A stretch of DNA of 63,504 nucleotides, filler included, from Basidiobolus ranarum (taxonomy: Eukaryota), in assembly GCA_040143965.1 (NCBI GenBank). It is 17 parts of 17 records of this genome, joined end to end, with 100 filler letters (N's around TTAATTAATTAA, not from the genome) between each part and the next. Parts side by side here need not be neighbours in the genome. Positions count along the whole stretch, not along the records: positions 41,193 to 44,830 come from JASJQH010009241.1; 16 more parts are not named here. The stretch is one strand, 5' to 3'. Both the position numbers and the translations under genes were made by a program. Positions 1 to 63,504 of the stretch are shown here, one piece after another. Position 1 is the first letter of the stretch. Each line of letters begins with the position of its first letter. The notes beneath the pieces were generated by a model. The model did not search any database and was not told the origin of the DNA. It worked only from the letters and a program-made list of their open reading frames with translations.

Positions 1-2024
1 TGGGTCCAGCACCACCGTTGGCAGGTAGGGCGGTATTGGAGGACGAGGGTGAAGTGGGAATACTGCCAGATCCTGGTGAGCCTGGTCTTGGTGTGGTAAA
101 CGATGATCCTAATCCGTGTTGCTCCTAATAACAAGTATTAATAGATGTTTGCCGACCATAGTTATATTGTAATCATACTTTAAGCTTGACTAGTCTAGCT
201 AATCTGGCAGCAACATCATCTGAGTTGCTACTGGAGGGATAGCTAGGATTGGCCAGGGGTAGCCCAGCAGCCGGACCAGAAGGCTCAGCAGTACGCTGAA
301 GTACCTCGTAATGGCGTTCTAGGAAGGCTTGCTCATCTTCAGCAATGATGGGTGGATTCAAAACCATAGCCTTTTTATATCATAGTGTTAGGCAAGTGTC
401 AATTAGCTGCATATGCACATATCAAAAACTAACCTGGTCAGCGGTGGATTGATGCTTAATAAATGACTCGAAATAAGCTTGAGCGCCAACAATGTCTACA
501 TAATCAGGATCGTTCTCTTCAACATGGAGATCTTTTTCAAAGCCTTTAGAAACCAATTCGCAATCAAACCCATCTCGTAAAACTTTGATCTTTCCCCAAC
601 TATCCCATCCGGAGGGCACAATAACTAAATCACGTTCAACAACCTGAGCACGTGTGTTGAAAGGAAAAGTGGTATGTACAAGAGTATTAGAGTTATCTGA
701 GGGAACCCCCAACAAACGATGCAGAATGTATCGGCGTAGAGAAGCTAGTGTATCTTGGCGATGAGCAGAGGTATAGAATAAGGCAGCTCCGTCTAGATAA
801 CAACCATTATTAATGCAATTGGTTACGGTTGAGAGAAGTAAAAAAGAACTTACATTTAAGACACAAAGTTCTGAGAGTTTGCTGAATGAAATCAAACTGT
901 TCTTCTTTATAATCCATTTCTCTCTCATGTAGAGCAGTAACATCAGACTTAATCCAGAAAAGTTAGAAAATCATTTTGGTAAAACCTACCGATGGATTAG
1001 TTATTAAAACGTACCTTGGTGCAAACAACAACAATTGGGATGCCAAGATTTGTAGTGAGACAGCCAGATCCTAGTGGCAATAAGACATCGCTATTCATTG
1101 AAGAAGTAATGGTAGAAGGTGTAGCGCTTGAAATGGAGGGGTCGGTGTACTCCTGGATATATCTCTCGACTACAATGCAAGATACGTACTTAATTTATTA
1201 GGATATCCAATATTCATCGCCCTATTGAGTGCAAGTGAAATATATCTTACGTTTCTCCTTAGCCTCATCGACTACGAATTTGCCATAGGTCCATTTATTT
1301 AGATTGTCGTTATTGACTTCTCCGCCCTCTTCTCGGAGACCAACAATAGCCTCTTCAAGAAGTCGTATCCACCTTTCGAATGTCTCAACAAAAGTCCATG
1401 GTTGTGACCAATCAAGAACAATGACAACAAGAGAATTGGGGAAGGTGTTTGCATTTAGACTAAATCGAAGAAGGTCATGATATGTACTATCAGAACCAGC
1501 TAATTGATGAAGTCCAATACGTGCGACAGTTTCTATATATGAAGTAGATAAGTGTGAGTGGCTAAGCAACTAGACATCATTATTTTGATATCTCATGTAT
1601 GACCTTCATTTTCATCATCTTTAACATCCACAAATGAATAAGAAAGTGCGAGCTCATTTCTTTTGTTAAGTTCTCCCTGGTCCTCTGCGGTATCAGTACC
1701 AATAGAGACACCATTGGTTTGACCGGAGGTAATTTCATCTGGAGCACGTCGAAGATGATCGACTAGAGAGGTTTTTCCGGAATTGGAATCACCTAATATT
1801 CAAGAAATAAATAAATTTAGCTTTTCCATTTTATAGAAAGGGAAAATAGAGTAATTTTAGAACTTGAAAGTTCACTCTAGAGTGAATTTCAACGAACCTA
1901 GAATTATGATATTTTTAGATTGTACGATTTTGTTGGAGGCAACATTCTGCAAGATCGTAGACCAGATTTCCTCGCTTTCTTCTTGTGGAGACTCAACTTT
2001 CGGGCGACCGTTTAATACAGCCAT
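1..2024 (-). CDS. Cytoplasmic dynein light intermediate chain (DLIC/Dyn3-like), multi-exon, 3'-truncated at window start
   Basis: Spliced reading from ATG at 2024: MAVLNGRP..EEIWSTILQNVASNKIVQSKNIIILG|DSNSGKTSLV (P-loop). Later exons give VVIVLDWSQPW, LGIPIVVVCTK, DYKEEQFDFIQQTLRTLCLK, GAALFYTS and VPSGWDSWGKIKVL, all DLIC motifs. Introns are GT..AG. Confidence 0.9.
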
Positions 2025-2901
2025 ATTAAAGTATAAATGATTAAAAAATGTTACGTTAAACTATAAGAATGCTGAAAACGAGTGAAATAAGTTTCCTAAA
2101 TATTATGGACACTCTTTGGAAAATTCCAGGACAAAAGTTAACCCTTGACTTACCATCTGAATATTACTGATGTTGGGTCAGGATTCTTGCCACGTGACGT
2201 TGGATGTTATTTGATATTTTACTCGATGTATGAAATGGTCAATCTAATCCTGACGAATAAAAACTTCAATAGGAAATCATAAAAATATTACATGCCTAGA
2301 ATAAACAATCAATCGAGAAACCATAACATATTAAGTGTTGAGGAAAGCGAACAACGGAAGAAAGAAAAATAGTGATGGTAGGAAAAATAATCGAATTTGT
2401 ATGCTTATTCACCGTATTTCAGTCATAAGCTATAATAAATCTATATGTACATGAATATTTTCCCCATTTTAATTAGCATTTGTCGTACAACCAAATTTTG
2501 GGCCAACTTCAGCTAAATAAGATTCACATACATGTAATAGCAGACAGTATCATGATCAAACACTGGTCACTAATGGACTAAGAATATGAATATGAATGGG
2601 AGATTGCTATATCATCATTTAAAGGATGATCCATACGTTTTCCGTGACATAATAAAGGGAGAAAAGCTTGGAGTTAGAGTGGATAAAGTGCGATAAATTA
2701 GAGTTCACTGAGAAATGTACATTATTGATGATAAGGTTGTTACTGAAATGGGATAAATCTTCTTACTGTCTCGGAAAGAAAAGGATGCATGGGGAATTGA
2801 AAAGGGTAAATATGAAGTGAAAATACATATGACAAGAATTAACCCACGAATGAAAGACAAGACAATAGAATCGAGACTAAGCTCAGTTGAGGGAAAGCGA
2901 T

Positions 2902-3652
2902 CTAAATACGGGGAGACCTAGGCGGGCTAGGAGGTGCACTTTGAGTCGCCGGCCAAAGATGCTCGTTCTTTGGTTTCACGATTTTGGGACGAATCTGGAG
3001 CTCAGAGCTGATGTACAGCATGGCTCCGTTGTTGCCGTGTTTTCCACAATAGTTGGTAGCTGAAAATACAGTAATCAAGTGTCCTCCAGCAAAGAACTCA
3101 TAGCCCGCAGAGCATGCTTGATGTGCTCTTATGATAAGATCCAGGTTATTCTTTTTGATGAATTGTTTTACAATATCTGGACCAAACTTCACAATTCCAG
3201 TTCCTCGAGCTGGATTGGGGTGAAAGCCAATCTCCGAGGGGCCATCTGTTGGGTCTGACCAAAGGATATTGTGGAATGCTGCGAGAGAAGTTTCATCATT
3301 TTGGGAGAATCGTAAAGGTCGCTTTATCTTTTCAATATCTTCTAGCGACTCAAGTTGACCAGTACCACCATGAACACAAAGAATTCGATCAGATATTAAA
3401 GCTGCAATCGGTAGGCAATCAAAGACATCATTGATTTTCTCCCAAAGTTTGACCGCTACTCCATCCGGAAATCTTTCGTTCATTTCAGAATAAAAACCGT
3501 AAGTTTGATATATAAAGCGATCTTCATGGTTGCCACGAATAAGAAATACTCGAGTAGGAAACTTGATTTTAAGAGCAAATAAAAGCATAATAACATCAAC
3601 GGAATGCTGGCCTCGATCGACAAAATCTCCCAGAAATACATAGCTGACATCA
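2902..3652 (-). CDS. PPP-family Ser/Thr protein phosphatase catalytic domain, PPKL/BSU1-like; 5'-truncated
   Basis: The frame stays open to the contig edge: YVFLGDFVDRGQHS, RGNHE, HGG, LWSDP, RGTG, IRAHQ, ITVFSATNYCG, and a C-terminal W..PPSPPR. Stop TAG at 2902-2904. Confidence 0.9.
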
Positions 3653-3752
3653 NNNNNNNNNNNNNNNNNNNNNNNNNNNNNNNNNNNNNNNNNNNNTTAA
3701 TTAATTAANNNNNNNNNNNNNNNNNNNNNNNNNNNNNNNNNNNNNNNNNNNN
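3653..3752. other. Artificial contig spacer N44-TTAATTAATTAA-N44 (first of 16)
   Basis: The same 100-bp spacer also lies at 7404-7503, 11153-11252, 14901-15000, 18647-18746, 22392-22491, 26135-26234, 29876-29975, 33617-33716, 37355-37454, 41093-41192, 44831-44930, 48568-48667, 52304-52403, 56038-56137 and 59772-59871. The 12-mer gives stops in all six frames. Confidence 0.99.
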
Positions 3753-6700
3753 GGGTGGAATCTTACATGGGAGGCTTGGCTGAGAATAAGATCCCTGGTT
3801 CCAGTTTCGGTGAATTGTTTTTTGCAAGCATGGAGAACCAATTTGTCAAGATACGTAACCTAGATGCATACTGGTATGAAAACAGTCCGGACCTTATTGA
3901 ATACGTTAAAAGTACTACATGGAAAGATGTTCTTGGTAGAAATCTTCCGAAAACTGCCTCGGTACCGTCTTCCATCTGGACCTTACAACAAGAAAGCTCT
4001 GCTAGCCTTGCTGATCTATCTGGCGCTTACCGCAACGAGTATGTTGCTACCGATATGTACAAACTAAACTGGAATATTCAAGGGAATGAGATCAATTTTG
4101 CACTACAACTCAAAAGTGACCGAGGCTGGTGTGGCGTAGGCATCAATCAAGTTGGAGTCCCTATGGGCATGGTAAGTAGAGAATTTTGCTGTCCTCCTAC
4201 AACTGTATTCTTACATACGTTTATCAAAGATGAATGCAGATTTCGTAGTAGCCAATTTCTCACAAGGTGTGGTGTCTGTTGCACCTTACGACTTTCAAGG
4301 GCTTAGTGCCAGTGTGCCTGTCTCGAACAAATTGTACACAATAACCGGTCAAGGTATTACGACCTCCAATGGAGTAACAACTATCCGTTTTACTCGACCC
4401 TTGGATGCGGGTACTCCGAATAAGATCATCAATACTAAACTATTGTGTAAGTACATTCCATTTTGACCATTGTAAATTGTATCTTCTAAACTTCAAAATT
4501 CAGTAATCTGGGCATACTCAACTACCGAAACCACGCCATCACATCATAGAGAAAACAAAGGGAAAAAAGAAATGAACTTCTTTACTGGTGAGAGTTCCAA
4601 CGCTATTGGATCTACACATAAGTTCCATGGTATTGGGATGGTATTAACTTGGACGTAAGTAGAATCATTTCAAGTACTCCCATAGACTTCGCATCATTGA
4701 CTTTTTGACCATCACATAAACGAATATTAGCGGTCTTTATCCACGTAAGTTACAATTTTCAACCACTCTCTAGTTTTGATAAAAGAGAGAATACTGATTG
4801 AATATACGAACTAGTATCCATCTTCGTTGTGAGATTCCGAAAACACACAAACAATTATATGACTTTGCATCGAAATATGCAAATCATTGGTGGTATATCG
4901 GTATCTACGTTGGGCGCTGCTGCCATAGCGACCTTTACTGGATTAATGTCCAAAACACATGGGAACATAGGGCTTGTCATCTATGCATGTGTATTCTTTC
5001 AGCTTGGTTTGGGTATGGTATCACTATGGGGAAGAGAGAATACACTTTCAGTAAAGCATGGAATTACTAAATATACCAAGTATTTCCATCGAATATTTGG
5101 CACTCTTTTGTTACTATTGTCCTGGTATGGTATTTTGATGATACAAGTGAGGTTGAAAGAATACTCACCATGTTGACTATTAAAGGACCAACATATATCT
5201 TGGAATTCGCGCATACGCTCCAGAAAAAGAAAGCCTACTTACCACTCTCTACTTTGTATGGCTTGGAATCATAGTCATCTCTTTCGGTGTGGGTCAATAC
5301 TGGTATAAATACGGCAGCACGCTACAGAAGCAATCCTCAAAAGCAGATCATAGAAAATCGATGACAACTTTCTTGGTGGACAAAAAAGTAGAAAACCTTC
5401 CATTCTTTACAATAGAAGAGATCAATGAGAGAGTAGCGCAAGGGGTAAAATTCTTTCATCTTTTTTCATTGTATTGCGTTGTTACTTACCAATTGGGATT
5501 CGATAAATATAGGCTTGTCTGGTTATGATGGACGGTTATGTATTTGATATCCGAAAATGGATTCAACACCATCCTGGTAAGTGAGTAGTGCATTATCCAA
5601 ATTCGTATACCAACTCACCCTTGATACTCCTGCAGGTGGTGTCAAGATCTTGGAGGCGGTTGTGGGTACAGATATTGGAGATGACTTTTACGGCCGTCAT
5701 AAGCTAGATGAGTTAGAAGAAGGTGACAAAAAGGACACTCGACTCCGAAAGAAAAAAACCATCTTCAATAGCATTATTGGTGACTATATGACTGATAACT
5801 ATAAAAAGAAAGGGCTCGGGGACTACGTTAGCCAACTTTTCCCAGCTTCTATCTCCATAGTGAAGCATAACCATTCAAGATTTGCAGCAGAAAAGTTGGC
5901 TTCGATGCTTGTTGGACGCTTGATCGATGAAAGGGATTCCATAGGAAGAACAGACACGCAGACCAAAAGAAGAGGACAATTCTTGGGATCCACATTGAAT
6001 CCAAAACCGACTCAGCAACTTCAAAACCACCTCTATCGTCGCTATGTCGTCAACCGAATCACCGTCGTAACCCTTCCAGCGTCCAAAGCAACGGTAAAAC
6101 GCTTCGATATATCCATCCTTCATCCAATCAAAAGTATGGAGCCATTTCAGCCTGGTGAATATGTTGAAATCCAAGCAAGATATGAAAACCAAATAATAGT
6201 CCGGGCTATCACTCCAATACAAGGCACACTGTCAAAATCCTTTTACTTTTACGCAAAGCTTTATCCAGATGGACTGATGTCAAAATTCTTGGTAAGTCAC
6301 TCTAATGTAACATAATCCTGCCACTTGTCTCAACATTAAGTAATATATAGGATGACCTTCAGCCAGGTGCTCAGGTGAAAGTTCGCGGGCCTCTATACAA
6401 CGTTACCACAGATACCATTTTAAACCCTATTGAGCGTTTCTCTACCACGCATAGGTCTGCACTAAGCACTGCTTCAAGTGAAACAGTAGCCAACTCAACT
6501 CAGCTCTATGAAATTCCCAGACCGCTTCGAAACGCAACAAGGCCTGAATTTGGATGCTGGGATACACTGTATATGGTTGCTGGTGGATCTGGAATCACGC
6601 CTATGCTTCAACTGGTAGAGCATATCTTAGTATCTAAATGCTACAGCTACTGTACTAAACCATCAATTTTTAGATCTACTATCACTTAGAAAACGGGAAA

Positions 6701-7403
6701 AAGGAAGGCTCCAAAAACAATCACATGCATCTTTTGTACAGCAGCTCATCGATTTTCGATGTAATTGATGGATACACACTAGACCATTTGATCAAAAAAG
6801 CGAAAGGAAGATTAACCATCACACATGTGCTCTCGACGCCATGTGAAAATTGGAATGGCCTAACAGGGCATATAGACCATCACATCTTGCGTAAATGGAT
6901 ATGTACCTACCCCGGCAATAATGACAGCCCTCTGCAATTGGATGCATCGCTCGAAAATAAAGATCTAATGACTCCAAGAACCCCAGAAACCCCTGGGCAT
7001 GAATTCGAAGATACCATCAGCCTACCCCAAACCGTAGCTATATTAGATTCGGAAAAGCGGGAGCCTGAACCGGACATAACCGTAACTTCGGAACAGGTTA
7101 AAAACTCTGAACATATCACCAAATTCCTGGATGAAGCCATTCCAGAATTTGTACCAAAAAGCTCTCTACGTCACTCCAAAACCAAACCTAAGCGGTCAAC
7201 TCAGATCTCACCTAATGGGCAACTTGTTGGAGATTCAGATTTTCAGACATCCTCTCCAGTAACAGCAACAGCTTATCCCAGCATACCATCAGCGTCTGGA
7301 TCACTATCCACCATAGACCTCCCACAGGACCAGGGCTCCCCATGGTGGCACTCTGACGAACCACGTCCGCACACAAACATCAGTATATGCGGTCGGTTCG
7401 GTG
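3753..7403 (+). CDS. Multidomain oxidoreductase: heme peroxidase C-terminus + DOMON + cytochrome b561 + cytochrome b5 + FAD/NAD(P)H-binding reductase; multi-exon, truncated at both ends
   Basis: Peroxidase end: ESYMGGLAE..GSSFGELF..QFVKIRNLDAYWYEN. DOMON: YKLNW..GWCGVGI..MGM|MNADFVV..IRFTRPL..IWAY..HH. b561 His motifs: HGIGM, HRNMQ, HGNIG, HRIFG. b5: DGYVFDI..HHP|GG..HS. Reductase: PGEYVEI, RAITP, GLMSKFL, KVRGP, MVAGGSGITPMLQ, ISICG. Example introns: 4172-4229 and 4447-4503. Confidence 0.85.
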
Positions 7404-7503
7404 NNNNNNNNNNNNNNNNNNNNNNNNNNNNNNNNNNNNNNNNNNNNTTAATTAATTAANNNNNNNNNNNNNNNNNNNNNNNNNNNNNNNNNNNNNNNNN
7501 NNN

Positions 7504-9202
7504 CCAATGTCAAGCAAGATGGTCATTATTTCTTGCCAGTTTTGATTTTTTAATTACATATCAACCAGGTAGCCAGCATGGAAAACCTGATGCCTTATCA
7601 CATAGAGCAGAATATCAGCCTAAAGAAGGGGATGAGGCCTTTAGCCAACAAAATACTTCCTTACTGAAGCCCCACCAACTTCAAATTAGTGCAACTCCCC
7701 TTTCTCTGCCTAGTTCAAGTATATTCCATGAAGACATCCAAGAATTTCAATCTGAAGACCCATTGGTAATACCAATCTAGAAAGCCCAGGAAGCACCAAA
7801 GACCTCTCAAGCTTGAACTTGTACCACCATTTCTCTATCATCAATGATCTCTTTACTTTATAAGAAGCATTTACATTCTAGACCACATTTTCCACTCAAA
7901 ATCATGCAGGAAAAACATGACTATCACTAGCAGGACACTTTGATGTTACCAAATCATATATGTTGGCATCCAGAGATTATTGGTGGCCCAAAAAGTTTGC
8001 ATGTGTCAAGACTTATGTTTCCACCTATGATACTTGTGCTTGGGTAAAGACTAAAAGACATCAGCCCTATGGCCTCCTACAGCCACTTCCAATTTGTGAT
8101 GAGCAGTGGAAATCCATATCCCTGGATTTCATAACTTATCTACCCTTGTCTGCCAAATATGATTCAATTCTGGTAATTGTTGACCATCTAACAAAGATGG
8201 CCCACTTTGTGCCCTGCAACAAGTTAATCAATGCATAACCAACAGCAGAATTAGTAACTCAAAACATCTTTCACCTACATGGACTTCCTGAAACTATCAT
8301 CTCTGACCAATGACCTCAGTTTGCTTCCAAATTCTGAAAATTCTCCTCCATACCTTGGGTATCTCTGCTGGTCTCTTCACTGCCTTCCGTCCTAAATCTG
8401 ATGGCCAAACAGAAAGAGTCAATCAAGTTTTGGAATAATATTTGCAATGCACTATCAACTATAATCAGGATAATTGGACACAACTCTTGCCTCCTGCTGA
8501 ACTTGCTAACAACATCTCTTGTCATACATCAACAAAACAAATTCCTTTTTTGGCAATTATGGATTCCATCTATGTTTCACAATTCACCCACCATCCAATC
8601 TACCTGGCCATACTGCCTCAGACATTGCCACTTTCCTTAAAGACATCCATAAACAATTAATATCTGAGTTGGAGCATGCTCAATGCCAATACAAGAACTT
8701 TGCTGATAAGAAAAGAAAGCCCAGCCCAAATCTCAAGCCAGGTGATTATGTTTGGCTACTCCGGAAAAATATCAAAACCACTAGACCTTGTGCTAAACCT
8801 GATCATAAAAGATTAGGGCCTTTTAAGATTATTAAGCAAATGAATTCAGTAGCCTTCTGCCTTGAACTCCCAGCCTATTTCAAAGTCCACAATGTATTCC
8901 ATGTGTCTCTCTTAGAGCCACATGCTAGAAACACCTTCCAGGGCCAATCCATTGACCCACCCCAAGCAATCACAGTGGAAGAACACCCTGAATATGAAGT
9001 TAGCAAAATTCTAGATTCCAGAATTTGACAATGTAAATTGCAATATTTAGTGGACTGGAAGGGATACCTATCAAATGATCAATCATGGGAGCCAGCAACA
9101 AATCTTTCCAATTTGAAGGAACTTTGCCAGGAGTTTCATGAAGCCTATCCAAAAAAACCTGGCCCTATGATGTCTGGAAGCCATCACTCAAGACAGGGAT
9201 AC
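7504..9202 (+). mobile_element. Degenerate Ty3/Gypsy chromovirus pol: end of RNase H, integrase and chromodomain
   Basis: Motifs YWWPK, GLLQPLPI..WKSISLDFI, IVDHLTKMAHF, HGLPETIISD, GPFKIIK..LELP..HNVFHVSLLEP, and chromodomain EYEVSKILDSR..YLVDWKGY..SWEP. Many stops and frameshifts. Confidence 0.93.
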
Positions 9203-9743
9203 TATCATGATTCTGATCTTGGCATACTAATCCACTGCAAATAGAACTCTTCTATTGTCAGATTATGACATCATATCTGCTATGCCATCCCTTCTAGGCA
9301 TTCTTGTACTAGTTCATCCTGGTTACCTTTTATGGAAGTCATGTTCTTTGGAATATTCCATGAAACCTAACCAATCATGTCCACCCACACATAGTGTTTT
9401 TCCACCAAGAACTTCCATGGAAGGTCACCTGATCATCCTTACAACATCCTTACAGCATCCCTCTTTGTATTGGTCCTTGTAGTCCCCAAGACCCCAACAC
9501 TCAAACTTGCCACAGTATATTCCCAATTCTGTATATTATGTTTCACCCTGCAATGTCTATATGAAGCCCATGTATCCCTTGATCAGATCTCAGTCCAATC
9601 AACACCAGTTATTAATAAAGATTCTTGCCAAAGTATCTTCCTTGTTCAGTCTTGTCTTGTCTTGTGGTCTACACCCAAGAACTCTCCTGCCTTCTAGCCC
9701 CTTGTCATTGTTTCCAGTCCTTGTCCAGTTACTTATTGTGACA
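9203..9743 (+). repeat. 3' LTR of the Gypsy element (~541 bp)
   Basis: Follows a purine-rich tract (AAGACAGGGA). Starts TATCATGA (TGTCATGA in the copy at 45195) and ends TGTGACA. Confidence 0.75.
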
Positions 9744-10249
9744 GTTTTAGTGGATAAATTACTAGCTTACCAAACCTAGTATGATTCTTAGCTGCTTAAG
9801 AGTTACAATGTATGAATATATTGAGTGTTAATTAATATTATGACTACTTGGTCTAATGCTGATTGATGGGTACAAAAAGGCATTTCTCTATACTCTCCAG
9901 CAACAATGCTGCTTCTATTTGACATGAAAATCTTATGTTTTTCACTTGTTTTAAGTTGCAAAAGGTAATTTTCAAACTTGTGCCTTTCTATCAATATCTT
10001 GTAATTGTTAGCTGTGACACATCCAAGCCTTAAGCATTTTACCCCAGGTATTTCAAATCATATATTGTTTCTTCCTATCTGCTGATGATGCACTTATCAG
10101 CAACCATAGTCTTCAGTGAAATTTACTTCCCTGATGTGGCCCTCTGAATGAGCTTATACACTATCCCCAGTCTGGAAAATCTGGAACTCTCAGCAATGAG
10201 CTTTGTACTTGCTGGAATAGATTAGTTTTTGGTTCCTTTTGGCTCTGCT

Positions 10250-11070
10250 TGTTCTCACTGGAAGTATCCCAAGGATTTTATTGGAGAACTGTCACTATAT
10301 CACTGGCTTCCATTCTGCCAGGTACTTTGATGGTAAAATGGTGGCTTCTTAACTGCATTTTTGCAGAAAGCATACATGGTAATATTTTGATCATCACATT
10401 TGGCATGCTTTATTTTATTTCCAACAATTATAGCAAAGAACTAGTATTGAATGATAAACTACCAGGTTTACTGCTCTAGGAATTTGAATTAATATGCATG
10501 CCTTTATTTAGATATTTTAGGCTTAGTATTGCAGCCAAAATGAGAGTCAAAAAATACATGAACCATGTGATGGTTAGTCCCTACTTGTGTACATACTTGA
10601 ATATTCAGATACAACTCAATAACATTAATCCATAACAGAAATTTGAAGATTGTTATTGCAGGAAAACCATCACCATTTTAAACCATTTGGGATTGACCAT
10701 TTGCTCACTGTCATAAAATCATCATGTTAGATTTGATTTTAATCAATTTTTTCACTTTCAGGAGTGAAACTTCAAATTCTTGGAAATTGTTGTGCATGAT
10801 TGGCTACAATTGTACAGAACTATGGATCAACACATTTGCAAAAAATTAACTCAAATTTTTATACAATTACTATTTGAATGCTAATTAGTCACCTTCAAAA
10901 TCCCTAGTCTCTTTGATATATTCTCCTGAATATTTTTATAGAGTTCTTCATAACCAAGGTTTAGCTCATACCCAACACAAGTTTGTATCAATATTTCCAT
11001 CAAAACCCACCATTGGATTTGTTGAAGTTTATTGTCTTTATCATATTTGTTATCTCTAACTTTATACATC
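10250..11070. mobile_element. CACTA/EnSpm-like transposon fragments (near-left-end piece, then right end in reverse orientation)
   Basis: 10250-10620 resembles 42300-42640. 10630-11070 begins CCCATAACAGAAATTTG and resembles 51181-51570. Confidence 0.65.
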
Positions 11071-11317
11071 TAACTATTTCATATATTACATATAAGTTAG
11101 TTAACATTACTTATTCAAATATCACTTAGCTGAAAATTGGAACATATAATATNNNNNNNNNNNNNNNNNNNNNNNNNNNNNNNNNNNNNNNNNNNNTTAA
11201 TTAATTAANNNNNNNNNNNNNNNNNNNNNNNNNNNNNNNNNNNNNNNNNNNNTACACCCATTCCACGCGTATATTAACTTTTAACCCACACCTAATCAAC
11301 TATATGATAACATGTAG

Positions 11318-12495
11318 AAAGTAGAGCCAAAGCAACCATTAGAAGCCAATAGAGTTAAGGCTCTCTTTGATTTTAAAGCTACCGAAAGTGGTGAGCTTGG
11401 TTTTTACAAAGGTGACGTGATTACCGTTGTCGAAACCAAGTACAAAGAGTGGTGGAAAGGAGAGTTGAGAGGTCAAATTGGTATTTTCCCGGTGAATTAT
11501 GTGGTACGTGCTTATACCCTTCCTATTTTGAATTCAGTCATTTGTTCTAAACTTAACTTCAGGAAAAACTACCCGATCTTCCAACAGGCTCCTCTTCTAT
11601 TGGGGCTGAAGAAGAAGTTATGGCAGAAGCACATAATATCGATAGATTACTTCAGATCCTTACTAGACTGGATCCCCATAAAGATAATTTGTCAGAAAAC
11701 GAGGAACTTCAGGTAAACAAGTTCAAGCAGCTAGTTACTTCGCTCTCCACTAACATGAAGTGCAAACCTTTTAAATCTAGACCCTCTATAATATTACCCT
11801 TTCGTTACGTCCTAAGTTAGTCAAGTTAATAGGAACTTATAGTCATAAAAAAGGTTAGTTTCGTTGCTGTAGCTCATGAATTCCGGTCACCAACTCCAAT
11901 AATTAATATGTAATTTAGATGGACTTGTTGACCTGAATGAAAAGTTCCAGGAAGCCCGATCGACGTACAACACTCTGATGGAATCATCTGTAGCCAAATA
12001 TACAAACAGTGAGTTTTCGTTATAGTTATGATATTCCTTGAATTGGTGCATTTCGCCAGTACTTGGCATACTATCCAAAATCCGACCACGTATCCTAACC
12101 ATCTTTCTTGAGACTCCTCATATGGACAGTATCCACCGCAATCTATGTACAACCCTGGTCTTGATCGGAGAGACAGTCACTCATACGGGCCATCTACTTC
12201 ACCTAGAGTAGGACCTGGATACCAACATGACAGTTCAGCTGATTCTTACAGGATACCTCAGCAAGGTACTGGCGGCTACAATTCTCATATCCCTCCAGCA
12301 GATTATGGTCATGCTCAGTATCAAAATCACCCGCCACCTGGAAATAATCAACAAAGCCAAACCGATGGCTGTTACCCTCCTCAAAGATATAACGAATATC
12401 CAACCTCACCATCAGGATATATACCACCCGCAAGACATTCCGAAAGCGACCCATACAATGCATCAGCTACAAATTACGGAGGGCGTGGATACTAA
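11318..12495 (+). CDS. HSE1: ESCRT-0 subunit Hse1/STAM (SH3, GAT, Pro/Tyr-rich tail); 5'-truncated, multi-exon
   Basis: SH3 [38 protein letters not shown] is followed by GAT-type [33 protein letters not shown]|..LNEKF..AR..Y. Stop TAA at 12493-12495. Confidence 0.85.
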
Positions 12496-38098: not shown

Positions 38099-40965
38099 TG
38101 TAAGGTCGAGAGAATTGGCACTGCGGTCGTTGACTACTTTGAGATTCTAAAGCTTAGAAGTATCAAGTTTTATAGATCTTGTGTTAAAAACTTATGTAAA
38201 TAAATGAAATGCCTCCAAGGGACTTGCTGTATCAAATTAATGGAGCACCAAGAGCTACGCACAGCACAAGTGTTAGATTCACATCATCGAGCCAGAGCAT
38301 TAAGAATAAATATGAAATATTTGATAAGCACGAGCAATAGACATTATGCTTGGCTATCAACATCGGCATACCTTTCAAAGCCTACCGCAGATATTGAGTA
38401 TTAACTGCAGTTCTTATGCCTATCACATCATAGTGCCAAACTTCCATCAGTGTAGTGCTCCATTATCTCAAGATTGCATTACACTATTTAGGGATTGTAG
38501 TTTTATTGTTCAAAAATGAATTCCTATTCTCACATTGCTCTAACTTCGTTTGAGTTTTTCCCTTTCTTAGTATTGCTGCTATTTGAACTCAAACTTTGTA
38601 GAATGTTCATGTTGGCATTTGGCTGAACACCAGCCGTAACTTTAGCTTATATGCATAATTATTTGATGTCAACTGCTCTTAGTAAGGCAACAGTTGCAAA
38701 ATAGCGAACGCAAAGTAGTTAATGGTGTGAACAGTCAGTGGCGATGTATTCTATTTTTGTCAATGTTTGATACTACTATTTGAGGTTATTGAGCCAAAAT
38801 TTCCTCTAGAGGCGCAAGTATGAAATGAATGTACTCCAATTAAGTCGTGGAAATGATTCTCACCTCCACAATGCATTACCACTCTCGATATAATTCTGAG
38901 GGCAGAGAGAACTTGACATTATCTATATATCTCAGTTCACACATACTATATCCAGTTATTCATCTTAAGCTCACTTGAGGCATAAAACCTTTAGCTCTTT
39001 CAGCTACAATTTCTCTCAATTTTGAATATCAAGAGTTGAAGACTCTGAGAATTGGATTTATCAATCACTTTGTGCTTGCAAATATTGAAGTTTGAAGTAC
39101 AAATACTTCTCGCTTATTAGCATGATACAATGCTGAATGAGATAAGCTCCAAACAGAAAACGCCCAGTGCAGAAATAGTGAGCATTATCATGTGGTAGAG
39201 TGCTGTGAGGCATATCCCAAGGATATACAATATACTGAATATCAAAAGCCAAGGGCTTTATGAAATAGGGTGACGTATCAGCTATAAATCATGTGTGGCA
39301 AAATTACTCCTTTAATCCGAACAAAGAATCAGCAATTAGAAATATTCGAAGTCTAAGAAACTCTAGTAGTCTCATCGCGCCTATGTGGCCTATTATCGAT
39401 TGATCGCACACATTTTATTTTATATTATAATGATCTATACCAGCCTATAACTCCACTTTTTACAAATGGGCGTCCTTAAATTGACGTTAAATGCCCCGAA
39501 TAGGTCTACCTGATGCCGCCACAGTGCATTAACAGCTGTTGGGCAACTGAATTATATATACCATTAAAAATGGAATTTTAGGCTACGGCTGCTAATTCCT
39601 AAGATACTAAGAGTGGAGTCTAGAGTGCCCATTTTATGTATTTTAATGTAGACATGGTTACATATCCAAAGTATAAAAATTCCAGAGAATATTCGACTCC
39701 GTAAGAAACTCCCGATTAATGACGCCGAAATGTACCTCGCATGCAAATGGTTTATACTTTCTTAGCCTGAACAGGATTATACTTTCTGGATAATCCCATC
39801 ACAGTCAGTGGGTATGTTTGTGCTCTGTTCAGTTGCCATTCTGGTAACATTCTCTAATAGTACCGGATTAGATCCTCCACAGCCTATTAGTATAGAGAAT
39901 AATTTATCCAATCTCGGGCTATTCCCCAAAATCTATAATTAGGTTTGTGCCAGCGAGACTGGTGATCACAGGTTTCAATAACGGGCTAGCATGCGCGGGA
40001 GCACGGTATCTAGTTACGCGACTGAGCGACTTAATAATACCAGGGATATACAAATTCGGTAGCTCGAACCTTTACAGTAACTTTAAATAGAAAAGATTGC
40101 GACTAAAGGATATCTGAAGGTATGATCAGAAATACAATACAAGATCAGCTTGATGATAGTCAACCAATCCGATCATATTAGTAGAGCAACAAGGAAAAGT
40201 AGTTTCATTTGGCTCATAGCACGTATTTTTCAAATCCAAAATACATTCTCAGCATGTTCAAGCTGGTGGTATAAACATCAGGGACAAGGAAACGCTAACC
40301 AACTAAGCTGTCTAGTCACTTCTCTCTTGAGTTTAATGTCAATATACGTTACCGAGGCTACATGCCCTCCCCGGTTTAGATTCCTTGATAAGTCTACCCT
40401 GATCGGCCCGACATGATGTCGATGTAACCGTTAGTGATAGTGCCACAAAAGAATGGAATAAACGATTAATTCCTTCTGTTTTCAATATTGAAGTTTCTTT
40501 ACCTTCGCGGTCCCGAGTCACCTGTTTGTCGTACAGTAATTAATCTTTCAACACCATAAAGTGCTGCAATTAAAATTAGGCGTTGACATACTACGATGGG
40601 GTTGCATCATTAATGGAGAATAAGAAGCTGCCAATAGTGTAACTGATGTGTAGAGTGATATTCTAGATTTGACTACTGGAAACAAGATCGAATTTACAAC
40701 TGATTCGTATCCTATATTCTGCTATCGAGAATGTTGAGAAAAATCAAGACCTTGTCTTACAGAAGTCTTTGAATAAAGATAATATAATGGAACTATATCA
40801 GCAGTAACATCTAGACATCATCATCGTGGTCATACCTACGATCACAGGATATCTTATATAAGGGTAGGGTTTCTCTGGTTGGAAGTCATCCCATCTGAGA
40901 GTTAATTACTAGTCTAATAGTTTCCCTGGAATCCTTGGTTTCCCTCTTTTCTGTGAAAATTAGAC

Positions 40966-41092
40966 ATGTCTAACGGTAAAACCCCAAGCTCCTCCTCTCC
41001 TCAGTGCAGGACACAACCCACCGTTAGATTTGAAACAAGGAATCCGGTAAATTCCGTAAGTTCCAACGAAGACACTCTAATGGAAGAGGATG
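40966..41092 (+). CDS. N-terminal fragment of an unknown protein (truncated)
   Basis: ATG about 110 bp after a TATATAAG box; frame open to the contig end; no recognisable motif. Confidence 0.3.
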
Positions 41093-41317
41093 NNNNNNNN
41101 NNNNNNNNNNNNNNNNNNNNNNNNNNNNNNNNNNNNTTAATTAATTAANNNNNNNNNNNNNNNNNNNNNNNNNNNNNNNNNNNNNNNNNNNNTATACTTA
41201 AGTATTTCCCATACCCATTGTTTTTTGCCATCATACCCCTTGTAATTTGCCAGTAGTCTTTAGTGTCTCAAAGACTATTTTTTAAGTGTTTCCCATACCC
41301 ATCGTTTCCGGGTGACA

Positions 41318-42180
41318 TTCATATGTATGGTGATGGATTAAATCAATTCCCATATGAGAGTTGACAGGGAGAGCATCATGTTGCTGTAGCACAAGTACAG
41401 CATTTTCAAGCTCTTGTACTATTATTGAGTGGCTCACTAACTGCTGACTAGTTGCTTCAGAACACTATAGTAATTGCAACATTGCAGCATCATTGCTTGT
41501 CATGGCCTGCATAGCAACTTTGTATTTTTTACTTATGATTGCACACAAATTATTATACTGTTTTGCCTGAGACTCCCTTGTTGTATTAGTTATATCCAAA
41601 CTTTTTATGGAGGGTTGTTTGATAGTTGGCAAAGTCACCATTGTGGTAGTTGACAGTCTTGACAGTATTTTTGTGGGAATTTGTTCAAATATTTACTTAC
41701 TATGTAACTGGGGGATTACAATCTCCTCACTTGCAAGATTACTGGAGAGGAACATATCTAGTAAATAGACTGATGCTTCATCACTACTTGTGTTAGTTTC
41801 TGGCAAGTTAAAGCCTTCTAAAGTGGATAGTGGATTGCTAGACTACTCATTGATTAAGTTGTCTGTTCTTCCTGGTTCTTTTCCTTAATGGAAGAAGCAT
41901 TGATTATTGAGAAGTGGATAGTTTCATCCAATCTTAGCAACCAGGTGTTTATTGGTTTTTTTAAGCTTTTACCACAGTAGATTGGCAACTGTTGCTTGCC
42001 ACAGACCTGATACAAGTAGAAAATACTGCTCAATTGTATGACCTCCAATCATTCTGTAATTAAACTACCTTCATGGCCAAATGGTTGTGTGGCTGTCATC
42101 ACTGATCTGAAAAGCCAGAAGTCATGTACTGTTTGAATACAATTGGCAATCACTGAAGCAGGTAAATATCATCTGTATTT
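41318..42180. mobile_element. Internally deleted CACTA-like copy in reverse orientation
   Basis: 41320-41860 is the reverse complement of ~45870-46410. 41870-42180 is the reverse complement of ~55480-55790. Confidence 0.65.
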
Positions 42181-44438
42181 AGCTTACTTACCATTGATTC
42201 CCTGAATCAAAGTTTTGATGAAAGCACTCAAATAGAGCACTAACAAAGAAAATAGCAATTAGATCCAGATTGGATCTACCCTTCCAAATCATAAAACATC
42301 AGAGGACCATCACAGTAGTGGCAACATGCATCCTGCCAGGTAATATGATGGTGAGGCAGTGGCTTCTTGATGGTATTTTTATGGTATTCATATATATTAA
42401 AATATTGATCCTCATATTTGGAATGCATTATTTAATTTCCAGCACTTTTCACAAAAATCTATTTTTCAAACAGCAAAACACCAGGTTTACTGCTGTAGGA
42501 ATTCAAATTACTATGTGTTACTGAATGTACATATTTTTGGCTTTGTACTCCAACTATAATGTGATCAAAAACACAAGAATCTTGCTATATTTAGTCTCTA
42601 CATAAGCACATACTTGACTGATCAGACTTAACTCAACAACATCAGTATGCATTACCAGCAAGTAAATGGTGGAAAACTTGCTAAACTTCTGAAATTTTGA
42701 TTAGTACTGACACTAGCCAAATAGCTGACTCTGCCACCATTCACAACAAGAATAAGCTCTTGATTTTGGCAAATTTCCGTTAATAATTCAGCCAAATATC
42801 CCTAACTTGCAGTCAATAAATACCCTGCCACAAGTAGATGAGTCATTGCTTGAACAGATTACCCCATGGATTAAACAAGAATCATGTGCATTGTGATCAA
42901 TTGCACCAAGAAGTCTGTCTTGCAGCTTTCCTAGAAATACTATCAGCTTGTCATACATGCAAATTAGTCCAATAATACAGAGGTACTTGCCATGTGTCCA
43001 TGGATTGACTTTTGCTGCTATTATTGTGCTCAAACAATGCAAAAACCCATGAACACATTGAAATGAGCTATTTGTTGGAAGGTTAATGTACTCTGGAGTC
43101 TCCTTGACCCTTTGCATCATATTCTTCACTCATTTTGATGATATATCATTAATCAGAACAGCATCTAATTATACTGACAATCTCACATGGTGCATCATTT
43201 CACCTAGGTGTGCTACATTGGGAGCTCCTGGAATATATAGCAAGGGCCTATAATCTCTAAGCATTGTGAAAGATGCAGCAGGGAATGTATTGAATACTGG
43301 AATAAAGTCAGTCTAACTTCTTTAAACCTGTAATACAGTTTTTCATATCCATTTACAATATCTTCATGCAGTTGCTGCATCTGCCTGAGATCAGCCAATG
43401 TGAGTTGATGCCATATGATTATATTAACAATATCCACAAACAACTCTCAATGTTGCCAATACTTATCAGGCAGATATCCTTTGATAGTTCCACTTGAATA
43501 TATACAAACCCAATACTTCCAGCCTTTGCATTTGATTAAATGCCTTGACAAGTGGATAGTGATAGGAGTCTTGGTAAAATATGATGGTATCTTGATGTTT
43601 GCAAGTGTGTTCCCAATCAATTCAACTTTGATCCTATCTTGAATGGCTGATTCATATTAAATTCTCCACTATATAGCTGAGTAAATAGTAATAGGATGTT
43701 GTTGAATAGTAAGTGCATGGTGCCTGATGGGAAGCCCTGGCTCCAGCTGATCCCTTTTGGCAATATAATCTTGGGCTTAAAGCTAATATCATGTTTGATG
43801 TTAGACTAACTATTTAGTGAATTGACATCAGTCAGCATGTTGAAATCTTACCAGGCTCTTGATGGTAAAGTTGTGGAGCTCAGTGCTGTATTTGGATTGT
43901 AGTAATGTGTATGACTGATAGAGTAAACTCCATTGATTTGACAGAACCTACAGTAAGACAGTGCATTGAGCTTGCAAAAACCTCCAAGCTTACTGATGGC
44001 AGGAGTGTCACCAATACGTACAATGATATTAAATTTAATAAAATATTCACCCATATGAACCCCATCAGATAACCATTCAAATTCCACCATCAAAGGCTCC
44101 ATGAAGCTACCTATAATCAATGGTGATTTAGGTCCAGATACAATGGATAGTATTGAAACACTATGACTCTTATATTGTTCACAAGGAGAAAGATTTGTGT
44201 TAATTAAAACTATCGGCCAACAACCCTTTCTGATGTTATATATGTTAAGTGGAAACCATCCAGAGCCAATTCAAATATTTGATCATACGTGTTCTCAAAG
44301 AAACCTTGACTTTTCAGATTCTGGTAGTGATATCCATCTGGAATCTGGGTAATACCATTAGTTTTATGGTGAGTACTTTGGTATTGTATCAATGATCTAA
44401 TTTTAGGTGATATCATCAAACCTTTAAGATGGGGAATC

Positions 44439-44720
44439 TATCGAATTTATTTAGGGAGAAATATTGGTCTGACCAGGATTTTAACCTGGGACTTCCTTCA
44501 CTCTAGCAACATGCTCTAACCACTAAGCTACAAGTCCTTGTATGCTATGCCTATATTGCTAGGGAACCTTAACCTAGTCTGTTGATGTATTGTACTTTTG
44601 CATTTCTGCTATACCAGCAACTGATTAGCCTTAGACTTTGTGTTCAGATGCAGTCATCATACTCCATAATTTCCTCTTTGGGAACTACTACTTCTACCAC
44701 AAGTTACCAGACTTTCAACA
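44439..44720. mobile_element. 282-bp solo-LTR-like insertion with 5-bp TSD GAATC, containing a tRNA-like sequence
   Basis: GAATC lies at 44434-44438 and 44721-44725. Termini are TATCGAA...TTCAACA. The homologous empty site (one GAATC) is at ~55474. Confidence 0.85.
44465..44537 (-). ncRNA. tRNA-like sequence (degenerate, nominal anticodon AGA) inside the insertion
   Basis: 73 nt: GGACTTG TA GCTT AGTGGTTA GAGC A TGTTG CTAGAGT GAAGG AAGTC CCAGG TTAAAAT CCTGG TCAGACC A. D and T stems pair and A/B boxes are recognisable. Acceptor and anticodon stems are imperfect. Confidence 0.75.
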
Positions 44721-44930
44721 GAATCAACAGTATGTAAGCCAAACATGAACAATATTTTCCTGATTCAGTGATTGCCAGTTGTGTGCAAACAGTACATGAC
44801 TTCAGGATTTTCAGATCTCCAGTGCAAGCCNNNNNNNNNNNNNNNNNNNNNNNNNNNNNNNNNNNNNNNNNNNNTTAATTAATTAANNNNNNNNNNNNNN
44901 NNNNNNNNNNNNNNNNNNNNNNNNNNNNNN

Positions 44931-45195
44931 AAGGATGAATACAAAGAGGGATGCTGTAAGGATGATCAGATGACCTTCTATAAAAGGTCTTGGCAGAAAT
45001 ACACTGTGTGTGGGATGACATGATTGGTTAGGTTTCATGGAATGTTCCAAAGAACATGACTTCCATATAAGGTAATCAGGATGAACTAACACAAGATTGC
45101 TGAGAAGGGATAGCACAGCAGATATGATGTCATAATCTAATAATTGAGGAGTTCTATTTGCAGTGGATCAGTATGCAAAGTTCAGAATCATGACA
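44931..45195 (-). repeat. Gypsy LTR 5' part (same family as 9203-9743)
   Basis: The reverse complement starts TGTCATGATTCTGA and aligns with 9203-9470. Confidence 0.85.
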
Positions 45196-47963
45196 CAATA
45201 CAATAATCATGGTCAAAATCTAGCAGCATGTCCTCAAAGTTGTCTGCACTTACTGGTTTGACAAATGTTGCATTTCTACATACATCATACTGGTCATATA
45301 ACTATGGTAACTCCATGGTATCTTGACTTTTGGCAGTGTTACAAAAACTTTGAGGCAAGGTACAATCAGTGGACTTATTGGGCAAAACTAAAGTGGATGT
45401 CGTGCACTCATTACTGTTGATTTTCACCTGGCTTTGTGCAGCTGGTGGCTCTGTTCAGAGACCATGCTTGTAATTTTTTTCTATGAAGCCTCTAGCTTTC
45501 ATAGTACAAAATATGTGATAATAATAGCAGGGTTCTTTAAATACTTGTGGTGTGGTATGAGAATGATAAGGTAGAAAAAAGAACACCTCCTACATAAGGC
45601 TGGCATTTTGGGTATAGCCCATTAATATCATCAGCTGATTCTGAGATGGTGTCACAGATGAGTCATCTGGGTATTTACAAGATATTTCTGGTAATGGATG
45701 GCAACTATGGTTTCTAATAAGCAGCTGCCAAGCAATTTCATCACACCAAATTTACCATCTGAAAATTTCAATGCCAACTAAAAAGCATTCAAATTCAAAA
45801 TCAAAATCAAATTTGGCTTCCAAACAAAAGCCTGCTGGCATAAAAGGAAAAAAACCAGCAAGAACCAGGGACTTCATTGTTGAGCAGTCTAGTAAACTAC
45901 TATCCACTTTGGGAGGCATTAATATGCTGCAAACTACCTCAAGTAATGATGAAGCTTTGAGCAATTTACCAGAATGTATTGATATCTTGAATACCACAAG
46001 TGAAGAGATTGTTATATTCTAATTGCATAGTAAATTGATAAATAAGAAAAGTTAAACAGAAGCACCATCAAGACCATCAACTTCCAAAATGGCTAATTTG
46101 CCCACTATTGAACAACCCTCTGTAGAAAATTTGGATAGAATTATTACAAAAAGGGAATTGCAGGCAGATCACCATAATGATTTGTATGCAATCATAATTA
46201 TAAACTACAAAGTTGCTATACAGGCCATGACAAGCAATAATGTCACTATATCACAATTAAAGCAGCATTTGGAAGCAACCAGTCAATAGTTAGAGAGTCA
46301 CTCAACAAAGATACAAGACCCTCACAATGCTGTACTTGAGCTACAGCAACATGCCGCACCCTCCATGCATTCTCATAAGGGATTTCAATCAAACCTACAC
46401 CATACATAAGAACATCACCATGACAGTCTAGAAGAGAAGAATTTTTGCCAACCATTAAGCCCACACAATGATCAAAAATTGCCTGGGCACATGAAAGTAG
46501 AAATCTTATATGAAACCGGTAAACCAAAAGACTCTGAATGTCAGAGCTGCCATCACTTGCATAGATGCTCAGTGATTTAAGATTTTGGAAGCTGGCTAAA
46601 TTTTGCCCAGAATCACCTTGATTTGTGTCAATTGTGGAATTACCATAAACCAGGTTTTGCTCTGAAGGTTCTTGAGATATTTCATGCGGCTGATCCTGGA
46701 CTTTTGCAAGCAAATGGTAATTGGGCTAGTATAGGCCTATTCAGGAAACATCTCAAAAATGTGCACAATTATTGACTTGGGAAAGAAGGAAAAACAGCTA
46801 AAGAAGTACTCAAGGAGCAGGCAGTTAATAAACCCAAAAGAAAAGCGAAGAAGACAGTGAGTGCAGGCTCTACTGTATTATTTTCCACATTCTTCACACC
46901 ATTACAAAGATTTGTATTTCCAGATGCAGATTTACTGGCAAACAAGCTTAATTTCACCATGGAACCAGGTAAACCAGTTGGAAGAGTGCTCAATTTGGGT
47001 GTTTATCCCACACCTGGCACCTCTCAACAAGCCAAAGCACCAGCAAATAAAACTAATGGCTCTCCAATCTCAACCAGTACATTTCAAAGTGTTGAAATTA
47101 GCCTTAAAGTTAAAGGCAAGCAAAAAAGCTACACAAACACCACAAAGCACCCTCATTGATGTCATGCATCAAGGATGTATAAGCATAGCCATATGCTTGA
47201 GGGGTATTTTCAAAATTGTAAGGGGAAAAAAGCAGGTCAAGTGTGCAGAAAGCAGCTTTAGAAGAAGAACATTTAACTTGAAATTCAGTCTGGTGTTGAC
47301 TGTGCAGATATCTGGGAAGAACTTAATTCAGAGTGGCACCATATTGCAAGGTATCCACCAGATAGCTGGAAGAATGTTGATTCAGCAACATTAATACAGC
47401 AGTGGGCTATGATGGAGATAGTGATACAAACTTGTGTTGGGTATAAGCTAAACCTTGACTATGAAGAACTTGATAAGAATATTCAGGAGATTATATCGAA
47501 AAACTAGGGATCCCAAAGATGACAAACTCTCCTTCAAGTGGTAAATATGTAAAATTTGAGTTACATTTTTTGATCATGTTTTATCCTTATTTCTCTGAGA
47601 TTGTAGCCAATCATATGCAACTATTTTGTGAGATCTTGAAATTTCACTCCTGAAACTGAAAAAATGGATTAAAATCAAATCTTACTTGAAAATTTTATGA
47701 TGGTAAGTGGACTTGTTCTCCATGATAGTGCCAAATTGTGCTATGTATTTCAAATTGGATAAAGTATTCTAAAATTTATGTGGCATAATTTGACACTATC
47801 CAGCGCCCTCTGGCATGATGAATATCAGTTAAATTTACTCCAATGTATTGATCCAAAGTCTAATAAATCCTGGCACAATGGAACAAGTCTAGTAAACAAA
47901 CAATCTAAATTGGATTAAAATTGTGATGGATTTCCTACAATAACAATCTTCTTTTCTGTTAGG
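45196..47963 (+). mobile_element. CACTA-like transposon right half with degenerate second ORF (MPTKKHSNSK.. from 45771) and right terminus
   Basis: 45225-45354 overlaps 55905-56037. ORF remnants recur at 41320-41860, 51570-52303 and 52404-53080. Ends TTCTGTTAGG. Confidence 0.7.
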
Positions 47964-48567
47964 ATCTGAGTTTATCTCCTGGCTTAGGACAGAGGTATCA
48001 TATCATCTGGCATTGAATTAGGCACTTCAGTAGGCAAAAGTTTAGTTGAAGGGTCTACAAGTATGCTATTTTTTTAACTGATTTGATTTTGAATTAATTT
48101 GAATGATTGGATTAGGCAGATGTAAATTTTCTCACAACGTGCAGTCATTTTGGATGAATATATTTCAATTTCATTAACATCATATCCCTGGACTTTTTAA
48201 GTAGCAAATTTAGGAAACATGGAGTCTGTAGGCCTTAGTTTGAGTACATTAACCCAGAAATATGAATTTCTTACTTTTTGGATCCAATATAGACCAATCC
48301 TTGGTCATAATCTTGACATAAGCAATACATCCAAAAACCCTCAAATGCTTTACATCAAGTGTATTTCCAAACCATGCTTTATATGGTCTAGAGTTAGACA
48401 CACTTCTACAAGAACAGCTATTCCTTGGATATAAAGCTGTAGCAACATATTTGCCCACAGATTATGAGAAAATTATGTGCATTGATCATAGATCTTGCCA
48501 TTCCTAATATAGTCCTGTTAGCACTTTCAGCAACTCCATTTTGTTGAGGTGAATAGGGGGCAGCAGT
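47964..48567 (-). mobile_element. Copia integrase fragment
   Basis: PYSPQQNGVAESANRTILGMARSMI and PYKAWFG..HLRVFGCIAYV..LDPKSKKFIFLG. Confidence 0.85.
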
Positions 48568-48667
48568 NNNNNNNNNNNNNNNNNNNNNNNNNNNNNNNNN
48601 NNNNNNNNNNNTTAATTAATTAANNNNNNNNNNNNNNNNNNNNNNNNNNNNNNNNNNNNNNNNNNNN

Positions 48668-50244
48668 TGGAAATCTAGAAGAAGGGATATATATGGAGCA
48701 ACCAGATGAATTTGTTTTCCCAAACATCCTGATATGGTCTGTAAACTGCTAAAATTCCTCTACGGACTCAAGCAAGCAACCAGGGCATGGTACAACAAGA
48801 TAGATACCAATTTGGAACCTCTGGAATTCCAAAAATCCACAGCAGATCACAGTATTTACATCAAAGCAACCGGAAACAGGATCCTTATCTTGGCCCCATA
48901 TGTGGACAACTTAATCATGGCCACAAATGATCTAGAAGCACTTAATCAGACAACAAGCAGCTTATCAAACTAATTTCAGAAGACTGCTATGGGTGAATTA
49001 CATTAATTTATGGAATCCAAATTAAGAGAGATAAACCAAATCAGAAAATCATGCTGAATCAGTCTAGATACATCTTAGACATCCTAAAATGCTGCAACAT
49101 GTAGAATAGCAAGCCTGTATCAACACCAATAGACCCCAATGTGAAATTAATAAAAATTTCATCTGATTTGGCTGCAAAATCACTCATATCAAAGCCAGGA
49201 GTTCCCTTATCAATCCATGGTTGGTAGTTTAATGTATACAATGGTTGAAACATGTCCAGACATTTCTGTGGCAGTGGGAACTGTCAGCCAATACCTCAAA
49301 AATGCAGGATCTGAGCACAAAACTGCAGTAAAAAAACATTCAGGTATTTGAGAGGTACTGTAGACCTAGTTGTGGAATACTCTGCCACTCCTGATACACA
49401 AAATTTGGAAGGCTACAGTGATGCAGACTGGGGAAGAAACCTGGATGATACAAGATCAACAACTGGATACACTTTTCTCCATGGTAATGTAGCCATAACT
49501 TGGAATAATAAGAAGTAACCAACAACTGCACCTTCTACAACAGAAGCAGAGAAGATGGCTGCCTCTGCTACTACACAAGTGGCTATGTGGTTAAGGAAGT
49601 TATTTACAGACTTAGGATACATGCAAAAACATGCTATTACCATGTTTGAAGATAATCAAAGTTGTATTTCATTAGCCAAAAACCCTACATTTCATGCTTG
49701 AACAAAACACATAGATATTAGGCATCATTTTGTTAGAGAAGCAATAGGGAATGATATAATTGAGCTTTTCTATTGCCCTACTGAAGAAACAATAGCTGAT
49801 ATCTTAACTAAGCCTTTAGCTAAAGCATAATTTGAATTATTAATACATAAGTTAGGTTTAAGAGAAATGCAAAATAATTAGTGGTGTGGGAATGTTGAAA
49901 TTGGGTAAATAGCAACTTATTATTTAGTAGATAGTTGATTCATATTCTATTTATTTAGCACTCAACTCTGGCATTCAAAAATGTGTGTTTATTGCTCTAA
50001 TTGATAGAAATATCAATTATATCACTTTTACCAATTTTTACTATTTTCTCAAAACTTCTCCAAATCACCTCAAACGTTTGCCCATGCTTTACAGGCATGT
50101 TTGTTGTGATCTAAGCACATCCAATAGTCCTATTTCATAGTAAACTATAAATAGGACATATTCAATACAATAAAACTCAAATGTCTAATTCACAAATCCA
50201 AATCTTGTCTAAAACACTTCCAATTCTACTAAACACTTTTATCA
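48668..50244 (+). mobile_element. Copia family A 3' end: RT, RNase H, PPT and 3' LTR (49893-50244)
   Basis: LYGLKQA, YVDN, GYSDADW, STTEAE, FEDNQSCI..HA*TKHIDIRHHFVRE and ADILTKPL. LTR reads TGTTGAAA...TTTTATCA. Confidence 0.92.
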
Positions 50245-50252
50245 GATGTAAT

Positions 50253-51180
50253 TGTTGAACTTAGCATTGCCTAAGCACCTATATAGTCATATATAGCTCA
50301 GTACTTAGTTATCTTATATTTCACTAAGATATTTTCCATTATTCTAAATTAGAGCTTATTCATATTATTTGTACAAATTGAGAAATTCTCAGATATGTAG
50401 ATTTCTCTAACTTGTGCTAGAAGCCCCAAACATTGTGCATATATTCTTGGGGCCTTCCTTGATACATTCTACATGTTAGTTTGTTTACAGCTTGACTAAA
50501 CTATAAATATCAACTTTCCACTCATTAACTCAACAAGTGAAAATCACCAATTTCTCTAATTCTGCAAAACACTTACAACAGGCCCCCAAATACTTGAACA
50601 GTATTTGAACCCTGAGCTCGCACTCTCTGTAATGTCTTCTTCTTAAATTTATGGAACTTTTCCCTCTTCTGAAAAATTGTGTGGAACCTTAAATTACATA
50701 TTTAGCAGACTTCTGGATGAAAATTAACACAAGTGGGGATCCATCTGAAAGAATGAAGAAAATGACTTGATAGGCTGTGAGAAACCTTCCTGTAAAGATC
50801 AACCGCACTTTAAAAGAAATATAACTCATTTTGTGCTTACTGTAAAACAACTAGCTATTTATGCAATGATTGCTTCAAAGGAATTCCAAAAGAAGAAAAA
50901 CACACCTAATCTGGAAATGTTGCTATACAAGAAGATCACTTGTTCATATCTGCTCAATATATAATTACAAACAAGGATTCCCAGAAATGGTATATTGATT
51001 CAGGAGCCTCCCAACTTTTAACAAATGAAACACAGTGGTTTGCAGACCTTGGAATAGCAAGATAGATGCTTTTTTGGAAACACTCAAATTCCAAAAGAAT
51101 ATGGCCAACTATAGTATCCACTTCAGGCCAGATAAGACAAACCCAGTTTTATTAGCATTATGTGTAGAAGGCCTAATTAT
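50253..51180 (+). mobile_element. Copia family B 5' end: LTR 50253-50600, degenerate PBS and decayed gag
   Basis: TGTTGAACTTAGC...TTGAACA, then GAACCCTGAGCTCGCACTCTCTG, then SEKLCG..NY (gag N-terminus pattern). Confidence 0.75.
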
Positions 51181-52303
51181 CCCTAACACGAATTTGAGGA
51201 TTGTTATTTTAGGAAAACTATTACAATTTTGATCCACTTGGCATTGATCATTTATGTACAATCACAAAACTGTCAAGTCAGATTTGATTATAATCAATTT
51301 TCTCAGCTTCAGGAGGGAAATTTCAACATCTGGCAAAACAGTTGCACGTGATTGCTACATTCTCAGGGAACTATGGATCAACACATGTGCAAACAATGTG
51401 ACCCAAATTATTACACCATTACCACTTGAATGCTAATTTGTCACCGTCAAAATTCACAATTTCTTTGATATATTCTCCTGAATATTTTTATAGAGTCCTT
51501 CATACTCAAGGCTTAGCTCATATCCAACACTAGTTTGTATCAGTGTTTCCATCAAAGCCCACCATTGTTTTAATGTTGCTGAATCAACATTTTTCCAGCT
51601 ATCTGGCAGATACCCCGTAATATTGTGCCACTCTGTATGAAGTTCTTCACAGATATCTGCATGGTCAAAACCAGACTGTATGTCAAGTTGAATGTGCTTC
51701 TTCTGAAGTCACTTTCTGCATACTTGCACTGCATTTTTCCCTTTACACTTTTGAAAATATTCCTCAAGCACTTTTACTATTTTCATATGTCTTTGTAGTG
51801 TAACACTACTGAGGGTGCTTTGTGGTGTTTGTGTGGCTTTTTGCTTGCCTTTAAGTTTGGGACTAATTTCAACACTTTCAAAAGTACCAGTTGAGGTTGG
51901 AGTGCCATGAGTTTTATTTGCTGGTGTTTTGAAATGTCAAGAGATGCCAGGTATTGGATAAACTTCCAAATTTAGCACTCTTCCAACTGGTGCACCTGGT
52001 TCCATGGTGAAACTAAGCTTTTTAGCCAGTTTATCTAACTCTGGAAATGCAGATCTTTGTAATGGTGTGAATAAGGTAGTAGTGGGAAAGTAGAGCATAA
52101 ACTTACTGGCACCTTTGCTTTTCCCTTGGGTCTACAAACTTCCAGCTCCTTGAGTACTTCTTTAGATGCTTTTCTTTCTTTTCCAACTTGATAATTGTGT
52201 ACATTTTTGGGATGTTTCATGAATAGGCCTACACTAGCCCAATTGCCATTTGCTTGCCAAAACCCAGGATAAGCAACATGAAAGAAGTAAAGATCCTTCT
52301 GAG
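51181..52303 (-). mobile_element. CACTA-like right end and second-ORF fragment, reverse orientation
   Basis: Starts CCCTAACACGAATTTG and is the reverse complement of ~46680-47960. Confidence 0.75.
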
Positions 52304-52403
52304 NNNNNNNNNNNNNNNNNNNNNNNNNNNNNNNNNNNNNNNNNNNNTTAATTAATTAANNNNNNNNNNNNNNNNNNNNNNNNNNNNNNNNNNNNNNNNN
52401 NNN

Positions 52404-53080
52404 ACCATGGAACCGGGTACACCAGTTGGAAGAGTGCTAAATTTGGAAGTTTATCCAACACCTGGCACCTCTCAACAAGCCAAAACACCAGTAAATAAAA
52501 CTCACGGCTCTCCATCCTCAACTGGTACTTTCCAAATTGTTGAAATTAGCCCCAAAGATAAAGGCAAGCAAAAAGACACACAAAGCTATTACACCGCAAA
52601 GCACCCTTTCTCTTCATACTTTTAAATATACTCCTTGAGTACTTTGAATATTTTTGTATGTCATTGTAGTTTGACCCAATTAAGGGTGCTTTGTGGTGTT
52701 TTTGTGGCTTTTTACATGCCTTTAAGTACCAGTTGAGATTGGAGAGCCATGAGTTTTATTTATTGGTGATTTGGCTTATTGAGAGGAAGCAGGCATTGGA
52801 TAAACATCCAAATTTAGCACTCTTCCTACTGGTGTACCTGGTTCCATGGTTAAATTAAGCTTTTTGCCACTATATCTGACTCTGGAAATGAAGATGGTTG
52901 TATAGGCTTGAAGAAATTGGTGAGTGGGATAGTAGAGCCTAAACTCACTGGCTCCTTTGCTTTTCCCTTGGGTTTACTAACATTTTGCTCCTCAAGTACT
53001 TTTTTAGCAGTTTTACATTCTTTGTCAAATCAATAATTGTGTACATTTTTGAGATATTTCATGAATAGGCCTATACTTGT
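52404..53080. mobile_element. Two CACTA second-ORF fragments in inverted orientation
   Basis: 52404-52605 (forward) is complementary to ~52684-52850. Confidence 0.75.
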
Positions 53081-53081
53081 G

Positions 53082-56037
53082 CCCGTAACAAAAATGAAAT
53101 CAATTTGATATGAATTGGATCTACCAATCTAAATTGCAAATCCATCATAGAACCATCACAACATTGGTGGCTTGCATTCTAGCAGCAATTTTGATGGTGT
53201 GTCAGTGGCTTCTTGACAGTATTATGATGGTATTCATATATGTTGAAATACTGGTCCTCCTATTTGGCATGTGTTATTGGACTTGTTCTCAGTGAATGTG
53301 CCAGATTGTGCTGTACATGGCATATTGAATAAATTATTCTAAAATTTATGTGGCACAATTTTGCACTATCCATCACATCATGCTCTGGCATGATCAGTTT
53401 CAATCACATTTACTCTAATACATTGATCCAAGGTCCAATAAATCCTAACACAATGGAACAAGTCCATTTATTTCTGGAAATTTTTACAAAACATATTTTT
53501 CAAATGTTAAATCACTGGGTTTACTGCCATGGGAATTCCAGTTAATATGCATGCCTTTATTTAGATTTCTTAGTCTTTGTATTCCTGCCATAACAAGAAT
53601 CAAAAAATACAAGAATCTTGTTGTGTTTAATATCTAAATATGCACATACATGACTGATCAGAAATAACACTACAACATCAGTATGCCTTACCTGCAAACT
53701 AACAGTGGAAAAATTGCTAAACATCTGAAATTGTGAATAGCATTGACACTTAGCAAATAGCTGACTCTTATTACTGTTCACAATGAGGATAAGCTCTTGG
53801 ATTTTGGCAAATTTCCATCAAGAATTCAGCCAATATATCCCCATCTTGCAGTCAACAAATGGCCTGCCACAAGTAGATATGTCACTGCTTGAACAGACTA
53901 CCCCATGGCTAAAACAATAGTACTGCATATCTTGATCTATCTTACTAAGAAGTCTGTCTTGAAGCTTTCCTAGAAATACCATCAGATATTTGCAGAAACA
54001 AAGTAGTCCAAGTCATAGAGGTAATCATGTTGTGTCCAAGGATTGGGCTTTGTTGCTGTTTTTGTACTCAAAAAATGCAAAAACCCATGAGCACATTGAA
54101 AAGAGCCCTTTATTTGAAGGTTAATTTACTCTGGAGTCTCCTTAACCCATTGCACTACATCCATCACTGATTTTGCTTATACATTGTTAATGAGATTTGC
54201 ATATGGTAATACTGATGACTTTACATAGAGCCTCATTTCACCACAAGTGTGCTCCATTACAAACTCCCAGAATATATAGCAAGAGACTATGATATCAAAG
54301 CAATGTGAAAGATGCAGCGGGGAATGTATTCAATACTGGCTTAGATTTGATCTATCTTCTTTAAACCAGTTATAGGGTTTTTCATATGCAATTACAAAAT
54401 CTTTGCACAGTTGCTGTATCTGCTTGAGATCTGCCAATGTGAGTTGATGCTGTAAGAATATGTTAATCATACCCACAAACAACTCCCAATGTTGCTAATA
54501 CTTATCAGGCTGAAATCTTTTTAAAATTCCACTTGAATATATATAAATTTAATACTTCCAGTTGTTGCGTTTGAATAAACACCCAGATGAGTGGATATTG
54601 ATGGGAGTCCTGGTTAAATATGAAAGTATCTTGTTGTTTTCAAGCATCTGTCCAATTGATTCAATCTTTGATCCTATCTCAAATGGCTCATTCATATTGA
54701 ATTTTCCACTATATAGCTGAGTAAGTAGTATTGGAATGTTGTTGAGTAGTAAGTCCATAGTGCCTAATGGAAAGCTCTGGCTCCAACTGATCCCCTTTAG
54801 CAATATAATCTTAAGCTTATGGCTAATACCAAGTTTGATGTTAGACTGACTATTTGGTGAATTGATATTAGTGATCATGTTAAAATCTGACCAGGCTCTT
54901 GATAGTAAAAGCATGGAGTTTAGTTTTGTCTTTGGATAGTAGTAATGTCTATGCCTGTTAGAGTAAACTCCATTGATTTGACAAAATCTAGAGCAAGATA
55001 GTGCATTATGCCTGCAAACACCTCCAAGTTTACTGATGGCTGGAGTGTCACCAATACATCAAATGATATTAGCTTTAATAAAATACTCACCCATCTGAAC
55101 CACATTACATAACCATTCAAAGTCCACTATCAAAGGCTTCAAGAAACTATCTATAAGCACTGGTGATTTAGGTCCAGATATGATGAATAGTATCAAAGTG
55201 TTATGACTTTTATACCATTTGGAAGGAGGAAGATATACATTGATTTTAATTATTGGCCAGCAAGCCTTTCCAATGGTACATTTGTTTAGCAAGAAACCAT
55301 CCACAGCCAATGCATACGCATGATCATACATGTTCTCAAAGAAACCTTGACTTTTCAGATTCTGGTAGTGATATTCATGAAGTATATTGGTGATTCCATC
55401 AGTTTTTTGGTGAGTACACTGTATTGGATCAATGAACTATATTTGGGTGAATTCATCAAAACTTTAAGATAGGGAATCAGCAGTATGTAAGCCAAAATGC
55501 ACTACATTTCCTCATTCAGTGAGTGCCAATTGTGTGCAAACAGTGCATGACTTCAGGTTTTTCAGATCACTGGTGAAAGCCAAATAACCATTTAGACATG
55601 GAGGTAGTTGAATTACTGAAGCATCACATGTCATATAGTTGACAAGTGTTTTCCACTTGTACCAGGTCTGTGGCAAGCAACAGTTGCCAATCAACTATGG
55701 TAAAAGTGTAAGAAAACCGGCAAACACCTGGTTGCTATGATTGGATTGAACTCTCCACTCCTCAATATCAAAGCTGCTTGCTTTACTGTAAGTGTTAAGA
55801 GTGGACTAATGCTTGCCAATAACAAAGTGTCCATAACAAAACCATCATCTTCTTCAACTTCTGAAATACTACCATCAGTCCTGGAATAACCCAGGTCAAC
55901 ATCTAGCAGCAAGTCCTCAAAGTTGTCTGGACTTACTGGTTTGACCAAAGTTGCATTTTGACCTACATCATTCTGGTCATATAACTGTGGTAACTCCACG
56001 GTATCTTGACTTTTAGCAGTGTTACCAAAACTTTGAG
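53082..56037 (-). mobile_element. CACTA/EnSpm-like transposon left half with degenerate transposase
   Basis: Starts CCCGTAACAAAAAT. Remnants: ALAVDGF..CWPIIKINVYLPP..ISGPKSP..DSFLKPLIVD and GDTPAISKLGG. Colinear with 42238-44830. Confidence 0.85.
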
Positions 56038-56429
56038 NNNNNNNNNNNNNNNNNNNNNNNNNNNNNNNNNNNNNNNNNNNNTTAATTAATTAANNNNNNN
56101 NNNNNNNNNNNNNNNNNNNNNNNNNNNNNNNNNNNNNGGCAAAGTAGTCAAAATCTTGATTAATTCTCAACACATCCATACTCAAAGATATCCATTGAGA
56201 GCTCTAGACTTAAGACACTATGAATAAAGCTTTCATTATCTTTTGAATGTGCAATAATGTCTAAAAGTACTTTTCTTAAATATACCACATAAGTAAAATA
56301 AACTTTTCCAAAATGGTAAATAACATCATGCTGGATAGTGCCCAATCATGCCAATTAGTGCTGGCACACTTTTTATCTGGCCTGATCTGGCTCAATAAAA
56401 TGGAACAAGTCTATTTAAATAAAAAACCC

Positions 56430-58330
56430 AACTACATCCTGTTTTGTCATCAATAAAGGTCATAAAGTGTTCTTCCCACCTATTGAGAAGTTTTCATGTG
56501 GCAACATAAGTCAGCATGAATCAGGGCAAGATTCTGATTGTATTTGATCTATCCAGAGCTTGACAAAGGCTGTCTGTGCTGTTTTCCATATTTGCAACCT
56601 TCATACAGATCCAATTTCATGATTTTCTGAATTTCTAAGCCTGAAACAAGCTGATATTTAGATTATTTGGGTCAGTTTTAGTTCCCTAATATGGCCTAGT
56701 CTTCTATGCCTTGTTAGACAGCGCATTGCATTGATTTAGGCCAGGTTTGCATGCTCCAAATGCAATATCTTGCTTTCCAGCTTGTATTAATATTACATTT
56801 TGATCCCAGTAGCTATTTTGGTATTATTCTGATCTGTGATTGTGCACCCAGCCTTGCTGAGCATAAAATTCAGTCCTTGAGCTCTTGTTTGGCTTAATTA
56901 GATCAGATATTTGGCCATATATGGTACATAGAGTACATCATCTAATTTTGAACATAGTGTATCTCAATTTTGGTCTAAATTGGGCACAACTGTGCCTTTA
57001 CCAACTGCATCTAGTGCATTGTCATCACCTATGTAGACTTTTCTTGTTTGGAATGGTTTTAAGCTGGAAAACCAATCCTTCTTGTTTCACATATGTTGAG
57101 AAACACTTGAATCTATATACCATTTTTTCTGAGTCTTTTTTGGTGGTTACAGATAGGGCACACACAACTAAGTGATCCCTATGAGTGCTTGCTTGATTTG
57201 CTTGTTCTGATTTTAGCTCTTTAGTAAGAATCCTTTTCCTTCAAGCATTAATTAAATGGCCTGGTTTCTTCCTATACTTGCGGATGATTTATTTCACATT
57301 GGGGGCTTCATTATTGAAGCCTGTTGAACATTTTACAGCTCCAAAAAATGCATGTTCTGTATAATTTTGCTAAGAATTAGATCTCCTTAATTTCTCATTC
57401 AAAAGCCAAGTGCCAACATGTTTAATTGTTAATGGCTTGGATCTTGATTCTAGGAAAATTATGAGGTTTACAAACTCATCTGGCAGGCTCCCAAGTTGCA
57501 TCATGAATGAGTCATCTTCATTTAGAAGTGCCCCAATGGATGAGTGCTGATCTGCCATAGTTTATATCTGGTTGATATGATTAGGCATAGAATCATCTGA
57601 ATTGGAGAATTTTATTGACCTAAGATACAGCCTATTAGCCTGTCTTTTAGTCTCATATTGCCCCTCAAGAGTTTTCCAAGCATTTTGGATGTTTTTAGCT
57701 GATTGTATGTGCCCCAATTGAGAGTCTCTGAGGAGTTGACAAGATGGGAGGAGTACTTTCCTCTGCTGCTTGTGAGAGGTAAGGATAGCTTCTGGTGGTT
57801 CCATGGGCCCTAATTCTCCTCCTGTAACAATTCCTTAAAGGTCCTTGTCTTCTAGCACCATCATAATCTTGAACTTCCAGAGATGAAAGTCTTCACCATC
57901 AAACTTCTCAGTGGATGCAAAAGGCATTGTTAGTAGTACTGATAGATCTTCTTTTAACAGCTAGCTCAGGGCTCATAACTTGATAAAAGAGTCAGGGGAT
58001 TTGGAACTGTTTTGGTCAAAATTTGGATTTGTGAATTAGATACTTGAGTTTTATTGAATTAAATGCATCCGATTTATAGTTTACTAGGAAATAGGACTAT
58101 TGGAAGTGCTTAGATCATAACAAACAAGTCTGTTAAGCTTAGGTGAATATTTAGGAAGACTTGGAGAAGCTTTGAGAAAATAGTAAAAATTGGTAAAAGT
58201 CACTAATTGATATTTCTTTCAATTAGAGCAATAAACACATGTTTTTGAATGGCAGAGTTGAGTGCCAAATAATCAGAATTTGAATAAACTAACTACAAAA
58301 TAATGAGTTGCTACTTACCAAATTTCCAAA
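56430..58330 (-). mobile_element. Copia family A 5' half: LTR (57981-58330), PBS (57964-57980), gag, protease and integrase start
   Basis: The LTR matches 49893-50244. Gag starts MPFASTEKFDGEDFHLWKFKIMMVL; also LGSLPDEF and LIHADLC. Confidence 0.88.
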
Positions 58331-59771
58331 GGATAGGCACTACAAAGTAATGTTTGAGGAAGAATCAGCACAAAAAATAAGGGTACTAAGGAGTGATAAT
58401 GATGGAGAATACTGCTCCAAATACTTTGCTACTTTTGTTACAAGCATTCAATTAAGCAACAAACTATTATACCTTACGCTCCACAGCAAAACAGAGTTAC
58501 AGAACATGCTCATAGGACCATAGTGGAAATTGCAAGATCCATGTTACATGATCAAAAGTTGGATTATCAATATTGGGCTGGATCTCTCTCCAAGGCTGTC
58601 TATGTTGAAAGCAGATGCCTAACAAGATTGCTACAAGATTCTACTTGATTTAAAGCGCTATATAGATCAAACCCAAGAGAGGATCATCTCAAAAGCTTTG
58701 GTTGCACAGCATATAGCCTAATTCCAGCTCTATACCACTCTAAATGGGAACCCAAAGGCAGAAAATGCTTATTTCTCAGTTACTGTGATTGATCTAAGCC
58801 CTACAGCCTGTTTGAAACTGGAAATCAGAAGTTGTTAAGCTCATAGATGTGACTTCTGATGAAAAAGCATAGTTTCATCTCAAATTACAGTTCTTGATCC
58901 AGAAGACACATTCAGTACTATTCAGGTAGTGTCTGACAATATTCCAACTGTGTCTGAGCCCTATTCAACCAAAATTCCAGTCCCAGTTATGTCAGGGGTA
59001 GGTTTAGGACCCAGAATATCATTCAAAAGGAGAAATAAGCCAGGGAACTAGTAGAACACTTCCAATAATGATATACATGCTTATACAACATTTTATGATA
59101 GGCTACTGACTCTAGATCAAGCTTTAGAGTGTCCATTATAAAAGTTGTAGGAAAAAGCAATGTTTGCTGAGTATTCTTCACTTCAGGACAATATAACATT
59201 GGCTTTAAGTCCTCTGCCATTGAGAAGAAAGCCAATAGGTTGCAAATGTATCTAGAAAGTTGAAATCAAGCTGATAGAACCGTAGAAATTTACAAAGCAA
59301 GAATAGTTCCAGAAGGTAATGCACAAACTCCAGCAGTGGATGTTGATGAAATGTTTGCTCCAGTAGCTAGGTTTAGCTACATTAGATCAATCCTGGCACT
59401 CTCAGCAGTCCATAACCTTATTCACATCAAATGTATGTAAAAATAATCTTTTAAATGGAAATCTAGAAGATGAAATCTATATGAAGCAATTTAATGGATT
59501 TATTGACCCCAAAATACCCTGATATGGTCTGCAAGCTACAGAAATTGCCATATGGACTCAAGCAAGCACCCAGGGCATGGTATAACAAGATAGAAACCTA
59601 TCAGGAATCACTTGAATCCCAAAAATACACAGCAGATCACAGTATTTATATCAAAACAGCTGGAAGTACAATCCCTATCTTGGCACTACATGTGGTTGAC
59701 TTTTCCATAGCCACAAATCATCTAGAAGCACTCAATCAGACTAGAAGCAGTTTATTAAGCCAATTTCAGAT
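58331..59771 (+). mobile_element. Degenerate Copia integrase-RT fragment
   Basis: KIRVLRSDNDGEY, RTIVEIARSML, HLKSFGC, YKARIV, FAPVARF and YGLKQAPRAWY. Confidence 0.9.
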
Positions 59772-59871
59772 NNNNNNNNNNNNNNNNNNNNNNNNNNNNN
59801 NNNNNNNNNNNNNNNTTAATTAATTAANNNNNNNNNNNNNNNNNNNNNNNNNNNNNNNNNNNNNNNNNNNN

Positions 59872-61651
59872 CAATACGTTTTGCAGGTTGTCGGACTTTA
59901 GGGGCCTCGGGAGAGGGAGTACGAGAGCCAAAGAGGCCACTGAAAAATCCGGAACCAGGGGCTTTTCTAGAGCGGCCACGAGGTTCGTTAAGAAGGGGTG
60001 CTCTATCATCGTATTCACCGGCAACACTTTCTCTAGCTTTCTGTTTAGAAGCTCCATTTCGTTGGTACGGCTCATCGACGATGACTTGAATCTCAGGTTC
60101 CTGTTGGCGTGACAAACGATGGCGACGGCTAGATCCGTGCGAAGATGTTCTATCTTCATTACTATGGATACTCCCGGAATCCTTTAAAGAGAGATACTCT
60201 TTACTTGGCGATTTACGAATATCTTTATCCATTTGTGGAAGCCAAAAAGGAAGAAGGGATACATGAGACTCTAACAGAGTGGAGACACCATGAATATATT
60301 TTGAAAATTTAGGAACAGATTCAACTAAATGACTTTCAACCAAGTTGGTGACCCAATGAGGTGGTTCGGTGCCATGTTGTGTTTGAAGTTTAACTTCAAG
60401 AACAGCATAAGGGAAACGATTAATATCTGAATCAGGCAATTGGGAGAATGGATAGTCGGTGTCAATATCATTGCGACGCCAGTTGTTACCAGACCTATCA
60501 ACACCATCAAGATTATCTTCACGGATTAGTGATAGCTCTGTATCAAGTGAAATGCGAACACGTGCGTCGCCAGGCAGTTGAAAAGCAGTACGATTATAGA
60601 ATGTTCTCACGGTCGGCTTAAGTTTCTTGGTGACAACAGTGTATTGAATTTCACTAGCAAGTTGCTCTAGCTCCTTAAGCTCTTTCTCGGATTTAGCGCC
60701 TCTATCACGTAGTTTTTGAATGGTGTTATTCATAGTATAGTCACTACGGAGATAGTCGTTTACGTATTTTTCTTTGAGTGGGAATCTTTCTTTCACGCTC
60801 TTTTCTCCTGTCCAATCTTCACGGTGGGTTTTTCTCTCAACGAAGATCTCATTATTATTGGATTTGCCATACCAACGGAGGCGAATAGCTTCGGCACCTT
60901 CTGATTTCTCCAAGCGACCTGTGTAAAGATCGAAGGCATCGTTATCGAAATAAACTGAGCTAACAGCGGGGTTAAAATCCCCACCCTCCTTTGCGTTGTA
61001 AACCAGTACAGGCAAATATTTGAGTACAAGAAGTTTGACTTCCATAACATTATCGGGATGAACCCAATATTTTGTGGTTTGACGAATGAAATTTTGAGAG
61101 CCACCGGCGGGAGCGGCATTTTTACTGTTCCCAGTTTCACCGCAGTTACGAACAATATCATAAAGCTTGGAAAGTTTCAGAAGAAGACTATCGAAGTTCT
61201 CCTTGTAGAAAGGTCTAGCATTCAAACGTACCATAAACATAGGTTTAAGCGCATATGTAGTATGTTTATCATGCTTCTTGATGATCTTTAGGAAGCCTGA
61301 GTAATTAAGTCTGGTGAACTTTGCTAGTTCATTGACCTCAGCAATAACCCGATTAATATCTTCTTCGACGTCGGCATAGTCCTCCTCCGTAGCTTCAGAG
61401 TCCTTTGAGAGCTTCTTAACTGTTTGTTCGCTAAACTCAACTCTTCTGGTTATTTCACCAAGTTTTACTGTTTGGAAAGTGTAGACCTTCTCAAGTTCTT
61501 TCTCTACAAACTCGACAAATTTTGCCTCGTCCTTTTCGGTAAAACTGTCGCTAATACGCTCTTTCAACATGCGCTTTAGACCGTCATAATCAAGATAATA
61601 GAAACGCCACTCGGGATAGCAAATCTCCTTCAGCTGCGTGCCAAATTTCAT
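59872..61651 (-). CDS. VTC4: Vacuolar polyphosphate polymerase Vtc4 (SPX + VTC/TTM domain); 3'-truncated before the transmembrane region
   Basis: [20 protein letters not shown] and [15 protein letters not shown]. Catalytic domain: [69 protein letters not shown] and VPKFSK. Confidence 0.96.
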
Positions 61652-63504
61652 TGTGTTCTATATTGTATGTACGGAGCAGTAGGATTTAATACAATAAGGC
61701 CTGTGCCGGAATAATGGTAAAATGCTTCAACTTTAAAGCAAAGAGAAATGATGTGAGCTACCTGATAGCTGGTGATTAAGCAGAGGGATGTCAGAATCTG
61801 CTGACGAACCTATCCTTTATATGCCACCTGTATCTACCGAATATGGAATCCCTGCTAACGAATCGAGTATGTCCTATCAGGTTTTTGGCAATTCGGTAAC
61901 ACGAGATTTTTCAGTGATCGTTAAGCAAATGGATCAATATACTAAATAGAATGAAGGCGCTTGAAGTAAATTCGATATTAATTACAGAATTTCTTAATCT
62001 ATTTGTACCTATTAATACCATCAACTTCGAGAATGGTAAATACCACCGGCACTACTACTTTTGGTAGTGGGTCATGAGCAGGATGGGAGGAAATTATTGG
62101 AAAGTGTAATGGGGCGAAGGTTACGTGCGAGATTAGCATGCATAGTAGTTGCTAAGCATCTATAATACAGGGAATCTTTGGACTGTTAAAATAAGCAAGC
62201 AAAAGTGCCACTTATTTAAAAATTGAGGTGTGAGTTAAATTTTATAAATGCAATGCTATTGGAAATGACTTCACCATGCTCATTTCATCACTAATTGCAT
62301 TGCCGAGAACAATTTAGGCCTGGACACCATTATTGAGCGATGGGATATTTTGGTTTTACTTTCATCTGGGATGTAAAAGGACCATAACAAATACATTACA
62401 CTTACATATTAGCTGAATTTCATCATTTTCATTAAATTACTAGTCACGATGACCCAAGTGCTTCCACTGGTGGATTTCGTTGTGGTCTTTATCATTTCTA
62501 CCCCTGCTCTAACAGGATTTTACAAGTTTCGATGTACTCTTACATAGGAGTGGAACATATTAGCTGTCTTTGTCTGACCATTATCATCTCGCTAATCACG
62601 ACCCATGTCTCTTCGAGATTGATCATTTCCTCATGCGCAGAACGCCACTCAGTTATCAAGCTTGTAAGATCAATATATAGGTTAACAATGAGAGTTTGGA
62701 CCATACCAATTGAAGACATATACTTATATGTGCCTGAAACTGAGGATACTGGGCAAAGTAAAAGCATGGAATAATCCCCAGTAGTTTAGGGGCTAGAGTT
62801 ACGAAATCAAAGTAAGATGAAGTGGCGATGTCCTGGAGTAAGTATTTGGTCTCCCTATCCAGTTGGCGTGTCGCCCAAGCCAAGTCATAAAAATAGAATT
62901 TCAGATCAAAGTTGCCATAAGATTCAAGGTCGAATGTTTTGAACAGGTAGTTTGAATATTTACCACGAAACCAGCTCTCCCCTGGCGGTCAATCAACATG
63001 TAGATCACTTGAGCTGCGACTTGTTCTAACACATCGTCTTGGTAGTGACTAATGATAAGATTATGCCTTGCATTCATGGAAACACAACGAGGGACTCTTA
63101 GTGACAGATAGTAGCCTTCTCAGACAATGTTCATGGTCTTCATTGACAAATTGAATGGTACGCCAAGATACACCTCTAAGGTTCATCGAATCATGGCAGG
63201 ATCATGTGTATATTTCATTTCTTTACCATTGGCCCGTACTCTTTTGATGTATTTTCATAGGAATAGATTGCTATGCATAATGGCGGTGACAAAGAAATAA
63301 GCATCCACCTCTCCTGCTGAATATGCGGGGCTTAATTATCCAACACCTCGCGAAATCGGTCACAATCTAACTTTGAGACTGACGATGGTTAAGAACAATC
63401 ACGTGGACAGAATCATGGATAGCCTTCACACCAATGGATTCGTAATCAAACTTCAAAGTTAAATTACAATAATGGCATGGCTGGAAAATGAAGGAAGCTG
63501 TCTA

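Follow-up and report, generated by a model that had tools for sequence, protein, structure and literature searches.

A Putative Helenus-like Solo LTR with a Decayed tRNA-like Module in a Degenerate Transposase of Basidiobolus ranarum

A 282-bp insert that interrupts a degenerate tnp2-family transposase of Basidiobolus ranarum is best explained, with a probability of about 0.65, as a Helenus-like solo LTR of the TRIMp3 type, which lies on the minus strand and is present as a single copy. Helenus elements are TRIM retrotransposons harboring tRNA-derived sequence in their LTRs (Kojima 2024, PMC10886601), and this kind of element, the tRNA-bearing TRIM LTR, has accordingly been known since 2024. 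Its presence in Basidiobolus, outside Basidiomycota, may be new, and among the publications listed by literature searches, none reports elements of this sort from Basidiobolus or from zygomycete fungi in general, as judged by titles and opening lines of abstracts.

Insertion in a Degenerate tnp2-Family Transposase

The window, that is, the whole stretch of 63,504 bases that was analyzed, is composed of 17 contigs of 3,633-3,652 bp each, which are ordered by length and separated by N44-TTAATTAATTAA-N44 spacers. Its G+C content is 37.7%, its CpG observed/expected ratio is 0.44, and the mutual ties among its repeat-rich contigs consist of shared repeats only. A VTC4-type protein encoded on the last contig is 100% identical to a protein named Basidiobolus ranarum and shows 86-87% identity to other Basidiobolus proteins. 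The insert is located on contig 12 (41193-44830), and a paralogous tnp2 copy is carried by contig 15 (52404-56037); since the window is made of joined contigs and is not a continuous locus, the paralogous copy at about 55474 belongs to another contig.

The two contigs align at about 80% identity across some 2 kb, covering the degenerate transposase, and the alignment breaks exactly at 44439-44720, where contig 12 holds the 282 additional bases. The original prediction, which had described a 282-bp insert in a CACTA transposase, bounded by a perfect GAATC target-site duplication (TSD) and with its empty site visible near 55474, was confirmed in all these respects. GAATC was found on both sides of the insert, a single GAATC was present at the paralogous position, and Pfam PF02992 (Transposase_21) was matched by two of the six host ORFs tested (E 3e-8 and 7e-9). 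In addition, a second empty site was recognized on contig 12 itself, in a paralogous copy of inverted orientation. The features of the insertion site are as follows.

43848..44437, minus strand: host, degenerate tnp2-family (CACTA/EnSpm-type) transposase reading frames beside the insert (Pfam PF02992, E 3e-8)
44434..44438, no strand: left copy of the 5-bp TSD GAATC (single GAATC at both empty paralogous sites)
44721..44725, no strand: right copy of the 5-bp TSD GAATC (alignment with the empty sites)
55474..55478, no strand: empty site with a single GAATC, in the paralogous tnp2 element on contig 15 (paralog alignment)
42196..42200, minus strand: second empty site with a single GAATC, in the inverted paralogous copy in contig 12 (paralog alignment)

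The two empty sites are independent of each other, and under the base composition of the window a duplication matching at 5/5 positions precisely at the borders of the indel would arise by chance with a probability of about 0.0013. One insertion event brought the tRNA-like module described below inside the duplicated borders.

For the host transposase ORF, one relative was retrieved, with 69% identity. Elsewhere in the window, a contig that has a repeat in common with the host element carries a Ty1/copia element (RVT_2 E 4e-63; rve E 1.5e-8), the presence of which indicates that candidate mobilizers exist. The LTRs of this Ty1/copia element were not found on its contig, and the relatives of its reverse transcriptase ORF are distant, reaching at most 54% identity among the best 120 of 7302 matches. 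The window also contains an RVT_1 reverse transcriptase ORF.

Layout of the Insert

Read on the minus strand, the insert can be divided into a unique upstream stretch, a tRNA-like module and a short tail, which are listed below together with the motifs that they contain.

44439..44720, minus strand: 282-bp insert read as a solo LTR, with its 5' end at 44720 and its 3' end at 44439 (absent from two paralogous sites; Helenus-like layout by eye)
44712..44720, minus strand: LTR 5' terminus TGTTGAAAG with TG start, element positions 1-9 (from the sequence)
44538..44711, minus strand: remainder of the unique U3-like stretch (38% G+C)
44465..44537, minus strand: tRNA-like module of 73 nt, element positions 184-256, suggested to serve as Pol III promoter and R-like region (Rfam RF00005)
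44520..44530, minus strand: box A TAGCTTAGTGG, fitting TRGCY..YGG (motif as given in PMC10886601)
44476..44486, minus strand: box B-like GGTTAAAATCC, with GGTTA where Helenus and tRNAs have GGTTC (from the sequence)
44439..44464, minus strand: 26-nt U5-like tail ATATTTCTCCCTAAATAAATTCGATA, element positions 257-282, with TA end (from the sequence)

The unique sequence upstream of the module amounts to 183 nt (element positions 1-183; 38% G+C). The element begins with TG and ends with TA instead of the canonical CA, and the longest T-run in the 26-nt tail is TTT, so that a Pol III terminator-like run of at least four T is lacking. As an inverted repeat, the two ends agree at 5/7 positions (chance about 0.017) and at 7/12, the match stopping after 7 nt; the inverted repeats of some 10 nt or more that a TIR DNA transposon or MITE would be expected to have at its ends are absent. 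The ancestral termini TGTCGAA...TTCGACA that had been suggested for the element are a conjecture, in which just one of the two assumed changes is of the CpG type. An internal repeat search of the insert returned only pairs of 8-20 nt, none of which flank the tRNA-like module. A nested insertion with a duplication of its own was considered and rejected, as no repeat brackets the tRNA-like part.

As the insert is a single copy, accompanied in the window by no second LTR, PBS, PPT or internal region and standing there as a solo unit, we infer its LTR status and its TRIM status from this layout. A blastn search of the insert against the window (62 kb) returned the insert itself and 23 matches of at most 41 nt, all with E of at least 0.049, and thus no second copy; no similarity to the contig bearing the reverse transcriptase emerged from blastn within the window. 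PBS-like and terminus motifs occur across the window at chance-level frequency. Scans of metagenome contigs with a 21-nt box-B/acceptor stretch, and with a degenerate T-arm-plus-tail pattern that also covers Helenus-4-like LTRs, gave 0 matches each.

Strength and Decay of the tRNA-like Module

A 73-nt cloverleaf-like sequence on the minus strand, 26 bp from one end, with A and B boxes, an AGA anticodon and a short variable loop had been proposed from the outset, and this description holds. Rfam RF00005 matches 44537..44465 with 35.9 bits, the gathering score being 29, and the module lies 26 nt from the insert end at 44439. It is the sole match above any Rfam gathering score in the 63,504 bases and the sole tRNA among the seven Rfam matches at E<=5 in the window, where no weaker tRNA-like relics were detected elsewhere at that threshold. 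ARAGORN reported no tRNA at the module under default settings; under relaxed settings, and under these only, it yielded a cloverleaf with anticodon AGA and a 5-nt variable loop. The two boxes fared differently: box A is intact, whereas box B is devoid of the conserved C of GGTTC.

The cloverleaf obtained with relaxed settings contains two mismatches in the acceptor stem and two G.G oppositions in the anticodon stem, and the predicted fold of the tRNA-like RNA is no better than that of shuffled sequences (z -0.26, with 71 of 200 shuffles equally good). Paired stems and acceptance by a default tRNA finder, which characterize a functional tRNA gene, are both wanting; the module derives from a tRNA but has decayed, and it does not represent a tRNA gene. 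Since box B lacks the conserved C, mismatches occur in both the acceptor and the anticodon stem, and no T-run of at least four follows, the present copy of the element looks dead and is, judged by its sequence, most likely an inactive relic. The GGTTA of a single decayed copy cannot speak for the consensus of a family.

A dimeric element, or a further tRNA head at the 5' end, was also evaluated. With introns allowed and relaxed scoring, ARAGORN formed pairs at 6/7 positions between AGTCTGG at the 5' terminus and the 3' acceptor strand. The 5' part aligned to the tRNA-like unit with a score of 24, which is the chance level (22.3 +/- 4.0 for 300 shuffles), and Rfam revealed neither a second tRNA-like match nor a 5S match in 44300-44800 at E<=10. 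This candidate was rejected on the basis of the shuffle-level alignment and of the lack of a second Rfam match.

Comparison with Helenus

Fungal Helenus comprise 113 families in Pucciniales together with members in Agaricus, Coprinopsis and Amylostereum; they generate 5-bp TSDs, are probably mobilized by Copia elements, and frequently persist as solo LTRs with 5-bp TSDs on both sides (PMC10886601). LTR copies far exceed internal parts, for example 418 versus 32, and the TSD is 5 in every fungal row examined in Table S1 (PMC10886601). The box A of Helenus is described by TRGCY and YGG, and its box B by a conserved GGTTC (PMC10886601).

Part 1 of DataS1 contains 26 complete consensus sequences of fungal LTRs, all of which start with TGT, many of them with TGTTGA, and the sense tRNA-like part is situated in the 3' portion and followed by a short T-rich tail (PMC10886601). 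Their 3' ends are CA in 23 cases and, like that of the insert, TA in three, namely LTR-1_PGr, LTR-1_PSt and Helenus-10_PTrit, and 'tgttgaaa' occurs 10 times in DataS1 (PMC10886601). The fungal LTRs span 111-269 bp in the Table S1 rows examined, and Helenus-4_PSt has about 284 by hand count (PMC10886601), which puts the 282 bp of the insert at the top of the length range seen in these rows.

All comparisons with the published Helenus consensus sequences were made by eye or by hand and carry no statistics. The insert shares with Helenus the TGTTGA start, a sense module with box A in the 3' part that is succeeded by a short tail, the 5-bp TSD (GAATC on both sides, with two empty sites), occurrence as a solo LTR, and a length on the LTR scale. 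Moreover, tRNA-derived sequence is present inside the LTR-like unit, scoring above the Rfam cut-off and lying within the TSD borders. The start of the insert and that of rust-fungus Helenus are similar by eye (TGTTGAAA), as is the tail motif. In Helenus-9_PSt and Helenus-6_PTrit, the anticodon loop CTAGAGT is identical to that of the insert, with AGA and a short variable loop, and about 50 of 73 module positions are held in common (hand alignment, unscored). Similarly, unscored hand alignments gave agreement at 21/24 positions between the T arm of the insert and that of Helenus-4_PGr, and at 14/19 between the first 19 nt of the insert and Helenus-3_PGr.

The insert differs from Helenus in its host, which is Basidiobolus and not a member of Basidiomycota, in its box B, which reads GGTTA instead of GGTTC, and in the missing T-run after the module. 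Twelve 10-mers drawn from its 183-nt upstream stretch were looked up in the published Helenus consensus sequences, and none of the twelve was found in any of them (PMC10886601), so that the insert is not a member of a described Helenus family.

Comparison with Other Elements

Cassandra of plants and Ajax of nemerteans are TRIMs whose LTRs contain 5S rRNA-derived sequence (PMC10886601). They resemble the insert in having a Pol III-type small-RNA module within the LTRs of a miniature LTR retrotransposon and in the 5-bp TSD; the module is 5S-derived in these elements, whereas that of the insert is a tRNA according to Rfam, without any 5S match. One of the twelve upstream 10-mers mentioned above was found only in two Ajax LTR ends (PMC10886601). 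The original prediction had named Cassandra, with its 5S RNA, as the precedent; this is superseded by the tRNA-bearing TRIM LTRs that were published in 2024, fungi included (PMC10886601). With Helenus in print since that year, the underlying idea was right in kind but not new.

The insert and tRNA-derived SINEs (SINE2) have in common a tRNA-derived module with A and B boxes in a short non-coding insert. Such SINEs carry a tRNA-related head at their start and an A-rich, simple-repeat or LINE-derived tail at their end. The module of the insert, in contrast, lies internally, with nt 184 of 282 as its first position, and the tail ATATTTCTCCCTAAATAAATTCGATA is neither A-rich nor a simple repeat and matches no other contig of the window. 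The solo sigma LTRs of Ty3, which adjoin resident yeast tRNA genes, offer another parallel, displaying a TGTTG-type LTR end, a 5-bp duplication and a physical association of an LTR with tRNA sequence. The yeast tRNA genes stay outside the duplication, whereas in the insert the duplication encloses the tRNA-like part, which moved along with the element.

Alternative Explanations

Each of the rival explanations fits fewer features than the Helenus-like solo LTR does. The insert might be an ordinary solo LTR in which a tRNA-derived SINE or a retro-copied tRNA settled close to the 3' end, an event confined to this copy or the one from which it directly descends. The reception of such a sequence by an LTR is the very event that has been proposed for the origin of Helenus families (PMC10886601), and a single copy cannot separate a family feature from a copy-specific event. 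This explanation is nevertheless judged unlikely, given that neither a duplication nor a tail brackets the tRNA-like part, the internal 8-20-nt pairs not being placed as flanks, and that the position and orientation of the module and the length of the tail are those of the Helenus LTRs consulted. A SINE-like non-LTR retroposon, moved by a LINE and having a degenerate tRNA-like head 7 nt from its minus-strand 5' end in addition to the better unit near its 3' end, would find some backing in the intron model of ARAGORN, with its 6/7 pairing of AGTCTGG to the 3' acceptor strand, and in the RVT_1 ORF of the window. The tRNA similarity of the 5' part, at 24 against 22.3 +/- 4.0 in 300 shuffles, is however that of chance, and no second tRNA-like Rfam match appears even at E<=10. 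As the good A and B boxes begin only at nt 184 of 282, as the tail is neither A-rich nor a simple repeat nor a T-run, and as the insert bears no similarity to the contig with the reverse transcriptase, this origin is considered very unlikely.

Still less credence is given to a MITE, a miniature cut-and-paste DNA transposon, whose terminal inverted repeats would be very short, whose duplication would be 5 bp long, and which would contain a tRNA-derived piece by chance. The 5/7 match of the ends as inverted repeats (chance about 0.017) would agree with it, but the inverted match stops after 7 nt and the asymmetric layout is LTR-like; we know of no fungal DNA-transposon superfamily in which short terminal inverted repeats, a 5-bp duplication and a tRNA piece are combined. 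The least probable of the explanations weighed is that of non-mobile filler DNA from break repair, for instance a fragment with a decayed nuclear or organellar tRNA gene. It would be in line with the single copy in the data examined and with the acceptance of the cloverleaf by the metazoan-mitochondrial mode of ARAGORN, and it would leave the exact 5-bp duplication, the TGTTGA end and the LTR-like layout unexpected.

Proposed Mechanism

Under the preferred reading as a Helenus-like solo LTR, a two-LTR TRIM with PBS and PPT would have been reverse-transcribed and integrated in trans by the reverse transcriptase and integrase of an autonomous element. If fungal Helenus are taken as a guide, the mobilizer would probably have been of the Ty1/copia type, a maker of 5-bp duplications. 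Recombination between the two LTRs would then have left one LTR between intact duplications. RNA polymerase III may be recruited by the A and B boxes of active copies. The transcript would begin near the 5' boundary of the tRNA-like module of the 5' LTR and stop just beyond the module of the 3' LTR, so that the R region would correspond to the tRNA-like stretch and U5 to the tail.

The functional roles that had been put forward for the module can be viewed in this light. An LTR/TRIM family with a captured Pol III unit agrees with the layout and the TSD, both of which fit Helenus, and the features ascribed to a family are drawn here from one copy. A role as internal Pol III promoter accords with the view taken for Helenus (PMC10886601), though the present copy looks inactive, and that of an insulator is without evidence. 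A role as self-encoded primer is disfavored by analogy, because no complementarity to the PBS was found for the tRNA-like part of Helenus LTRs (PMC10886601).

Implications

The consequence at the present locus is small, for it concerns a dead element within a dead transposon. Helenus-type elements inflate tRNA gene counts: in Puccinia triticina, 481 of the 492 predicted tRNA-Thr-AGT are Helenus LTRs, and in rust fungi some tRNA types are mostly made up of such sequences (PMC10886601). Annotators of Basidiobolus genomes should hence expect tRNA-like pseudo-hits that stem from such elements.

The screen of Kojima took Repbase LTRs as its starting point and was confined to the genomes of relatives of known hosts (PMC10886601), and for this reason the absence of Basidiobolus from the list is not evidence of absence. 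The most far-reaching view, in which Helenus-type elements exist in a zoopagomycete fungus, is regarded as decidedly unlikely. If the reading as a Helenus-like solo LTR is confirmed, the range of the tRNA-promoted miniature LTR retrotransposons (TRIMp3) would be extended from Basidiomycota to an early-diverging fungal lineage, which would support the repeated recruitment of Pol III modules into LTRs. An age of about 130 My has been proposed for the Pucciniales Helenus lineage (PMC10886601). If the resemblance of the module to that of rust Helenus reflects homology and not convergence, tRNA-promoted LTR retrotransposons would be far older in Fungi than that, or would have moved horizontally between distant fungi.

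Inverted duplication of the insertion site

In the tnp2-type host element, which is interrupted by the 282-bp insert (a putative solo LTR), the region spanning the insertion site is present as an inverted duplication of approximately 100-350 bp with 80-82% identity, represented by two pairs:
41886-42237 versus 55437-55785, pair 1
42104-42200 versus 44721-44817, pair 2

This duplication, which supplies the second empty site for the insert, may represent long inverted repeats lying subterminally in the transposon. At 44715-44732, the plus-strand end of the insert together with the target-site duplication (TCAACAGAA) is almost repeated by the end of the target-site duplication together with the flank (TCAACAGTA); the 6 nt of microhomology that the LTR end shares with its target probably arose by chance.

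Other retroelements and window composition

Retroelement sequences, one of them next to a tnp2-like stretch, were also recognized elsewhere in the window:
26580-29633, Ty1/copia pol with rve integrase and RVT_2 reverse transcriptase domains
29634-29875, tnp2-like stretch abutting this pol, with 87-89% identity to a portion of the tnp2 elements on contigs 12 (carrying the insert) and 15 (carrying the paralogous copy)
22492-23565, plus strand, RVT_1 reverse transcriptase C-terminal region
8510-9028, plus strand, Tf2-1-like SH3 domain

The Ty1/copia pol is truncated at ~29633 with tnp2-like sequence directly beyond, a junction that looks like nested or recombined transposons; no LTRs of this element were found on the same contig. 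The last two entries are further retroelement remnants, the former possibly from a non-LTR element and the latter of the type with which Ty3/gypsy integrases end. Additionally, a 320-aa open frame (25171-26133, minus strand), overlapped by a 144-aa frame on the opposite strand, gave zero Pfam matches at E<=0.001.

The window (1-63504) consists of 17 separate, size-ordered contigs of ~3.63-3.65 kb each, joined end to end through N44-TTAATTAATTAA-N44 spacers (e.g., 44831-44930), and therefore features on different segments are without physical linkage. Over the whole window, the G+C content is 37.7% and the CpG observed/expected ratio is 0.44, a base composition which suggests cytosine methylation.
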